Source: a virus (taxonomy: Duplodnaviria > Caudoviricetes). From it: a DNA stretch of 64,000 nt. The stretch covers positions 20,388-84,387 of the IMG/VR virus record IMGVR_UViG_3300042731_002921; one strand, given 5' to 3'. Positions 1-64,000 of the stretch are shown piece by piece. The position numbers and the translations under genes were made by a program. The notes under the pieces were generated by a model. That model was given only the letters and a program-made list of their open reading frames with translations. It was not told the origin of the DNA and did not search any database. Numbering within the stretch: the first letter of the stretch is position 1; every line of letters starts with the position of its first letter.

Positions 1-1107
1 TATGAAAAGTCAATTAAAGGAAAAGAGGCTACAGAAGAATGCGCTATGGCTCTTTCTGACTATTACATTAAAATTCTAAAACATTCAGAAGACATGAATG
101 ATATTCATCATTATGTTAAGAATGGTAGACAAAAAGAATTATATGAAAAAGCTATTTTCCAATGTATTGAATATAAGCCGAGTACAATAGTTTCATTATA
201 TGATGTATTTGAGCCTGGCGAGTTGAAAAAACCTATAGAAAAAGGTGTACATTTACCATCATATCCGAAACTCATGGAATTACTTTTAGGTGATAGACAG
301 GGTGAACTTACTCTAATTCTTGCACCAAGTGGTGTAGGAAAGACTCTAATTACTGCTGATATGTTGTATGAGTATATGATTGTCAAAGGTTTTTGTGGTG
401 GTGTGTTTTTAGAAGAAGATTTAAAGAAAACTTTCCAAAGATTTATAGCGAGAAAGATGCAAATGAGTCTAAGGAATTTTAGATTAGGTTTATATCCTGT
501 AGATGATGAGAAATATTTTGAAGCTGAAAAATGGTTAGCAGATCCTTCTAATTTTTTAGCTGTTAAAAATGATGGAAAAATAAAAATATCCGAACTTGAG
601 AACTCAATCAAACTCTTTAAAAGGAGATATAATAGAAAGAAAGTCGTAGTTGACCATCTTATGTTAACACAATCAGATAATGAAAAAAAGAGTGATCTAA
701 AACAATTAGATGATACTATGGAGAGAATAGCTGGTTTATGTAAACATGAATTGATGTCAGTAAATTTAATTGCTCATATTAATAGAGGCGTTGCTTCAGA
801 CAGAAAAAGAGATGTTACTGAGCCTACATGGGTAAGAACTTTTAAGGAAGATGCTAGGGGATCAAGTGCTATAGAATGTTTAAGTTATAATGTTATTTGT
901 ATAGATATAGAGATACTTCCATCTGGAAAGAGAGGACGAGTGCGATTAAGACTTGATAAGAACAGAGAGGGTGGCGATACAGGGATTGCAGATGTTCTTA
1001 GCATGGATACAAAAACAGGTTTAATGGTGAATGCAGAAGATTGGGTATATGATAAAGAGAAAGGTATTATGGTTCCGCCTGATAAAATTCAGAATAATGG
1101 GTATTAG
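1..1107 (+). CDS. DnaB-like SF4 helicase (C-terminal part of a primase-helicase), 5'-truncated by window edge
   Basis: Walker A APSGVGKT, VVVDHL Walker B, LIAHINR, RGSSAIE and DKNREGG motifs. Frame is open from base 1 (YEKSIKGKEATEECA...). Confidence 0.9.
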   Translation, partial: YEKSIKGKEATEECAMALSDYYIKILKHSEDMNDIHHYVKNGRQKELYEKAIFQCIEYKPSTIVSLYDVFEPGELKKPIEKGVHLPSYPKLMELLLGDRQGELTLILAPSGVGKTLITADMLYEYMIVKGFCGGVFLEEDLKKTFQRFIARKMQMSLRNFRLGLYPVDDEKYFEAEKWLADPSNFLAVKNDGKIKISELENSIKLFKRRYNRKKVVVDHLMLTQSDNEKKSDLKQLDDTMERIAGLCKHELMSVNLIAHINRGVASDRKRDVTEPTWVRTFKEDARGSSAIECLSYNVICIDIEILPSGKRGRVRLRLDKNREGGDTGIADVLSMDTKTGLMVNAEDWVYDKEKGIMVPPDKIQNNGY

Positions 1108-1110
1108 TTC

Positions 1111-1139
1111 TTGATTATCACAATTAAATATTATATATT
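1111..1139 (+). promoter_or_regulatory. sigma70-type promoter
   Basis: TTGATT-N17-TATATT upstream of the 1167 ORF. Confidence 0.5.
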
Positions 1140-1166
1140 AAATTTTAACTTAACAAAGGCTGAAAC

Positions 1167-1364
1167 ATGAAGAGATGGAGTAAAAAGCTGAAAATATTAA
1201 TAGAAGATAAAGAGGTTGATAAATTTTTAGAAGATATTACTAATGTATGTAAAAAATATAATTTTAGTATTTCTCATGAGGACTTACATGGAAGTTTTAT
1301 CATCTGTGAATATCACGAAGATAATACTAATTGGTTAATGAATGCGGATGTCTATGAAAAATAA
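1167..1364 (+). CDS. hypothetical protein
   Basis: ORF track; AAGG RBS. Confidence 0.6.
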   Translation: MKRWSKKLKILIEDKEVDKFLEDITNVCKKYNFSISHEDLHGSFIICEYHEDNTNWLMNADVYEK

Positions 1365-1636
1365 ACTAAAAACAAAAATAATCAGGTGGCATGATGCAAG
1401 ACACATGGATTATGTTTATATAGAAATGTGTAGCTTGTATTAAAATACAAAATAATGAAATTCAACAGATAGAATTTTATGATTTATTTATTTTAATGGT
1501 TGACACTGATGATGAACTTATGTTAAAAGAACAAGAAGAATACGGATTCAATCCACATAAACTAATAAGTGAGGAGGAATTGGAATTTAAGTCCTGCAAT
1601 GACGCAGAAATTTTAATTTGGGTTTGTTTGCAATAG
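1354..1636 (+). pseudogene. frameshifted small gene
   Basis: MKNKLKTKIIRWHDARHMDYVYIE continues as CVACIKIQNNEIQQ...WVCLQ* if one A of GAAA (1424-1426) is removed. Confidence 0.5.
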
Positions 1637-1645
1637 GAGTATAGA

Positions 1646-1879
1646 ATGAATAAAGAAGTTATTAAGATTGATCATTACGATGAAGAACAAAATGCGTACA
1701 AAGCAACTACTGATAGGTATGTTTTGAATGGTGTAATTATTCTTGAAGTTAGAAATAATAATACAATGTCTGTAACTGGTGAATATTTAAAATTAGATTA
1801 TATTGATTATAAAGTTGTTAAAGTTGTTCATGACCCAATTAATTTAATTACTGAATATACCATTGGTAATGATAACTAA
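1646..1879 (+). CDS. hypothetical protein
   Basis: ORF with AGGAG RBS. Confidence 0.7.
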   Translation: MNKEVIKIDHYDEEQNAYKATTDRYVLNGVIILEVRNNNTMSVTGEYLKLDYIDYKVVKVVHDPINLITEYTIGNDN

Positions 1880-1943
1880 ACAAGGGGAATTATTATAATT
1901 CAATTTGTGTTTTAACGGGTGTTTATTTACAATAGGAGAGGAT

Positions 1944-2162
1944 ATGAAAAGATTTGCAGTTGGTTATATGAATTTCTTTGATAATGATTTGATTGTTGAT
2001 GTTGTAGAGGCTGTTGATTGGTTTGAAGCTATTAAAAAACATAGATCACTACTACAAGAAGCTAATGAATGGTTCTCTGAAATTGAGTCTTTAAAACTTG
2101 AGGATGTAAAAGACAAATTCTTTAATAACGAAGAATTAATTGATGTAAAAGAGATAATATAA
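1944..2162 (+). CDS. hypothetical protein
   Basis: Start reassigned to ATG 1944 after AGGAGAGG. Confidence 0.7.
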   Translation: MKRFAVGYMNFFDNDLIVDVVEAVDWFEAIKKHRSLLQEANEWFSEIESLKLEDVKDKFFNNEELIDVKEII

Positions 2163-2171
2163 GGAGAAAGC

Positions 2172-2441
2172 ATGGATATCAAAGAGATAATGAAAATTAA
2201 TGTTGATACGCTTAGACAAACACAATACGAAGCTCTTAAAAACCATGTTATTGATATACTTGATAAAATTAAATTCTTAATTAAAGATGATGACTTTAAT
2301 ACAATAGAGAAATTTTTAGAGTATTCACCAGCATGTGATGGTTATGTGGAAGATAATAATTTTATTGACTTTAGTTATAATGATGAGTATCCTTTGGGTA
2401 TTAAAGAAGTCATAGAAGAATTAAAATCATTTTATAAGTAG
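2172..2441 (+). CDS. hypothetical protein
   Basis: ORF with AAGGAG RBS. Confidence 0.7.
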   Translation: MDIKEIMKINVDTLRQTQYEALKNHVIDILDKIKFLIKDDDFNTIEKFLEYSPACDGYVEDNNFIDFSYNDEYPLGIKEVIEELKSFYK

Positions 2442-2449
2442 GAGAATAT

Positions 2450-2551
2450 ATGAAAAGATTTGCTGTAGGCTATATGAACAGAGGACAGAATACTATAATA
2501 TATAAAGATTGTATTAAGAAAATTTGTACAACAATGAATGAAGATAATTAA
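2450..2551 (+). pseudogene. truncated paralog of the 1944 gene
   Basis: Same first 10 aa MKRFAVGYMN with synonymous differences, then diverges and stops at 33 aa. Confidence 0.5.
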
Positions 2552-2567
2552 AACAAGGAGAATTATT

Positions 2568-3251
2568 ATGAGTGAATTTACTATTAATGAAGACAGAACA
2601 AAAGGGATGATCAAGGACGTTGTTTTTGGATATGTAAAACTACAAGGAGGTGCTTTCAAATATCAGTCAACAACAGAGAGAGAATGGGCAGTTGATTGTA
2701 TTGTTGATAAAAATACTGCAAAGTCATATAAAAAAGTATTCCCAAAAAATGTGTATAAAGAGATTGATACCGATGAATTTGAAGATAAATATAGAATTAA
2801 ACCACCTTTTCTTGATCAAGATGAACAATTCATTCTTAAGGTAAAAGCTAATGCTAACCTTAGAACTGATATACCAAAAGCTGGCCTTAGAGAAGGTGAT
2901 GAAATCCCATATGGATGGAATACAAGACCAAAAGCTTTTGTACCTGTTGAAGGTGGTATCCAAGATATTACCATGGAAAAGCTTATTGCTAATGGTAGTA
3001 AAGGTGATGTTTCAATTAAGATTATTGAGAATTCATATGGTATTTTTCCACAACTTACTGGTATTCTTGTTACTGAGCTTATTGAATATGAACAAAATGT
3101 TAATGATTCTGATTTCGGTGAGGTTATTGGCGGTTTGAATCCAGGTAATGGTAATATCAAGCAAGTTGCTACTGAGAATGAAGAAGTGGCTTCAAATCCT
3201 GGTATTAATGATTCACCAACGAATGATTACGGAGATGGGATACCATTTTAG
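2568..3251 (+). CDS. ssb: phage single-stranded DNA-binding protein
   Basis: OB-fold-like core (FGYVKLQ...EWAVDCIVDK...LIANGSKG), acidic tail ending DYGDGIPF, near helicase; AAGGAG RBS before ATG 2568. Confidence 0.75.
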   Translation: MSEFTINEDRTKGMIKDVVFGYVKLQGGAFKYQSTTEREWAVDCIVDKNTAKSYKKVFPKNVYKEIDTDEFEDKYRIKPPFLDQDEQFILKVKANANLRTDIPKAGLREGDEIPYGWNTRPKAFVPVEGGIQDITMEKLIANGSKGDVSIKIIENSYGIFPQLTGILVTELIEYEQNVNDSDFGEVIGGLNPGNGNIKQVATENEEVASNPGINDSPTNDYGDGIPF

Positions 3252-3323
3252 TAACTACTTGAAATAATTATTAACAAAGCGCACCTCTGAGTCTTAGATT
3301 CAAGTGCGCTAAAAGGAGACACA

Positions 3324-3581
3324 TTGCTAAAGACAACAATGGCAATCAAAACAATTAATGAGGCTATTAGTACTTGGGATAAACAAAGAATTAGATTTGA
3401 GAATGCTATTATTGTTCTTCAAGAGAAGATCAAAAGTAATGAAGAGCTAATTGAGAAGAAAAGAGAGAAAGTTGAGGATGAGATCAAGGGTATTGAGGAT
3501 AGTAATATTACTTTAGCTGATTACATTACAAAAGCTGATAATTTTAAATCTAATATTGATAAGATGTTTAAAAAGGATTAG
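3324..3581 (+). CDS. coiled-coil hypothetical protein
   Basis: TTG start after AAGGAG; heptad-like sequence. Confidence 0.6.
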   Translation: MLKTTMAIKTINEAISTWDKQRIRFENAIIVLQEKIKSNEELIEKKREKVEDEIKGIEDSNITLADYITKADNFKSNIDKMFKKD

Positions 3582-3582
3582 C

Positions 3583-3927
3583 ATGGGCAGGATAAAAAAC
3601 GGATTAAAAATTGGTGGTATTGGTATTGGTGGGTTTGCAATCTTGCTTTCCGTGATCTTTGGTTGTGGATTATTCAGTTTTGGGTACTATAAATTCTTTG
3701 CTCCTAAGTATGCAAATGTTGAAAGAGAGGTGTTTGAAAATACTAAATCTTTTAATCACGGGAAAGTACAAGATCTTGTAAAGTATTATGAAGAGTACAC
3801 AAAAGCAAGCATTGATGAAAAAGAAAGCATCAGGCAACTAATTTTAATGAATTTTGCTAATTTTGATTCAAATAAGATTACAAATTCAGCACTGAAATCA
3901 TTTCTAATCTCTCAGAGAGGATACTAA
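3583..3927 (+). CDS. membrane-anchored phage protein
   Basis: N-terminal hydrophobic helix, then FAPKYANVEREVFENTKSF motif. Confidence 0.7.
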   Translation: MGRIKNGLKIGGIGIGGFAILLSVIFGCGLFSFGYYKFFAPKYANVEREVFENTKSFNHGKVQDLVKYYEEYTKASIDEKESIRQLILMNFANFDSNKITNSALKSFLISQRGY

Positions 3928-3937
3928 GGAGTTTACT

Positions 3938-4477
3938 ATGAAAAAAATTATAACAATTACTTTGGTTAGTCTGATAATGTACTCTACAGCTTATGCATGG
4001 GGTACTAAGAAAGAAAGCTCTGATCTACAGCAATCAAGACAAACAAGAACGCTTCTAAATGAAGCTAATAGGCAAGTTGGACTCCCTAATATTCATAATT
4101 TTCAGGAAAGAAAACTTATGAAACTCATCTTTGAATTAAGAGATAAGGAGAATGTAATTACATATGCGTATTTGAAATCTGATTATACAGGGAAACTTGT
4201 TTTTATTGGTAAGTGCATTGGTTATGGGATTCCAGTCTCTGCACAGTTTACTAACCCTCAGAGGGTGGTTGATTTTGAAGAAGAGGGTGGTGTGAAGCCA
4301 AAATATCAAGATACAGGTGAAGTACAGGTTATCCCACAAGCTGATCCAAATGGTCTTTTCATGCCAACAAGTTCAAGTGCTACATGGCTTATGATGATTA
4401 ATCCTAAAACTAATAAACCAAGACCTGTTTACATTGAACCTGAAATTATCGTGAGTCCTTTTGAATTAGTTTATTAG
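3938..4477 (+). CDS. exported/lipoprotein-like conserved phage protein
   Basis: Signal peptide; GKCIGYGIP, QADPNGLF, SATW and VYIEPEIIVSPFEL motifs. Confidence 0.7.
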   Translation: MKKIITITLVSLIMYSTAYAWGTKKESSDLQQSRQTRTLLNEANRQVGLPNIHNFQERKLMKLIFELRDKENVITYAYLKSDYTGKLVFIGKCIGYGIPVSAQFTNPQRVVDFEEEGGVKPKYQDTGEVQVIPQADPNGLFMPTSSSATWLMMINPKTNKPRPVYIEPEIIVSPFELVY

Positions 4478-4491
4478 AATACAAAAAATCA

Positions 4492-4544
4492 TTGACAGTA
4501 AGACAAACCTCCTGTATAGTTACTCTAAATTATACAGGAGGTTT
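4492..4544 (+). promoter_or_regulatory. sigma70 promoter embedded in a 14-bp inverted repeat that also covers the RBS
   Basis: TTGACA(4492)-N17-TATAGT(4515). Arms AAACCTCCTGTATA 4505-4518 and TATACAGGAGGTTT 4531-4544; AGGAGG 4536-4541. Confidence 0.8.
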
Positions 4545-4549
4545 TTATT

Positions 4550-4948
4550 ATGAAAATACAGTGTCCGATATGCGGTAAATCAGTTAAAGAAGAAGGTTTA
4601 GAAGAACACCAAGCTAATAGCAAAAGATGTTGGAGAGCTAAATATGCTCCACTATTAGATTTACCAGGATCTACAATGGAAATTATTTGTTTATGTGGAT
4701 GTGGTAGAAAGAAAACAATTAGAAAAGCTGATTTCAAAAGAGGATGGGGTATGTTCTTCTCAAAGTCTTGTAAAGCTAAATACCAAGAAAGATGCACTGG
4801 ACAATATAGAGCTTATTCTAATGGTAATGGTGTATCTCATGCTGCCAAGCGTAGAGGAGAAAATTGTAGTGGTTTATCAAATCAAAAATTTGATAAGATA
4901 TTTGAAGATATAGATCCAGGTTGGGACGCTCATAAGGATTGCTTTTGA
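4550..4948 (+). CDS. zinc-finger protein
   Basis: CPICGK...H C2H2-like N-terminus; CLCGCG...RGWGMFFSKSCKA motif. Confidence 0.7.
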   Translation: MKIQCPICGKSVKEEGLEEHQANSKRCWRAKYAPLLDLPGSTMEIICLCGCGRKKTIRKADFKRGWGMFFSKSCKAKYQERCTGQYRAYSNGNGVSHAAKRRGENCSGLSNQKFDKIFEDIDPGWDAHKDCF

Positions 4949-4949
4949 T

Positions 4950-5159
4950 ATGAGAGATTTTTATAATTTAGAATGTTGTACTAAAAAAGAAAGTTATAAA
5001 CGGAGAACATTTAGTAAGAAATTACTCAGAGAGAACAATATAAAATTCTCTGAGATATCTACGGGTTTTGGTTTTAGAAATGATAAAGAATTTTGTGAAA
5101 AATATAAAGATAAATTAAAATTTAGATTATATAACAACAAAAAAAAAAATAATTTTTAA
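4950..5159 (+). CDS. hypothetical protein
   Basis: ORF track; A11 tract near 3' end. Confidence 0.5.
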   Translation: MRDFYNLECCTKKESYKRRTFSKKLLRENNIKFSEISTGFGFRNDKEFCEKYKDKLKFRLYNNKKKNNF

Positions 5160-5171
5160 TTAGGAGTTATT

Positions 5172-5696
5172 ATGAACATATTTCTAACACATAAAGACAT
5201 GAGTATAGTTGCACAACATCACGACGATAAACGTCTGAATAAGATGATTATAGAAGCAGCACAGATAGCTTCTACTGCTCTTTGGATTAATAATTGTGAT
5301 ATCGCAGAAACTATGTACGCAGAAGGTAAAATCTATCTCCCTACGCATGAGAATCATCCTATTGTTAAATGGTGCTCTTTAGGTTATATGAATTATTGTA
5401 GAACTACAGCGTATGGGTTAGCTTTATGTTCCGAATATTATTATAGATTTAATAAAAGACACAACACTTTTACGAAGTTATTATCCCTTGTTAAATTACC
5501 AATATGGGAATATCCATCACAGAGGTTAAATATACAGCAACCCAACTGCACCACTAATCACAAACACATAGAAAATGTCTATGAAGCATATAGACAAGAA
5601 TTATGTCTTAAATGGAGTACTCTTGATAAACATGAACCCAAGTGGACTAAAAGGGATGTTCCTGTGTTTTATAAAGAATATTTAAAAAGGAGATAG
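5172..5696 (+). CDS. pyrimidine-dimer DNA glycosylase / endonuclease V-like protein
   Basis: MNIF...DKRLNKMIIEAAQIASTA...YLPTHENHPIVKW...EYYYRFNKRH signature. Confidence 0.8.
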   Translation: MNIFLTHKDMSIVAQHHDDKRLNKMIIEAAQIASTALWINNCDIAETMYAEGKIYLPTHENHPIVKWCSLGYMNYCRTTAYGLALCSEYYYRFNKRHNTFTKLLSLVKLPIWEYPSQRLNIQQPNCTTNHKHIENVYEAYRQELCLKWSTLDKHEPKWTKRDVPVFYKEYLKRR

Positions 5697-5697
5697 T

Positions 5698-6000
5698 ATG
5701 AAAACATATACAAGAGTAATAGTAGAAGAGAATGAAGATATTCCAGAATCAGAAGTCTTCAAGATGTTTGTAAAAGAGATCAATCACTGGCATCAGACTA
5801 ATGAAATTGATTTTATGATTACTTCGGATACACCAGGATACATTACAAGATTCTCGTCAATGAACACAGGGGATATAGGCCATAACAATCTACAGGTTAT
5901 TAGAGATGCTGCATGTCTTGAAGTTAATGAGTTTTGGGATAAGTACGAAGATAAATTAAAAGGTAAATGGCACAACAATAAACGTATTATTTTATATTAA
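5698..6000 (+). CDS. hypothetical protein
   Basis: ORF with AGGAG RBS. Confidence 0.65.
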   Translation: MKTYTRVIVEENEDIPESEVFKMFVKEINHWHQTNEIDFMITSDTPGYITRFSSMNTGDIGHNNLQVIRDAACLEVNEFWDKYEDKLKGKWHNNKRIILY

Positions 6001-6068
6001 TTAACTCTTGTTTTTATGTTAAAATTATGGTACTTCTTATTTAGAAATTAAGATTAAAAGGAGATAAT

Positions 6069-6233
6069 ATGAAAAAGAAACCAGAGAAAACAGATTTAGA
6101 AATTTGCAGAGATAAAATCAAAAGTATCTTAATTGAGTATAATTGTAGACTTACGACTAATGACTGGCATTATGTTTTATTAGAAGATCAAGATACTTAT
6201 GAAACTATTGGTGATATAGATCCTGGGAGGTGA
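6069..6233 (+). CDS. small hypothetical protein (54 aa)
   Basis: AAGGAG RBS; below the ORF-track cutoff. Confidence 0.55.
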   Translation: MKKKPEKTDLEICRDKIKSILIEYNCRLTTNDWHYVLLEDQDTYETIGDIDPGR

Positions 6234-6234
6234 T

Positions 6235-6570
6235 ATGAAAGTTGACTGGTTAAAATACGATGATAAATAACACGTTATAGCTTGGTTCCTTCTTGAAGCA
6301 ATGACAGAGGTAGGTATTGAGAAATTCGGTGAATTTGATAGTTCTGCTCTTGAAGTAAAGTTCACAGTTAATGATATTAAAATACCTTTTATTAAAGTAT
6401 TTGAATTTTTAGACGATCATGTAAATGATAAAGAAGGTAGACTGTTTGAAGAAGGTAGATTAAAAGCTAAACGTGAAATTTGTGATGAAATTGAGCAGCT
6501 TCAAGAGTCTGTTGCATCTTTAAGCAATCTTCTTAAAAACATTAACGTTTATGAATTAAGGAATGAATAA
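6235..6570 (+). pseudogene. hypothetical gene with premature TAA
   Basis: GGAGGTG RBS, then MKVDWLKYDDK*HVIAWFLLEAMTEV in one frame; TAA at 6268-6270. Confidence 0.6.
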
Positions 6571-6958
6571 AATGGAAAATCAAGCGGTTAATTTAAATAA
6601 ATGTAAATCAGGGAATAACATAAAAACATTTGAACAAGTTTATGATGAGATTGAAAAATGTGTAAAAAATCTTGAGGTAGAATATGAAGTTGAAGAAGAT
6701 GGGATAGGTACATATGAGTTCTGGGGAAGCCGTGAGGTGGACTATGGATCTAAATGGATAGAACCAAAAGAATCAGTAATAACGGTTATTGGTGTTGATA
6801 TTAAAACAGCCAATGAGGTTATTAAGTACTCAGATGATAATTATTTTGTGAAATATATAGCAGAGGACAGATTCATTGGAGAAGTGGTTAGTTGTGTTTT
6901 CACTGACACTACTACTGTTGATTTTTATATCCACTGGGAGGAGAGGAGTGAATTCTAA
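6563..6958 (+). CDS. hypothetical protein
   Basis: ORF track. Confidence 0.65.
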   Translation: MNKMENQAVNLNKCKSGNNIKTFEQVYDEIEKCVKNLEVEYEVEEDGIGTYEFWGSREVDYGSKWIEPKESVITVIGVDIKTANEVIKYSDDNYFVKYIAEDRFIGEVVSCVFTDTTTVDFYIHWEERSEF

Positions 6959-7181
6959 AGAAATAACAGTTCTTTTGCCTATAAATGTTCCTAACTCTGA
7001 ATGGTGTATAAATATAAACTTTCATAGCTGGTGCCAATACTATGAAGATGGTTGCTGTAAATTAGGTTTTACCCCAGAAGCAGACGGTTATAATTATAGA
7101 AAACCAAACGCCTGTAAGAAATTAATATGGCAAGAAAACATAATAGAACACAAAATTCTTGACAAAAATATTCTTGTATAG
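6948..7181 (+). CDS. Cys-rich hypothetical protein
   Basis: GTG start after GGAGAGGA. Confidence 0.55.
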   Translation: MNSKEITVLLPINVPNSEWCININFHSWCQYYEDGCCKLGFTPEADGYNYRKPNACKKLIWQENIIEHKILDKNILV

Positions 7182-7201
7182 TAACTAAAAAGGAGATAAA
7201 T

Positions 7202-7783
7202 ATGGAATATAAAACAAATAAGATTTACAGAGTTAAGTGTAAAGTAAGTTATACTTTTAATGTGAAAGCTGATGATATATTAGAGTGCATGTACAAAGAG
7301 TTTAAAGATAGCAAAGAGTTCTGTTGGCATACTAATCAACGCAATGATAATTTTGGTTATGCATGGACAAATGAGGGGTTTAAGTATCATTTCACAGAAC
7401 CACAAGAAGTTAAAAGCAATGTAAATAGTGATTATTCATTTAAAACAGATAAGATGAATTTGAATCTTCTTTGTGCGGATATTTTAGAAGATGGTGTACC
7501 TTGCGCTTACATTGAGCAAGGTGATAATGCTTACTTTGTTGGTGTTAGTAATCCAGCAATTAAATGGTGGGATACTTTTATCGATAAAGGATTGTATATC
7601 ACTTATGCAGATATTGTTTCTGCATACCAAGTTATTGAAGTGGAAAAATTGGAAGAATCGAAAAATCTTGCGCAGGAACTTTCTAAAAGATACAAGAAAT
7701 GGCATAAGAATCTCAGAAGAAAGACTTGTAGGAGATCAAGAACCCTGAAGAAAACTAAAACTTTTAATGTTTGGGCTTATTAG
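7202..7783 (+). CDS. hypothetical protein
   Basis: AAGGAG RBS. Confidence 0.65.
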   Translation: MEYKTNKIYRVKCKVSYTFNVKADDILECMYKEFKDSKEFCWHTNQRNDNFGYAWTNEGFKYHFTEPQEVKSNVNSDYSFKTDKMNLNLLCADILEDGVPCAYIEQGDNAYFVGVSNPAIKWWDTFIDKGLYITYADIVSAYQVIEVEKLEESKNLAQELSKRYKKWHKNLRRKTCRRSRTLKKTKTFNVWAY

Positions 7784-7792
7784 GAGAAGTAA

Positions 7793-8038
7793 ATGATAAA
7801 GAAAGAAATAGGTATTGTACTTTGTTACTGCTTTGCGGTATGTTGTGTGTTTTCTACTGCTTTTATAATGTATAAGCATACGCAGACTATTAAGATACAT
7901 AATGAATGTATTGAACAACTTACGCAACAGGTAATGGAATTAGAGGAATTCAAAAAGAATCAAGGGGTTGTAAATAATAATACATTGCTCGTCTTTAAAA
8001 GAGTTGTTGAGACAATAGGAGCTATTAATAGGAGATAG
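7793..8038 (+). CDS. single-TM coiled-coil protein
   Basis: Hydrophobic N-terminal helix plus coiled coil. Confidence 0.55.
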   Translation: MIKKEIGIVLCYCFAVCCVFSTAFIMYKHTQTIKIHNECIEQLTQQVMELEEFKKNQGVVNNNTLLVFKRVVETIGAINRR

Positions 8039-8040
8039 GT

Positions 8041-8397
8041 ATGCTAAAATTACAAGATTTCAGAGATGTAGGTTATTCAGTAACTAAATGTGCTATTACA
8101 GCAAGAATGGAAGCAGATACATACAAATGGTTGATACAAAAACCAGTTTATGGAGAATCTGATAAAAAATATTTCATTAATGTATTTGTCTGTGATATTA
8201 GACTTTGGGATATTTATGATAAAGATAGAATGAATTATATGCCAAGTAGAACTTTAACTATTAAACAATGCTATCAAAAAGATGATTTAACTTTCTGGAT
8301 TGATATTTGTAAAAATAAAGAATTTCAAAGTATAGAAGAGATTGAACTTATTTGTGAGGAATTCTTCCAGAATATGTGCTGTAATTATTATGATTAA
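8041..8397 (+). CDS. hypothetical protein
   Basis: ORF track. Confidence 0.65.
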   Translation: MLKLQDFRDVGYSVTKCAITARMEADTYKWLIQKPVYGESDKKYFINVFVCDIRLWDIYDKDRMNYMPSRTLTIKQCYQKDDLTFWIDICKNKEFQSIEEIELICEEFFQNMCCNYYD

Positions 8398-8422
8398 ATC
8401 ATTAAAATTGGCTTAAAAATCA

Positions 8423-8455
8423 AGGTATATGATTAGTTAATACTATCATATACCT
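8423..8455. repeat. 11-bp perfect inverted repeat
   Basis: AGGTATATGAT 8423-8433 / ATCATATACCT 8445-8455. Confidence 0.85.
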
Positions 8456-8502
8456 CTTCACTTAAATCGCGAAATTTGATATAAAATGAATGGAGCAGCA
8501 TC

Positions 8503-8597
8503 TTATTTTTATTCTTATTTTCTGTAGAGTGTACAGCCTTTTATTTTTATTCTTATTTTCTGTAGAGTGTACAGCCTTTTATTTTTATTCTTATTTT
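8503..8597 (+). repeat. 38-bp tandem repeat, 2.5 copies
   Basis: TTATTTTTATTCTTATTTTCTGTAGAGTGTACAGCCTT at 8503 and 8541, partial at 8579. Confidence 0.9.
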
Positions 8598-8756
8598 TTG
8601 ATATGGAGCATCTTATTTTTTGTCTTATTTTCTGTAGCGCATAACTGGATTTATTATGCAGAATTTTTTATAAATTAATAATTGCTTATTTAAATAAATT
8701 ATTATTTGCTAATCTAAAAACTTCAAACAGAATAAAAAACTGATTCCACATACTCC

Positions 8757-8772
8757 AGGCACGTTCCTTGCA
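8757..8772 (+). promoter_or_regulatory. sigma54-type -24/-12 box
   Basis: AGGCACGTTCCTTGCA (GG-N10-GC). Confidence 0.6.
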
Positions 8773-8999
8773 ATCCTTATTATAAGCAAAAACCACTTCC
8801 ATAGCCACAGTCAATCCCTGACCGTTAACGGACATTCATTAAATACCACCTAATAACCCACTAAGCAAATTAAAAATATAGATAAGAGCTTGAAATAATT
8901 GACAAATTTTTAAATTTTTTCATATGCCTGGTATTTAGTTGTTGGATTATCTAATAAAATCAGCTATATAAAATAATATGAAAAATACTAAAAAATCAT

Positions 9000-9028
9000 T
9001 TGACATACTGATTTCAGAAGTGTATAAA
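9000..9028 (+). promoter_or_regulatory. strong sigma70 early promoter
   Basis: TTGACA-N17-TATAAA with A-rich UP region. Confidence 0.8.
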
Positions 9029-9058
9029 TAACCAGAATTAACAAAGGAGGAGTAAAAA

Positions 9059-9889
9059 ATGGCACATGCAATGTCAAAAGTTGAAGGTTATGTAAGTAGG
9101 AAAGATTTATTTTATGTAAATCCAAGATCAATTGTTGTTGTTGACGGTTTCAATCCAAGGACTGATTTTAGTGGCGAAGAAGAGCTTATTCAATCAATTA
9201 TCAACGTTGGAGTTCTTGAAGCGTTAGAAGTTAGAAAAAATAAAGAAAACATCCTTGAACTGGTAGACGGAGAAAGAAGACTACGCGCAACACTCAAAGC
9301 AATAGAGCAAGGGAATGATATAGTTTCTGTTCCTTGCTATCTTGTAAAGCAGAATACAAATGAGATTGACCTATTAGTAAGGGCATTGACAAGAAACACT
9401 GGTAAACCCTTAACACCTGTTGAGGAGGCAAATTCCTTTCAGAAGCTTATTAATTGGGGTTGGAATGTTGAGAAAGTAGCAAGTTTCATTGGTAGATCAA
9501 TCCCTTATGTTTACAAGCGTCTGGAACTTTGTGCTGCAAGTCCAGAACTTGAGAAAGCAATCAACCAAAAAGAGATTACTCTTAATGAAGCTCGCAAGGT
9601 AATCAACAACTCAGACGGTAAAATTGAAGTCCAGGAAGAACAGATCAAAGAGATTAAGCAGCAAAAAGAAGAAAAAGCATTTGAAAAAGAAGCAATAAAA
9701 GAAAAAGTTTACTGTGAAAGAGTCTTGGATTATATAAAATATAAAAAGGATCTTTCTACGCTTCATAGGAAGTTGCAGGCAGCATTCAAAATCAAAGGGG
9801 AATCTATGGATTACGCCACTATTTCGGATGAATGCATGAATATGATCAGTCTTTTAGAAGAAATTGCAAATTATCAGGATGGGGTATAA
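9059..9889 (+). CDS. ParB/Spo0J-family protein
   Basis: FNPR, ELIQSIINVGVLEAL, LVDGERRLRA (GxxRxxA); HTH WNVEKVASFIGRSIPYVYKRLEL. Confidence 0.85.
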   Translation: MAHAMSKVEGYVSRKDLFYVNPRSIVVVDGFNPRTDFSGEEELIQSIINVGVLEALEVRKNKENILELVDGERRLRATLKAIEQGNDIVSVPCYLVKQNTNEIDLLVRALTRNTGKPLTPVEEANSFQKLINWGWNVEKVASFIGRSIPYVYKRLELCAASPELEKAINQKEITLNEARKVINNSDGKIEVQEEQIKEIKQQKEEKAFEKEAIKEKVYCERVLDYIKYKKDLSTLHRKLQAAFKIKGESMDYATISDECMNMISLLEEIANYQDGV

Positions 9890-10318
9890 ATGAAAGTATA
9901 TCAAAGGATAGCACAGCTTATTGAGACTATTAAGGACTGTGAAAAAAATGGAAATAAAAAGTGGTATGAGAGTAATAGTAGAGATTTAAGAGATCTTGAG
10001 AATGAGTATTTACCACATGGTAATGGTTTTGATAAAAATATAAATGTACACTCAGGAAATTCTAAAAAGTTTATTATTCGTTTTGACTGGCATTGTAAAG
10101 CAGATTTGAAAGTCATAAATGGGAAGATTGCATATAATGGGTGGCTAACGATAGATTGTGAAGTCTCGGCGGATTTAATAAGTGGTTTTAATATTAAACT
10201 ATCATATTTCAAGAATGAGTTGCAAAATGATAAAGCCAAAGTCCAAAAGTATAAGCCGTTGATTAATGATTTTCTTTACAACGAATTTAACCATGTTTTA
10301 AATCAGGATGTTGAATAA
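9890..10318 (+). CDS. conserved phage hypothetical protein
   Basis: LPHGNGFD...WHC...YNGW...SADLISGF motif pattern. Confidence 0.7.
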   Translation: MKVYQRIAQLIETIKDCEKNGNKKWYESNSRDLRDLENEYLPHGNGFDKNINVHSGNSKKFIIRFDWHCKADLKVINGKIAYNGWLTIDCEVSADLISGFNIKLSYFKNELQNDKAKVQKYKPLINDFLYNEFNHVLNQDVE

Positions 10319-10470
10319 TGAAAAATAGAATAAATAGTTCTTATAAAGTGGTTATGGTAGCGGGTATACTTTCTAAAATTTTTCAATCATCCGTATTTTT
10401 AATAACTTGTACGGTGTTTTGGTACGCAGTATGTAGATGGTTTTTAATCTGAAAAATCTTAAAAATTCAC

Positions 10471-10499
10471 TTGACATCGTAGAATATAAAATATATAAA
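10471..10499 (+). promoter_or_regulatory. strong sigma70 early promoter
   Basis: TTGACA-N17-TATAAA. Confidence 0.8.
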
Positions 10500-10535
10500 T
10501 AAAGAAACTTAACCGAAAACACAGGAGAAAACAGA

Positions 10536-10895
10536 ATGGAAAACTTAATCAACAAAATTAAAGATGAAGTAAAAGCAGCACTAATTGAATACATTGAAGA
10601 TAACTGCGACGCGATTGACCAAGAAAAGTTAACTGATGATATGATTAATGAAACATCTTTTAATAATGATCTACCATCCTGGTATGAATCCCCCGCTGAA
10701 ATGATGAAGGAAAACGACAATACTATGTATCGTGAAACAATGAACAACTATATTGACGGCTTATTACGAGATAATCAATACATCTTGATTAACGATGAAT
10801 TATACAATTCTCATGATGTTGAGAACGCTCAGTTTGATTTTTATTCCGAATTATCGGATGAACTTGAATGCTTTATTAATGATATAGAATTTTAA
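10536..10895 (+). CDS. very acidic small protein, possible DNA mimic
   Basis: 31 D/E versus 7 K/R in 119 aa; first gene after a strong promoter. Confidence 0.75.
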   Translation: MENLINKIKDEVKAALIEYIEDNCDAIDQEKLTDDMINETSFNNDLPSWYESPAEMMKENDNTMYRETMNNYIDGLLRDNQYILINDELYNSHDVENAQFDFYSELSDELECFINDIEF

Positions 10896-10901
10896 GGATG
10901 G

Positions 10902-11168
10902 TTGGAAATGCAAGATAAATTGGACGTTATAAAAATGGTGTCAAAATATAGCAGGTTTTTTGGGATAACATTTATAAAAAGTGATGGATCTCTAAGAAAA
11001 ATGAATTGTAAACTCGGCGTAACGAAATATCTCAAAGGTGGTAAAAACACAGTGGCACATAAACCAGAGTTATTGACGGTTTATAGCAGGAACGATAAAA
11101 ACTACAGAAATGTAAATATTTTAACAACTATAGAGATTAGAGGTTGTAAACAAACATTTAAATTTTAG
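10902..11168 (+). CDS. WYL_2 / Sm-like SH3 beta-barrel protein
   Basis: FFGITFIKSDGSLRKMNCKLGV...YRNVN motif. Confidence 0.65.
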   Translation: MEMQDKLDVIKMVSKYSRFFGITFIKSDGSLRKMNCKLGVTKYLKGGKNTVAHKPELLTVYSRNDKNYRNVNILTTIEIRGCKQTFKF

Positions 11169-11283
11169 AGGTCAAATATGAAATTCTATACAGTAAGAGA
11201 AGACATAAGAACCAAGAGAGCAAAGAAAACCCCAAAAACTTCGGTTGAGCTTTGGACAAAACGTAAAAAATCTTAAAATTTAC

Positions 11284-11339
11284 TTGACAATAAATAACGG
11301 GTCTGGTACTCATAATATCAGTTGGTAAGTACCGGACCC
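11284..11339 (+). promoter_or_regulatory. putative promoter overlapped by a 12-bp inverted repeat
   Basis: TTGACA 11284; arms GGGTCTGGTACT 11299-11310 / AGTACCGGACCC 11328-11339. The -10 (TACTCA at N17) is weak. Confidence 0.55.
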
Positions 11340-11379
11340 AAAGAACAACTTAAAATATTTAAACAAAGGACTAAACAAA

Positions 11380-11886
11380 ATGGAAGACTATATCAAACAA
11401 GCTAACGATTTTCTGGAAAAGACAAAAACCGGACTTAAAATTTCCATTGTTCATACTGGTAATTTTTTTGGGGAAAATGATATAAGGGATATCTATAGTT
11501 GTACTTTGACAAGGGGGTTAAAATCATACACTTTTAACTTTGGCCAAAGTATGGCTTACTCTATTCATTACCAGGATAAATGCACAAAAGAGATTTATAT
11601 GTGCGATGGTACAAGGGTTGATCATAAGAAAAAGCGTACACGTAATTTTTTAATATCTTGTTGTTATGAATTAAGGGACAGAAGAAAAGCACCCACAAGT
11701 TATGATATCCTTTCTTGCCTTGAAAAATATGATCCTGAATCTTTTAATGATTTCTGTGATAATTACGGGTATGATAATGATAGTATCTCAGCACATAAGA
11801 TTTATGAATCAGTAAAGGATCAATATCAAAATCTTTGTGTATTGTTTAATGATGAAGAAATGGATATGCTTGCTGAGATTCAATAA
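11380..11886 (+). CDS. conserved phage hypothetical protein
   Basis: FNFGQS...PTSYDILSCLEKYDP.SF.DFC..YGYD.DS motif. Confidence 0.75.
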   Translation: MEDYIKQANDFLEKTKTGLKISIVHTGNFFGENDIRDIYSCTLTRGLKSYTFNFGQSMAYSIHYQDKCTKEIYMCDGTRVDHKKKRTRNFLISCCYELRDRRKAPTSYDILSCLEKYDPESFNDFCDNYGYDNDSISAHKIYESVKDQYQNLCVLFNDEEMDMLAEIQ

Positions 11887-11895
11887 GGAGTTAAC

Positions 11896-12072
11896 ATGAA
11901 AAAAGAAATAAGAAAAGTTATCAAAGAAGCAGAACAATCCGGTTGGTATTTAGTAAGAAACAAGAAACATAATGTTTATAAACATGTAAGTAAACCAGGA
12001 ACAGTAATAGTATCAAAATCAACAGTCAATATTAATTCAGCTAAAAGAATTCGTAATAACTTTGGCTTATAA
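11896..12072 (+). CDS. HicA-like (dsRBD-fold) small protein
   Basis: 58 aa MKKEIRKVIKEAEQSGWYLVRNKKHNVYKHVSKPGTVIVSKS; AAGGAG RBS. Confidence 0.6.
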   Translation: MKKEIRKVIKEAEQSGWYLVRNKKHNVYKHVSKPGTVIVSKSTVNINSAKRIRNNFGL

Positions 12073-12084
12073 GGAGATTATAAA

Positions 12085-12450
12085 ATGAAAGAGAAATCAA
12101 ATAAACAAAAATGTATTGAGCAATGGAGATGGTTACGAGATAACCCAGGAAAGAGTAAAATGGAATATTTTAAGGAGGTTTTAGGTTATGACAGCAAGCA
12201 ACTAAAAGAATGTGAAGAATTTTGGTTTTGTTTTGCTTGTAAAGAAGTCGCAGACACTTATCAAAACGATTTTGGTTGTGAGTATTGTCCTGTGACTTGG
12301 AAAAAAGATCAGAGCTGCATAGCCCCTTGCGCTGACTTTGATGCACCTTTTAGAAAATGGAGGGATGCGAAGTTAACTGGAAATGAAGGAAAATTACCAA
12401 GCTATGCAAATCAGATAGTTGTATTGATAGAGAATACATGGAAAGAGTAA
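12085..12450 (+). CDS. Cys-rich hypothetical protein
   Basis: CFACK...CEYCP...C motifs. Confidence 0.7.
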   Translation: MKEKSNKQKCIEQWRWLRDNPGKSKMEYFKEVLGYDSKQLKECEEFWFCFACKEVADTYQNDFGCEYCPVTWKKDQSCIAPCADFDAPFRKWRDAKLTGNEGKLPSYANQIVVLIENTWKE

Positions 12451-12629
12451 TTAAAATACTGATTGTCTCTACTCTTGTGTTATTAAATAGATATGATTAT
12501 GTATATAATACAGGAGTTGAGCAATACAATGAATATAGACAGGGAATCTATATAAAAGATTTGACAAAGATTCCTTCTGATGGTATTGGTTATGTGAATT
12601 ATGGAATTAAAGCAAAGGAGACTTTATGA
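12438..12629 (+). CDS. hypothetical protein
   Basis: ORF track. Confidence 0.45.
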   Translation: MERVIKILIVSTLVLLNRYDYVYNTGVEQYNEYRQGIYIKDLTKIPSDGIGYVNYGIKAKETL

Positions 12630-13069
12630 TTATAGAACATGAGAATGAGAAATACGAAGTACAGGAGATTACACTACAGGATTTGATTTTAGGTATGTTT
12701 GAGAGAAGAGGTTTGATAAAGCTTATTGATACAGCATCTAAGTATTTAATAGAAGATCTTTCTAAAAAAGGTTGTTCAATTATTCCGATAGTTGATTCTG
12801 ATCTTATAAGGTGTTTCAAATTTTCTCCTGAATGGTTTCTTAATAAGGGCTATGCTGTTAAGAAACAAACAAAGCTTGAAGCCGGTATGATTCTTGAAGC
12901 AATTGACGAAAAGAAGACAAAACAATTGTTTGTATCAAAAACAGGAAGAATTGTACTTGGTTGTGGGTGGGTGTATAGTGGAGCATATGATAATAAAACA
13001 ATAGATGACCTGAAGACGCTTGAGGATTTAAACAAGTATTCAATTTTTGAATGGGGAGTAAAGGAGTAA
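12626..13069 (+). CDS. hypothetical protein
   Basis: AAGGAG RBS. Confidence 0.65.
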   Translation: MIIEHENEKYEVQEITLQDLILGMFERRGLIKLIDTASKYLIEDLSKKGCSIIPIVDSDLIRCFKFSPEWFLNKGYAVKKQTKLEAGMILEAIDEKKTKQLFVSKTGRIVLGCGWVYSGAYDNKTIDDLKTLEDLNKYSIFEWGVKE

Positions 13070-13071
13070 AA

Positions 13072-13743
13072 ATGAAAACAGAACAGATCATAAAAGAATT
13101 GAAGGATAAAGGTTTTACATTTCTTTTTAAAGAAGAATTTGACAGACCAAAGCACCAAGACTCTTCACCAAAAGATGATTTTTATGTTTTCTTTAATTAT
13201 GATAAAGGCATCTTGGCTTGTTTCGATACCTTTTGGAATAAAGAGGATTTAAACGGAGGTAGTTTATTTTATAATCACACAAGCTTAGTTGAGAAAGGAT
13301 GTTATAGAGGATATTCTTCTGGTAAATACTATTTTTTAGATAGGGATGATGATTACCCAAGCATGTACAAAGACGATAAATTATGTTCATGCCATGATGT
13401 TTTCAAAGAAAAAAGAATTAACTGGTTTGATTCAGGGATAGAGTGGGAAGAATACAGAGAACTATCAAAGGACTACACAAAAAGATACATGGATTTCATG
13501 AAAGGGAAAGGGTATTCTTATGTGTGGTCAGGGTACGAAGATATAAGAAGCGGTATTTATTTTCATGACGGTGAGTATTTAAAACAGTGGGTTGATAGTG
13601 ATCTTATTAGAACAGTACAGATTTATTTTCATTATCATGACTCAGAATTCGGATGGGAGGATAAAGAAGGAGAAGGATATAAAAGATTATGTAAGTTGCC
13701 AGAGAATGTTAAACAAAGGATTTTATTTAAGGAAGAATTATGA
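13072..13743 (+). CDS. hypothetical protein
   Basis: AAGGAG RBS before ATG 13072. Confidence 0.7.
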   Translation: MKTEQIIKELKDKGFTFLFKEEFDRPKHQDSSPKDDFYVFFNYDKGILACFDTFWNKEDLNGGSLFYNHTSLVEKGCYRGYSSGKYYFLDRDDDYPSMYKDDKLCSCHDVFKEKRINWFDSGIEWEEYRELSKDYTKRYMDFMKGKGYSYVWSGYEDIRSGIYFHDGEYLKQWVDSDLIRTVQIYFHYHDSEFGWEDKEGEGYKRLCKLPENVKQRILFKEEL

Positions 13744-13851
13744 AATTAGGTGAATATGTAGGGGAGAAGATTGATTGTATTTTGGACAGGTATAATATCA
13801 ATACCACTGGCAGCTTTAAAATATTTAATTTTCGGTTAAGGAGAAGAGAAC

Positions 13852-14058
13852 ATGGCAAGGATTATCGTTGAAACACCATTAGGAAAGTACATAAGTCTTG
13901 AAGTTGATAATAAAGATATAAAGGCTGTTTATGATAGTATAAAAGATAATGATTTCAAGCTTAACTTTTTAAGTATTAACACAGAACAAGGGGTAATATG
14001 TCTTCCCGAAAGTATCTTCCAGAATAGTGTTTTTGTCTTTGAATATGACGAAGAATAG
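13852..14058 (+). CDS. hypothetical protein
   Basis: ORF track. Confidence 0.6.
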   Translation: MARIIVETPLGKYISLEVDNKDIKAVYDSIKDNDFKLNFLSINTEQGVICLPESIFQNSVFVFEYDEE

Positions 14059-14079
14059 TTAATGGTCTTTATAGAATAT

Positions 14080-14110
14080 AAAGGGTAGTTTTTAAGCTAC
14101 CCTTTTATTT
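14080..14110. terminator. bidirectional intrinsic terminator
   Basis: AAAGGGTAG...CTACCCTTT plus T tract, between convergent genes. Confidence 0.8.
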
Positions 14111-14112
14111 TA

Positions 14113-14511
14113 TTATAACATACTATTTCTTTTACTTGCTTTGGGGTTATACTGCGAATTTATTCTTTTCCAATATTCATGGTCAGATAGATCATGTAAG
14201 TTTTGTTTATTCTTGTGTTTTTTCTTTTGTTTCCCGTGGTACTTCTTTTTAATCTTTCTTGCTACATTCCACAAGTTTGTTTTGTTTTCTTTTAAGTATT
14301 CATGTACTTGTGAATGACACTTATCACATAGATAAATTAAATCAGTTAATCTTTCTTTACCGAGTCTTTTATATGTTTTGTGGTGAAGTTGCAAATTTCT
14401 TGTTGTTTGGCAGCAGTAGCACTTATTCGGTAATTTACCTTTCCAGTATCTTTCTTTTACTTTTTCCCAATGACTCGAGTTCAAATATCTTTTGTACTCT
14501 TGTTTATTCAT
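14113..14511 (-). CDS. small HNH endonuclease with basic C-terminal tail
   Basis: YLNSSHW...CYCC...LQLHHKTYKRLGKE...LIYLCDKCHSQVH; AGGAGA RBS. Confidence 0.9.
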   Translation of the reverse strand: MNKQEYKRYLNSSHWEKVKERYWKGKLPNKCYCCQTTRNLQLHHKTYKRLGKERLTDLIYLCDKCHSQVHEYLKENKTNLWNVARKIKKKYHGKQKKKHKNKQNLHDLSDHEYWKRINSQYNPKASKRNSML

Positions 14512-14519
14512 GTTTCTCC

Positions 14520-15044
14520 TATAATAAATCAGTTAGCTTACAAATGGTGGATTTTAGGATATAGCTATCCCTCCCCTGTTCTTTAAATAATAAAGAACAA
14601 AGAAGGGAGTTAGCTTACAAACGGAGCCACTTTGAGGCACTTTAAGTTGTGAACTAAAAACTTTTGTATACGCACCGAGTCTGTATCTTATACACGCATG
14701 ATTAGATTTATAATCATTTTGGATTGAGTTTTAAAGATATAACCAAATAACAAAAATTCCCTCTGCATAAGCAACAGGACAGGAGCTGGGTATACCAGAA
14801 TTCCGGTATGTGTTAAGTCTTTATTTCAGGTATGATTGCTTCCCTACTTCACCTTAACTCGCCATTCACTTATTTGTATAAGCTGCTCACCTTTTAGGAA
14901 ATAAAGGGCATTTTGTAAAGAGTTACGCTAAATCACCAATAATGTACATTGTAAACTCAAGCACTTCTCTTTATGGCAAACCTTAGTTTAGTTTGTATTT
15001 TGTATCAGGATTACATTAAACCCTAATTATTCATAAAAGAATAA
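14520..15044 (-). ncRNA. candidate large structured RNA (~525 nt) upstream of the HNH gene
   Basis: No credible ORF; own promoter; many hairpins whose G-U pairs work only on the - strand, including an 18-bp contiguous stem. Confidence 0.65.
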
Positions 15045-15050
15045 CTGGAT

Positions 15051-15080
15051 ATAATATAATACATAAGAATGATTTGTCAA
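15051..15080 (-). promoter_or_regulatory. sigma70 promoter for the ncRNA-HNH unit
   Basis: TTGACA(15080-15075)-N18-TATTAT(15056-15051). Confidence 0.65.
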
Positions 15081-15157
15081 GGCCTGAAGTGAAAATAATT
15101 TGTAAATAATTGTAATTAAAGAAAATAAAAATTAAAAATTTCTTTTTAAGAAAACTG

Positions 15158-15185
15158 TTGCAATTAAAAAACCTTGTGGTAAGTT
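15158..15185 (+). promoter_or_regulatory. divergent sigma70 promoter
   Basis: TTGCAA-N16 with extended TGn-TAAGTT. Confidence 0.5.
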
Positions 15186-15312
15186 AGTTTAACTTGGTAC
15201 TGTTTTTTTTTTTTAGTTTTTAGGTTGAAAAATAGAGATCATGAATATATAGGATTTGTGGAAATAACCGAGAATACTATTAAGATGGAAAAATAATTTA
15301 ATAGGAGGAAAA

Positions 15313-15773
15313 ATGAATTTTTCAGTAACTAAGAATGGTGTTGAGTTATCAAGTGAACTCTATAATTGGGACGAAAAGACTAAGACTTTTTCAACTAATG
15401 AAAATGATTTAGTTTTGGATTTTAGCGGTATTAATGGTCTAACTTTTAAAACTGGTTCTTATTGTACTTTTAAGACTGGTCCTGGTTGTACTTTTAAAAC
15501 TTATTCTTATTGTACTTTTGATGCTGGTTCTGATTGTACTTTTAAAACTGGTTCTGATTGTACTTTTGATACTGGTTCTAATTGCGTTGTAATAAGGAGA
15601 GATATCTTTGAGGTAATAAAATTAAATAAAGGTAAGCAGATTAAATTAAATGGTTCCAAAATCTCTGGCTTTGAAGAAATAGAACCTAAAAAAAAACTAT
15701 TACTATTGACGGGAAAGAAATTGAAATTTCAATAGAAAGTTATGAAGAATTAAGAAGCCAATTATGTAAATAG
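15313..15773 (+). CDS. CTFKTGSx repeat (beta-helix-like) protein with a frameshift in an A9 tract
   Basis: About six 8-aa repeats. The alternative frame after A9 (15688-15696) gives KTITIDGKEIEISIESYEELRSQLCK*; the unshifted frame stops at 15735. Confidence 0.7.
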
Positions 15774-15796
15774 TTTAATCCGATAGTTTATTATTT

Positions 15797-15830
15797 AATC
15801 CCTTGTTAGAGATAGCAAGGGATTTTTTAT
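15797..15830 (+). terminator. intrinsic terminator
   Basis: AATCCCTTG-tta-GAGA-tag-CAAGGGATT followed by a T tract. Confidence 0.85.
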
Positions 15831-16380
15831 TTGGTATTGTATTAAGCGATGATTTAGGGGGTATTTATTGAGGTTTACTGATTATGAATACTAATAGGTT
15901 AGGTTGTATAGAATGGCTTTAAAATAGACGATTTTGGTTGATTTAATGGATAGTGTTACATTGTGGTGAGTTAGTACTTATTTCTATTTATTATTTAAGT
16001 TTTCATGTGATATTCTTTTGGAATGTATTGTGTGTTTGGTGGCTGAGAATACTGTTAAATATGCTTTCTTATGCTTGTGGGGATTATGTGTGGTATGTTT
16101 ATTGGGTTAGACTTATCAACTTGTTAAGTTGTCTTTACAACTTACATACCTGGAGGTATGTATAATACATAAACCTTTTATTTTCTTTCTTATTTTCTGT
16201 GGAGAATATACGCAGGGTCTTATTTTGTTTCTTATTTTCTGATACAATTAAGCTTATTTGGTAATAAATTAATAAGTAATAATTAATCAAAAATACATAA
16301 ATAAATGCTTATTAATAAAAATTAATTGATTAAATGCTTATTAATTTAAAATAGATTAACGGTTATTAAGTTAACAAATA

Positions 16381-16490
16381 CTAATATAAGCATTCACTAA
16401 ACTAACAATCACTAACTTAGCAGTCGCTAATATAAGTGTTCACTAAACTAACGATCGTTAATTAATGGCCACTAACTTAACAATCACTAA
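16381..16490 (+). repeat. degenerate CACTAA(A)CTAAC / CTAATATAAG repeats
   Basis: CTAATATAAGcaTTCACTAAACTAACaATC recurs ~46 bp later as CTAATATAAGtgTTCACTAAACTAACgATC; further CACTAAC copies. Confidence 0.75.
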
Positions 16491-16498
16491 TCAAAATA

Positions 16499-16913
16499 CA
16501 AGCGATAACCATGTCAAAGAGCAACAAGCAATAATCATACCAATAATATCAGACGTTGATATTACATATCAAATCTTATTCTGATAATCATCACATTATA
16601 CTAAAAAATTAAATAGAAGTCAAATAGATTATATCAATAGATTTAGCAGGAAATATTAATAGATCACTCACAAATACCAAGCAAATAACGTGCCAACCCT
16701 AATAATCCTTCAAATCTTTGATTCTATGGACATTTACCAAGTAGGCTTATACTAATACTCAAAAGTTTTAAAACAAGAGATTTGGGCATGTTCTGAGAGT
16801 CAATATTTATTAGAAAACTCTTGACTTTTAATTTGGCATGATACTTGCTAAAGATAATACTTAATAGGATTATATTGAATATAAGCAAGATCCATGCCGG
16901 TATATTTCTTGCA
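16499..16913. promoter_or_regulatory. cluster of sigma54-type -24/-12 boxes
   Basis: - strand: 16526-16543, 16679-16696, 16883-16900. + strand: 16833-16849, 16897-16913. GA-variant at 16499-16518 (-). Confidence 0.7.
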
Positions 16914-16943
16914 ATTCCTTATTATATACAGGATAAAAGTTGA

Positions 16944-17039
16944 ATTAATAATTTTTAAAATAATTCATAAAATCGTTTGATATTGATAATTATATGGCGT
17001 ATAAAGAATTATAACTTAAACAAAAGGAGATGCAACATG
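16944..17039 (+). repeat. 96-bp promoter+RBS+ATG cassette, copy 1
   Basis: Two mismatches to 17994-18089; TTGATA-N17-TATAAA, AAGGAG, ATG 17037. Confidence 0.95.
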
Positions 17040-17222
17040 GGAACTGATACAACAAGTGAATACGAGTATCATTGTGAAGTCCAGAATGAAGTACTGAAAC
17101 GCAAGATTAGGGATCATGAAATCGCTTTAGCAATTCTTCCAATCGGATCTTATGAATATAATAGGATTAAAGATTTGATTTTTGGTTGGACAATGAGATT
17201 ACAAGATAATGATAAATCATAA
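17037..17222 (+). CDS. hypothetical protein
   Basis: True start at the cassette ATG (MGTDTTSEY). Confidence 0.7.
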   Translation: MGTDTTSEYEYHCEVQNEVLKRKIRDHEIALAILPIGSYEYNRIKDLIFGWTMRLQDNDKS

Positions 17223-17262
17223 GTAGTGAAAAACTCACATATAAAAACAAAGGAGAAACAGC

Positions 17263-17952
17263 ATGGAACAACACATAGTTAATTTTTCAGGTGGTAAAGA
17301 TTCAACTGCAATGCTTTTGAAAATGATCGAAAAAGGTATGAGAATTGATAGGGTTATTTGTGTTGATACAACCAAAGAATTTCCTGAAATGTATAACCAC
17401 ATCAAGGAAGTTCAAAAACTTTGCCCTGTTGAAATAGAAATTATTAAAATTGATTTTGATTATTGGTTATCTGAGCATGTGAAAACCAAAGGTAAAAATA
17501 AAGGGAAGAAAGGTTATGGTTGGCCTGATTTTAGAAATAGGTGGTGTACTGCTTTAAAAAGAGATACCGTTAAACGTATTGAGAAAACACTACCTGGCAA
17601 TACAATTCAGTATCACGGTATTGCATTTGATGAGCCAAAAAGACTTGAAAAAAACAAAGGAAGAATAATCAAATATCCTTTAGTTAATTGGAAGATGACT
17701 GAAAAAGATTGCCTTGAATATTGTTATTCTAAGGGTTTACGGTGGGGCGGAGTATATGAAAAGTTTGACAGGGTCTCATGTTATTGTTGCCCATTATCAA
17801 GGATAGGTGAACTCAGAACATTATATAATGAATATCCTGAATTGTGGGATAAAATGAAGGAAATGGATGAAAAATCCTATCGTAAGTTTAGGAGTAATTA
17901 TACCATTGATGAACTCGAGATTAAGTTTGAACAAGAAAACATATTAATATAG
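17263..17952 (+). CDS. PAPS-reductase-family (PP-loop, Fe-S) protein
   Basis: FSGGKDSTAM, DTTKEFP, RWCTALK, YPL, RVSCYCCP. Confidence 0.9.
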   Translation: MEQHIVNFSGGKDSTAMLLKMIEKGMRIDRVICVDTTKEFPEMYNHIKEVQKLCPVEIEIIKIDFDYWLSEHVKTKGKNKGKKGYGWPDFRNRWCTALKRDTVKRIEKTLPGNTIQYHGIAFDEPKRLEKNKGRIIKYPLVNWKMTEKDCLEYCYSKGLRWGGVYEKFDRVSCYCCPLSRIGELRTLYNEYPELWDKMKEMDEKSYRKFRSNYTIDELEIKFEQENILI

Positions 17953-17993
17953 AATAACTTATACCGGATTGCCGTTCTTTTTTAATATCTAAG

Positions 17994-18089
17994 ATTAATA
18001 ATTTTTAAAATAATTCATAAAATCGTTTGACATTGATAATTATACGGCGTATAAAGAATTATAACTTAAACAAAAGGAGATGCAACATG
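17994..18089 (+). repeat. 96-bp promoter+RBS+ATG cassette, copy 2
   Basis: TTGACA(18027)-N17-TATAAA(18050), AAGGAG, ATG 18087. Confidence 0.95.
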
Positions 18090-18623
18090 AGCGTATTAAC
18101 AAGCAGAACAAAATGGAACCCTGAATTAGATAAGATGTTAGTATATATGAGAGATACATATGATCTCTCAACAGATGATATGGGCATAGAAAATTTATCA
18201 ATAGAGAAAAGCTTACACAAAATGGAGGAAATTGATAGAGAAATGAAAAATTTCTATTTAGAATTAAGCAAAAAACAAGACAATCAGGAAACTGAATATG
18301 AAGATGATGGAATCGAAGAAATTGAGGGAGAGGAAATTGTGATTGAAGATGAGCAGAAAGAAACTGGCTTGGAAACAAAAAATGAAGTCATGATCAGTAC
18401 TGTATACAATAAAGATACCAAAGAGTATGACCTCGTGGAGCATTATTACCCTATCTTTTATCAAGAAATCCCCGCTAAAAACATCAAAGCGCGTTGTGAA
18501 AATCTAAACAATAAATATGGTGTAGGCCTTAAGCCTGCATCAGCTTGGGTTGTGGTTGGCAGTGATTTGCATAAATTCCTTAAAAACCTGTGTATACCAG
18601 CTTGGAAACATTGTATTGATTAG
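18087..18623 (+). CDS. hypothetical protein with acidic middle
   Basis: True start at the cassette ATG (MSVLTSRT). Confidence 0.7.
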   Translation: MSVLTSRTKWNPELDKMLVYMRDTYDLSTDDMGIENLSIEKSLHKMEEIDREMKNFYLELSKKQDNQETEYEDDGIEEIEGEEIVIEDEQKETGLETKNEVMISTVYNKDTKEYDLVEHYYPIFYQEIPAKNIKARCENLNNKYGVGLKPASAWVVVGSDLHKFLKNLCIPAWKHCID

Positions 18624-18657
18624 TTTTAATAGTGTGAAAACAAAGGAGAAAAATAAC

Positions 18658-19341
18658 ATGGAAACATTAAACTTAAATGATGAAATAAATGTGAAGTTCC
18701 ATCATTTTGAAAGAGTAAATAATAATCTTTACAAATACAATAAAAAGTATTTTAAGCTTTTTGGTACAAATACCTCATCAAATCATTGTTGGATTGAGAA
18801 TGCAATAATGGTTGAATTAATTGATTTGGATACTGCAACCGGTAAATTTGTTTTTGGGACTACATTTTCAAGAATGGGCGTATATTGTGGTGGCGGATCT
18901 GTTCAAGCGGGGAATGAATTCCTATTTTATGATCCTAATATCCTTAAAAACTTTAATGAAAAAATTATAAGTGAAAAAGAAGAAACTGGCCTGGAAACAA
19001 TTGAAATAGTAGAGCATGGCTTAATGATGAGTGATTACTTTCAGGGAACGAATGGAGTATGGCTGAACATCTATCCTGATCACGAAACAACAAAAGGGGA
19101 AGCCCTTGAAATGCTCGATGATGAGATTAATGTATTATATGATCATATTGAGTACACAGCAGAGTATAATGAATTTAGCGGGAACTTGTGGGAGCAGATT
19201 GATGATGAAATCAAAAGAATGAAAGAGTATATCAAAGGTAAAGAAAACGAACTGCTTTGCCCTGGTATTGGACTCTCAGAAGATGAAGACAGCGAACAGC
19301 CCGTTTATATCTTTACAATTGAATTTAAAGGAGAAAAATAA
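18658..19341 (+). CDS. hypothetical two-domain protein
   Basis: AAGGAG RBS before ATG 18658. Confidence 0.7.
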   Translation: METLNLNDEINVKFHHFERVNNNLYKYNKKYFKLFGTNTSSNHCWIENAIMVELIDLDTATGKFVFGTTFSRMGVYCGGGSVQAGNEFLFYDPNILKNFNEKIISEKEETGLETIEIVEHGLMMSDYFQGTNGVWLNIYPDHETTKGEALEMLDDEINVLYDHIEYTAEYNEFSGNLWEQIDDEIKRMKEYIKGKENELLCPGIGLSEDEDSEQPVYIFTIEFKGEK

Positions 19342-19739
19342 TGAACACAAGAACAAACAAACTGGCTTGGAAAATTCGTCGTAATTTAGCAGCTAAAAGA
19401 GGCTGTGACGTGATGGAGATTAATTGGGGGCATTGTTGGCACAAGGCAGATAGAATCATTGAAGACAGAAAAGAAAAAGCTATTCGTCGGACAGCTAAGA
19501 GATACATAGCCTTGAAATTTCAGAATGACATAGCGTTTCAAAATAACTTTACTCTTGTGACTACTTTAATTTCAGTTGTTTTCACCATTGCTTTTGTCTT
19601 GATAGCCTTTGTAAGTGATATTACAAATGGACAATGTGTTGTTTTTCTTGCATCCGGTATGCTGATATCCACTACAATCCCTATGTTCCTGGTAATAGGA
19701 GAATTTATTTCAGAATGGATTATCGAAAGGAGAGGATAA
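19341..19739 (+). CDS. membrane protein (2 TM)
   Basis: Basic N-terminus and two hydrophobic helices. Confidence 0.65.
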   Translation: MNTRTNKLAWKIRRNLAAKRGCDVMEINWGHCWHKADRIIEDRKEKAIRRTAKRYIALKFQNDIAFQNNFTLVTTLISVVFTIAFVLIAFVSDITNGQCVVFLASGMLISTTIPMFLVIGEFISEWIIERRG

Positions 19740-19741
19740 TA

Positions 19742-19991
19742 ATGGCTGAATTAATAGAAGAGTTAAAACGGCTCAATCAAGATAATGACACAGCGAAAGA
19801 AATCATTGAAATCATTGAAGAGGGTAAAGACAATGTCAATTGATCAATTCATAAATGAATACCGCGATTATATCAACATGGTAATGGGGCATAATAGCCT
19901 GATAGATGCAGACCAAGAAGAGATAGAACTTTGGATTATGAATGATGAAGGGCTTTATACATTGGCTATGAGTGAAGGAGTAGAAGTTTAA
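19742..19991 (+). CDS. two small overlapping acidic ORFs (19742-19843, 19833-19991)
   Basis: GAGG-type RBSs and ATG starts. Confidence 0.5.
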
Positions 19992-20021
19992 CAGATAACC
20001 TAAAGACAAACCACACAAAAT

Positions 20022-20060
20022 AGCCCCTGAGAGTGTAAAAGCTTTCAGGGGTTTTCCTTT
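20022..20060 (+). terminator. intrinsic terminator
   Basis: AGCCCCTGAGAG...CTTTCAGGGGTT followed by a T-rich tract. Confidence 0.8.
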
Positions 20061-20074
20061 TGATTGATATCTGA

Positions 20075-20385
20075 ACACATGCTCATATGAATGATTGATC
20101 AATTAAGTCTATGTATATATGAACAAATGATCTTATGAGTATATGTATATATGAACACTTGAACATATGAACTTGAACACTTGAACATTCTTTCATATGA
20201 ACATCTTCTCATATGAGCACTTGAACATATGAGCACTTGAACATATGAACTTGAACACTTGAACATTCTTTCATATGAACATCTTCTCATATGAGCACTT
20301 GAACATATGAGCACTTGAACATATGAGCACTTGAACATTCTTTCATATGAACATCTTCTCATATGAACACTTGAACATATGAACA
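20075..20385. repeat. 16-bp-period palindromic tandem array with an exact 78-bp duplication
   Basis: 13 CATATG cores, mostly 16 bp apart; unit CATATGA(G/A)CACTTGAA; 20164-20241 is identical to 20242-20319. Confidence 0.95.
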
Positions 20386-20456
20386 GATATTTTGGGATTA
20401 TTGGCCTTTTGACATGGTTATTGCTTGTGCGTTAAGCACATAACTATCTAATTTTA

Positions 20457-21515
20457 CTACATATTATACCTTATTTTTTTATATTTGTTCTTAATATCCC
20501 TAATCATAGAATATGAAACTCCGTAGTCTTTTTGAATTTTACAAGGCCGTATCCCACAAATCAATAAATTATAAATTTCTTTTTGTATTTTTTCTGGTAA
20601 TGATGCTCTTCTTCCAAGACAAGGTAAATCCTTTAACCAAATATCTATACTTCCAGCATTGATACTATATTTTTCTGCCAGTTTCTTCCTACTATATTCA
20701 CCATTAAGATAATCCTCCATTATTTTTCTTTTGTAGTATAATCGCCTAACATCTTCTTTAGATATTTTCCATACAGGTTTTTTCTGTTTAGCTGAAATTC
20801 CTTTAAGTAATTTAGATATTTTATTAGGGTCAATTTTATATTTCTTAGCTAATGTAATTTGTGTTATATGTTCATGTTTCCACTTATAAATTATCCTATC
20901 CTTCAAATCATTACAAATATGTCTACCTGATTGTTTAGTTAAAAACTTATAAATATTATTATAATCACAGAGTTTTTCATGTGGAAAATTAAGATAAGGT
21001 TCTTTTAAGTTATGTGATGCAATAACATCAAAAATCTGTGCAGCTTTTTTCTCATTACTGCAAGAACCGTAATATTTACCTTGAAAACGCACATGATACG
21101 TGTCTCCTACTTTAGTGATACCTTTATATTTAACACGACTTTGTTTATAATTAGAATTATTACCTATACTATCACTTCTATCACTATTCTTTTGATTCTG
21201 ACTCCTTGTAACCCACCTAAGATTACCAACATAATTGTTCAATCTATTTCTATCTTCATGATCAACAATAGGTAAATCATCAGGATTCTCAATAAAACTC
21301 AAAGCCGCAAGCCTATGTACTCTGTAAGTACCTCTTGCATTCTTATGCGTTAATGTTACATAATGATATTTTGGTTTACCATATAAGGAAAGCTTTACAA
21401 ATTTGCAATCTATAATATTAAAAATTTTTCCGTAATTAGACACTCTGTATTTCTCAGATAAAATATTAGCATCTTTAATACCATGTAAGGGTAGCCATAC
21501 TTCTTTTATGATCAT
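20457..21515 (-). CDS. NUMOD4-HNH homing endonuclease with AP2-like and HTH repeats
   Basis: EVWLP...YRVSNYGKI, VHRLAALSFIENPDDLPIVDHEDRNRLNNYVGNLRW, KYKGI... Confidence 0.9.
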   Translation of the reverse strand: MIIKEVWLPLHGIKDANILSEKYRVSNYGKIFNIIDCKFVKLSLYGKPKYHYVTLTHKNARGTYRVHRLAALSFIENPDDLPIVDHEDRNRLNNYVGNLRWVTRSQNQKNSDRSDSIGNNSNYKQSRVKYKGITKVGDTYHVRFQGKYYGSCSNEKKAAQIFDVIASHNLKEPYLNFPHEKLCDYNNIYKFLTKQSGRHICNDLKDRIIYKWKHEHITQITLAKKYKIDPNKISKLLKGISAKQKKPVWKISKEDVRRLYYKRKIMEDYLNGEYSRKKLAEKYSINAGSIDIWLKDLPCLGRRASLPEKIQKEIYNLLICGIRPCKIQKDYGVSYSMIRDIKNKYKKIRYNM

Positions 21516-21528
21516 CCATTGTACTCCA

Positions 21529-21756
21529 CTAAAGCGATTCCAATTCTTCCCATTCAATCTCCTTGGTCTCTTTTATTTTAACAATCTCAAAGTTATCATC
21601 AAAGAATTCAACCATAGTTTCTATATTTCTCATTAACTCATCACGAAGATCTTCTCTTATGTAATCCTCGTATCCAAACAAATTTAATAAAGCTTCTATA
21701 TATTCACCATTTTCATCATTAGATAAGTTAAAGTATTCCTGTAGTTTATCAATCAT
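21529..21756 (-). CDS. hypothetical protein
   Basis: Start MIDKLQEY after AGGAG. Confidence 0.6.
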   Translation of the reverse strand: MIDKLQEYFNLSNDENGEYIEALLNLFGYEDYIREDLRDELMRNIETMVEFFDDNFEIVKIKETKEIEWEELESL

Positions 21757-21760
21757 AACA

Positions 21761-22015
21761 TTATTCTTTCTCCTGGTAAGGTCTAACATGATACAAAGGA
21801 CAATCAACAGCAGTACAATGTTTAATCTCGTATATACTTTCCCCAATGCACTCAAAACAAAAAGCATCAATACAGCACCTTAATGAGTTTTTATTATCTT
21901 CCCACCTCTCTTTCGGGTTCTTTGGATTAGCTTTCTCAACCAACCCGTTCTTTAGTTTTTCTTGATAAGCTTCCCTACCTGCTTTAAGCGCATTCATTAC
22001 ATGTTCAGAAGTCAT
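21761..22015 (-). CDS. Cys-rich small phage protein
   Basis: SLRCCIDAFCFEC...C...CPLYHVRPYQ. Confidence 0.7.
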   Translation of the reverse strand: MTSEHVMNALKAGREAYQEKLKNGLVEKANPKNPKERWEDNKNSLRCCIDAFCFECIGESIYEIKHCTAVDCPLYHVRPYQEKE

Positions 22016-22056
22016 TATATTTCCTTATTAGTTTAATACTAAATTTCAATGTTTAG

Positions 22057-22099
22057 ATCAAGGCACATATAGTTATACCATTTCTATGTGTACCTTGAT
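22057..22099. repeat. 16-bp imperfect inverted repeat
   Basis: ATCAAGGCACATATAG-N11-CTATGTGTACCTTGAT. Confidence 0.8.
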
Positions 22100-22130
22100 A
22101 TTTTATATCTAAAGTAATATAAGATCCAAT

Positions 22131-22610
22131 CTAACTCTCATAATATTCAACCTCATCAAACCCTTCTTCTTTTGTTGGTTCTTCATATCTTTCTTTCTTT
22201 TCTCTATAAACCTCCCTCCACTTCTGTTCAGAAACATCTCCGTGATTGTTACTTAATCTTCTTTCCACATGAATATCCTCTCCAAGATCAGGAAAGACAA
22301 TAGCTTTTACAACATAACCAAATTCTTTAGCCTTTGTGATAAAATATTTTCTATCCTCTATTGTTATATTAGTTTCATCAATAATAATATCTTTTACTCC
22401 AAGATAAAGTAAAGATTCAAAAGCAGCTTTGATCATTTTGTCTATTCTTTTTTCAATAAAAAGGTCATAGATATATTCTTTACCAACCTCTGCTGCGAAT
22501 ATCTTTCTTAGTTCATCTCTGCTAAATTGTGCTATATCACGCTTATCTCTGCACAAAGTACTCTTACCTGCTGCTATCGTACCTACTAAAATAGTTACTG
22601 TTTCCATCAC
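22131..22610 (-). CDS. AAA_33 / polynucleotide-kinase-like P-loop protein
   Basis: GTIAAGKST, SRDELR, IIIDETN...R motifs. Confidence 0.85.
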   Translation of the reverse strand: MMETVTILVGTIAAGKSTLCRDKRDIAQFSRDELRKIFAAEVGKEYIYDLFIEKRIDKMIKAAFESLLYLGVKDIIIDETNITIEDRKYFITKAKEFGYVVKAIVFPDLGEDIHVERRLSNNHGDVSEQKWREVYREKKERYEEPTKEEGFDEVEYYES

Positions 22611-23609
22611 ACAACTCCTTTATTTCTTTCTTTTTTATCTTTCTACACTTGACCTTGATAGTTTCTCCTGATTCATGAAGGTTACACCACTCTTCTTGTG
22701 TACAATCGTCCTTATAATGGAACCTTCCGTGTTTACAATGATTAAGACAATGCTCAGAGAATCCTTGTTGTCTTCTTTTGTCTATTATATTACAAATATA
22801 TAATTTATCAAGGTCTGTATTTTTTAAGTTCATTATCTTCTAAAACCTTTATAATTTATTTTCAAATTGTTCATGTAGTCTTTTTTCTAAATGACAAAAC
22901 AAACAGTCAAAGAACTCATAAGAATCAATTTCACCTTCTTCTAATAGTCCTTGTAGACCTTCAAGAGTACATCCAAGAGCTTTAGCCCCTTCTCTATAAG
23001 CACAAGGAAAATACTCACACAATTGCCCTCTAAGTTCACAAGATGATACTATACCTTCAGATAGCATAATTTCATACACAAGCTTAATTTTATTTTTATC
23101 TTTATCAGTGATACCCATGACATAACAAATAAAATCTAATTGTTCTTTGTGTCTTTTATTCACAGCAACCTCCTGAAACACTACAAATATTTTTATCTTT
23201 CTTTCTTTATCTATCCATCAATTCATACTTTTTATTTTATTATCAATAACTTTGCTAAGATACCAAAATAACAATTCTTTTTCATAGTATTCATTAGACT
23301 TAATGAACAACTTACACCACACTAAAGCAACCTCTAACTGTTCTTTTGTATTACATGAATTAACAACATTACTTATTTTATTTAGACTTTCTTTAAATTC
23401 CATTATTTAAAACCTTTAAATATACCATTAAAGAGATCAGTATCAAAAATATGGTTATATTTTTCTTTCATCTCATAATAATTATTAATACCATTACTCC
23501 TTATGCTATTGCAATGCTCACAAACAGGAATGAGTTTTGGTGATATTTTACCTTCTTCTATGATAGCCAAGAACTTACCACAGTACACACAATGTAATTT
23601 TTTAGACAT
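22564..23609 (-). CDS. four small hypothetical ORFs (22564-22833, 22849-23181, 23218-23403, 23403-23609)
   Basis: ORF track; tightly packed, several Cys-rich. Confidence 0.6.
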
Positions 23610-23629
23610 TTAGTTCGTATCCTTCCATG

Positions 23630-23665
23630 ATAAAAATCCCCATAAGTTAAAACCTATAGGGATTC
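23630..23665 (-). terminator. intrinsic terminator
   Basis: AATCCCTATAG...TTATGGGGATT plus T tract on the - strand. Confidence 0.75.
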
Positions 23666-23739
23666 TATTATATTAATTGATTATTGTAAAGTAAAATATT
23701 TTTTATCTGCTACAATTCCATGAAGCAAGATTTTTGTTA

Positions 23740-24114
23740 TCATAAATTTTCTTTATATTTTGTGTAAGCAATCATTTCAAGGTAATGTTTTGCTTTTCTT
23801 AAATCCTCAATGCCATTTTTCTTATCATGCCTAAAAGTGTACTTAATTACATTAAACTCACATATATCAAGATCATGAACTATACACCACTCAGTTACAT
23901 CCATAATTCCTGGTACTTTATAATGAGACCCACCAACTTGTGATTCAAATGGATTTTTCAATTCAAGATCTTTTTTGGTTTCATGTACACAATCTTCATA
24001 AATGTTTGATTCAGCACAATTACAATCATTTACCTTAGTAAATTCTGGAAATGAATGAGATTTACAGCATTTCTTATCTTTTTCCTGTACTTCCAAAGCC
24101 ACCTCTACTTTCAT
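23740..24114 (-). CDS. DUF3310 / SaV-like protein
   Basis: QVGGSHYK...NVIKYTFRHDKKNGIEDLRKAKHYLE. Confidence 0.85.
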   Translation of the reverse strand: MKVEVALEVQEKDKKCCKSHSFPEFTKVNDCNCAESNIYEDCVHETKKDLELKNPFESQVGGSHYKVPGIMDVTEWCIVHDLDICEFNVIKYTFRHDKKNGIEDLRKAKHYLEMIAYTKYKENL

Positions 24115-24499
24115 TATTAAGAGTTTTTACTTCTTCAAATTCAATCTCTGGCTGAATTTTTTGAATCCTGAATTGGCAAATTTTATCTCCTTTTTTAATC
24201 TTATTAATCCCAACAGAGTATACTGGTAAATGCCAAATATCATTATCACCAGAGAAACTGTTGTCAATTACACCAATCGAATTAGTCTGTAAGACACCCC
24301 ATGTTTTAAACGTACTACTTCTTGGTGCAAGTAAAGCTTCATAGCCTTCTGGAAGTTCCATAGCAACACCAAGATTGATCATATATTTTGTATTCACATT
24401 AAGATCATAATCTTTGTAAGCAAATAAATCCACCCAATCACCTTTAGAAATCTTCTTTAATCTTGTTGCCCCAGGCAAATATTTAATCTTAATCTTCAT
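24074..24499 (-). CDS. dut: trimeric dUTPase
   Basis: GDWVDL, PRSS, GVIDNSFSG, KICQ, RGGFGSTG; start MKIKIKY. Confidence 0.95.
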   Translation of the reverse strand: MKIKIKYLPGATRLKKISKGDWVDLFAYKDYDLNVNTKYMINLGVAMELPEGYEALLAPRSSTFKTWGVLQTNSIGVIDNSFSGDNDIWHLPVYSVGINKIKKGDKICQFRIQKIQPEIEFEEVKTLNNESRGGFGSTGKR

Positions 24500-24500
24500 A

Positions 24501-24689
24501 TTAACCTCCAAAATACTCATCAATAGTTTTATCTCTGTATCCAACTGACTTACACAAAGGAATGATAACTTCTTCGATGAAATCATTCATATCCATATCA
24601 CTCTTAGCAATATACATACTACCGCCTCTGATTTCTTCTTCTCCTGAAAGATCAGATATTTCCTTCCACGTTAATTCAAATTTATTCAT
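24501..24689 (-). CDS. hypothetical protein
   Basis: ORF track. Confidence 0.6.
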   Translation of the reverse strand: MNKFELTWKEISDLSGEEEIRGGSMYIAKSDMDMNDFIEEVIIPLCKSVGYRDKTIDEYFGG

Positions 24690-24945
24690 TATTCATCACC
24701 TTTTCATATAGTTCATTAAAGAACTCATTCTTTGCGCGCTCTTCGTCAAACTTACTTTTATACGTCAAAGTAACCATCCTTTTAAAATCACTCTTTGTAA
24801 CACCAAAAATTTCTTCTACTGATTTAGCAAGCTCAGTTAGATCAGCTTTAGCATTCTCTTCTGCTGCTTTAAAATCACAACCATCTGTTTCAACGATATT
24901 CTTAAGTTCTTTCTCCTGCTCACTTGTTAAGTTAATTTCAGTCAT
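24682..24945 (-). CDS. T4 DsbA-like dsDNA-binding protein
   Basis: AK...EIFGV...FKRMVTLTYK...FNELYEKV pattern, 87 aa. Confidence 0.55.
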   Translation of the reverse strand: MTEINLTSEQEKELKNIVETDGCDFKAAEENAKADLTELAKSVEEIFGVTKSDFKRMVTLTYKSKFDEERAKNEFFNELYEKVMNNE

Positions 24946-25395
24946 TATTCTCTCTCCTCGTAATAAATTTCAAGATAATTATTTGTCCATTCTTTTGCCA
25001 TTTTATCTTTTACTTAATCATGTTAAAACAATGAACAACGTTTGATATAAAAGCAAACAACACAACAAAAAACCTAAAATATATTTCCCAACTAAAACTT
25101 AATGAATACTCTCAAGTTATTCTACTTAATTAAAATCTGCACTAAAATATAAGCATTATAACGTGGATCTTTTTGGTTATCAAGGATTATTTTAAAATAA
25201 TAATATTCTTTCGTTTAAAATATTAGAGTACTCTCTCATTATATTTAACTGCCTTGTGAGAAGTTCATATTGTTCTGGATGCATAGTTATTGGTTAACCT
25301 GCTCCAATAAAATTATATAATTTTTTAATTCTATTATCCAATTCTTCCTTTTCTTCTTCAATCATCTTTTGCAAGTCTTTCATATTTTACCCTTT

Positions 25396-25707
25396 TTATT
25401 TGAATAATTCTTTTAAATAATCTTCCTGTGTTGATTTATTAAATCTTATTGATTTATCACTAAACTTAAAAATAAAATGCTCTCTTAATACATCATTATC
25501 TTTAATAAGGTTAAATACTTTTTCATAACATTCACAACGTTCACATATTCTTTCATGATCTTGAATTCTAATATCCATGTTTGGGTGATCAATAGCTTTT
25601 TTGATATACACTAAAGCTAAAACAGTAGTTCTACCTGTACCCCTGCCGCCTGATATAAGCCACTCAATACTTTTAAAATGCTGCGCTTGGTCTGGCGTTA
25701 ATTTCAT
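25396..25707 (-). CDS. small P-loop-like protein
   Basis: GGRGTGRTT. Confidence 0.55.
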   Translation of the reverse strand: MKLTPDQAQHFKSIEWLISGGRGTGRTTVLALVYIKKAIDHPNMDIRIQDHERICERCECYEKVFNLIKDNDVLREHFIFKFSDKSIRFNKSTQEDYLKELFK

Positions 25708-25851
25708 TAATCATTCTCCTTATTAATAAATTTTACAATTTTCTCAAGAACTTCTTTTATCATTTTAACTTTATCGACTATAGTTCCCAATTAACCTTTA
25801 TCAAATTCAATATCAAACTATCTTTGATTAATATCATCGTGGCTATTACAA

Positions 25852-26085
25852 TTAAATTGTACTTTCATATTTTCTCTTTTTTCTATATTTAATGTCATTT
25901 CTTTTGGCATAAGCATTTCCTCTTGGATTTATGCACTGTTCCCATTTCTTTGTTATTGAATTAAAGCGAGCTACAGGAATATCTCCATAATCTTTAGTGA
26001 AATCCCTATGAAGTATTCCGTTAACTTTATGAACATGCCAACATTTGCGGTAGATTTCTACAGGAACATCTTCCCAAATAACCAA
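25852..26085 (-). CDS. hypothetical protein
   Basis: AAGGAGG RBS, TTG start. Confidence 0.6.
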   Translation of the reverse strand: MVIWEDVPVEIYRKCWHVHKVNGILHRDFTKDYGDIPVARFNSITKKWEQCINPRGNAYAKRNDIKYRKKRKYESTI

Positions 26086-26106
26086 TAGGCCTCCTTATTA
26101 ATTAGC

Positions 26107-26157
26107 TCTGCGTTCACATCAATAATGCAATCTAACATGAACGCAGATGGTTGTCAA
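26107..26157 (-). promoter_or_regulatory. sigma70 promoter overlapped by a 10-bp perfect inverted repeat
   Basis: TTGACA(26157)-N17-TAGATT(26134); arms 26138-26147 / 26107-26116 (TCTGCGTTCA/TGAACGCAGA). Confidence 0.75.
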
Positions 26158-26160
26158 TAG

Positions 26161-26598
26161 TTATTTTAGCTTAATAATCTCCTGGTTCTTACTCGCGAGT
26201 GTAATCCCAAACAAAGGTTCTTCATAAGACTCAGAATTGCACCTATATTCTCCAACTTTAGCGTAAGAGAGGTACTGTTTGATGTTTTCTGGTATGTCTT
26301 TCTCTTGAAATCTTGTCCATAGCATAATTTTCTTTTTGAATTGGTATAAGTATTTAAGCATTAATTCTAAGGAATTGATGTTATTCAATAAAGGTTCGCC
26401 TCCCATAATCCAGATATATTTTATCATGTTTGTTGAAAGATATTGTCTGAATTTCTTACCATATGTTGTCCAATCTTCACCTACGTTGAAATTCCAAAGA
26501 GACTCGTTATGGCATTGAAGACACTTTCCATCACAGCCACTGACAAAGATTGAGAGTGCTTTATTATTAAGATCGTAATCTATACCAGCAATATTCAA
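26161..26598 (-). CDS. nrdG: anaerobic RNR activase
   Basis: SGCDGKCLQCHN radical-SAM motif, MGGEP; TTG start after GAGGTG. Confidence 0.9.
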   Translation of the reverse strand: MNIAGIDYDLNNKALSIFVSGCDGKCLQCHNESLWNFNVGEDWTTYGKKFRQYLSTNMIKYIWIMGGEPLLNNINSLELMLKYLYQFKKKIMLWTRFQEKDIPENIKQYLSYAKVGEYRCNSESYEEPLFGITLASKNQEIIKLK

Positions 26599-27263
26599 AA
26601 CGCACCTCTTTCTACATGTTTCCATGCTTTATTATTCTTTATGTTTGAAATTATATTATCACCTACACCAAATCTCTTAGCAATTTCTGTTTGTTTTAAT
26701 TTCTTCTCTGAAAGCAATCTGAGAATTTCAATAACATCATCCTCATTCAACTTACTGTTGGTTACTTTTGAGCCTTTTTGTCCGCGACCTTTATTTATTA
26801 TATCATCTATATTATCTTGTTGAGTTCCTTTAAATAAATGTTCTGGATTAACACAAGACGGGTTATCACACGTATGACACACAATATCTTCATCTGAGAG
26901 AGTATTATCTTTATAAGAAAAATAAGAAAATCTATGTGTCAACCAATGTTTATTATATTTTGAATGATTTATTTGCCAATGACCATAACCACTTGTGAGT
27001 TTATGTGCATTCCAATTCCAACACTCAAATGGAGATTTCATTTCAAAATGTTTTTCAAAGTTATCAACAGGGTCTTTTGGTTTATTAGAACATCCACATG
27101 TTTTTCTTTTTCCTAAAACTAAATCTGAAGCATTTGCAAAAGAATATCCTCCACAAGAACATTTACACATCCACTTTGTATGACAATTTTCTTTAGTATC
27201 AAGTGGATATAAAGCTTTTAATTTTCCAAATTGTTTATTTTCAATTGTTTTATATTTATTCAT
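26595..27263 (-). CDS. HNH homing endonuclease between nrdD and nrdG
   Basis: CKCSCG, CWNW...GYG, THRFSY, VCHTCDNPSCVNPEHLFKGTQQDN, C-terminal HTH. Confidence 0.92.
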   Translation of the reverse strand: MNKYKTIENKQFGKLKALYPLDTKENCHTKWMCKCSCGGYSFANASDLVLGKRKTCGCSNKPKDPVDNFEKHFEMKSPFECWNWNAHKLTSGYGHWQINHSKYNKHWLTHRFSYFSYKDNTLSDEDIVCHTCDNPSCVNPEHLFKGTQQDNIDDIINKGRGQKGSKVTNSKLNEDDVIEILRLLSEKKLKQTEIAKRFGVGDNIISNIKNNKAWKHVERGAF

Positions 27264-30246
27264 TACCAACACCTTTATAAAATTGTCTGTGAGGGAAATC
27301 TAATGTACGTCTTACTTCGTTCCAGTTAGCGACATTTGTGCAGAATCCTACAGTTCGGGTTATGTACCTGTCAACGTTACAACCACAAATTGGACAAACT
27401 TCAGCATCAATAAATACATGATTATTCTTACACCTCTTCATTACATAATTTACACTCCAATAAACAACTCCACATTTAGCAGCATAATTCATAAGATCAA
27501 CCATCGTCTGTTTATTTTTAATTTCTTCTCCTATATTTATATGGCAGACACAGCCTCCACTGAATTTATTATCAAATTTACCTTGTAAACGTATTCTTTC
27601 GAGCATATTCGCTGTTGTTGTTAATGGAATAAACTGATTACTATAAAGATGATATTTATCTTGATATTTAAGGGTTCTATCCCTTTGTGCTAATTTCACA
27701 GCAGAAGATTCACTTGGTGTTTGCTCACAAGAATGAGGACTTTTGAATCTCTTTGCCATTTTATCATTTTCTTCATTAATAATATCTAAAAGTTTAATAA
27801 CAAAATCTTCACCGTTTTCAGAAGTGATATCATATCCAAGAATTTCAAGAGCTTCATTTAAACCATTCACACCATAAGTACTATATTGTTTTGATAAATC
27901 CATATGACCAAGTGTATATAATGGCATTGCATTGAGTTCAATTCTTTTTTTAATAATATTTCTTTTACAATTATTGATTTTTGCTACTGTTCTCACGGAT
28001 TCTTTTAGAAGCTCAATGAATTTTTCATCCTTATTATTATCTTTCAATGCAATATAAGCAAGTCTTGGGAAATTCTGAGTTACTACACCAATACTCCCGA
28101 TCTTTGTACTTCCTGCACCAAAACTATTAAAATATTCATTTTCCTTGTCTGATCTCAATCGGCAACATCCTGAAATTACTGAACTTTTTCCATAAAACAT
28201 ATTAATAAAACCAAATTTCATATTTTGTTCTGCGATATACCCAAGGAAATTTTCATCTTTAATCTTACCATCCTCTACTGTAAAACAGGCAGTAACAATA
28301 GGAAATGTCAATTCAGACCTTTCAAGTTCCTCATTCATCGCTTCGATAAAAAGCTTCTGTACTTTTTTAATCGTATCAATCTTAGGAGATTTCCCATCTG
28401 CAAAAATATAATCCCCTACAAGTTCTTCAAGAAAATAATCATCATATATAGAGACATTGGTGAATGGACTTTGGTTCCCTCTGAATTCCCAATTAAGAGT
28501 GTAAATAAAACTTCTTAGCTTTTCAGAAACATATGTCCAAACCCTCTCTTTCTCGCCATTGAACTCATACCAAATATTAATTTTACCATCATCCCCACAT
28601 TTTTCATCAGAGCAATCAAAAATTCTATCTACATAATAACTCGCAACAATAAGTACATCTGCAATACCAGTAGCTCCAAGAGTAGAGTTAGCGCAATATA
28701 CGATGAACTGTTCCATTTGTCTGATAAAACTATCAAGACTCTTTGGAGGCTTTACGGTCATTCTTCTGGACATAGTAAGCCCCTCAAGGGCAACATCGTA
28801 AGTGCTATAGTTAAAGCAATTATGGCAATAAACACCGTTGCTTGAAAATCTACCAGTTTCTGTAGTTATGTCATAAACCCATTCACCTTTCCATGGCATT
28901 TTTTCAATTTTATGAATACCACCGCCTTCAAATCTACCATCAATTTTTCTATTTTTGAAAACGACATCTTTATGTTTATTTGCTTTTACACAATAGTTGC
29001 AAAATTCTTCATTATTACAGACGAAGGATACCCTGTACATCTGAAGCTTAGATTTAAAAGATTTCTCGGAATGTTGTTTACCTACCAAAGAAGTTCTTAT
29101 TCTGTTGAAACCAAGTCTTTCACATAGTGCAGCTACTTGTTGAATTAATGCAAAAGATGTGACTCTAATGTCAATCACACCTGTTAGTTTATTAATTGTT
29201 CCATCAGTATCAACTATCCCAGCTAATAGAGCTAAAGAAGAATCCTCATCTAAATTGTTACTAAATGTAGGTAGATGTTTATTTTTTGCACCAACACCAA
29301 TCATATCTGACCAGTGTGTTTTAGTAAATGGGCCATTAGAAAGACATAGTGTCTTACCACCATTCACAGTTGTATCAAAGTATTTATTAAACTTACTGTA
29401 GAAGTGTGACTCTGCTACATTCTTTTGTGTAAAGCCAATCTGTCTGCCTGTATGGCCATCACCAATCATAGCACCAACTAAATAGGCTAATTCTGGAGTC
29501 ATATAATCACAATCAATAAAAGTATTCTTAGCTTTACGTGCTGTTAAAACAGCAATATCATCTTTTGAAAGGTTCTTTGCTTCTAATCCGTCTTCATAAT
29601 CTTCTGTTATAAACGGGTGGTCTTCAGTGACAGAAAGAATAGACCCTGATTTAGTTTCTATGTTTAAAAGATCAGTATGACTCCTGTGTCTAAGCACTCT
29701 TGACATTGGAACGAAATTCTTACCATCAAAAACTTTAATACCTTGACTAAATAAGTTGATCTCCTCCATATCATCTTTAATATCTACCAAATGAGAATAT
29801 TTATTAAACAATTCTTCCATTGTAATCTCACCATTTTCATCAGTCAGAATACTTGTTTGTGGGTGATATGAATATGGACGTGCTACATCAGAAAAATCAT
29901 TTATGTAAATTTCACCAGATATCTGTTTTTCAATAATCTGATTCGCCTCTAAAAGACCATAAGATGTCCTAAGTTGCTTCCAAAGTAAATAATGCGAATT
30001 ATATTTCTGCAATGGTTTTTGAAACTCAAAATTATAATCAATAACACTTCGTCCGCTTATATTACTATTATCATCAACACTAACATCAGCAGTTGTTGTA
30101 TTATTATTAAAAAAATCCTTAGAAAACTTATTCAAATCAAGCTGATCACCTATACCATTTTCCGTGAAAACTCTTCTTCCGTATTTAGCCCACAAGTGCA
30201 TCATCAGAGTGTTAAAATCTTCATCCCAACCAATTTTGATATACAT
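27256..30246 (-). CDS. nrdD: class III anaerobic ribonucleotide reductase with intein
   Basis: GEIYIND...RPY|CF, RGNQSPFTN, GCCRL, GSIGVVT, EQTPSES, FSGG, C-terminal TRTVGF glycyl-radical loop and Zn ribbon. Confidence 0.95.
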   Translation of the reverse strand: MYIKIGWDEDFNTLMMHLWAKYGRRVFTENGIGDQLDLNKFSKDFFNNNTTTADVSVDDNSNISGRSVIDYNFEFQKPLQKYNSHYLLWKQLRTSYGLLEANQIIEKQISGEIYINDFSDVARPYSYHPQTSILTDENGEITMEELFNKYSHLVDIKDDMEEINLFSQGIKVFDGKNFVPMSRVLRHRSHTDLLNIETKSGSILSVTEDHPFITEDYEDGLEAKNLSKDDIAVLTARKAKNTFIDCDYMTPELAYLVGAMIGDGHTGRQIGFTQKNVAESHFYSKFNKYFDTTVNGGKTLCLSNGPFTKTHWSDMIGVGAKNKHLPTFSNNLDEDSSLALLAGIVDTDGTINKLTGVIDIRVTSFALIQQVAALCERLGFNRIRTSLVGKQHSEKSFKSKLQMYRVSFVCNNEEFCNYCVKANKHKDVVFKNRKIDGRFEGGGIHKIEKMPWKGEWVYDITTETGRFSSNGVYCHNCFNYSTYDVALEGLTMSRRMTVKPPKSLDSFIRQMEQFIVYCANSTLGATGIADVLIVASYYVDRIFDCSDEKCGDDGKINIWYEFNGEKERVWTYVSEKLRSFIYTLNWEFRGNQSPFTNVSIYDDYFLEELVGDYIFADGKSPKIDTIKKVQKLFIEAMNEELERSELTFPIVTACFTVEDGKIKDENFLGYIAEQNMKFGFINMFYGKSSVISGCCRLRSDKENEYFNSFGAGSTKIGSIGVVTQNFPRLAYIALKDNNKDEKFIELLKESVRTVAKINNCKRNIIKKRIELNAMPLYTLGHMDLSKQYSTYGVNGLNEALEILGYDITSENGEDFVIKLLDIINEENDKMAKRFKSPHSCEQTPSESSAVKLAQRDRTLKYQDKYHLYSNQFIPLTTTANMLERIRLQGKFDNKFSGGCVCHINIGEEIKNKQTMVDLMNYAAKCGVVYWSVNYVMKRCKNNHVFIDAEVCPICGCNVDRYITRTVGFCTNVANWNEVRRTLDFPHRQFYKGVGNE
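28819..29871 (-). mobile_element. LAGLIDADG intein in NrdD (351 aa, Ser1)
   Basis: Starts SYHPQTSILT, TEDHPF block B, VGAMIGDG / LAGIVDTDG, ends VYCHN before Cys+1. Confidence 0.92.
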
Positions 30247-30271
30247 TCCATTCTCCTTTAAATTAACCACT

Positions 30272-30303
30272 GAAAGAAAATCCTTGCAAGATCATTACAA
30301 GGA
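30272..30303 (-). terminator. terminator-like hairpin just upstream of the nrdD RBS
   Basis: TCCTTGTAA-TGATC-TTGCAAGGA-TTTTCTTT on the - strand. Confidence 0.65.
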
Positions 30304-30355
30304 CTCTATTCATAATTTATATTAATTAAAATATTTACACTACAAAATCTCTATA

Positions 30356-30757
30356 CTATTTCTTATACCGTTTGTACAGATCTCTATACTGTTGCTTATA
30401 CCGTTTGTACATATCTTCTGTACAACTCCAATCAGCTACAGCAAAATCAAGTTCTTTAATAAAATATTTTATATCTTTGTGTGTACAATCACTTAAAAGT
30501 TTATCAATTAATTTTTTCTTTGTCAATTGTTTTTTATTATCAGTTTTTTCTTTATCATTAAGTTTCTTAATCTCATTCTTCCACAACTTCATATACGAAA
30601 TATAATTTCTAAAATTATAATCAAAACAATCATCAAGGGATTCAAGCTCTTCATTCTCACACCCAACCTTCTCTGTTGAATCCATCCATGATTTATAATA
30701 CTCAGCCATTTCTTTATAATATTTAATCATCTTTGCATTCCTTTTCATATATTTCAT
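30356..30757 (-). CDS. hypothetical protein with a 33-bp tandem duplication at the 3' end
   Basis: 30347-30378 is nearly identical to 30380-30411 (YKRYK twice). Confidence 0.65.
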   Translation of the reverse strand: MKYMKRNAKMIKYYKEMAEYYKSWMDSTEKVGCENEELESLDDCFDYNFRNYISYMKLWKNEIKKLNDKEKTDNKKQLTKKKLIDKLLSDCTHKDIKYFIKELDFAVADWSCTEDMYKRYKQQYRDLYKRYKK

Positions 30758-31078
30758 GTTGTCTTTTATATCATTCGTACATTTTTTCCGTGAATCCCAA
30801 TATTGGAATGAGCTATCTATGTCTTTTATTAACCTTATAGTTTGATTTTGGCTTAGTTATCTTACAATATCAAATACAAGATCATCTACGTCATAAACTG
30901 TATTGAGTTCAATTCTCATACAAACTACTACCTTTATACTCCTCATCTAAAAAATAAATCTCACCTCTCCAAGACGATTCTTTACAGTATCTAATAGCTT
31001 CCTCCTTAGAATTAAATTCTTTAAATTCATAATCAGTAACAGTATGGTAATCGTTGTCGAAAATACATATCTTAAACT

Positions 31079-32161
31079 TCATACAAACATCTCCTTATAA
31101 TAAGAATATTTCTTCATAATTTCATCTTTAAAACCACAAGAAAATTTACCCTCCTTGCATAGCCCGTTTCTATATACACAATTCGGTACAAGCATCTTAG
31201 CTAAAAGATGATTCTTCTTCTCTATCTCTTTCTTAATCAAATTCATAATATAAACTGTTTCTTTATGTGAACATAAGCATAATCTCTTTCTTGCGATATT
31301 AATAAGAGCTTCTGCGTTTACAAACATAGTGTGATTGACCGGCGTTAATCTGTGAGGAATATTTTCAACTATATCTGGAAAATTTACGTAGGCATACTCC
31401 CCGAAGTATTCTAAAGCTGCTTTATCATAAGCAATTGCCGCATCTTCTGGTGTAGAAAATACCCCTAAAAAAACAGAATGATCCCCTACATATATACTTG
31501 AGTTGTAGCTGTCACCTTTTCTTCTAACACCTTTATAAGCAACCTCTTTCCCAACCTCCTGTATTGAATTCATAGCATTTAGTTGCTTAGTACTTGCTCT
31601 TAAATTTTCGATTTTGTCATTCAATGTATTTCTATCGATATGATCCACAATTGGTGGTTTATACCCGTTCAACATCACAAAAACAATAACACTTCTGTAC
31701 ATCTTTTCATTTTTATATGTAATTACCCAACGGTTTAGACTTTTATTTAAGCCCCCAGATTTGTCACCAATTGAAGCATTTTTTGAATTTGCATGTATTT
31801 TCCAATATAATTCTCCGTCTTTATACTCAAAGATTTCATTTAGTGCTTTTTGCGTGAAACCTTTGTAAGTTAAAGAACTACCAGAATTAATTTCTTTATT
31901 AATTCTGTCATCTCTACTTGTCAAAACAAAATGTTCTACACCTATTTTATGACGTACCATATGAACAGAAACAAAACTTGGTATGTTTTTCATTTCTATA
32001 CAATACTCATCCTGCCTCAGAGGACTATGCTCCATCAAATAAGAATTTAAATCAGAAACATTAGAATTAAACCTAACAGTACTATCGAACGCTTTCTTTT
32101 TCCAGTGTCTTGATTTAGTCTCAGTAACTATAATCTCATAATTATTTCTATCTGCTTTCAA
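31079..32161 (-). CDS. thyX: FAD-dependent thymidylate synthase with in-frame HNH-AP2 insertion
   Basis: EHSPLR, SVHMVRHKIG...TSRDDR | insert | HRLTPVNH...NAEALINIARKRLC...LVPNCVYRNGLC. Confidence 0.88.
   Translation of the reverse strand: MKADRNNYEIIVTETKSRHWKKKAFDSTVRFNSNVSDLNSYLMEHSPLRQDEYCIEMKNIPSFVSVHMVRHKIGVEHFVLTSRDDRINKEINSGSSLTYKGFTQKALNEIFEYKDGELYWKIHANSKNASIGDKSGGLNKSLNRWVITYKNEKMYRSVIVFVMLNGYKPPIVDHIDRNTLNDKIENLRASTKQLNAMNSIQEVGKEVAYKGVRRKGDSYNSSIYVGDHSVFLGVFSTPEDAAIAYDKAALEYFGEYAYVNFPDIVENIPHRLTPVNHTMFVNAEALINIARKRLCLCSHKETVYIMNLIKKEIEKKNHLLAKMLVPNCVYRNGLCKEGKFSCGFKDEIMKKYSYYKEMFV
31358..31903 (-). mobile_element. HNH-AP2 endonuclease module fused in frame within thyX (~182 aa)
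   Basis: FEYKDGELYW, IVDHIDRNTLNDKIENLR, YKGV...FLGVFSTPEDAAIAYDKAALEYFGEYAYVNFP; no stop and no intein ends. Confidence 0.85.
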
Positions 32162-32528
32162 TTTTTCTCCTTTGTAATCTCTACTTTTTCATAGCAAATA
32201 TCATTAACACAATAGCTCTCTTTATTAACTTCAAACAAGTTTAGTCTATCATAAATACCCTTCAGTAGCAACAATTCATAATATTTTTCTTTGTTGTATC
32301 TCAATAAATAATTAAGATGTTCTTCTAAATCTTTGTATTCTTTATACTCCATTAAATAACCTCCGAAGAACACGCGGGACATAAGCACCACTCCATACCG
32401 TATTCTTTAACTATAAATGGATCATTTCCATACCAACCACAGCCAAAGCACTGGTAGTAATCATCCTCGTACTCATCTTCAAAGTCAACTCTTTCTCTGT
32501 TCTCGTAAATATCCTCTTCCTTACTCAT
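32158..32528 (-). CDS. two small ORFs (32158-32352; 32352-32528 Zn-ribbon)
   Basis: CFGCGW...CPAC in the 32352-32528 ORF; RBS-supported starts. Confidence 0.6.
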
Positions 32529-32687
32529 GATTGTGATCTCCATACGACGGCTTGTTATAACTGCCACATCTAGTAATTAGTTTAGCAGGGTTTATTAATT
32601 CAATTACAATTCTTTCTGCAATTTCTTCTTTTGTCTCTTGAAACGTTAAACCACAAGTCCCTTTGTACGTTACTGTTTCACTCATAA

Positions 32688-34484
32688 TTATTCTCCGTAA
32701 TATTTTTCTTGGTATTTAATCCAACTTGATGTTTTATAAATTATTGGATACTTCATCTTAACAAACTTCCAAATTGGCATATTCTCATATCTTCTACAAA
32801 GATAATCAAGTGAAATTTCTATTAAACTGTAATTCCCATCATGGACTTCATTCAATAAGAAAATACCTCTAAATTCATTATTCCCTTGTGGACCTCTATA
32901 AATCTCATCCTCAATATAAAAAGAGCCACAAACAAGACCCCTGATTACTTTACCATTATTCAGGGATTTAACACCTACTTCATAAGTTTGCTGATGTCCG
33001 GCGCAAAAGGAAAAACCAATCTTATTGAGTCTATTTGTTATTGTACCACCAACAGGGTTACCGCTTAGAGGTAATGTAAAATAATGACTATAAGAAACAC
33101 CATCAATCTCTACAATCTTAAGGAAGTTATGAACATTCCAACCAAAATCTTTGTATTTAAGATCATCAGGACTCATAAGGCCATCAAGTTTAGGATCATT
33201 CTCTATTGCTTTATTTATTCTACAGTTACCAGAAAAAATTGTTTTATAATTTCTTCTTGTTAGTAATGTCTCATTATCTACAGAGGCACACCACACAATA
33301 CCGTCATAGTCAAGTTCTTTTGTTAAAAAATCTTTGGTTCTCGTTTTACACTTTTTGGTAATGTTAACTCTCCAATGACCTTTCCGGTACTCTTTTAATG
33401 TTGCTCTAATACCGTGTAATACACAGGCAATTTGCATATCTTCACAAATTGTCTTTTGTCCATAAAATACTCTACTTTCTGTCATTCTCGTAGGTAAAGT
33501 CCCATCACAAAAAATCATTACGTCAAGAAATAAATTAAACTGCCTTTTGCTTAATTCAAAAACCCATTCCGGCAATCTTTTATTATTATCAACGCACCAT
33601 TCTGGTCTTGTCATAAAGAATTCATAAGATTTCTGTGGTTTGTTTTTAAGCTTTTTACCACAGACGTGTGTGATACTCCGCTCTCTTGAACTTTCTCTAT
33701 ACTCAACTTCAGAATTCTCAATAATTGCTTTAATAGTGTCCTTACCTGATTCAGATTGGTAAAATACTAAACTATTATACTTACCATGATACGAATCAGT
33801 TAGTGCAACAGCATTGAACTGGATTTGTTCATCAGTTAGTGGATACTCATTTATAATTTCAATCTCGGCTGTATTGTAAATATCACTACAAGTTGAACAA
33901 TCTTTAGCGAAAGATTCTTTTATATTTCCACCAGAAGTTTCCCAAAAGACATTATGTTTTGGAGTTACACATATAGAAACAGTTGACGTTTCATATTCTA
34001 AAAGTTTTCCTTTGTACTCTCTTTTAATGATATTTTTTACTTTTTGCCATTCACCTATTTTCCTTTCTTTGTTGAAAGTATAAACAATTTCTCCGATATT
34101 AATTTCTTCAAATAGCTTCCAACCATCTTTTGTTAAAACTTCTGTTTTGTCATCATAACATTCATGATTTCCAATTACCAAATGCATCTCAGGTCTATAC
34201 ATCTTATGTTTGTTTTGTCTTTGTCTTTCATTGTAATCCAGCAATGGCTTACAAAGAATACCCATAGCGTTATGAGCAGAATCAATATCTTTCTTGTATC
34301 TTCTCCCTTCAAATTGAATTTTACCAAAATCATATTGTGATAGGGAACTCATATCAGCAAAATCACCAAGTTGAACAATTACTTCAGGTCTTTTTTCAAC
34401 AATGTATTCACCGCACCAAGCAAGCATATCAGTAGGTGATTCAGGTTTAATTTGTGTATCAGGTACTACAAGATGTCTTCTCAA
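32688..34484 (-). CDS. calcineurin-like metallophosphoesterase with intein
   Basis: PDTQ, LGDFAD, GNHE, YSHYF, AGHQQ motifs. Confidence 0.9.
   Translation of the reverse strand: MRRHLVVPDTQIKPESPTDMLAWCGEYIVEKRPEVIVQLGDFADMSSLSQYDFGKIQFEGRRYKKDIDSAHNAMGILCKPLLDYNERQRQNKHKMYRPEMHLVIGNHECYDDKTEVLTKDGWKLFEEINIGEIVYTFNKERKIGEWQKVKNIIKREYKGKLLEYETSTVSICVTPKHNVFWETSGGNIKESFAKDCSTCSDIYNTAEIEIINEYPLTDEQIQFNAVALTDSYHGKYNSLVFYQSESGKDTIKAIIENSEVEYRESSRERSITHVCGKKLKNKPQKSYEFFMTRPEWCVDNNKRLPEWVFELSKRQFNLFLDVMIFCDGTLPTRMTESRVFYGQKTICEDMQIACVLHGIRATLKEYRKGHWRVNITKKCKTRTKDFLTKELDYDGIVWCASVDNETLLTRRNYKTIFSGNCRINKAIENDPKLDGLMSPDDLKYKDFGWNVHNFLKIVEIDGVSYSHYFTLPLSGNPVGGTITNRLNKIGFSFCAGHQQTYEVGVKSLNNGKVIRGLVCGSFYIEDEIYRGPQGNNEFRGIFLLNEVHDGNYSLIEISLDYLCRRYENMPIWKFVKMKYPIIYKTSSWIKYQEKYYGE
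33225..34160 (-). mobile_element. intein (312 aa) with LAGLIDADG-like core, ends Gly-Asn
   Basis: GNHE|CYDDKTEVLTKDGW, VTPKHNVFW, VWCASV, IFSGN|C. Confidence 0.9.
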
Positions 34485-34604
34485 TTTATCTCCTGAAATT
34501 TATTTAATTATAATTGAATAATCATACTAAATAACCAAAGCAAAGCAAACATTCCACCAACATAAGCAAATGATTCCGGCCATGATAACTTCATCTTATT
34601 CTCC

Positions 34605-34823
34605 TTAGTTTACGCACAAAGCATTATTAAATTTACAACCATATTCATGTGCGCTATAGAACTCACCATCTTCTTTGTTATACTCACCAATAGATGGTGT
34701 AAAGTTAACAGAATCATATGAATGACCTTCATCATCAGATGAGTAAATACAATCATAATCAAGGATTTTAGGATTCTCTTTAATTAATTCTCTCAAGTGA
34801 TGATAATATTTATGTACTTTCAT
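34605..34823 (-). CDS. hypothetical protein
   Basis: SSDDEG.SY motif; ORF track. Confidence 0.65.
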   Translation of the reverse strand: MKVHKYYHHLRELIKENPKILDYDCIYSSDDEGHSYDSVNFTPSIGEYNKEDGEFYSAHEYGCKFNNALCVN

Positions 34824-34844
34824 GTTTAATTTCCATACAATTTA

Positions 34845-34972
34845 AAACCTGGCTATACAGGTAGAAGACTGATACTCGAAGCGTCCTTCAAGGGATAACT
34901 GTAGGCATCCAGTTCAATGGTCGTAGTGTGTGACACGTTACCCAATCTTTCAGGAACCATCCAGTACAATTA
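34845..34972 (-). ncRNA. candidate small structured RNA or leader
   Basis: GC-richer island right after a strong promoter; several stems with - strand G-U pairs. Confidence 0.3.
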
Positions 34973-34977
34973 AAGAC

Positions 34978-35006
34978 ATAATAATACATTAAACCAAGTT
35001 TGTCAA
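34978..35006 (-). promoter_or_regulatory. sigma70 promoter
   Basis: TTGACA-N17-TATTAT. Confidence 0.75.
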
Positions 35007-35236
35007 TAGCTCCTAATGAATTTTCCTTCGCTATCAAATTCAAAAATATAATACCTACCATTAAATTCTTTTAATCTTAGCATTCCACACAAAGAATCAG
35101 CTATTTCAGAATAATTAATACCAACAAAATCAAAAAGATTTCTAAATCTTTCAATATCTGTTTTAGTTTCTTCTCCTGTGATTATATCTATTAGTTCTTT
35201 TGTATCTTGTTTTGAAAAAATATTCTCATTTTTCAT
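35003..35236 (-). CDS. hypothetical protein
   Basis: ORF track. Confidence 0.6.
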   Translation of the reverse strand: MKNENIFSKQDTKELIDIITGEETKTDIERFRNLFDFVGINYSEIADSLCGMLRLKEFNGRYYIFEFDSEGKFIRSY

Positions 35237-35413
35237 TTTTCATAACCCCTTAGTTCTGATACTGTCTTTAAATAAGTCCATGCTGAATCAGAATAATCGC
35301 ACATGAACTACCATATCAGCAACTGGCTTGGAAGCATTAATCGCAAACCTCAACTAATTTATTTTTAAAATTATCTGTTTTCATTATCAATCCTTTAAAT
35401 TTTATATAGTAAT

Positions 35414-35765
35414 TATCCCCAAAATCCCTGTTCCTTAAATTTACCTTCTTTTGTAAAAATTATTTCTGACCAAAAACCATTATGTCCTTTAAATTTATTT
35501 GATCTCGTTTCATTAGTAAAAAATCAGAATCATTTAATTGCACAAGAGTAACAACATAATAACCATCATCTTCATTAATAGCACAATCAATACCAATAGA
35601 TTTATATAACTCGATGAATCTTTCTAAATCCGTCATTTCTTTTTTTTTTATCCTTAATTCATTTACTTTATCTTCAAGCCAACTACAGTAAGACTGGTTT
35701 GTACCACATGTTATAACTGGATCATTTTTAATCTCTTTTATATATTCTTCTTCTAAATTATTCAT
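35414..35765 (-). pseudogene. two small genes fused and truncated by homopolymer shifts
   Basis: An A10 tract joins MNNLEE.. to MTDLERFIELYKSIG; a T6 tract displaces the tail KFKGHNGFWSEIIFTKEGKFKEQGFWG*. Confidence 0.55.
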
Positions 35766-35777
35766 TTAATACTCCTT

Positions 35778-35975
35778 TTAATCAATATCAACCCCATCAA
35801 TTAATTCATCAATTAAAGCCTCTCTCTCTTTATCAGGTGTGATAATTAAAGAAGGATTTTCAGAAATATATTCGTCTATAAGGCTTATAATTTCTTCATC
35901 AGTTGCTTTGTTAAAGAAATCCTCAATTTCTATCTTCATCTTTTTAAACCATTCGGGTTGTTCTTTTTTGTTCAT
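35778..35975 (-). CDS. hypothetical protein
   Basis: ORF track. Confidence 0.6.
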   Translation of the reverse strand: MNKKEQPEWFKKMKIEIEDFFNKATDEEIISLIDEYISENPSLIITPDKEREALIDELIDGVDID

Positions 35976-36024
35976 TTATTTTTCCTTGGTATTTAATCTT
36001 AAATTTATTTCTCCTTTGTTTAAG

Positions 36025-36257
36025 TTATTTCTTGTTTTTAATAAACTCTGTATACCATTTGACTTTCTTTAAATTTGATTCTAATGTTAAATCAGTTGGA
36101 TCAATACCTATACAAGCCCTGCATATACTCTTAAAACCATATAGTCATTTAGAAATTTCTCAGTTATCTCTATTTCATTTAAATAGTATAAGCCTGGTGC
36201 CTCAAAAAATTTACTTATAGCTTCTGTATTCATTGAATTAGTTTTTGATGTTTTCAT
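36025..36257 (-). pseudogene. frameshifted small gene
   Basis: MKTSKTNS...DYMV continues as KSICRACIGIDPT...KNKK* with one more T at 36133-36136. Confidence 0.5.
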
Positions 36258-36285
36258 ATTAACTCCTTTGTCTAAGTTTTAAGAT

Positions 36286-36314
36286 ATCATATTATTATTT
36301 AAGCACTGTGCCAA
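36286..36314 (-). promoter_or_regulatory. sigma70 promoter
   Basis: TTGGCA-N17-TATGAT. Confidence 0.65.
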
Positions 36315-36324
36315 GAGATATTTA

Positions 36325-36687
36325 CTAAAAAGAATTTACGTTGTATACCATGTCTGTATCTTCTGAGCATACTACTTCAACACAAGAAAGCTCTTCAAAA
36401 TATCCAGTCCAAAATGAAGAATACCTAAAATTCTTTCCTTCATCATCAACGAGTTCCAACACTATAATTCTAAACTCTTCATCCCAAGAAACACCTGGTG
36501 GTAGTTGTGTCATTGGTTTGGTATAAAGATTTGAATTATCTCTGTAAAATTCATTATGATTTTTAATACATTTTAATGATTCTTTTGCCATACTTAAGCT
36601 CTCCCATTCATATTCAATAAAAGCTTCTTCATCATATGTACCAAAACTGTTACCTGTTCTATAATTTATTTTAATTCTGTATTTCAT
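36325..36687 (-). CDS. hypothetical protein
   Basis: Y.TGNSFG...FWTGYFE.L motif. Confidence 0.7.
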   Translation of the reverse strand: MKYRIKINYRTGNSFGTYDEEAFIEYEWESLSMAKESLKCIKNHNEFYRDNSNLYTKPMTQLPPGVSWDEEFRIIVLELVDDEGKNFRYSSFWTGYFEELSCVEVVCSEDTDMVYNVNSF

Positions 36688-37040
36688 TGTATTTCCTTAA
36701 TATTTAATTTTAAACTTATTCTTCCTTTTAATCTTATAGCACGAACTACATACAAAAACAATACCTTTATATATTAATATTATCAAACCAAAGACTATCA
36801 TAGCAACAATAATTGTAAAGAAGAAAGCGATAGCTGCTGGAATTAATTCAATAGGGAAAATCATTTTTATCCTTTACTCAAAGATAATATTAGATAATAC
36901 CACAATCTCAAATATAGTTACAATCCATACTAAAATAGTTGTAACTTTTCCTTCAACTCCTTCATGAAACCTATCAATGTATATTTCTTTTAGAAAATTC
37001 AGTACAATCTTTCTCTACACCGCACTTAGTGCAAATAAAT

Positions 37041-38324
37041 TTAATCATTAAAAATCTCCAACCACTGACACAGCAGTGTTTTCATCCTATTACTAAAAAT
37101 CATCACCTTAATTGGTTTTCCATCCCTAATAGCTGTTCTCCACAAACATTGTAGCATAACAGATAAAGAATATTGCTCATTTTCAAGTTTTGTTCTTTCT
37201 GTTAATGCACCATAACCTATTTTACTTTTAAGGTATTTAGATACAGTTACATTTCTATAAACATTGTGCATATAAATAATATATGTCTTGCCAGAATAAT
37301 CATTAGTTGCCTTACAATTATATGGTATCCAACAACCATGGTATCCTTTTGGTGTAAGGTGCCTTCCTTTTGTTTTATTAAATTTCTGTGAACTTAAGTT
37401 CTTTTTACAAGCATAAAGTAACTCATCTGTTGTTATATTATTTCTTTTTAAGTATTTTCCAAGTGTATCTCTCAATGTTACCATGAACTTAGTATTAACA
37501 TTACTTGAATCCCAATGAGTAGACGAAAAGTTTGTATTTCTTCTTAGAGCCAAATCTCTTATACTTTTAGGTGGATCAATAAAAGAAATCAAATTCTTAA
37601 ATTTTTCTTTCATCTTGTATTCTTCTAACTCATCCTGATACTCAATTGTATAGTCTATATTATACATCTTGAAAAAAGAACAAAGATCAGAAGACTCGAA
37701 CATATATGTTAAGATAATATATGTGTCAGAAAGACTGAAAAAAGAAATTGGTGTTTCTAAAACAAACAAAAAACGATTATCTTCACCAAAAGAAATAACT
37801 CTATTTGAAAGTATTATATCTCTGTATTGTCTTATATCTTCATTTACTTTGAAATCCTCATGCATAGGTCCACACCAATAAACTCTTTTTGTTATTGGAT
37901 CAATAGATGCATACTTACTATCATCAAACAACAACTTTCTTTCATCTGTTGTTATTTGCAATGGTTCAATTGTTATAATCTCTTCATCAATTATTATTAT
38001 GTATCCCTGTCTCTCTATTTCAGCTTCTATTTCAAGGGTAAATAAATTAAATAATGAGTGGGTTGTAACTATTGACCTCCCATTGCACAACAAGGATAAT
38101 ATGTTTTCTTTTTTATTTACCATCTTATGTTCTTCATAATCATAATAAGCTTCTGGTTCACAAAAACGCTCATTAGGACAAGAATCAATAAAACGCTGTA
38201 TCTCTGTTTTTAATGGTACAATAACCAACAAAGGTCTTGATCCAAAACTTTTATCATTAATTTCATTAATCATGTTTGTAGTTTTTGAACTACCCATTAT
38301 ACTATCTCTTATTATAATACCCAA
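37041..38324 (-). CDS. helicase-like putative origin-binding protein
   Basis: DSIMGSSKTT (Walker A variant), IVTTHSLF, IIIDEE, QCLWRTAIRDGKPI; TTG start after AGGAG. Confidence 0.75.
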   Translation of the reverse strand: MGIIIRDSIMGSSKTTNMINEINDKSFGSRPLLVIVPLKTEIQRFIDSCPNERFCEPEAYYDYEEHKMVNKKENILSLLCNGRSIVTTHSLFNLFTLEIEAEIERQGYIIIIDEEIITIEPLQITTDERKLLFDDSKYASIDPITKRVYWCGPMHEDFKVNEDIRQYRDIILSNRVISFGEDNRFLFVLETPISFFSLSDTYIILTYMFESSDLCSFFKMYNIDYTIEYQDELEEYKMKEKFKNLISFIDPPKSIRDLALRRNTNFSSTHWDSSNVNTKFMVTLRDTLGKYLKRNNITTDELLYACKKNLSSQKFNKTKGRHLTPKGYHGCWIPYNCKATNDYSGKTYIIYMHNVYRNVTVSKYLKSKIGYGALTERTKLENEQYSLSVMLQCLWRTAIRDGKPIKVMIFSNRMKTLLCQWLEIFND

Positions 38325-38435
38325 AGTATAACTCCTTTTGTTAAGTTTATATATATAACAATTATTTACCAAAAGTCAACTAAAATATAATGGAATCCAT
38401 TTTCCATTTGGGACATTTTAAAATCCAAAGCCTTG

Positions 38436-38625
38436 AAAGCCTTGATATATAAGGCTTTTCACTTATTAAAAATTGTGTTTGCTATAAGAAAAGAAATTCA
38501 AAAATAATCAGTAGTTAAATAAACAAACTTTAAATAAATCTTTTAATTTTTCTTTGGTTATTATAATAATTAAACCAAAGGAAAGTAAAAATAATCTTTA
38601 AAGTAACTTATTTAAGGTTTAGTTT
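38436..38625. repeat. AT-rich inverted repeats, possible origin
   Basis: AAAGCCTT-N7-AAGGCTTT 38436-38458; long imperfect hairpin ~38521-38625 with CTTTGGTT/AACCAAAG core. Confidence 0.55.
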
Positions 38626-38705
38626 CTATTTTTCTTTTATACCTTGTATTGTTTTTCTTCTAAGTAGTGTCTAATAATTAATACCTATAATCTTTGATTA
38701 TTCCA

Positions 38706-39143
38706 TTAAAGAACACGAGCTTTGTACTTCTTCTCTCTTCTTTGGTTTGGTTTTGTTTCTATTATATCTTTATCATCCCATTTCGCTTTTTTCCTATAAA
38801 GCAATGTGCTATAACTTATACCTGTTAACTTTACCCAATACTTTAATCCTTCTGTTTTGTTGTTGTAGGTAATAGTGTACTGAATCATATGGTTTCCTGG
38901 TTTCTTTGTTGTCCATTTAACGTTATCTGGTACAAAGCCTTTAGTTGTGTCTATTCTAACAAAGTAATGATCTTTAGGCATTGGCCCTATGTCTTGTTTG
39001 AATTTTTCATAATCACAGATCCATTCTTTGTGCATACCAACTTCTTGTTCTTTGGTGTAGTTGTTCTTGTTTGGAAGACATCTCCTTTTGATACTCGCCC
39101 ATAGTTTGTATTCTGGTTGTTCCTTCTTTGTTTTGTATTTCAT
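38706..39143 (-). CDS. degenerate HNH-like endonuclease
   Basis: EYKLWASIKRRC...YEKFKQDIGPMP...RIDTTKGFVPDNVKWTT; canonical DRID.N motif eroded. Confidence 0.7.
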   Translation of the reverse strand: MKYKTKKEQPEYKLWASIKRRCLPNKNNYTKEQEVGMHKEWICDYEKFKQDIGPMPKDHYFVRIDTTKGFVPDNVKWTTKKPGNHMIQYTITYNNKTEGLKYWVKLTGISYSTLLYRKKAKWDDKDIIETKPNQRREKKYKARVL

Positions 39144-39179
39144 GCTTTCTCCTTAATATTATTCTGTAAAACTTAATAT

Positions 39180-39255
39180 AAGATAACAATTATTCTGTGT
39201 TTGTCAAGTTTTACCGAATAATATTAATTGACAAATTATATACCATATATAATAT
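39180..39255. promoter_or_regulatory. divergent sigma70 promoters at the strand switch
   Basis: - strand TTGACA(39207)-N16-TATCTT with TG extension; + strand TTGACA(39228)-N16-TAATAT. Confidence 0.65.
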
Positions 39256-39264
39256 TATTATTTT

Positions 39265-39396
39265 ATGAATACAACAAGAACAGAAACAGGAAGTCTCAGA
39301 TGTAAGGCTTGTGGAAAAGAACTTAAAGAATACGAGTACGTCTTGTGTTCTGATTGTGAGAAAGAGGCTGATAAAGTCTACGAAGATGAGACATAA
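39265..39396 (+). CDS. 43-aa zinc-ribbon protein
   Basis: CKACG...LCSDC. Confidence 0.6.
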   Translation: MNTTRTETGSLRCKACGKELKEYEYVLCSDCEKEADKVYEDET

Positions 39397-39405
39397 GGAG
39401 AGTTT

Positions 39406-39762
39406 ATGCCAAAACCCCCAGGAGCAGGAAAAGAATGGGTAAAAATAAGAAAATTCAACGAGTCTTTTCCTAAATTTATAGGCTGGTTAACTAAGTATCA
39501 TGAGAAGGCATTAGATGTACTTGGGGATACTCTTGATAATGAAGAAGCAAGTGTTAATTTAAGACATAGTGCAGCTAAAGAAGTTAACAATATGTATCTT
39601 AAATTTCATGATAAATTAAGAGATGTAAAACCAGAAGATTTTGTTAAAATTGATACTGGTTATCAGAAACATAAGAAAAATGTTCTTGGTAAAAAGAAAG
39701 GTAATATTACACCTTTGATCCAGACTGAGTTCATCCCTGAAGAAAATGATACTGGTACTTAA
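39406..39762 (+). CDS. hypothetical protein, possible terminase small subunit
   Basis: Helical KALDVL...AS...R.SAAK pattern; first large gene of the late block. Confidence 0.4.
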   Translation: MPKPPGAGKEWVKIRKFNESFPKFIGWLTKYHEKALDVLGDTLDNEEASVNLRHSAAKEVNNMYLKFHDKLRDVKPEDFVKIDTGYQKHKKNVLGKKKGNITPLIQTEFIPEENDTGT

Positions 39763-39808
39763 TGATTTCTGTAAATATGTGGATATAAAGAAAAGATGAG
39801 GATACCTA

Positions 39809-40078
39809 ATGGCTGATACTATTACTGATGTAACATTAACAGGTGATGAATTTCAAGATATATACAATGCGACAAGTATTACTGTAGGTACAAGTATTGC
39901 TATTCAGAATAAGACTACTTCTATGCTTTTAGTACAATTACAAGCTGATCAACCAGAAGATGACTCTACTGATGGTATCTTAATTGATGATGATGTTTCT
40001 GTACCTTATATTGTTGATTCTAATGAAAATGGCTGTTGGGTTAAAGGTGTTGGTCCAATTAATATTCAAGAATTATAG
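39809..40078 (+). CDS. putative virion protein
   Basis: D/T-rich beta protein. Confidence 0.6.
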   Translation: MADTITDVTLTGDEFQDIYNATSITVGTSIAIQNKTTSMLLVQLQADQPEDDSTDGILIDDDVSVPYIVDSNENGCWVKGVGPINIQEL

Positions 40079-40086
40079 GAGTTAGA

Positions 40087-40437
40087 ATGGCTATATTACC
40101 ATATAATATAAGACCAACACAAAAATTAGTTAAAGAAGATGCTATAACTGGTGATACTACTCTAACTAATGTTGTTCCTGCTGGTTATCTTTTGCAATAT
40201 ATAATCTTTGAAGAAACAGCAGGTAATGCTGCTACTATTGATCTTGGCACGACTGATGGCGGTAATGATGTATTCACAGGGCAGATAATAGCTGCAAGTG
40301 ATATCACAACTGTTGTTTTAAATAAAGTATTTTCTTTATCTACTACTACATCTTTATATATAAATGATGATCAGGTTGGCAGTGACTGGAATAGTGCAAG
40401 TGTTAATGTAACTATAGTGTTAAAAAAGGTAATTTAA
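40087..40437 (+). CDS. putative virion protein, paralog of the 41441 C-terminal domain
   Basis: IDLGTTDGG motif shared. Confidence 0.65.
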   Translation: MAILPYNIRPTQKLVKEDAITGDTTLTNVVPAGYLLQYIIFEETAGNAATIDLGTTDGGNDVFTGQIIAASDITTVVLNKVFSLSTTTSLYINDDQVGSDWNSASVNVTIVLKKVI

Positions 40438-41048
40438 TGTCTGATTCAAGATATGCTAATGATAGTTTATTAACAAAGAAAATTGATGTTATTAATACAT
40501 CTTTATATTCTACTCCACGACCTGGTGCAATTGAGTATTATGATAATAAATTTTATATAACGAATGTAGGTGTTAGAAAAGTTCTTGATAGATCTGATGA
40601 CGTACTATTATCATCTGTTACTGTTGAAGATACAACAGACGAAACAATTATATATACTGCTGAAATAGGCTCAAATGCATTTGTAGAAGGGAATGTGTTA
40701 AAATTAATTGCTAATGGTATATTCTCTTCAGTTAGTGCTGCTGACGAAGTTACTATAAGAATAAAAATTGGAGGAGTTACGACTGATACTATTGTATCAC
40801 CTGCTGCAAACTATACAAATGCTTGTTGGTCAATTGATGGTAGAGGTACAATTAGGGCTGTAGGTGTTACAGGTAGCCTTTCATATTATAATAAATTAAT
40901 GATTGCTGATAAAAGGGAAACAACATGTGCAGTCGCAACTATTGATACTACTGGATCAAATGATATTAATATTACAGCACAGTGGAATAATGCAAAAGTT
41001 GGGAATTCAATAGTAATAGCACAAGGATTTCTTGAATATAAGAATTAA
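40437..41048 (+). CDS. putative virion/fiber protein
   Basis: PGAIEY.DNKFY; beta-rich. Confidence 0.6.
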   Translation: MSDSRYANDSLLTKKIDVINTSLYSTPRPGAIEYYDNKFYITNVGVRKVLDRSDDVLLSSVTVEDTTDETIIYTAEIGSNAFVEGNVLKLIANGIFSSVSAADEVTIRIKIGGVTTDTIVSPAANYTNACWSIDGRGTIRAVGVTGSLSYYNKLMIADKRETTCAVATIDTTGSNDINITAQWNNAKVGNSIVIAQGFLEYKN

Positions 41049-41141
41049 AGGAATATTCAATGTCAAAAACAAACTATACAGGTGATAATTCAAGATCAGT
41101 TGCTAAAGTAAATATACAAATATAATTAATAGGGAGATACA

Positions 41142-41432
41142 ATGGCTAAACTTAAGGATATTAAAAATGTAACACTTACTGCTGACTTTCAGGAAGTTAC
41201 TGTAAGTTCAACTTTGTATTTTGATGAATACATTGTTAAGACTAATGATCAGACAGATTTTGAAATTAAACTTTTAACTGATGACACTGAAACTTTCATT
41301 CATTCCGTGGATGATAGTACAGCGCCTTGGATTAACACAGCAAGTAGAAAACATTCATCTGATAGTACATCTCTATTTTTCGTAAAAGGGACTGCTGATA
41401 GTATTCTCCAGATCGAATTTATTAGGTATTAG
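41142..41432 (+). CDS. putative virion protein
   Basis: D/T-rich. Confidence 0.6.
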   Translation: MAKLKDIKNVTLTADFQEVTVSSTLYFDEYIVKTNDQTDFEIKLLTDDTETFIHSVDDSTAPWINTASRKHSSDSTSLFFVKGTADSILQIEFIRY

Positions 41433-41440
41433 GAGAGAGT

Positions 41441-43084
41441 ATGACACTTGAGATAAGAAAGAAAAAAACAGATATTAAGAAAAGTGGTTTAACAAATGAT
41501 GTTGATAGTGATCTTTTTAATATAAAAGATGCTACAGATCCTACTAAAACCATTACTTTTGATTTATCTGGTATAACAACAGGTACAGAGAGGACTATCA
41601 CAATTCCTGACAGGGATTTTACTGGTGGTGAATTGTCTACAGATCCATCTCCAGTACTCGCAGCAGATTTAGATGCAGCCGGTTATTATGCTACTGATTT
41701 ACAGAATACACAGGATACTCTTGCTACTGAGCCTAAATATCTATTTGACGGGACAAATGATGCTGCTGTAGTTGCTGATAATGCAAGCCTTGATGTTGGT
41801 ACTGGTGATTTTTATATTGCAATGGCTATTAATCCTTATGATGTTACAAGAGAAACTGATTATATTATAAATAAAGAAGCAGCTGGTATTGGATATGGTC
41901 TTTATCTTAATGAAGATGATCTTTATATAAGACTTGATGATGACACAGCAGATGCTTCAGCAATTATTGGGTCTGGTGTATTTAGTAACAATACAGAAGC
42001 AATTGTAGTAGTAAGTTTTGATCGTAGTGGTAATGCTACTGCATATATTAATGGTGCATCAGTTGGTACCGTTGATATTTCTGGATCTGCTCTTACGCTT
42101 GATAATGCTGGTGATTTGCATATTGGTAATGATTCTGCTGGTACTAATGAATTTTATGGTGAGATAAGGCTTTGTGCTATTGGTAATAAAACTCTTACTG
42201 CTACAGAAGCAAAGAGAATTTCTAATGGTCTTACTACATCTTATGAGTACGCTGGTGCAAGTCAGACTGAATTAATGCCTAATCAAGTTGACAGGGATTT
42301 TTCTGGTGCAAGTGCTTGGGCTAATGTAGACTTCAATTCTTATGATGAGACAGATGATTTAACTGTAACTGCTACTGCTGCTGAACAATATGCAACTCTA
42401 TTAGCTGCAAGCGCACCTACTACTATTGGTAAACGTTATAGAATGACTTTTGATGTAGCAAATATTGTTTCTACTTTTACTATACAGAGTTTTGATGGTA
42501 CTCAGGAAATTGGAACTGTATCAGCAGATGGTACTACGCAGAATCTTGATTGGACAGCAACAACTACTGGTGGTTATCGTATTGTAGCTGATGCTGATGA
42601 TTCAAGTGCTGATTTTGATAATTTTACACTCACACAACTTGGATGTGTTTTTGAAGTAGATTCTTCTGGTGTTGGTCATAATACTTGGGAGGATATCAAT
42701 GGTAATGAGCTTCATGCTGATGTATCTGGTGCTATTCCTTTTAATCTTCCTGCTAATCATACAGAGAAGTACATCAATCTTGGAATTACTGATGATGTAA
42801 CTTTTACATTACCTAAAGATTATATTATTGATGCTATTGCTATTAAATCATCTGGTGCTATTGGTGGTGGAATTGATATTGGTACTACTGATGGTGGTGG
42901 TGAGATTGTGACAGCAGAAACTATTTCTGGTGCTGGTACTGTTCTTGCTACACTTGTAGCTGCTGCTAATTATAATACTACAGGTGCTGATGATACTATT
43001 TACATATCTGATGCTGATGGTACAGGATGGGATGGTGCAACTGCTGGTATTGTTGTAAAGATGTCAAAAGTTGGTTTGAGTTAA
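41441..43084 (+). CDS. LamG/concanavalin-A-like domain virion protein
   Basis: YLFDGTND...GTGDF...SFDRSGNATAYING...LHIG...FYGEI LamG signature; fiber-like N-terminus. Confidence 0.8.
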   Translation: MTLEIRKKKTDIKKSGLTNDVDSDLFNIKDATDPTKTITFDLSGITTGTERTITIPDRDFTGGELSTDPSPVLAADLDAAGYYATDLQNTQDTLATEPKYLFDGTNDAAVVADNASLDVGTGDFYIAMAINPYDVTRETDYIINKEAAGIGYGLYLNEDDLYIRLDDDTADASAIIGSGVFSNNTEAIVVVSFDRSGNATAYINGASVGTVDISGSALTLDNAGDLHIGNDSAGTNEFYGEIRLCAIGNKTLTATEAKRISNGLTTSYEYAGASQTELMPNQVDRDFSGASAWANVDFNSYDETDDLTVTATAAEQYATLLAASAPTTIGKRYRMTFDVANIVSTFTIQSFDGTQEIGTVSADGTTQNLDWTATTTGGYRIVADADDSSADFDNFTLTQLGCVFEVDSSGVGHNTWEDINGNELHADVSGAIPFNLPANHTEKYINLGITDDVTFTLPKDYIIDAIAIKSSGAIGGGIDIGTTDGGGEIVTAETISGAGTVLATLVAAANYNTTGADDTIYISDADGTGWDGATAGIVVKMSKVGLS

Positions 43085-43097
43085 AATTAGTATTCAC

Positions 43098-43164
43098 GGG
43101 CCGACAAGAGAGAATTCATGAGCTTTCTTGAATGAGATTCCTGCCTCCTGTATCTCTTCGGCCC
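43098..43164 (+). other. GC-rich structured element upstream of terL
   Basis: GGGCCGA/TCGGCCC plus AGAGA/TCTCT outer stem, inner GAATTCAT/ATGAGATTC stem. Confidence 0.5.
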
Positions 43165-43194
43165 TTCAATTAGATTGGAGATTATTGTAAATAG

Positions 43195-45759
43195 ATGTTT
43201 GGTCCTGCAAGTAAAAGACAAGCAGAGATGCTGAATTCTAATGCTGATTTAACCATCATCGGTGGATCAATGGGCAGTGGTAAAGGGAGTCCTTTGCGTA
43301 CCCCTGTAATCACTCCGTGGGGCGAAAAAAAGATCGGTGATTTAGAAATTGGTACGATTATTTCCGGGCCTGATGGTTCACCACAAAAAGTGATTGGGAT
43401 ACAAGACAAAGAGATTCAAGATGTTTTTACTGTGACTATGGATGATGGTAGCTCTTTAGAGACTGATGCTGATCATTTATGGTTAATCCATAAAACAAGG
43501 TCACAAAAATCAAAAACTACTGGTAATTTTCATAGTAGATCTTTTGAGAATAGTTGTCTTATGAATACGTTAGAGTTAAAATCTTTTCTTGATAAAAAAC
43601 AAGATGCCAATGATTCAGCGTTTATAAAAGACCAGAACCTAATTATACCTCTTTGTGATCCAATTGGGTTTAACACTAATTATAAACATAAAATACCACA
43701 TTATGTGTTGGGTGCTTTACTTGGTGATGGGTGTATGAGTCAAAGTGGATATAATATTACTCTAACCACGGCTGACAATGAGATTTTACAAAAATTTAAT
43801 TCCTATAATTACCCATTGTATAAAATTAATTCATCAAAATACGGATATCTGCTAAAGAATAACACAGGAATTAAAGATGATTTAGATGATCTTGGATTAC
43901 TTTGTAAAAAGTCAGGAACAAAGTTTATACCGGAATCATACAAGTATTCATCAATAGAGAAGCGATTTGAATTAGTTAGAGGATTAATGGATACTGATGG
44001 GTATGTTAATATAAAAGGACATTTGTCTTATACATCTGTTAGTAAGAGGTTGGCAGAGGATTTTCAATGGGTTGTTAGGAGTTTAGGTTGTAAAGCAAAT
44101 ATAAGATCAAAAAAATCTGGTTATAAAGATACAAATGATAATTACATTCAGTGCCAAGACTCTTATACTGTGGCTTTTAAACCAGCATATGCTCCACAAA
44201 GATTTGTAAATTTAACGAGAAAAAAAGTTAGATGTAGAGAATTTAATGGTGGCTTATCTGTTGTAGGAAGAAGAATAGTCTCAGTCGAGAAAACAGGTTT
44301 TGAGAGAACTCGCTGTATAAGTGTTAGTCATCCATCAAGACTTTATGTTACAAATGACTTTATTGTAACTCATAATTCTTACATATTAAATTTAATACCA
44401 CTTAGATATATTCATGATCCTGAATTTAACGGTGTTTGTTTTAGAAGAAATACTAAACAAATTCGTGGTCAGGGTGGAATGTGGCAAACAGCAAAATCTA
44501 TTTACAATCAACTACCTAAAGAATATAAACCAACATTTAGAGAATCTGATTTAACTGTTACATGGCCTAACGGTGCAAGCATGGTTTATTGTCATCTTGA
44601 ATATGAAAAAACGGCAGATGAACATCAAGGTTTACAATATTCTCTTGAGTTATTTGATGAGTTAACCAGTTTTACTTGGTATCAGTTTGAGTATTTACAA
44701 CAAAGATTAAGATCTGGTGCTGATATGGAATCAAGGGTTGTCGCGTCTTGTAATCCTGACAGAAACCATTTTACATATGATCTTGTTAAATGGTGGTTGA
44801 ATGAAGAAGGATACCCAGATGATAAAAAAAGAGGTAAGCTAAGATACTATGTAAGAAGGAATGATGATTTTATATGGGCTTCTAATCCTAAAGATTTAGA
44901 TAAATATCTTGAAGAAGAAGGTGAAAGGCCTATTTCAGTTGAATTCATTGGGGCAACAATTTACGATAACCCACCAATGATTAAAAAAAATCCTGGTTAT
45001 TTAAGTATGCTAAAAGGCCAGAGTGAAATAAATAAGGCAAGAAATCTATACGGTTGTTGGGAGGCAGTACCAGAAGCTTCTGGACATTTTAAACGTCAGT
45101 GGTTGAATAAATACGATAAACTACCATCTGATGGAGTAAAAGTTAGGGCTTGGGATAAAGCTCAAACAAAACCATCTGAAGTTAATAGATATCCAGATTT
45201 TACAGCTTGCTGTGGAATGATGAAAACTTCAGATGGGGAGTACATTATATTTGGAGATCACCATCCAGATAATAAAGATGAAGATTTAGGATATTACGGT
45301 AAATTTAGGGAGAGAAGTGGTAAGAGAGAGCAAATTATATTAAAACAGGCTCAATATGACTCCAAAGATTGTAAAATTGTTTTACCGCAAGATCCTAATG
45401 GGCAAGCAGAATTTTTACAAAGTGCAAGTAAGTTAACTTCTGAGGGATTTATAGTAAAAAAAGATCCAGCAAAAAGCACAGCAGGTAAGCTAATAAGATA
45501 TGAACCTTTTAGCTCGGCATGTGAAAATGGTCTTGTTGGTATAGTCGAATCAACATTTGATTCTAAAACGTTAGAAATGTTTTATAAAGAACAAGAGGAT
45601 TTTACAGGCGAACGTAGCACAAGATCTTATAAAGATGATTGGCCTGATAGTACAAGTTCTGCTTTTAATTATCTTTCACAAGAACAATCTATCCCAATAG
45701 TAAGAAGAAACCAGAAGAGTAATACAACAAAAACAGCAGTAGTTCTTGCTGTAAGATAA
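43195..45759 (+). CDS. terL: terminase large subunit with intein
   Basis: GGSMGSGK|S, FRR, LFDELT, ASCNPD, GCW, RAWDKA, QDP, DDWPDSTS. Confidence 0.95.
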   Translation: MFGPASKRQAEMLNSNADLTIIGGSMGSGKGSPLRTPVITPWGEKKIGDLEIGTIISGPDGSPQKVIGIQDKEIQDVFTVTMDDGSSLETDADHLWLIHKTRSQKSKTTGNFHSRSFENSCLMNTLELKSFLDKKQDANDSAFIKDQNLIIPLCDPIGFNTNYKHKIPHYVLGALLGDGCMSQSGYNITLTTADNEILQKFNSYNYPLYKINSSKYGYLLKNNTGIKDDLDDLGLLCKKSGTKFIPESYKYSSIEKRFELVRGLMDTDGYVNIKGHLSYTSVSKRLAEDFQWVVRSLGCKANIRSKKSGYKDTNDNYIQCQDSYTVAFKPAYAPQRFVNLTRKKVRCREFNGGLSVVGRRIVSVEKTGFERTRCISVSHPSRLYVTNDFIVTHNSYILNLIPLRYIHDPEFNGVCFRRNTKQIRGQGGMWQTAKSIYNQLPKEYKPTFRESDLTVTWPNGASMVYCHLEYEKTADEHQGLQYSLELFDELTSFTWYQFEYLQQRLRSGADMESRVVASCNPDRNHFTYDLVKWWLNEEGYPDDKKRGKLRYYVRRNDDFIWASNPKDLDKYLEEEGERPISVEFIGATIYDNPPMIKKNPGYLSMLKGQSEINKARNLYGCWEAVPEASGHFKRQWLNKYDKLPSDGVKVRAWDKAQTKPSEVNRYPDFTACCGMMKTSDGEYIIFGDHHPDNKDEDLGYYGKFRERSGKREQIILKQAQYDSKDCKIVLPQDPNGQAEFLQSASKLTSEGFIVKKDPAKSTAGKLIRYEPFSSACENGLVGIVESTFDSKTLEMFYKEQEDFTGERSTRSYKDDWPDSTSSAFNYLSQEQSIPIVRRNQKSNTTKTAVVLAVR
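43285..44376 (+). mobile_element. class-3-type LAGLIDADG intein (364 aa) starting with Gly
   Basis: GSGK|GSPLRTPVITPWG; DHLW (Trp), TRCISV (Cys), IVTHN (Thr) | Ser+1; LGALLGDG / RGLMDTDG. Confidence 0.9.
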
Positions 45760-45898
45760 TCCGATTTTTAAAAACCAGGTGGTTAAGCAGCGGGTACAGG
45801 AGTTGCTGTCTGCGGATGATCAGGAAATTGTTTGATATCTAAGACTTTACCATCCTGATGAGATGATTGATTAAAAAAATTTAATGAGGGTATATTGT

Positions 45899-46306
45899 AT
45901 GAAAACATATTCAAAAGATAACCCTATAATCGTGCGTAGTGGGGGCAAAATTCTGGTGCCGTATAACGTCGAGAATTATACAGACTCGGAAGATAACGAA
46001 GGGTATCAATTTAATTACTTTGAGATTGATGATACCGGCCAGGATCTCACTGATGAGACAGTTGTTTCCGGCTTGACAGCCATGGTTAACAAGCACATCG
46101 GCACAAAAATTCTTGGTGTGATGTGCTCTGCAACAGCGGAAGATCAGTGGGGGCTTGGAACTATCCAATCATATATATCTGCTGGAAACAATACCGAATT
46201 TCATTTTTCCAACGGAAATACTCTGATTTTGACGCCCGAAAATATCAACGAGTTTGAAACGGCTTGGGTCGCATTTCGGCAAAGCTTTTTTGCTACGGAG
46301 TCATAA
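45899..46306 (+). CDS. tail-fiber-associated hypothetical protein
   Basis: GVMCSATAEDQWGL...F.NGNTL.LT.EN..EF...W..FR.SFF pattern. Confidence 0.6.
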   Translation: MKTYSKDNPIIVRSGGKILVPYNVENYTDSEDNEGYQFNYFEIDDTGQDLTDETVVSGLTAMVNKHIGTKILGVMCSATAEDQWGLGTIQSYISAGNNTEFHFSNGNTLILTPENINEFETAWVAFRQSFFATES

Positions 46307-47565
46307 TGAACAATATTATGTTATTTGGTGGGGGGATGTTACGGAGCGCTGCCGATAGAAGATACATACAGCGTAACAAAGCTGTTATTTACGGAGTGAG
46401 ATGGGATTATGTGAACGATGTCATGGTAAAAGGGATTATCATTGGTGGTGTATTTATAGAAACTGATTATAATAACTTTCCTATACAAGAGCAGATGGTG
46501 CGTGGATTGCTGACATCTGCTGGAGAATTTATGTTGCTTGACGCAAGCGACAGTTCCCAGTTGGCGTCTGGTGGGGCGGCAACGCTGGATGGCTCAGTCG
46601 GTCAGGTTATGGTTCGTATTCCAAAATTTTATACGCTATGCCTTAAGGATGGTGATTATCGGTATGTATTAATTTCGGATTCATCGTTTTCATTTTTAGG
46701 TAACGACGCTTGGATACCGCCGGCTTTTGGATCTGATAACTATCGATATATAAGCGCATTTCAAGGAGTTGCGGCAACTGATACTGTTGATGCTGATCTT
46801 ATAAGTGCTGTTAAAGATACTTCGGCATATACAACAAATTTATATCCAAATCCGTTTTCAAATAGAACGCGGGCGCAATTCAGAGCACAGCAACAATCTG
46901 GATTCTTTCAATTTTCTTGGGGGTTGTATGAGATTGTCTGGATGTTGTTTTTAACGGAGTATAAAACATGGAACTCTCAGGCTGTACTGCCCGGATACAC
47001 AGAAGCAAGTTCATATAGTTATTCGTATGCACGGAAGGCTGGCAGAACATTGTCGCTCGGCAATGCATCCGGAAGCGTGCTTGTTGATCTAGCTGGTGAT
47101 GATTCGGATTTGTCAGGGATAGTAGCTGTCGATAAGTATGTAGCTAATAGTTATCGCGGGATAGAGAACTTTTTTGGCAATGCCTATCAGTTCATTGATG
47201 GGATAAACATAGACAATACAACTGGCGATTGTCATGTCTATGTGTGTCACACTCCTGACGATTTCGCTGACGACACCGGAACAAATTATATTGATACTGG
47301 CCATGCCCCGGCTTTTGGAGATGCTGGCGATTATATTAAAGATATGGCCTTCGTTGGTGAGGCTGTTACGTTTTACCCGGCAGAATTGGGCGGGACATCC
47401 AGCACATACATCCCTGACTATCACAGCAACAGTGCCGGGGGTTGGCGTGTCCTGTTTGCGAGTGGCTTTCTGTCGTATGGCGCGGGTGCGGGGCTTGGTC
47501 GTATGAATGCGTTTAGCGCCTCCTCATATTACGCTTCGCTTACCTCCACGCGCTCGGCTGCTTAA
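46306..47565 (+). CDS. C-type-lectin-fold (Mtd/FGE-like) receptor-binding protein with DGR-type variable region
   Basis: GQVMVRIPKFY, YISAF, MLFLTEYKTWNSQ, YRGIENFFGN...IDG; C-terminal RVL..G....GA.AG...N....S........R. Confidence 0.85.
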   Translation: MNNIMLFGGGMLRSAADRRYIQRNKAVIYGVRWDYVNDVMVKGIIIGGVFIETDYNNFPIQEQMVRGLLTSAGEFMLLDASDSSQLASGGAATLDGSVGQVMVRIPKFYTLCLKDGDYRYVLISDSSFSFLGNDAWIPPAFGSDNYRYISAFQGVAATDTVDADLISAVKDTSAYTTNLYPNPFSNRTRAQFRAQQQSGFFQFSWGLYEIVWMLFLTEYKTWNSQAVLPGYTEASSYSYSYARKAGRTLSLGNASGSVLVDLAGDDSDLSGIVAVDKYVANSYRGIENFFGNAYQFIDGINIDNTTGDCHVYVCHTPDDFADDTGTNYIDTGHAPAFGDAGDYIKDMAFVGEAVTFYPAELGGTSSTYIPDYHSNSAGGWRVLFASGFLSYGAGAGLGRMNAFSASSYYASLTSTRSAA

Positions 47566-47585
47566 ATTTTGTTGGGGGTTCAATT

Positions 47586-47906
47586 TTGAAGAAAATTTAC
47601 TGATTTTGCTGAAGAAAATACACAGCTCGACGGGCCTAAGATATTAATTGGAGACGTGGTGAATCGTGAAATTATCATCACCGGCACCGCGTCAAAAAAT
47701 TTAAATACAGCCGAAACAACTCTGGAATGTGTTTGGCATTGCAGTTCGAATTTGTCGGCACTCAGGAAAAACGTATAGTTTTTATCGGGTCAGATGTACT
47801 CATCGACCAGGTCGAAAGATACGCAAAAGAAATTCCGTTTCAGGCAACAATCAAGAAGATTGATAGGTACTATAGTACTACAGGAGGTAGATATTATGAG
47901 AATTAA
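47586..47906 (+). pseudogene. small DGR-neighbour gene with two frameshifts
   Basis: Reconstructs MKKFTDFAEENTQLDGPKILIGDVVNREIIITG.RVKKFKYSRNNSGMCLALQFEF...IVFIGSDVLIDQVERYAKEIPFQATIKKIDRYYS; +1 at 47592-47595, -1 at ~47686. Confidence 0.75.
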
Positions 47907-48249
47907 AGACTTAGAGGATGGCAGTAAAATTCTTGATTTTCAAAGTCCTAAGATTAAAGATGTTGTTGATCTAATTAAAACAATTAATAAATTATACGAG
48001 GATGGGTACACGATAAATGAAGATTTTTCACCGAAACATTGTCCTCAAATTTTTAGATTAATTGGTTTAAGATTCATAAAAAAAGAAGAGATTTGTGCAG
48101 AAACAAATGATGAAGTTGATATTGATTCATTAACAAAAAAAGAAGATCTTTTGAATTTTGCTGATGATAACGGGATTAATATTCCAGAGGATATCGTTTA
48201 TCCAGCGAGTATTAAAAAATATTTAAAAGAAAATATTGGATCTAAATAG
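47896..48249 (+). CDS. hypothetical protein preceding portal
   Basis: AGGAGG RBS, ATG 47896, AT-rich again. Confidence 0.75.
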   Translation: MRIKDLEDGSKILDFQSPKIKDVVDLIKTINKLYEDGYTINEDFSPKHCPQIFRLIGLRFIKKEEICAETNDEVDIDSLTKKEDLLNFADDNGINIPEDIVYPASIKKYLKENIGSK

Positions 48250-49871
48250 TGTCTGATACACAAACTATACATAAAGCTGAGTCTTCAAAAAGTACAATAC
48301 CAAAGACTACTGTTAGACAAGAGGTAGGTCAACCAAGGATTGTTACGAGTAATAGATTTATTGATGATCAAAGGAAAACTGATCTTAAAATGCCGACGAG
48401 ATTAATTACTTTTGATAATATGTATCTTGATGATTGCGTATATAATTCTATAGATGTAACTAATCTCCTTGTAATTACTGCTTTGTATGGTGGCAAGTAT
48501 GTTTCTGGTCCATCTAATAGCAAAGTAAGTAAAATTGCTGCACAGAAACTTAATTATGATATAAGAAATATGTCTTATGGGACGTATCTTGAATTTCTTC
48601 AAAATGCTTGTACTGATTTAAGGTATGGATTCAGCCTCCAAAACATAGTCACTGAAAAAAGAAAATATGGTCCGTATAAAGGTTCCTGGTGTTTAAGAAA
48701 ATTATCACCGAGAAATCAAAAGAGTATTTATGGTTGGCTATGGAATAAAAATCAAACAGAACTCTTAGGATGTGTTCAACAACCGAGGTTAAAAGGCACA
48801 AGACAATTTAATTCTCTTGTTGGATTTAAGAATGATGGTATTAGAGCCATAGCAGAAGGTAAGTATTATGAGTCAAATTACCCTATAATTAAATCTAACC
48901 AAATGCTTCATTTTAAATATAATTCTATTGATAATAATCCACAAGGTGATAGCCCTTTAGCCCATTGTTATACTGCTTGGATGGAAAAAAGGCTTATTGA
49001 AGAATATGAAGTAATTGGTATTTCTAAAGATCTTGGTGGGATTGTTGTTTTAAGAGTTCCATCTAAGCTTATTGAGCAGGCAAATGATAGAACAAATTAT
49101 CCAGATGCTTATGCTGAATATCAGGCATTACAGACAAATACAGCAGATTTACATGCAGGAAAATCTTCATTCATAGTCCTTACGTCAGATTCTGATGTGA
49201 ATTCAAAAAAGTATTTTTATGATTTTGAGTTAAAAGGTATAGATGGAAATGGAAAACAATATGACACAAGTAATGTCATAGATCAAAAAAGAAAAAGTAT
49301 TTATAATTGTTTTGGTACGGGTTTTCTTTTACTTGGGCAAGATTCTGTAGGGTCTTATAATCTTTCATCTAATGCTACAAGCACTCATGGGTATTATGTA
49401 GAAAGAAATATCTTACAAAAAGTTGATGTCTTAAATACTCAATTAGCTCCAAGATTGCTTGCTATTAATGGTGTATATCTTGATTATGAGGATATGCCTG
49501 TATATGAACCTATTAATCCTACTGAGACAAGTAAAGATGAAATGAGTAAGGTGGTTCAAAGGATGGCAAGTGTTAATAAAATGACGCAAAAAGCTCTTGA
49601 GGCTGTATATGAAGAACTTGGTTGGGACATTGATGGTATTGAAGATCTAGATTTTACTGATAAAGGTAAGTCAAGGGCTGGGGATGGGATGACTACCGCA
49701 GGCGAAGGCACCTCCCAATCATATGGTGGTGAGAACGGTTCTGATGCTTCGGTTGCAAATAATGAGAATGCAAATATGAGTAAGTCTTTGGTTTATGATT
49801 ATGAAACTGAAAATCAAATAGTCTTAATTGATACAGCTTCTGGCAACCCTTTGTTTATTGATAAGGAGTGA
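48249..49871 (+). CDS. portal protein
   Basis: YGFSL, KLSPRNQ, NNPQGDSPL..CY.AW, IGISKDLGG; position after terL. Confidence 0.9.
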   Translation: MSDTQTIHKAESSKSTIPKTTVRQEVGQPRIVTSNRFIDDQRKTDLKMPTRLITFDNMYLDDCVYNSIDVTNLLVITALYGGKYVSGPSNSKVSKIAAQKLNYDIRNMSYGTYLEFLQNACTDLRYGFSLQNIVTEKRKYGPYKGSWCLRKLSPRNQKSIYGWLWNKNQTELLGCVQQPRLKGTRQFNSLVGFKNDGIRAIAEGKYYESNYPIIKSNQMLHFKYNSIDNNPQGDSPLAHCYTAWMEKRLIEEYEVIGISKDLGGIVVLRVPSKLIEQANDRTNYPDAYAEYQALQTNTADLHAGKSSFIVLTSDSDVNSKKYFYDFELKGIDGNGKQYDTSNVIDQKRKSIYNCFGTGFLLLGQDSVGSYNLSSNATSTHGYYVERNILQKVDVLNTQLAPRLLAINGVYLDYEDMPVYEPINPTETSKDEMSKVVQRMASVNKMTQKALEAVYEELGWDIDGIEDLDFTDKGKSRAGDGMTTAGEGTSQSYGGENGSDASVANNENANMSKSLVYDYETENQIVLIDTASGNPLFIDKE

Positions 49872-49872
49872 A

Positions 49873-50742
49873 ATGTTTAATAAGTATTATTTATATTGGA
49901 TTCATCGTCCTTGTCATAATAATATTAACAAAGAAGGTTATATTGGTATTACTAAACAACCATCCAGGCGTTTCTTTGAGCATAAGTGTGATGCTTATAA
50001 TAGGCCAAAAACAATTATTCATCACGCATTAAATAAATATGATGATTGCATGTTTAATGTTTTGTGCATAGGATCTAAAAAATATATCGCTAATTTAGAA
50101 TATAAATTACGACCAACATCTTGTATCGGATGGAGTATCTCTGTTGGTGGCGAAATAACTATGAGAAATTATCAATTTACTAAAAAAGACAGAGATAAAA
50201 TTTCTGATAGTCTTTGTCAAATTGCTTTAATTGATGTATTTAATATATGGTTTGATTGGTTTGAAAAGGCTTATAAAATTGATGAGATAGTTGATAAATA
50301 CCTTATTTCAAAAACTCATGCTTACAGAATAATTAGTTGTAAAGGTAATAGATTATTAAGATATTCACTACTATATACAACTTTTAGAGAAAATTCATTA
50401 CGTAAATCGAATAAAATTTCAGAAGATATCTACGATAGGATTTTATATTTAAGAGAAAGTGGTAAAGAATTACAGGAGATTGCTGATGCATTTGGAATTG
50501 CAAAATCGTCAGTCAAAAGGTATTGCAATGGTGATGTAAAATACACTGAGAATTTTAAAAATTATAGAGTTGTTCAAGGATCTTCTGGAACTGGTACAAC
50601 TCAAGATGGTGGTGGTGCTGTAAGTACTAACAATATGGAGAATACTGATATAAGTAAAAACTTAGTATTTGAATATGAAGATGATAATCAAATAACATTG
50701 GTCGATACAAAAACAGGTATTCCAATTTTTATAGATAAATAG
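49873..50742 (+). CDS. GIY-YIG homing endonuclease with fused portal-like C-terminal tail
   Basis: YLYWIH...GYIGIT..PSRRFFEH; HTH; last 34 aa are 20/34 identical to the portal end. Confidence 0.85.
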   Translation: MFNKYYLYWIHRPCHNNINKEGYIGITKQPSRRFFEHKCDAYNRPKTIIHHALNKYDDCMFNVLCIGSKKYIANLEYKLRPTSCIGWSISVGGEITMRNYQFTKKDRDKISDSLCQIALIDVFNIWFDWFEKAYKIDEIVDKYLISKTHAYRIISCKGNRLLRYSLLYTTFRENSLRKSNKISEDIYDRILYLRESGKELQEIADAFGIAKSSVKRYCNGDVKYTENFKNYRVVQGSSGTGTTQDGGGAVSTNNMENTDISKNLVFEYEDDNQITLVDTKTGIPIFIDK

Positions 50743-50776
50743 TTATTTCTTTTTTGAATACTAATAAGGGTAGGAT

Positions 50777-51568
50777 ATGAAAAAAACAATAATTAAAGCA
50801 CCAGAAGATATCAAGAAATCTACATCTGATGATATTAGGAGATATCTACACGATGCTTTGAAAGCAACATTTGTCTTTGAAGATACATGGATTTATAGCT
50901 TAGATTATGAAGAAAAAGAAGGTAAAACATTTTTCTACTTTGAAGCTGAGTATTATAGCAAAGGTTATTATTGTATTACTTGGGGTATTGAATATAAACT
51001 TGATGGTGTGAATGTTACATTTGTTGGTGACATGTTTGAAGTTAAAAGGGAAACAGTTTATACACCAGTAAAAAATGATATACCCGCTGTTATTACAGAT
51101 GATGATCCGTTTGTAGAAGATGGTAGTCTTTTCAAGAGTCTTAAAAAAGCTATTAGCAGGATTATAGGTAATTCTAATAAAGAGCTTCCTGTCATTAAGC
51201 AATTTTATGATGAAGAAATGATTGCTATTGAGACTATGTATTGCCCTCCGAATGTTGAAGATGGTCATGGAGAATTAATGGATTCAGAAACCATCTATAA
51301 AATGGTTGATAGTTGTAACAATGCTATAAAAGAAGGAAGACTCTCAGGTGGCTTGTTTCATGAAGAGAATATCAATGATATAGAAATTATTAAAGCCTGG
51401 GTTAATGAGTGTGATTGTATGATTGGTGATACAGAAGTTCCAGAGGGGCTACCTATTGTAAAAGTGCAATTTCATGATTCTGATCTTTGGCAAATGAGAA
51501 AAGATGGTGTTTTAAAAGGACTTTCTATCGGAGCTAAAGGTGGGAGAGAAGAGGTAAATGATGAGTAA
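50777..51568 (+). CDS. XkdF-like prohead protease
   Basis: MYCPP..EDGHGE, GGLFH, KGLSIGAKG. Confidence 0.85.
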   Translation: MKKTIIKAPEDIKKSTSDDIRRYLHDALKATFVFEDTWIYSLDYEEKEGKTFFYFEAEYYSKGYYCITWGIEYKLDGVNVTFVGDMFEVKRETVYTPVKNDIPAVITDDDPFVEDGSLFKSLKKAISRIIGNSNKELPVIKQFYDEEMIAIETMYCPPNVEDGHGELMDSETIYKMVDSCNNAIKEGRLSGGLFHEENINDIEIIKAWVNECDCMIGDTEVPEGLPIVKVQFHDSDLWQMRKDGVLKGLSIGAKGGREEVNDE

Positions 51569-52184
51569 TGCTATTAATAAAAAAACTTTTTTGAAGAATG
51601 TAAATTTTGACTTTGAAAAGAATGAAAAGAATAAACTTGGACCACACATTCATTACACTCTTGGTGCTGCAAGTTTGATGGACGATCCACTTCTTTTGAA
51701 GAAGAGAGAAGAAGAAATATCCGATGAAGAACAGACAATTTTAGATAATATAAGCAAGAAAACAACTAATCAGAAAAAGGACAAACCAATGGACGAAAAT
51801 GTTGTAAAAGAACTTAAAGCTTCTAATGATGCTTTGCAGAAAAAACTTGAAGAGACTGTTGCTAAAATGGAAGCATCAGAAGCTAAAGCTGAAAGGATTG
51901 AAAAAAAGCTTGTCATTGAAAAATCTCTAAATGATTTTCCTTTTGATAGTGAATTATTGTGTGAAGTTTCAGAGTCAATTGTAGATCTTGACGAGAAAAC
52001 TGTTGAAACTATCATAAAAGCTTTTTCTGCAATGAATGATTTTAAAGAGCCTGAAGAAGAAAATGAACTCCAGAAGCAGCTTTCTGATGAAGCAGGAGCT
52101 ACTGGTGATGGTGATGTTATAGAAAAATCTCTTTCTGAACAGATTATGGAAGCAAGAAAGAAAAATACTAAAGGTAGCAAATAA
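51558..52184 (+). CDS. scaffold-like protein
   Basis: VNF.F...PHIHYT N-terminus, coiled coil; position. Confidence 0.7.
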   Translation: MMSNAINKKTFLKNVNFDFEKNEKNKLGPHIHYTLGAASLMDDPLLLKKREEEISDEEQTILDNISKKTTNQKKDKPMDENVVKELKASNDALQKKLEETVAKMEASEAKAERIEKKLVIEKSLNDFPFDSELLCEVSESIVDLDEKTVETIIKAFSAMNDFKEPEEENELQKQLSDEAGATGDGDVIEKSLSEQIMEARKKNTKGSK

Positions 52185-52245
52185 TTATTATTAATAAAAT
52201 ATTCTATAAGAAGAAATTTAATTTAAAATAAGAAGGGAAAATGTC

Positions 52246-52911
52246 ATGCCGACAGTAAGTAATGGAGCTACTCGTACGAGAGAAAGTGATCTCCTTAAAG
52301 GATATAATAGCTTTGAGGATGAAGCTTATGTTGACTATTGTTTTGCAACAGTTGATGTAAAAGCAGCAAGTGAAACGGATATTGATAATATTGGTATTCC
52401 TATGAAATGGAATTCAACTACAAGTGCTTTTAATGTATTCACTGCAAATTCTGATTGGGTTAAAGAAACAGCATACTCTGTTGGTGATGTTGTAAAACCT
52501 GTTACACAGGATGGTTATGAGTATATGTGTATGACAGCAGGAACTTCTCATACTTCTGAGCCAACATGGATTACTGTTATTGGTGGTACTACTACAGAGA
52601 CTACAGGTGTTGTATGGGTTTGTAGAAGAGCTTATATGGGTGATGGTGGCCCTGCTGCTACTGCTGGTTCAGAAATTTGTATTGCTGTTGGTGCTGCTGA
52701 AGGTAGGGGGTTCAATCAGACAGATACTACTATTGATACTGATGCAGTTGATATGACAGTTATTTATCGTGGTCCTGCTGCTGTTGTAGAAGATGGATTT
52801 ACTTGGGGTGATGTTGCTGAAGCAGATCAGGATGAATTTTATGCTGCACTTGATAGAAAAGGTATTAGTGTAATTGAGTCTGGTACAACTGTTGCTCCTA
52901 CTTTTGTGTAA
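52246..52911 (+). CDS. head decoration protein with inserted carbohydrate-binding-like module
   Basis: Position before MCP; WVKETAYSVGDVV...YMC.TAGTS..SEPTW insert. Confidence 0.7.
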   Translation: MPTVSNGATRTRESDLLKGYNSFEDEAYVDYCFATVDVKAASETDIDNIGIPMKWNSTTSAFNVFTANSDWVKETAYSVGDVVKPVTQDGYEYMCMTAGTSHTSEPTWITVIGGTTTETTGVVWVCRRAYMGDGGPAATAGSEICIAVGAAEGRGFNQTDTTIDTDAVDMTVIYRGPAAVVEDGFTWGDVAEADQDEFYAALDRKGISVIESGTTVAPTFV

Positions 52912-52936
52912 CTATAAATAAAAGGAAAAATATATA

Positions 52937-54040
52937 ATGACTATTAAAGTTACTGCACCTTTTGATAAAGGTGGGGAAGATATTAGAAAAGAACTCTCAA
53001 TTGTTCAGGGCAATCCTTTTGAGTATCAGGATGTATCAGAAGGAACTCAGAAAGGCCCTGTTACACCTAAACTTTTGACAGCATTGTTGGGTGGTTATAC
53101 TGAAACAAATATGATTAATGTTTTTCAGTACGATGAAGAGACTGATACCGCTCAGTTGCCTTCTGGTAAAAGATATGATCAGAGAGGGCCTAAAGATCTT
53201 CCTAAAGATGATGCAAAACAGAAATATTTTGGTATCCCTTCTTTTGGTCTTAGGGTGAATATTGCTCCCAAAGATTATGCGAATAGAAGGAAACCTGGTA
53301 CAACTGATCTAATGACTGAAGCAGATTGGATCGCTAAAATGACTACTAAAGCTGATAATGCTTGGATGCTTCATGATGAGCTTGGTTTTAGAGATCTTTT
53401 AGTCTCTGATGTAAATAGAATTGATGGTGGGCCTTATACGCAGTATAATTTTTACACTGATATTGTAGGTACATCAAGATCTGCAAAAACTTCAATGGAA
53501 CTTGACAGTTCAAATGCTGATCATATTAAGTTGCAAAGGGATCAGAAAAAAGCTTTGCAAACTACACTTGCACAGTATGGTGACAGCGCAACTGCTATCG
53601 TTGAAGTATGTGGAGATACATATTTTGAGCAGAGGCTTAGTATTGAGAGAAAAGAATCTCTTGGCAGACCTCTAAAATCTACTATTGATCTTGCGAGTAT
53701 GGAAGTAGATACATCCGATTGGGGATCTTCTACTTTCAGGTATGATTGGTTTAAAGGAGATCAGGATGGTATTATTTATATAAATTACGGTTCTGAGATT
53801 ATTTCTGGAACTAAATTAATCGCGGATACTGATGCCTATATGATCCCTGTGGGCGTATCTAATTTTATGGGGATTGCTTATGCTCCTGCACAGACACGTT
53901 CTTATGTAAATACAGAAGCACTAAAAAGGTATTCTTGGACAAATACAAATGAATTCCAAGGTATTAGTATCTTCATGGAAGAAAATAAACTCTTTTTTAA
54001 TAAAAAACCTGATCTTATCCGTAATCTTGTGAATGTTTAA
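52937..54040 (+). CDS. major capsid protein
   Basis: 367 aa; position; followed by terminator-like hairpin; QLPSGKR, DYANRRKPGT, G..YI.Y motifs. Confidence 0.9.
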   Translation: MTIKVTAPFDKGGEDIRKELSIVQGNPFEYQDVSEGTQKGPVTPKLLTALLGGYTETNMINVFQYDEETDTAQLPSGKRYDQRGPKDLPKDDAKQKYFGIPSFGLRVNIAPKDYANRRKPGTTDLMTEADWIAKMTTKADNAWMLHDELGFRDLLVSDVNRIDGGPYTQYNFYTDIVGTSRSAKTSMELDSSNADHIKLQRDQKKALQTTLAQYGDSATAIVEVCGDTYFEQRLSIERKESLGRPLKSTIDLASMEVDTSDWGSSTFRYDWFKGDQDGIIYINYGSEIISGTKLIADTDAYMIPVGVSNFMGIAYAPAQTRSYVNTEALKRYSWTNTNEFQGISIFMEENKLFFNKKPDLIRNLVNV

Positions 54041-54046
54041 TTTAAT

Positions 54047-54077
54047 GGGGAGTTAACTAACTCCCCTATTCACCTTC
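54047..54077 (+). terminator. terminator-like hairpin after MCP
   Basis: GGGGAGTT-AACT-AACTCCCC. Confidence 0.7.
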
Positions 54078-54103
54078 TTATTTAGATCACTAAAGGATAT
54101 AAA

Positions 54104-54556
54104 ATGGCTATTGATGCTGATGAAGTTCTTGAAGAAGTTAAGATATATCTACCATCTGAGAATGTTTTTACTGATAATCAAATGCTCGTTATGATTCAAA
54201 AAGTAATCAATGCTGTTGGTTCAGATGATAGTTATTATGAAGAAGTTACATGTAAGAGTACAAAGATGATTGCTGAGAATAATGCAGCTAAAAGCTCATT
54301 GATTCAGAGCTATAAAGGTATAAGAACGGAAGATATGTGGGAGGAATTTTTTAAAGGTGATAACAATAATGTATGGGATAATTTTCTTAGTAGAATAAAG
54401 ACAGTTTGTACTAATATTGGATATACGGGTCTCCCATCGTATAGTACTGGCTATATGTGTGTGAACATAAGTGATAATGATAGTTTTTTAGATGATCCAC
54501 CTATTGACGTAAATCCAACTTCTTCTACTTCATCTAACTTAGAATATCCATTATAG
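54104..54556 (+). CDS. head-tail connector-like protein
   Basis: Position; helical. Confidence 0.65.
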   Translation: MAIDADEVLEEVKIYLPSENVFTDNQMLVMIQKVINAVGSDDSYYEEVTCKSTKMIAENNAAKSSLIQSYKGIRTEDMWEEFFKGDNNNVWDNFLSRIKTVCTNIGYTGLPSYSTGYMCVNISDNDSFLDDPPIDVNPTSSTSSNLEYPL

Positions 54557-54565
54557 AATACAACT

Positions 54566-54943
54566 ATGGTTAAATCATTGGTAAATAAAGAAAATTTTAT
54601 ACCATTATTGAGTTTATGCATAAGTATTATTATTGGTCTTTCTGTTACTTATAGTACAATTAATAAAACTGATGCCACACTCTCATTACGGATTGAATAC
54701 TTAGAACAACATTGGAAGCAGGCTCAAAAAGAACGAAATATACTACAAGTTCGGCTATCCACAATTAGCACACAAATACACGAATCGTTAAGGGTTCTTG
54801 AGTCATTATCACAAGTTGTTAGAGAGAATACTGATTCAAATAATAGAATAGCTGTATTGATAGCAAGATTAGAAGAAAGACAGATAAAAGCTGATAAAAT
54901 TGTTGAAGGATTAGTTAATCAGATAAATTCAAGGAAAAACTGA
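54566..54943 (+). CDS. single-TM coiled-coil protein (holin-like?)
   Basis: Hydrophobic helix then coiled coil. Confidence 0.45.
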   Translation: MVKSLVNKENFIPLLSLCISIIIGLSVTYSTINKTDATLSLRIEYLEQHWKQAQKERNILQVRLSTISTQIHESLRVLESLSQVVRENTDSNNRIAVLIARLEERQIKADKIVEGLVNQINSRKN

Positions 54944-55035
54944 CACAGCTTTAACTGATATAAAATGGTCAGGTATGGTATTGGTGATAAAAATATATCA
55001 ATGTTACTTTTTAGTTAGTATGAGGCTAATACATA

Positions 55036-55392
55036 ATGAGTAGTACATATTTAGATAGTATAAAAAGGCTTATTAACAGGAATGGTAATGATGATCTATC
55101 TCTAATTACATATACAACTACTATTGACCCTACTAATCCATTAAATGTTATTAATACAACTACTACTGACCTTATTTATTCTTATATTGGGCATTATAAA
55201 GAAAAAGAGATGTCAGATGGCACTATAGGATTATCTGATATTAAATTATATGTAGACCCTTCTTCTCTTACTACTGAACCAACTATAGAAAATAAAATAA
55301 CTGATGGCACTACTACTTATAATATCCAAAGAGTAACTAAATGGAAAGATAAAGATACAGTTGTTTTATACGTCTTGCAAATTAGGGAGTGA
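55036..55392 (+). CDS. head closure/adaptor protein
   Basis: Position; beta-rich, LQIR C-terminus. Confidence 0.65.
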   Translation: MSSTYLDSIKRLINRNGNDDLSLITYTTTIDPTNPLNVINTTTTDLIYSYIGHYKEKEMSDGTIGLSDIKLYVDPSSLTTEPTIENKITDGTTTYNIQRVTKWKDKDTVVLYVLQIRE

Positions 55393-55820
55393 GAATGAGT
55401 AATAATTTTCAAAAGTTTCTCAAGGATTTAAAAAAAGAAAGCCAAGATTCACTTGATTCTTTAAACAAGCGTATTAAAGATGTTGGCAATACTATACAAG
55501 AATCTCTTATGAAACCTAAATCAGAACAAGGTACTCCAGTAATAACCTCTCATTTGCGTGATAACTGGATAGTTACTATAGATCAAGAATTTTTTAATGT
55601 AGTAGGTAGTAGAGAGAAGCCAGATGATTCTTTACAATCAAGTAATTGGTCTAAGTTTCTTAACACAGATGATGTTTGTCTCCATAGCAATATTTATTGG
55701 AATAATAATGTTTATTATGGTCCTTGGGTTAATTATGGTGCAGATGGTATACCAGCACAAAAATTCAGAGAAAAAGCTAAACAAGATGGTGAAGAACGCT
55801 TAAAGGTTATTAGGAAATGA
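55389..55820 (+). CDS. HK97 gp10-like tail component
   Basis: TPVITSHLRDNW...NNVYYGPWVNYG. Confidence 0.75.
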   Translation: MRMSNNFQKFLKDLKKESQDSLDSLNKRIKDVGNTIQESLMKPKSEQGTPVITSHLRDNWIVTIDQEFFNVVGSREKPDDSLQSSNWSKFLNTDDVCLHSNIYWNNNVYYGPWVNYGADGIPAQKFREKAKQDGEERLKVIRK

Positions 55821-56257
55821 ATAGAAAAGAAGCAGCAATAGAAATAACAAATGAATTTATATCAGAGTTCAACGATACTACACCTGTTTCTTTTGATAAT
55901 CAAAGTACCTTTTGGTATTGCACGAGTCCAATATCCTCAACAACAAAACAAAGTAGTAAACCATGGTTAACTTTTTCTATAATTGATAATACGACGTCTA
56001 AAGCTACTTTAGGTACAAAAGGCCATAGGAGATTTAGAAGAGTTGGATTTATATCTTGTCAGGTTTTTGTTCCTGAAGGGACTGGAACGTCTTCTGGCAG
56101 AGATATATGTGAAGAGATAGTCAATATTTTTGAAGGAGAGAGAATAGCAACGGATATTGTTTTTAAATACGGTGATTATTTACAAATAGGTAATGATAAC
56201 TCTGGTTGGTATCAGTACGATATAACAATATATTTCTCTTTTGATGAACCAAAATAA
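55817..56257 (+). CDS. tail terminator-like protein
   Basis: G...QVFVP.G.G...WYQ....I.F. Confidence 0.75.
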   Translation: MNRKEAAIEITNEFISEFNDTTPVSFDNQSTFWYCTSPISSTTKQSSKPWLTFSIIDNTTSKATLGTKGHRRFRRVGFISCQVFVPEGTGTSSGRDICEEIVNIFEGERIATDIVFKYGDYLQIGNDNSGWYQYDITIYFSFDEPK

Positions 56258-56293
56258 AAATGAAATCTTATAACAAATAAATAAGGAGTAATT

Positions 56294-57763
56294 ATGGCTT
56301 TTATTAATGGATCTTTAACAGATAAAGCAAGTTTTGCTGTTGCTGTTGAGTCATCCACACCAGGAACTTTACCTGGCAGTCCTGTATGGAAGTACCTTGA
56401 AGTTAATTCAGTTTCAGAATTTGGTGAGACAATTAACACAACGGAACGTAATCCTATTTCAAATGATAGAATGAGAAGAAAAGGTGGTGTAACTGGCCTT
56501 GATAGTAATGTCAATTTTGATGCTGATTTGACTTATTCAATGTTTGACTTATTTGCTCAAGGTTTCTGGTTTGCTTCATGGAATGAACAAACAAGCTTTA
56601 CACCTACTGCTGTTACTACAAGTGGTTATACTGTAACTTCAGGTGGTACTCTTGATGCTGGAACTCTTGTGTATGCAAGGAATTATTCAAGCAGTGATAA
56701 TAATGGACTTAAAGTAACTGACACATCGACTATTGATACAGAGATTGAGGTTACTGATACACTTGTTGCTGAATCTTCACCACCTTCAACAGCAAGAGTT
56801 GACATTGTAGGTGTTCAAGGTGCTTCTGGTGATATCACTATGGGATCTGATGGATCTCTTGCAAGTACAACTCTTGATTTCACTGGACTTGGGTTAGTAG
56901 TAGGCCAGTGGATTTACGTTGGTGGTGGAACAACTGATACTTCTTTTGCAACATCAGGTGATGGTTTTGCAAAAGTTAAAGCTGTAGATACTAATGATTT
57001 GACTCTTGAAAGAGTTCCTTCTGCATTTACTACTGATGCTGGTGCTGGAAAGACAATTCAAATTTTTATACCTTCTTTTATAAAGAATGTGGATTATTCA
57101 GATGCTGATTTTCTAACAGAAACTTATGCTTTTGAAGTTATCTACGATACTTTGACTAATAAATATCATTATCCAAATGGTAATTATGCAAATGAAATGA
57201 GTCTTAGTCTTAATATGCAAGATAAGGCTACAGTATCATATGGATTTATTGGTCTTGATACACCTATTCCGACAAGCGTACAGGCTGGTGGTACACGTTC
57301 AAATGTTGTTGATACGACAATGCTTAATACAAGCTCTGATATTGGTAGGCTTGATATTATTACAAGTGATGGTAATGAAATTGTTCCTGCTGATGAATGT
57401 CTATTACAAAACTTATCAATTACATTATCCAATAATATCACACCAAAAAAAGGTGTTGGTTGTCTTGGTACTGTGATGGTTGCACTTGGTAATTTTAATG
57501 TTGATATTTCTGCAACAATGTATCTTACTTCGTCTCAACCAATTGTTTCAGTTAGGAATAACGATACAGTTAGTCTAACAACTATGCTTCATAATGAAGA
57601 TGGTGGAATTCTGTTTGATATTCCATCTATGTGTCTTGGTGATGGTAGCAGGGATTTTCCAACAAATGATACGATTAATGTAAGTTTAACTGGTATGGCT
57701 CATAAAGACACTACATATGGTTATGCTCTTGGAGCTTGTAAATTTCCTTATATACCTATTTAA
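56294..57763 (+). CDS. major tail tube protein
   Basis: ERNPISNDRMRRKG; phage_tube_2-like; position. Confidence 0.85.
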   Translation: MAFINGSLTDKASFAVAVESSTPGTLPGSPVWKYLEVNSVSEFGETINTTERNPISNDRMRRKGGVTGLDSNVNFDADLTYSMFDLFAQGFWFASWNEQTSFTPTAVTTSGYTVTSGGTLDAGTLVYARNYSSSDNNGLKVTDTSTIDTEIEVTDTLVAESSPPSTARVDIVGVQGASGDITMGSDGSLASTTLDFTGLGLVVGQWIYVGGGTTDTSFATSGDGFAKVKAVDTNDLTLERVPSAFTTDAGAGKTIQIFIPSFIKNVDYSDADFLTETYAFEVIYDTLTNKYHYPNGNYANEMSLSLNMQDKATVSYGFIGLDTPIPTSVQAGGTRSNVVDTTMLNTSSDIGRLDIITSDGNEIVPADECLLQNLSITLSNNITPKKGVGCLGTVMVALGNFNVDISATMYLTSSQPIVSVRNNDTVSLTTMLHNEDGGILFDIPSMCLGDGSRDFPTNDTINVSLTGMAHKDTTYGYALGACKFPYIPI

Positions 57764-57780
57764 AATATAATTATTAATAC

Positions 57781-57837
57781 CAGGAGGATAGGAAGGAACA
57801 TCCGAAAGTGGTTTATGCCTTGGGCCATTTCCTCCTG
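57781..57837 (+). other. structured leader upstream of the tail chaperone
   Basis: CAGGAGGA/TCCTCCTG closing stem with two inner hairpins joined by GAAAG. Confidence 0.5.
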
Positions 57838-57882
57838 ACTAATACAAGGTAAATAATATAAAATTAATCAAGGAGAATTATT

Positions 57883-58320
57883 ATGGGGAATTTGTTTGAA
57901 GATTTTAAAACAGAAGATGATTTTGAAGTAGAAGGTATTTGGAAAGAATATAAGGGGCATACAAAAGTGAAAATTGCCCGTGCCGGAAATAAGAATGTTG
58001 CCTATTTCAAATATTTTAAAAAATCAGCAAAGAAATATGAAAATGCAGGAACTGATACTAAAGAAGATATTGATCGCCCGTGGGCAGAAGTGTTTGCAAA
58101 AACTATCATAAAAGGTTGGCAATCCAAAGATGGTGACAAATGGGTTGATGGTATTGCAATGCCTGATAAAAAAGGGGTTGTTGAGATTAAGCCTTTTAAC
58201 TATGAGAATGTAATGAAAGTCCTTCTTATGCTTCCTGATTTTTTCAGTATTCTCAGGGAAGATGCTGATAAACTTACAACATTTCAAAAAGAACAGGAAG
58301 TTGAAGACGCAAAAAACTAA
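57883..58320 (+). CDS. tail assembly chaperone (gpG-like)
   Basis: E.EG.W...KIARAGNKN; ends in a slippery site. Confidence 0.85.
   Translation: MGNLFEDFKTEDDFEVEGIWKEYKGHTKVKIARAGNKNVAYFKYFKKSAKKYENAGTDTKEDIDRPWAEVFAKTIIKGWQSKDGDKWVDGIAMPDKKGVVEIKPFNYENVMKVLLMLPDFFSILREDADKLTTFQKEQEVEDAKN
58311..58317 (+). other. -1 programmed frameshift site A-AAA-AAC
   Basis: The -1 frame is open from 58317 and in frame with 58434-58682. Confidence 0.85.
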
Positions 58321-58682
58321 TAAAGTGTCTCAAACACGCTCTTGATGAGCAGAAGAATGGGTGGGTTAATAAAGCAAAGGAATCAAGGGGCCAAAAGATC
58401 ATTAAAAAAGACCCACCCATTCTTACACATAACTTGTTGTTTGTTTGGGATGCTTTTTGGGAATTAATGACCGAGAGAAGGAATGCAGAAGGTTGTGTTG
58501 GTCCTATTCTTTGGACAGCAATTAATGACTATGCTTATAGATATGGAATTACTGATATAAATCTTTTTAATTCATTTGTATTCTTTATAAGAAAACTTGA
58601 TAACGAATATAGGGATATTAAACACAAAGAAATAAAAAGACAAAGGGCAGCTAACAAAACAAAGAAATCAAGAAGAAGGTAG
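58317..58682 (+). CDS. gpT part of the G-T fusion chaperone
   Basis: W.AFWEL..ER...PI.WTAI..YA..Y motif; reached by -1 shift. Confidence 0.8.
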   Translation, partial: LIKCLKHALDEQKNGWVNKAKESRGQKIIKKDPPILTHNLLFVWDAFWELMTERRNAEGCVGPILWTAINDYAYRYGITDINLFNSFVFFIRKLDNEYRDIKHKEIKRQRAANKTKKSRRR

Positions 58683-58685
58683 CTT

Positions 58686-61600
58686 ATGTCTGATTTATTA
58701 ATAAATGTAGCGATAACTGGTGGTAAAGAAGCTTATAGTACTATGGAGAGTATTAATGAGTCTGCGAGTAAAGCTACCTCTTCTCTTGATTCCTTACAAG
58801 ATGTTTTATCTAAATTAGAAAAAACACAAAAATCTTTTAAAACAGAGAGTGAGAAGTTACCAAAACAACAAAAAGATTTAGCTGATGCGAATAAAGCAGT
58901 TACTAAAGGAATAGAAGAGTTAAATAAAGGATTAATATCATCAACTCAATTTACTGTTAGGTATGGTAAAGCTGTAAATGATTTAAAAAATGATATTAAG
59001 AGTTCTTATGGTGAGAATTTAAAGTATGAGAAAAGTATAGATGATGTTACTGAGGCACTAAACAAATCTACTGCTGCTGAAAAGAAAGCAGAAGCAAGTA
59101 AAAATAAGTTTGCTGGTACATTAAAAACTGTAAAAGCTGCTGCTATTGGTTATGCAACTGTTCTTACTGCAATGGAAATGCAAAGCTTTATATCTGATAC
59201 AATTAAGGCAGGTATTCAATTAGACTCATTACAAAGAACTTTTAAAGCAATAACTGGTAGTGAAAAAGAAGCAGCAGAGGAGATGCAATTTTTAACAAAA
59301 ACAGCAGATGATTTAGGTCTCGAACTTAGTATACTTGAAAAATCCTATAAAGGTATATTAGCTGCATCTAAAAATACATCTTTGGAAGGACAAGGTATTA
59401 GAGATGTATTCTTATCTGTAAGTAAAGCTGCAACTGTTTTAGGTATGTCTTCTGATGAAGTTGAAGGAACATTAAGAGCGTTATCTCAAATGATTTCAAA
59501 GGGTAATGTTCAAGCAGAAGAATTGCGTGGTCAGCTTGGTGAAAGATTGCCTGGTGCATTCCAAATGGCAGCAGAAGCAATAGGTGTTTCAACACAAAAA
59601 CTTAATGATATGCTTGAAAATGGGGAAGTTCTCGCTGAAGATTTATTACCTAAGTTAGCAGATGTTCTTGAAGGCAGATTTGGTGAAGCTGCTATTGAAT
59701 CTGCTGATTCAGCGCAAGCGCATTTCAATAGGTTAAAAAATGAGGTTCTTGAATTACAAAGAGCAGTTGGTGAATCTGGATTAATTGAAGAAATGGCTGA
59801 TTTGGCTAAAGAAACAAAATCTTTTCTTGAAACAAATCAAGATCTAATTAAAAATGAACTTGGTACATTTTTTCAAATAGCAACATTTAATGCTAAACTA
59901 TTCTTAGAAACTCTTTCTGGAATTTCAAATAAATTAGATCAAATTGGTGCTATTGGTGATAAAGCTGCTGAATTAATGTTTGGTTCTGCTGATGCAACTG
60001 AAAGAGCAACAGCAGAGATGAATAGATTAAAAGATAGTATTGTAACATTAGAAGAATCTATTACGATGACTACTGATCCTGATAAGATAGAAAAGTATGA
60101 AAAGCAAATTTCAGTATTATCAGATGCTATTAAAAGATGGGAATTAACATACGAAGATTTAGAAAAAACTCAGACAGAAGCAAATGATAAATTTGTAATA
60201 GATGCACAACAAACATCTATTATTTATAATCAAATGTACGGAGAAATACAAAAACAAGAAGCTGTTTTGTATAAAGTAAGAGAAGAATTAAGAAAACATA
60301 ATCTTGATGAAATAGATAAAGAAAAAGAAGAAGAGATAAAAAAAGCTAAAGAATTTTATGCAAAGCAGATATCTGAATTAAAAAAGTATCTTGGTGATAA
60401 TCATGAGATTTATAAGGTATTAGAAGATCAAAAAAATGTTGATATACAAGCAGCAGAAGAAAAAGCCTCCGAAGCAAGACAAGAAATTCTTGATAAAGAA
60501 ACTAAGAATATAAAAAAAGAATATGAGAAAAGACTTAAAAATCTTGATAAAGCATTAGAAGAAACTTTTGGTGAAATAGATAAGCATCATGAAGAAATTC
60601 TTGACATTCATGAGGATTTTCAAAAAAAATATGATAAAGCAACACTTTCTGATTATGAATACAAAGTATACTTACTTGATAAAGATAGAGCTAAATTTGA
60701 ACAAAATGAAGAAGATAAAACTAAAATCTTTGAATGGTATGTAGCTAAAAGAACTGAAATAGAGAATGATAGAATAGAAGAAGAACAAAAAGCTGCACAA
60801 AAAGCCTATGATGATCTTTATGAAGATGCGGAGGATTTTACTGACAGAATAGTAGACAATTGGGATGATATGGGTGATACTTTGGTTGATATGGCCGAAG
60901 AAATGGTTACTGATATCGCCAAAAAATTTCTTACAGAAGCAATTGTTATGCCTGTCTATATGTCTATTATAGGAGATACAGGATCATATACTACTGGTAC
61001 ATATACTACTGATTTACTTACAACTGATACATCAAGTACTTATGGAATTGATCTTGGTGTATTATCTGATCTTAGTAGCCTTTATAGTCTAATGTCAGGG
61101 AATACTGCTACTACAGTTGGTACTGCTTTAAGTAGTGGTATAGTTGGTAGTGTTGGTGAGTCTATATTTGGTGCAGAACTTTGGGGTACTTATGGTGGTA
61201 TTGAAGCGGGAACTGGTGCAGTAGCTTCTTCTGGTATAGTAGGTACAATTGCTGAGAATTCATTTTATGGTATATTAGGCAGTCTTGGATATACATATCT
61301 TGGAGATTGGCTTGGATTACCTCAAGGTGAATATTCTGGAATAGGCGCAGGGGTGGGCGCAGTAGGTGGCGCTGCTGCTGGTACTGCTATTACATCTGGC
61401 ACTGCATATGGATCTTATGGAGGCCCTATTGGGGCGATTGTTGGTGCTGTTGTTGGAGGTATTGTTGCTGCTTTTGCTGGTGGTAGTGATCGTTATCATG
61501 AAGCAGATCTAATGTTTGGTTTTGGATTAGAAGAAGAGAGTGATATCTATAAAATGTTCACAGGTAGTGAATGGGGAAGTGTATCAGAATTATCTTATGG

Positions 61601-64000
61601 ATCTTTTATTAATATTTCTCCGAGGGATTCCGCGATACCTGAATCAGAGATAGAAGAGTATATGAGTAGCTTCATGGAAGAGGTTTTTTTATATCTTGAT
61701 GGTACAATTGGTGGTAGTTTAGAAGATATTATGAGAGAAGACCCATTCCACTTAATTGGTCAAGATTGGGCAGATGATATTGACCATTATTTTGAAGATG
61801 AAGAAGGTGTGGAATCATTATTACAAGATTTAACTGATAGTTTTGTAGAACATTATGCTGATGAATTATTTGAGGGTCTTGGTTTATCAAGTGAATATTT
61901 TAATTTAGATTTTTTAGAGAGTATTCAAGTTGAAGATATTGGATTATTAGGTACATTTGCTAATTTTATTGCGGTTACTGAAGCGTTTGATGATTTTGTA
62001 GGCGAAATAAATAGGCGATCAGAAGAATTTGGTGAAACTGGTACTGAAGCATTTGCTAATATGTTAGCTGTTGTAGAAGTATTATATCAATTAGAAGAAG
62101 GTGTTGCTGGTATAACAACTGTGTCTTCAATTACAGCTATTGATGAACTAACAGATAGTTGGCAATCGCTTATTGAATCATTAGAAGAAGTCCACGCTAC
62201 TACAGAGCAGATTACTGAAGCTGAATCTGATATGGCTCAAGTTCTTGGTGCTAATATTACAGGGTTAACTGCTGATGCATTACAATCTGCTTTAATGCAA
62301 GGTGGTGATATTGATAGCATTATCCAAAGTGCAATACAATCTGCTGGTTATGCTGAGATAGCACAGCAAATTTCCACAAGTTATATCGCAACTTTAAATG
62401 AAGAGGTTGGTGCTGCTTGGGTGGAGTCAGAAGGTGATATACAAGCAGTTGTTGAAGTAATGCAAAATATAGATACAACTGATGCACAGAATGAAATACT
62501 TGAGCTACAAGAAGCCTTTGGTTTAATAGCAGAAACTACAGGAGAAGTAGAAGGTGTGGCAGAAGCGATAAGGGCTGTTACTTTAGCTATTGAAGGTCAA
62601 CTCTCAGCATCCCAAAAATTTGAAGAATGGCAAATTGATAATTTAGAAGCTCTTGCTCTCTTTTCTGAAATGACAGTAGATAGTGTGACTCAAGAAGAAC
62701 TTGAAGGTGCTATAGATGCTTTTATAGATTTAGGTCTTGAAGGTGATGACTTAAATAATGTTATTCAAGACTTAGCTGATGCATTTACTGATGCTACTAA
62801 TGAAATGCTACAGAATATTGCTAATATAGAAGATGCTCAAGCAGATTTACTTGGGGAAGATGAAGATTACATTCAAAATATAGCAGATGCTTTTTCTTTC
62901 TTTACAGATCCCCCAAGTATAGAACAAATCCGTGGTGATGAACCAGTTCTTCAAACATATCTTGATGAGGAGGCTTATAAACAAGCTTTTGCTGAGTATG
63001 TAGTTGATGTTGAATTTCAAACCATATTAGGCAGAGAAGCTGATGATTCTGGTTGGTATGTAGAACAGTTACTTGGTGGTTCAATTTCATTTGAGGATAT
63101 AACGGAAGCAATCCGTGGTGGTATCAGTAGTGCTACAGATACAGTAGATGAGATCTATATGCGTTTATTTGGTAGAGTAGCAGAAGATGATTATTGGGTT
63201 GATTTATTAGAGCAAGGTACATATACTTATGAAAATATTGAACAAGCAATTATTAATGCAGCTCAAGGTGCTGATTTAATTGCTTTAGAAGAGGGTATTG
63301 ATCAAACGTTCTATGATTGGGAAGGTTTTGATGCTTTTGATAGTCTAACAGATCATTTAAATTATTTCTCAGATATGATAACTGATTTTACAGAAGAAGA
63401 CTTTATAATAGAAGAATATGTTACACTTGAAGGTGAGTTTTCTACCTCAGAACAAGAGGTATTAGATGCATTAGATATTCTCGGTAGTTTAGAAGATGTT
63501 ATTACCGAATCAGGTAAAGTTGATCAAACAGCATTAGATGCTTTTATTGAGACAATTGGTACGATGGATTCAGCAGTGCTTGAGGATATATTTGGTTCTG
63601 AAGCAGCAGAACAAATAAATGATCTAACTTCTGCGTACAATGATTATCAAACATCTTTGGAAGATGGTTCTTCTTTATTATCAGATGAAATTGATATCAC
63701 AAATGCTCAAAGAGAATTAGAAATTCAGATTCTTAGAGAGCAAGGAGAGTATGAAGAAGCATTGGGTTTAGAGAGAGAAGGTATCCTTGATGATCTTACA
63801 AATACATATGGTGATCAAGCTGATGTTCTTATAGCACTTCAAGAAGAATTATGGAGTCTTACAGACGCTAATGCTATTCTATCAGCAGAAAGAGAATTAG
63901 AAATTCAAATACTTGAAGCTCAAGGTGACACTGAAGCTGCTCTTGCTATGCAAAGAGAAGATATTATTGCTGATTTAGAAGAAGCTTATGGTAGTGAAGC
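58686..64000 (+). CDS. tape measure protein, 3'-truncated by window edge
   Basis: LRALSQMISKGNVQAEELRGQLGERLPGAF tape-measure motif; Gly-rich TM-like segment ~61.1-61.5 kb; no stop seen to 64000 (absent from the ORF track because open-ended). Confidence 0.92.
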   Translation, partial: MSDLLINVAITGGKEAYSTMESINESASKATSSLDSLQDVLSKLEKTQKSFKTESEKLPKQQKDLADANKAVTKGIEELNKGLISSTQFTVRYGKAVNDLKNDIKSSYGENLKYEKSIDDVTEALNKSTAAEKKAEASKNKFAGTLKTVKAAAIGYATVLTAMEMQSFISDTIKAGIQLDSLQRTFKAITGSEKEAAEEMQFLTKTADDLGLELSILEKSYKGILAASKNTSLEGQGIRDVFLSVSKAATVLGMSSDEVEGTLRALSQMISKGNVQAEELRGQLGERLPGAFQMAAEAIGVSTQKLNDMLENGEVLAEDLLPKLADVLEGRFGEAAIESADSAQAHFNRLKNEVLELQRAVGESGLIEEMADLAKETKSFLETNQDLIKNELGTFFQIATFNAKLFLETLSGISNKLDQIGAIGDKAAELMFGSADATERATAEMNRLKDSIVTLEESITMTTDPDKIEKYEKQISVLSDAIKRWELTYEDLEKTQTEANDKFVIDAQQTSIIYNQMYGEIQKQEAVLYKVREELRKHNLDEIDKEKEEEIKKAKEFYAKQISELKKYLGDNHEIYKVLEDQKNVDIQAAEEKASEARQEILDKETKNIKKEYEKRLKNLDKALEETFGEIDKHHEEILDIHEDFQKKYDKATLSDYEYKVYLLDKDRAKFEQNEEDKTKIFEWYVAKRTEIENDRIEEEQKAAQKAYDDLYEDAEDFTDRIVDNWDDMGDTLVDMAEEMVTDIAKKFLTEAIVMPVYMSIIGDTGSYTTGTYTTDLLTTDTSSTYGIDLGVLSDLSSLYSLMSGNTATTVGTALSSGIVGSVGESIFGAELWGTYGGIEAGTGAVASSGIVGTIAENSFYGILGSLGYTYLGDWLGLPQGEYSGIGAGVGAVGGAAAGTAITSGTAYGSYGGPIGAIVGAVVGGIVAAFAGGSDRYHEADLMFGFGLEEESDIYKMFTGSEWGSVSELSYGSFINISPRDSAIPESEIEEYMSSFMEEVFLYLDGTIGGSLEDIMREDPFHLIGQDWADDIDHYFEDEEGVESLLQDLTDSFVEHYADELFEGLGLSSEYFNLDFLESIQVEDIGLLGTFANFIAVTEAFDDFVGEINRRSEEFGETGTEAFANMLAVVEVLYQLEEGVAGITTVSSITAIDELTDSWQSLIESLEEVHATTEQITEAESDMAQVLGANITGLTADALQSALMQGGDIDSIIQSAIQSAGYAEIAQQISTSYIATLNEEVGAAWVESEGDIQAVVEVMQNIDTTDAQNEILELQEAFGLIAETTGEVEGVAEAIRAVTLAIEGQLSASQKFEEWQIDNLEALALFSEMTVDSVTQEELEGAIDAFIDLGLEGDDLNNVIQDLADAFTDATNEMLQNIANIEDAQADLLGEDEDYIQNIADAFSFFTDPPSIEQIRGDEPVLQTYLDEEAYKQAFAEYVVDVEFQTILGREADDSGWYVEQLLGGSISFEDITEAIRGGISSATDTVDEIYMRLFGRVAEDDYWVDLLEQGTYTYENIEQAIINAAQGADLIALEEGIDQTFYDWEGFDAFDSLTDHLNYFSDMITDFTEEDFIIEEYVTLEGEFSTSEQEVLDALDILGSLEDVITESGKVDQTALDAFIETIGTMDSAVLEDIFGSEAAEQINDLTSAYNDYQTSLEDGSSLLSDEIDITNAQRELEIQILREQGEYEEALGLEREGILDDLTNTYGDQADVLIALQEELWSLTDANAILSAERELEIQILEAQGDTEAALAMQREDIIADLEEAYGSE

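Follow-up and report, generated by a model that had tools for sequence, protein, structure and literature searches.

The open reading frame (ORF) at positions 31079 to 32161 lies on the minus strand of a 64,000-nucleotide stretch of phage DNA (hereafter the window), which is part of the complete 84,387-bp genome, with direct terminal repeats, of an uncultured phage assembled from a wetland metagenome. The ORF encodes 360 amino acids followed by a stop codon and contains no internal stop, as the initial annotation of this region had also noted. It starts with TTG, an AGGAG sequence is located 5 nt upstream, and both its start and its stop overlap small neighboring ORFs, as in a tightly packed operon. 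The product is a ThyX-fold protein with an HNH-AP2 module. A search of the complete 84-kb phage genome found no ThyA gene and no second Thy1 gene, leaving this ORF as the only thymidylate-synthase-like gene. When the 6 kb around the gene was compared with deposited phages by megablast, no match was found.

The initial annotation had proposed that the motifs RDDR and HRLTPVNH, expected to be only a few residues apart in phage ThyX, are separated here by about 182 aa (31358-31903) that form a whole HNH plus AP2 module, and it had suggested an alignment with uninterrupted relatives. Such an alignment placed the insert at residues 87-270 (31352-31903), that is, 184 aa between RDDR and RLTPVNH, within two codons of the earlier estimate. 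The empty site is indeed short: the gap from RxDR to RxxPVNH spans only 7-11 residues in insert-free relatives, for example in the viral contig L006 and in Clostridium phage FA67 ORF49. The site is the same in both forms, since RDDR and RFSPINH in L006 are joined by HGDPDAD at the position where the window protein has its 184 aa between RDDR and RLTPVNH. Only the leading H of the proposed second motif has to be given up, as it belongs to a variable linker.

The host enzyme

The two host parts flank the insert on the minus strand. The N-terminal part (residues 1-86, 31904..32161) contains the motifs EHSPxR, VRHKIGVEHFV and SRDDR, matches positions 36-82 of the Thy1 profile and was modeled with a pLDDT of 87-96. 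The C-terminal part (residues 271-360, 31082..31351) contains RLTPVNH, NAEALINIARKRLC and a cysteine-rich tail, CVYRNGLCKE..C, matches Thy1 profile positions 147-187 and reached a pLDDT of 92-97. In the window protein as a whole, Thy1 (PF02511) scored 23.2 bits, just under the gathering cut-off of 24.8, in two stretches that flank it (residues 33-77 and about 275-315 around the insert). Relatives of the protein pass this cut-off at 27-40 bits.

Canonical ThyX proteins carry the motif RHRxxSxxxxSxRY. The corresponding sequence of the window protein is VRHKIGVEHFVLTSRDDR, in which R-H is retained, Lys replaces the third Arg, and the spacing from R-H-K to (T/S)xRxDR differs from that of the canonical motif. 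The model of the insert-free L006 ortholog (pLDDT 93.6, pTM 0.90) has the same secondary-structure elements as the host part of the fusion, and it matched five ThyX/PolB structures with Z scores of 13.4, 13.4, 12.6, 12.4 and 11.8 (about 140 residues aligned, rmsd 2.7-3.6), while the next-best match had a Z of 5.1. The top Foldseek matches were all ThyX. A search of PDB sequences with the family sequence profile returned no solved ThyX and only a non-significant CCCH zinc-finger-like match at the cysteine tail. The host is a member of a remote ThyX-fold family, which we call mini-ThyX, and not a canonical ThyX. Compared with the latter (PF02511; PDB 3ah5, 1o26), it shares the fold (Z 13 over about 145 residues) and keeps the R-H-(K/R) start of the motif, whereas the protein is only ~180 aa long, the motif is altered, the central ~50 residues are cut to a loop and a cysteine tail is added. 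The ThyX assignment of the initial annotation therefore stands for the fold and not for canonical membership, because RDDR and RLTPVNH are divergent mini-ThyX motifs.

Using the insert-free profile, we found 1,710 clusters (50% identity) of this family at E<=1e-3 and 471 at E<=1e-30. The members are about 180 aa long and share the motifs EHSPIR, VRHKxGVEHFVxxxRxDR, RxTPVNH, NAQALIxxxRKRLC and VPxCVYRNGxCPE..C. Four cysteines are invariant or nearly so (C295, C328, C335 and C341/342, within 31082-31351 on the minus strand of the window), and the C-terminal tail is not covered by ThyX structures. The cysteines might bind a metal or a cluster, and together with the extra tail they suggest a chemistry different from that of canonical ThyX. 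In the two deposited phage genomes examined, the family is unannotated. Some members are fused to a dCMP deaminase, MazG or guanylate-kinase-like domain (among P0118, P0077, P0115, P0078 and P0114), and the gene adjoins ribonucleotide reductase genes in three phages; both observations point to a role in pyrimidine-nucleotide metabolism. Separately, HNH_3 matched weakly at the C-terminus of two long family members, which would represent a different type of nuclease fusion.

Relatives without an insert occur among deposited and metagenomic sequences; they include gp15 of Bacteroides phage BS-TP1, ORF49 of Clostridium phage FA67 and some 30 proteins with a length of about 200 aa. The closest ones are encoded on the viral contigs L005 and L006 and are 78% identical. 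L006 is syntenic with the window and shares the small zinc-ribbon-like ORF upstream, with NrdD located downstream of its 184-aa ORF (L006:5001-5555). Across the family, most members have 7-11 residues at the insertion site and some have an excursion of 40-50 aa. The site also coincides with Thy1 profile positions of about 83-146, the segment of canonical ThyX that is cut to a loop here. These two properties indicate that the insertion site is naturally variable in length. Directly before the insertion lies the motif aligned with the substrate-binding loop of ThyX, so that the insert may affect catalysis.

A low-depth contig of 255 nt from the same wetland run matched 59 nt of the host C-terminal part (window 31272-31330) and then diverged. 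Its loose end translates as DDGRWTPTVH. This contig gives a weak hint that a related allele without the insert may co-occur with the window phage.

The inserted nuclease

The insert begins with a linker (residues 87-101, 31859..31903, minus strand) whose sequence and length vary among carriers of the insertion, with pairwise identities of 0-60%; free-standing relatives of the nuclease stop short of it. The homing-endonuclease core follows (residues 102-260, 31382..31858, minus strand), with I-HmuI-like N-terminal strands, an HNH_3 domain and an AP2 domain. HNH_3 (PF13392) was detected at residues 156-197 with 38.6 bits against a cut-off of 24.8, and its catalytic motif, D173, H174, N186, N195 and N198, is encoded at 31571-31696 on the minus strand. 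The AP2 DNA-binding domain (about 31370-31543, minus strand) gave a weak Pfam match (PF00847, residues 209-254), with 14 bits being under the 33.3-bit cut-off; the carrier P0068 reaches 27.6 bits. The AP2 fold is a three-stranded sheet packed on a helix. Structure comparison found this fold in the module, with 2gcc as a match at Z 7.8 (56 residues aligned, rmsd 2.5, 38% identity), besides WRINKLED1 at Z 6.8 and TEM1 at Z 6.1. For the nuclease part, I-HmuI (1u3e) was matched at Z 7.1 (structure comparison, VIA). The insert ends with a second linker (residues 261-270, 31352..31381, minus strand), which differs between carriers and does not end in His-Asn.

The AlphaFold (AF2) monomer model of the fusion had an overall pLDDT of 81.9. 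Its nuclease and AP2 parts were mostly confident, and residues 84-94 and 255-267 fell below 50. Compared with ThyX, the fusion model gave Z 13.1 over 151 aligned residues, which cover both host halves.

More than 70 free-standing relatives of the module were found in viral contigs. They measure 160-200 aa from stop to stop and match residues of about 16-174 out of the 184 of the insert, so that about 160 of these residues are nuclease. It follows that the insert comprises a complete HNH-AP2 homing endonuclease framed by an N-terminal linker of ~15 and a C-terminal linker of ~10 residues. The module shares the family, domain order, size and catalytic motif with free-standing HNH-AP2/I-HmuI-like phage endonucleases (PHROG 99; the HNH proteins of RB49 and T5-like phages; PDB 1u3e). 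These relatives, on the other hand, have their own start and stop and lie between genes or within group I introns, whereas the module in the window has neither codon. The window ORF contains no internal Shine-Dalgarno sequence with a canonical start for the nuclease, which suggests that the nuclease is made only as a fusion here. One carrier shows a different arrangement. In P0008 (L088:3125-3150), the host codons for R-E-D-R (CGGGAGGATAGG) form GGAGG, 8 nt before an in-frame ATG that is the second codon of the insert and has no equivalent in the window. This ATG is a possible internal start, which would give a nuclease fused to the host C-terminal half.

Neighboring elements in the genome

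Several other elements are located near the gene. NrdD (1004 aa, window 27256-30270, minus strand) contains a canonical intein with LAGLIDADG (Pfam Intein_splicing, residues 141-484), while the NrdD of L006 has 607 aa and no intein. A metallophosphoesterase of 598 aa (phrog_221, window 32688-34484, minus strand) has 573 residues that cover only 251 profile positions. Its insert of about 320 aa begins with a Cys directly after the GNHE motif; although Pfam found no intein there, this insert probably represents a second one. A free-standing NUMOD4-HNH_3-HTH homing endonuclease (366 aa, window 20457-21557, minus strand) is a distant relative of the insert, and beside it, at 20099-20362, is an ORF built from a unit of about 26 aa (MRRCSYERMFKCS...) that occurs three times in tandem. 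Outside the window, a third HNH relative was noted (G000:C1:19333-19701).

Nine carriers of the same insertion

The same module was found at the same site in eight further metagenomic proteins (P0003-P0008, P0068 and P0130). The nine carriers fall into separate 50-90% clusters, the frame is kept across both junctions in all of them, and their inserts measure 178-185 aa. Between carriers, the host parts are 40-74% identical and the nuclease parts 38-87%. The GC content of the insert equals that of the host gene in both DNAs that could be compared, those of the window and of L088. A search for longer fused forms of the insert-free protein P0009 returned only the known carriers and one unrelated fusion.

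We therefore consider the locus to be, with a probability of about 0.7, a site-specific HNH-AP2 homing element that persists in a mini-ThyX gene as an inserted domain without splicing. The initial annotation had proposed either a non-splicing insertion in a tolerated loop or an unrecognised RNA or protein processing event, and every computational test (architecture, fold, carriers and trees) fits the former. The following sections examine the evidence together with the competing explanations.

Distribution and phylogeny

Trees were computed for the host (106 rows) and for the nuclease (71 rows). In the host tree, the carriers are limited to the half of the family with the RxTPVNH motif, where they are interleaved with insert-free alleles. 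One clade with support 97 joins the carriers P0001 and P0003 with the insert-free L005, L006 and P0009, and another with support 99 joins the carriers P0007 and P0130 with the insert-free P0071. Well-supported branches of this tree force at least five changes of the carrier state, and the AU test rejected a single carrier clade (lnL difference 282, p 2e-53). By contrast, the nine inserts need only one change on the nuclease tree, and none of 500 shuffles was as low. Eight of the nine inserted nucleases form a clade with an SH-aLRT of 93, whereas all nine together reach only 50. The divergences of the two partners were discordant in two groups: in P0006/P0007/P0130 the nucleases are 85-87% identical and the hosts 65-71%, and in P0001/P0003 the hosts are 74% identical and the nucleases 50%. 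Overall, however, nuclease and host identities correlated (r 0.77 over 36 non-independent pairs).

This correlation, together with the matched GC content, indicates that the association of insert and host is old. For the same reasons, much of its history may be vertical inheritance with repeated loss and not active homing; gain by homing and repeated loss can be separated only in part. Alternatively, the HNH-AP2 module may be a domesticated accessory domain, vertically inherited with many losses and not currently selfish, which might tether the enzyme to DNA or cut host or competitor DNA. Consistent with such a domain are similar and correlated divergences of nuclease and host, a composition fully ameliorated in two genomes and a deep association among carriers that can be only 40-50% identical. 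Nevertheless, we consider domestication unlikely, since close insert-free alleles nest among carriers in both clades described above, one carrier clade is rejected, the two discordant groups depart from the common trend, and the nearest relatives of the module are ordinary free-standing phage homing endonucleases.

Absence of known splicing signatures

No Hint or intein match was found by Pfam in the ORF at E<=1. No Cys, Ser or Thr stands at the start of the insert, the first residues in the nine carriers being I, I, I, R, L, L, I, I and L. No His-Asn is present at its end either; the ends vary, and the residue that follows is the conserved Arg of the host itself in all nine. Moreover, the insert is too short for Hint plus nuclease. 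An intein was therefore rejected, with no Hint domain and no conserved junction residue besides the host Arg, in agreement with the initial annotation, which had seen neither an intein block nor an HN end.

The same annotation had argued that there is no room for an intron core. Rfam searches of the window region and of L088, with gathering thresholds and with E<=10, returned no intron family. Protein-level conservation extends over the whole insert, whose length varies by whole codons (178-185 aa), and so no non-coding room is left. A group I or group II intron was rejected on these grounds, as the insert is in frame and protein-conserved across nine carriers. Ribosomal bypass was rejected as well, because the 552 nt are conserved coding sequence, unlike a coding gap. 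No RNA run was found that contains the stretch.

Beyond these known classes, the module might leave the protein after translation through a process invisible to our searches, or be removed by non-canonical RNA splicing. This could take the form of a new protein excision, of linker proteolysis with host fragments assembling non-covalently, or of RNA splicing with a core that overlaps the coding sequence. The linkers that contain the two junctions are variable, were modeled with low confidence and would be open to proteases, the missing known signatures leave room for unknown chemistry, and at least one canonical intein is located close by in the same genome. We nevertheless judge processing of this kind quite unlikely. 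The junctions have no conserved residue besides the host Arg, no Hint or intron match was obtained, and a ribozyme core would find no room because amino-acid conservation and frame run through the whole insert in nine carriers. A more specific version, in which the variable linkers at conserved positions mark a new Hint-free excision, or a programmed cleavage that frees the nuclease and leaves a two-piece enzyme, appears very unlikely. If it did occur, it would represent a third route, besides introns and inteins, out of a host gene product.

Conservation of both partners

The catalytic residues D173, H174, N186, N195 and N198 are invariant in seven carriers. Of the 225 host positions with at least 90% conservation among 95 insert-free proteins, the carriers keep 212 (94%), and their terminal branches in the host tree are no longer than those of insert-free members. 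With catalytic and family-conserved residues kept and terminal branches not long, both partners look functional. A pseudogene was rejected, given the retained host residues and the intact ORFs of all nine carriers.

This bears on the possibility that the insertion is a lesion, with the host enzyme dead in carriers and the gene decaying or dispensable. The insertion does adjoin the motif aligned with the ThyX substrate loop, and many phages lack the mini-ThyX family, hence the enzyme may be dispensable. Yet a lesion is highly improbable in view of the conservation and branch lengths just given, and of nine ORFs that have stayed intact at 40-74% pairwise host identity.

Finally, an assembly or gene-calling artefact that joined a nuclease gene to two gene fragments, which is conceivable for a metagenome-assembled viral contig and which the initial annotation had listed as a possible refutation, can be dismissed: an independent Logan contig of 22,285 nt from a run that is possibly the source sample spans 30800-32400 with 0 differences, and the same architecture occurs in eight proteins from other metagenomes, including P0008, whose DNA (L088, a 51.6-kb contig) has the same structure.

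Discussion

Our analysis points to a site-specific homing element that is carried as a translated domain of its host enzyme. In the proposed mechanism, a natural length-variable excursion of the ThyX fold would be occupied in frame by an HNH-AP2 homing endonuclease gene, and the gene would be transcribed and translated as one 360-aa polypeptide, as a single chain without RNA or protein splicing. The enzyme is proposed to tolerate the module because flexible linkers on both sides let the module fold as a domain of its own. During co-infection, the fusion-borne nuclease would cleave alleles without the insert in related phages, within or close to the stretch that encodes the conserved RxDR / RxTPVNH motifs, and recombinational repair would then copy the module in. 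Site-specific cleavage of the insert-free allele is suggested by the constant insertion site together with the patchy distribution. We infer that the interrupted enzyme is active, and the fusion presumably escapes processing.

Several known systems resemble this arrangement in part. The ShiLan domain of mycobacteriophage DNA methylases is an in-frame insertion of ~200 aa without intein or intron (Gosselin et al. 2023, PMC9957025; Arsenault, Gosselin & Gogarten 2025, PMC11855218). Its authors read it as an unspliced homing element, and an AU test rejects a single clan (PMC9957025, PMC11855218). Judged by the features described in these two papers, the mini-ThyX insertion likewise shows in-frame read-through without a stop, no splicing element, a constant site and a patchy distribution on the host tree that rejects one clan; the ShiLan domain is predicted to loop out. 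The two systems differ in that the ShiLan HNH is out of frame and its in-frame product is a hairpin-like filler, whereas the nuclease here is the in-frame domain. The ShiLan host is also a methylase, while here an HNH_3 plus AP2 nuclease resides in a mini-ThyX host. Taj_79-type actinophage methylases contain a lone in-frame LAGLIDADG domain without an intein (PMC9957025). As proposed for our case, the endonuclease is translated within a host enzyme and predicted to form its own domain with the host fold unchanged. Those carriers, however, form one clan in one phage cluster, whereas the HNH-AP2 carriers are scattered and deeply diverged. HNH-containing inteins are known in ThyX of mycobacteriophages (PMC5050341; bioRxiv 10.1101/2025.01.02.630785), and there too an HNH nuclease is in frame in a ThyX-type phage gene. 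Unlike the window insert, those elements have a Hint domain and junction nucleophiles. In the literature we found no paper on an in-frame HNH-AP2 module in a ThyX-fold gene.

The analysis also draws attention to the mini-ThyX-fold enzymes of phages as a large family, with >1,700 clusters at 50% identity and a shared cluster of cysteines. According to the textbook view, a homing endonuclease in a useful gene needs an intron or intein for its removal, or else it is located between genes. The mini-ThyX insertion would exemplify a third solution, one that is old in evolution and recurs: the host enzyme carries a whole nuclease as an internal domain, translated with it at a spare loop. If this is true, the definition of a mobile element used by annotation pipelines would widen, and the family would offer a compact insertion-tolerant scaffold together with a new set of site-specific HNH-AP2 nucleases. 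It would also provide a natural model for how selfish DNA makes multidomain proteins.

What the first reader, a model, noticed from the sequence alone, without database searches (positions are those of the whole stretch)
45760..47906. Orphan diversity-generating-retroelement relic parked between terL and portal
Seen: a ~2.1-kb island (sampled lines 43-60% GC versus ~28% in the flank) starts with the 3' end of a lost gene (NQVVKQRVQELLSADDQEIV*). It carries a fiber-chaperone-like gene and a 419-aa CLec-fold protein. The last ~125 nt (47440-47565) read RVLFASGFLSYGAGAGLGRMNAFSASSYYASLTSTR. Most positions where this fold's consensus has Asn hold NNT/NNC codons (TTT, TAT, GGT, CGT, AGC, TAC, GCT, CTT), as expected after adenine mutagenesis of AAY. 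A doubly frameshifted ~100-aa gene follows, of a type I recall next to DGR reverse transcriptases. No TR, avd or RT is in the window. Known: Bordetella BPP-1 Mtd/VR/TR system. Inference: a frozen diversified receptor-binding protein captured without its RT, or a remote target diversified in trans. Its location in the head module is atypical.
Basis: partly seen in the sequence, partly recalled or inferred. Interest (0 to 1): 0.8.

Follow-up and report, generated by a model that had tools for sequence, protein, structure and literature searches.

The report
Truncated DGR cassette stranded in phage
A complete 84-kb phage carries, between its terminase and portal genes, a foreign 2.1-kb piece of a diversity-generating retroelement: the hypervariable binding protein with its adenine-mutated tip and a broken accessory gene, cut off exactly where the template repeat and reverse transcriptase should start, so the once-variable tip is now most likely frozen.

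Summary
Window 45776-47879 is a 43% GC island in a 31.6% GC phage. Two related phages that were inspected have terL, a small gene and portal with nothing in between.

The island holds:
- a 135-aa gene whose relatives carry DUF4376;
- a 419-aa protein with a C-type-lectin fold (TaqVP, Z 19.5);
- a roughly 98-aa gene broken by two frameshifts.

About three quarters of the homologues with enough flank are followed by a reverse transcriptase. Most also have a template repeat that differs from the gene's 3' end almost only at adenines. The closest complete cassette (L001) runs target, accessory gene, TR, RT. Window homology to it stops where its TR begins.

Against that TR, the window's last 134 nt differ at 22 of 30 adenine positions and at 15 of 104 other positions. 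This stretch is the most A-poor in the whole window.

The complete genome, which has terminal repeats, holds no RT and no TR. Pattern scans of IMG/VR and of one genome per prokaryote species found no compatible TR.

Best reading (0.85): a horizontally acquired, truncated DGR cassette with a frozen variable region. Diversification in trans is not excluded (about 0.06).

The accessory gene is not Avd. It is an unannotated, widespread, OB-fold-like family. RT-less relatives are common (19 of 79 loci), so novelty is moderate.

The parts
43195..45759 (+). Left flank: large terminase gene, interrupted by a LAGLIDADG intein. Native phage DNA.
   Evidence: Pfam Terminase_6N 9e-22, Terminase_6C and LAGLIDADG_3 2e-12. 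47% identical to terL of relative L081, down to the last residues.
45760..45898 (+). Left junction and leader of the island. GC rises from about 45776.
   Evidence: In relatives L081 and L083 the terL stop is followed within 0-15 nt by the small gene. No homologue of the 24-aa peptide was found in 165 loci. No flanking repeats.
45899..46306 (+). 135-aa gene co-transferred with the target. It is the partner gene of this target family; relatives carry DUF4376 and are annotated as tail-associated.
   Evidence: The homologue P0103 (72%) lies on the same 22.5-kb contig as the closest target homologue P0002. The N-terminal domain recurs next to the target in L090, L100, L088, L098, L102, L107 and L007. 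The L090 and L100 versions hit DUF4376 and PHROG tail families. The window copy hits no family.
46306..47565 (+). 419-aa C-type-lectin-fold DGR variable protein, of tail-fibre type. Intact ORF.
   Evidence: PHROG 5302 'tail protein' 4e-65. 101 homologues. AF2 pLDDT 86. TaqVP Z 19.5, then FGE and Mtd. BFVD tail collar fibre and crAss-like tail proteins. Non-VR dN/dS against L001 about 0.04.
47429..47562 (+). Former variable region (VR), 134 nt. It corresponds to the VR and TR of cassette L001.
   Evidence: Against the L001 TR, 22 of 30 A positions differ and 15 of 104 non-A positions differ (Fisher p 2e-9). 9.7% A, the minimum of the window. The family alignment shows a fixed scaffold with hypervariable positions.
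47586..47882 (+). Pseudogene of the roughly 98-aa OB-fold-like DGR accessory protein. It has a +1 shift just after the start codon (about 47589-47592) and a -1 shift at about 47684.
   Evidence: DNA alignment to L001. Two-frame tblastn at 81-82% identity. The intact copy P0196 lies on the closest donor-like contig. AF2 pLDDT 91 and SSB/PriB-like matches at Z 5-6.8.
47875..47895 (+). Right junction. Homology to the DGR cassette ends in the last codons of the accessory gene, where the TR begins in L001. The native ribosome-binding site of the next phage gene follows.
   Evidence: Alignment column about 500. blastn homology to L001 runs 46385-47874.
47896..48249 (+). Right flank: native 117-aa gene that precedes portal in the relatives inspected.
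   Evidence: 41% identical to L081:7502-7885, E 2e-29. Gene order terL, 122-128-aa gene, portal in L081 and L083.
48249..49871 (+). Portal gene (context).
   Evidence: Pfam Portal_Mu 1e-5. 66-72% identical to the portals of L081-L083.

Best explanation
The island is a fragment of a phage DGR cassette. It entered a DGR-free phage by illegitimate recombination, between the terL stop codon and the ribosome-binding site of the next gene.

In the donor lineage the order was: DUF4376-type gene, CLec-fold tail-fibre-type variable protein, OB-fold-like accessory gene, TR, RT. There the RT copied the TR with errors at adenines, and the copy replaced the last 134 nt or so of the target gene.

The fragment kept here ends in the last codons of the accessory gene, so the TR and RT are missing. 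Without them the variable region cannot be rewritten. One particular outcome of adenine mutagenesis is fixed in the genome.

The useless accessory gene has since picked up two frameshifts. The two upstream genes remain intact. They have overlapping stop and start codons and lie in the sense orientation inside the late operon, so they are probably expressed as a fixed-specificity binding module.

Shown here: foreign origin, cassette homology, breakpoint position, adenine signature, absence of RT and TR, and the broken accessory gene.

Inferred: expression, incorporation into the virion, any role in host recognition, and whether the TR and RT were never captured or were captured and later deleted.
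For: 1. The genome is complete: direct terminal repeats, 100% by CheckV. It has no RVT_1 match, no tblastn match to the L001 RT, and no TR-like copy of the VR on either strand. The best ungapped match is 50% or less.

2. This is a DGR target family. In 57 of 80 IMG/VR loci and 36 of 80 metagenome loci, a repeat 100-550 nt downstream differs from the gene's 3' end almost only at its adenines. 60 of 79 unique loci with at least 2.5 kb downstream have an RT.

3. L001 (target 69% identical) has target, 99-aa ORF, TR and RT, with RVT_1 at 5e-18. The window aligns through the VR and the 99-aa ORF and stops at the TR start.

4. Adenine signature: 22 of 30 A positions differ against 15 of 104 non-A positions, p 2e-9. 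A content is 9.7%, the window minimum.

5. Two frameshifts lie in the accessory gene. The closest relative's copy, P0196, is intact. dN is only 0.094 against L001 with saturated dS, so the gene was under constraint until recently.

6. Relatives L081 and L083 have terL, a small gene and portal with no island. The complete relative G001 has no RT and no target homologue (positive control).

7. The island's 43% GC equals that of donor-like contigs, 42-47% (L001, L086, L088, L090, L100). The phage is 31.6%.

8. The fold is a DGR variable-protein CLec fold.
Against: - No reads could be mapped, so VR polymorphism in the population is untested.
- The last 17 nt of the VR plus the stop codon match L001's VR end exactly. 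The target end that a related DGR would recognise may therefore still be usable.
- The frameshifts rest on a single assembly that I could read. The second contig with the identical 419-aa protein could not be fetched.
- Nothing shows that the protein is made or is part of the virion. None of the donor-type tail genes upstream of the target in L090 or L007 has a homologue in this genome, so a docking partner is not evident.
Confidence: 0.85

Rival explanations
1. Remote target still diversified in trans. A DGR in the host chromosome, a prophage or a co-infecting phage supplies the RT, accessory protein and a matching TR, and rewrites this VR during infection.
For: DGR components can act in trans and on non-adjacent targets (Wu et al. 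2018, PMC5758913, read). The 3' boundary of the VR is identical to that of the active L001 VR over its last 17 nt. The target ORF is intact.
Against: Permissive pattern scans, with N at all A and divergent positions, found only L001 itself in IMG/VR. They found nothing in one genome per prokaryote species. The L001 TR is incompatible at 15 non-A positions. The cassette's own accessory gene is broken. Wu et al. argue that remote targets are not expected for phage-borne systems, since they would not be inherited together. The only other assembly on record encodes the identical 419-aa protein.
Confidence: 0.06
2. The donor was already RT-less. The VR was frozen long before transfer, and the phage simply acquired an ordinary fixed tail-fibre gene that descends from a DGR target.
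For: 19 of 79 family loci with enough flank have no RT. L088 and L100 carry an identical VR in two samples, and L100 has no accessory gene, TR or RT downstream. L007 and L136 keep the accessory gene but show no RT.
Against: The window keeps the accessory gene directly after the VR, in the order seen in the active L001 cassette. The break falls exactly at the TR start. The closest lineage has an intact accessory gene. The accessory gene shows strong past constraint, dN 0.094.
Confidence: 0.06
3. Assembly artefact. A chimeric metagenome contig placed 2.1 kb of another phage between terL and portal.
For: The record is a metagenome assembly. The island's GC differs sharply from its flanks.
Against: The insert sits precisely in a short intergenic spacer, and both flanking genes and the downstream ribosome-binding site are intact. 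No repeats lie at the joints that could mislead an assembler. The identical proteins are recorded on two contigs, the longer of 84,554 bp. The genome closes with terminal repeats.
Confidence: 0.03

Closest known systems
Bordetella phage BPP-1 DGR (Mtd, VR, avd, TR, brt)
   Same: A C-terminal VR in a CLec-fold receptor-binding-type protein. Adenine-specific differences from a TR, centred on AAY codons. The cassette order in relatives is target, accessory gene, TR, RT.
   Different: Here the TR and RT are absent from the whole genome. The accessory gene is a broken OB-fold-like gene, not the four-helix-bundle Avd. The gene lies between terL and portal, not in a tail module. Fold similarity to Mtd is only moderate (Z 7.0).
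Thermus aquaticus DGR variable protein TaqVP (PDB 5vf4)
   Same: The best structural match for residues 62-416: Z 19.5, 253 aligned, rmsd 3.2. The same CLec-type fold with the variable residues at the C-terminal end.
   Different: 15% sequence identity. TaqVP is a cellular protein with an adjacent working DGR.
IMG/VR contig IMGVR_UViG_3300007535_000517 (L001): complete DGR of the same family
   Same: Target 69% identical. The accessory protein is 81-82% identical to the window's read-through. 72% nucleotide identity across 46385-47874.
   Different: L001 continues with a TR (1901-2034) and an RT (2160-3173) and has an intact accessory gene. It lacks the upstream 135-aa gene.
Non-adjacent or remote DGR targets (Treponema, Legionella; Wu et al. 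2018, PMC5758913)
   Same: A VR-bearing target gene with no adjacent RT.
   Different: Remote targets share a genome with their TR and RT. Here the complete genome has neither.
Tail fibre proteins of crAss-like phages (BFVD matches; GenBank cr111_1, cr55_1 and others)
   Same: The same fold and a tail annotation: Foldseek E 1e-25 to 1e-29, TM up to 0.75. 24-27% identity by tblastn.
   Different: Distant in sequence, longer N-terminal anchors, and located in tail modules.

Membership tests
Autonomous diversity-generating retroelement | A DGR-type reverse transcriptase encoded in the element | tested here: not met
   No RVT_1 match at E<=1 in the complete 84,387-bp genome. No tblastn match to the L001 RT. 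The same queries find RTs in 60 of 79 related loci.
Autonomous diversity-generating retroelement | A template repeat that matches the VR except at adenines | tested here: not met
   An ungapped scan of both strands of the whole genome gave a best match of 50% or less. The self-blast method that detects TRs in relatives was run on the fetched loci only.
Autonomous diversity-generating retroelement | An accessory gene next to the TR and RT | tested here: inconclusive
   A homologue of the cassette's roughly 98-aa accessory gene is present but carries two frameshifts. It is not Avd.
DGR variable (target) protein, C-type-lectin fold | A CLec/FGE-type fold with the variable residues at the C-terminal end | tested here: met
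   AF2 pLDDT 86. TaqVP Z 19.5, FGE Z 7.6, Mtd Z 7.0. Foldseek prob 1.0 to 5vf4.
DGR variable (target) protein, C-type-lectin fold | Homologues are paired with a TR and an RT, with adenine-specific mismatches | tested here: met
   TR/VR pairs with about 90-100% of mismatches at TR adenines in 57 of 80 viral loci and 36 of 80 metagenome loci. RT in 76% of loci with enough flank.
DGR variable (target) protein, C-type-lectin fold | The VR of this copy bears the adenine-mutagenesis signature | tested here: met
   Against the nearest TR, 22 of 30 A positions differ and 15 of 104 non-A positions differ, p 2e-9. 11 of 12 AAY codons are changed, with the third base kept in all 12. A content 9.7%, the window minimum. 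The comparison uses a heterologous TR, since its own TR is unknown.
Avd (accessory variability determinant; the 23S rRNA-IVS four-helix-bundle family, named from my own knowledge) | A basic protein of about 120-130 aa forming a four-helix bundle | tested here: not met
   The intact homologues are 96-99 aa. They have no Pfam hit at E<=1. They fold as a five-strand beta-barrel with one helix. The best fold matches are SSB/PriB OB folds at Z 5-6.8.
CH1 accessory protein (Wu et al. 2018) | 160-169 aa, acidic (pI about 4.7) | tested here: not met
   The length of 96-99 aa differs from the description read. The pI was not computed.
DUF4376 tail-associated proteins (for the 135-aa gene) | A match to PF14301 above its cut-off | tested here: inconclusive
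   The window copy has no hit. Homologues of its N-terminal domain in L090 and L100 hit PF14301 at 2e-7 and 2e-9, and PHROG tail families. The C-terminal halves differ.

The most novel reading that the evidence does not exclude
The stranded VR is not dead. It is a phage-borne remote target that is rewritten in trans when this DGR-free lytic phage meets a related DGR, resident in the host or in a co-infecting phage. A phage would then borrow hypermutation machinery it does not encode.
Probability: 0.06. Interest if true: 0.8.

Novelty: new variant of a known kind. Interest (0 to 1): 0.45.

Why it matters
DGR surveys start from the reverse transcriptase. They therefore cannot see what happens to diversified genes once they leave the element.

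This locus is a clean, well-bounded example. A DGR-evolved binding module, with one outcome of adenine mutagenesis fixed, has been exported by horizontal transfer into an unrelated phage that has no DGR. It sits at an unusual place, the packaging/head junction, and the now useless accessory gene is caught in the act of decaying.

About a quarter of the family's loci lack an RT. Together with that, it suggests that 'diversify, then freeze and spread' may be a regular route by which phage receptor-binding genes evolve.

It also gives a testable case for whether such orphan VRs can still be rewritten in trans.

A by-product: the broken gene belongs to a large, unannotated, OB-fold-like family that takes the place of Avd in many DGR cassettes. 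That bears on the open question of how Avd-less DGRs work.

Tried and rejected
I could not fetch the 22.5-kb contig with the closest target, partner and intact accessory genes (P0002, P0103, P0196), nor the second 84,554-bp assembly of this phage.

2. Pfam and PDB sequence searches of the 419-aa protein gave nothing. Only PHROGs, homologue context and fold comparison were informative.

3. A weak 48-50% ungapped similarity of the VR to the minus strand inside the GC-rich start of terL was set aside as compositional.

4. The 24-aa open frame at the island's left end had no homologue in 165 loci. 'Tail of a lost gene' stays unverified.

5. No direct or inverted repeats flank the island, so no transposon-like or site-specific mechanism is indicated.

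6. I looked for a target-recognition hairpin downstream of the VR. None beyond chance was found in the window or in L001 (z +0.8 and +0.9). L016 has a strong one (z -4.9). Nothing can be concluded about target competence.

7. Promoter and terminator scans were at chance level.

8. Literature searches for orphan, inactive or degraded DGR targets in phages found no description of such relics. This is absence in the searched library only.

9. The Avd and CH1 identities proposed for the broken gene were rejected (see the membership tests).

10. dS against L001 is saturated, so the capture cannot be dated.
Full report
**1. What is at the coordinates**

The window is the last 64 kb of a complete 84,387-bp virus record with direct terminal repeats. 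Between the large terminase gene and the portal gene lies a stretch whose GC is 37-56% in 200-nt windows, against 27-36% on either side. The terminase gene is 43195-45759, with a LAGLIDADG intein. The portal gene is 48249-49871.

The stretch 45776-47879 averages 43.0% GC. The rest of the genome averages 31.6%.

It contains three genes on the + strand:
- A 135-aa gene at 45899-46306. The start is set by its ribosome-binding site and by homologues.
- A 419-aa gene at 46306-47565, whose start codon overlaps the previous stop.
- A roughly 98-aa reading frame at 47586-47882, split over two frames with its start codon in a third.

The one exception is the 20-residue 'tail of a lost gene' (45773-45835), which could not be tied to anything.

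**2. The island is an insertion**

Three related phages have portals 66-72% identical. L081 and L083 were inspected. There the terminase stop is followed directly, or within about 15 nt, by a 122-128-aa gene and then portal. L082's gene order was not examined.

The window's gene at 47896-48249 is the homologue of that small gene (41% identity, E 2e-29). The terminase is homologous to its very end.

So about 2.1 kb has been placed between the terminase stop and the ribosome-binding site of the small gene.

The one complete relative (82,544 bp, terminal repeats) has no reverse transcriptase and no homologue of the 419-aa protein anywhere. The same profile finds the window's own gene at E 1e-199.

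No repeats mark the joints.

The island's GC matches that of the contigs carrying its closest homologues, 42-47%. This fits a fairly recent horizontal acquisition from a higher-GC phage lineage.

**3. The 419-aa protein is a DGR variable protein**

It has no Pfam or PDB sequence match. It does match PHROG 5302, 'tail protein', at 4e-65, and it has 101 database homologues.

Their alignment shows a fixed C-terminal scaffold interleaved with hypervariable positions.

An AlphaFold model built on that alignment (pLDDT 86, pTM 0.89) gives these matches:
- The Thermus aquaticus DGR variable protein TaqVP fits far better than anything else: Foldseek E 3e-6, and VIA Z 19.5 with 253 aligned residues at rmsd 3.2.
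- Formylglycine-generating enzymes follow (Z 7.6), then Bordetella phage Mtd (Z 7.0).
- Among predicted viral structures, the matches are tail collar fibre proteins and crAss-like tail proteins.

**4. The family is actively diversified elsewhere**

I fetched 80 IMG/VR loci and 80 metagenome loci that encode homologues. A self-comparison then looked for repeats whose mismatches fall on adenines of one copy.

- In 57 viral loci and 36 metagenome loci, a repeat of 100-150 nt lies 100-550 nt downstream of the gene. It differs from the gene's last 100-150 nt at 13-32 positions, nearly all of them adenines in the downstream copy.
- Of 79 unique loci with at least 2.5 kb downstream, 60 carry an RT detectable with the L001 RT as query.

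**5. The closest complete cassette defines the breakpoint**

L001 is a 4.5-kb IMG/VR contig whose target is 69% identical. Its layout is:
- target (127-1566), with the VR at 1430-1563
- a 99-aa ORF (1583-1882)
- TR (1901-2034)
- RT (2160-3173, RVT_1 5e-18)

The window aligns with L001 at 72% nucleotide identity, continuously from 46385 to 47874. That span runs through the target, the VR and the 99-aa ORF. Similarity ends in the last codons of that ORF, at the point where the L001 TR starts. Immediately after comes the native ribosome-binding site of the phage's own small gene.

The TR and RT are therefore missing by truncation at a defined point, not merely undetected. Whole-genome checks agree:
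- no RVT_1 hit at E<=1
- no tblastn hit with the L001 RT
- no second copy of the VR on either strand

**6. The adenine signature**

The window's last 134 coding nucleotides were set against the L001 TR. They differ at 22 of its 30 adenines but at only 15 of its 104 other bases (Fisher p 2e-9).

Of the TR's 12 AAY codons, 11 are changed in the window.

The stretch has 9.7% A, against 26.5% in the rest of the gene. It is the most A-poor 134-nt stretch of the whole 64-kb window.

The 15 non-adenine differences show that the L001 TR is not this VR's own template. That template is unknown.

**7. The broken gene**

The window copy reads residues 2-33 in one frame and residues 34-99 in another, at 81-82% identity to L001. 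The start codon is in a third frame. Neither shift lies in a long homopolymer.

The closest lineage is a 22.5-kb contig that also holds the closest target (73%) and the closest 135-aa gene (72%). It has an intact 99-aa copy that shares most of the window's distinctive residues.

dN against L001 is only 0.094, with saturated dS. The gene was therefore under constraint for nearly all of its history, and the frameshifts are late events. This fits loss of function after separation from the RT.

This protein is not Avd:
- It has no Pfam or PHROG hit.
- It folds with high confidence (pLDDT 91) as a small beta-barrel with one helix.
- Its best solved matches are SSB/PriB-type OB folds, at a middling Z of 5-6.8.

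It is conserved at 45-60% identity across cassettes whose targets are only about 30% identical. It occurs either between the VR and TR or just after the RT. It is present in 19 of 60 RT-positive loci. It has 1,356 database homologues; those listed are unnamed or 'hypothetical'.

**8. The 135-aa gene**

The homologues of its N-terminal half lie directly next to the target gene in at least seven other loci, on either side. The L090 and L100 versions carry DUF4376 and match PHROG tail families.

In L090 the order is this gene and then the target, directly abutting, behind large baseplate-like genes. The pair therefore looks like a unit. 'Chaperone' is a guess.

**9. Relic or remote target?**

Points in favour of a relic:
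- the absence of TR and RT from a complete genome
- the break exactly at the TR start
- the decayed accessory gene
- a DGR-free phage lineage
- IUPAC patterns built from the VR, with N at every adenine-derived or divergent position, found only L001 in IMG/VR and nothing in one genome per prokaryote species
- the only other assembly on record encodes the identical protein

Points that keep a trans reading alive:
- no read mapping was possible
- the metagenome collection was not pattern-scanned
- the VR's 3' boundary is identical to that of the active L001 VR

I put the relic at 0.85, trans diversification at about 0.06, a donor that was already RT-less at about 0.06, and an assembly artefact at about 0.03.

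**10. How unusual is it?**

RT-less members of this family are not rare: 19 of 79 loci. Examples:
- L088 and L100 carry an identical VR in two samples, and L100 has no accessory gene, TR or RT downstream.
- L007 keeps the accessory gene but shows no RT in the 1.8 kb that follow it.

Losing the engine while keeping the product thus seems recurrent.

Three things are particular here. The truncated cassette has been transplanted into an unrelated, DGR-free phage. The breakpoint is cleanly defined. The location is between terminase and portal instead of a tail module.

I found no description of such relics in the searchable literature. The large surveys detect DGRs through the RT (PMC5758913, PMC8144416) and so would not list them.

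**11. Limits**

The best donor-like contig and the second assembly of this phage could not be examined.
- Expression, virion incorporation and any effect on host range are inferences.
- No homologue of the donor-type tail genes upstream of the target (L090, L007) exists in this genome. How the protein would attach to this virion is open.

Noticed in passing
L001:1583-1882; also L008:12545-12832, L031:4826-5113, L136:3983-4267; window 47586-47882 (broken copy): A conserved 96-99-aa protein sits in many DGR cassettes of this target family, between VR and TR or just after the RT, in cassettes with no room for an avd. It has no Pfam or PHROG annotation. Its AF2 model has pLDDT 91 and an OB-fold-like barrel, with SSB/PriB matches at Z 5-6.8. 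It has 1,356 homologues, unnamed or 'hypothetical' where listed, including in MAGs of several bacterial phyla. It may be an undescribed accessory factor that replaces Avd.
   Followed up: partly
L088:2912-4093 and L100:3-536: Two contigs from different samples carry an identical VR. In L100 the target is followed by a DUF4376 gene, a 171-aa gene and a holin-like gene, where L001 has accessory gene, TR and RT before its own holin-like gene. This looks like a second, independent RT-less and apparently frozen member.
   Followed up: partly
L007:9839-12378: A 521-aa target in a tail module is followed by a DUF4376-like gene and an intact-looking accessory gene. There is no RT or TR in the remaining 1.8 kb, which is GC-rich and has no clear ORF. 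It may be another decaying cassette.
   Followed up: no
window 43195-45759: The large terminase carries a LAGLIDADG intein of roughly 370-400 aa after its Walker-type N-terminus. No intein-like match was seen in the part of relative L081's terminase that was compared (its listed ORF aligns only from window residue 427).
   Followed up: no
window 49828-50742: A GIY-YIG plus HTH endonuclease gene overlaps the portal's 3' end. It ends with a diverged copy of the portal's last 25 residues or so.
   Followed up: no
window 41441-43084: A 547-aa protein with a Laminin_G_3 (concanavalin-like lectin) domain is encoded just upstream of terL. It is a second adhesin-like gene in the packaging region of this phage.
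   Followed up: no
L016:11222-11250 and L005:1642-1670: A perfect GC-rich hairpin lies 6 nt downstream of the VR (DNA fold z -4.9 for L016). It resembles the target-recognition hairpin known from BPP-1. L001 and the window have no such hairpin.
   Followed up: partly
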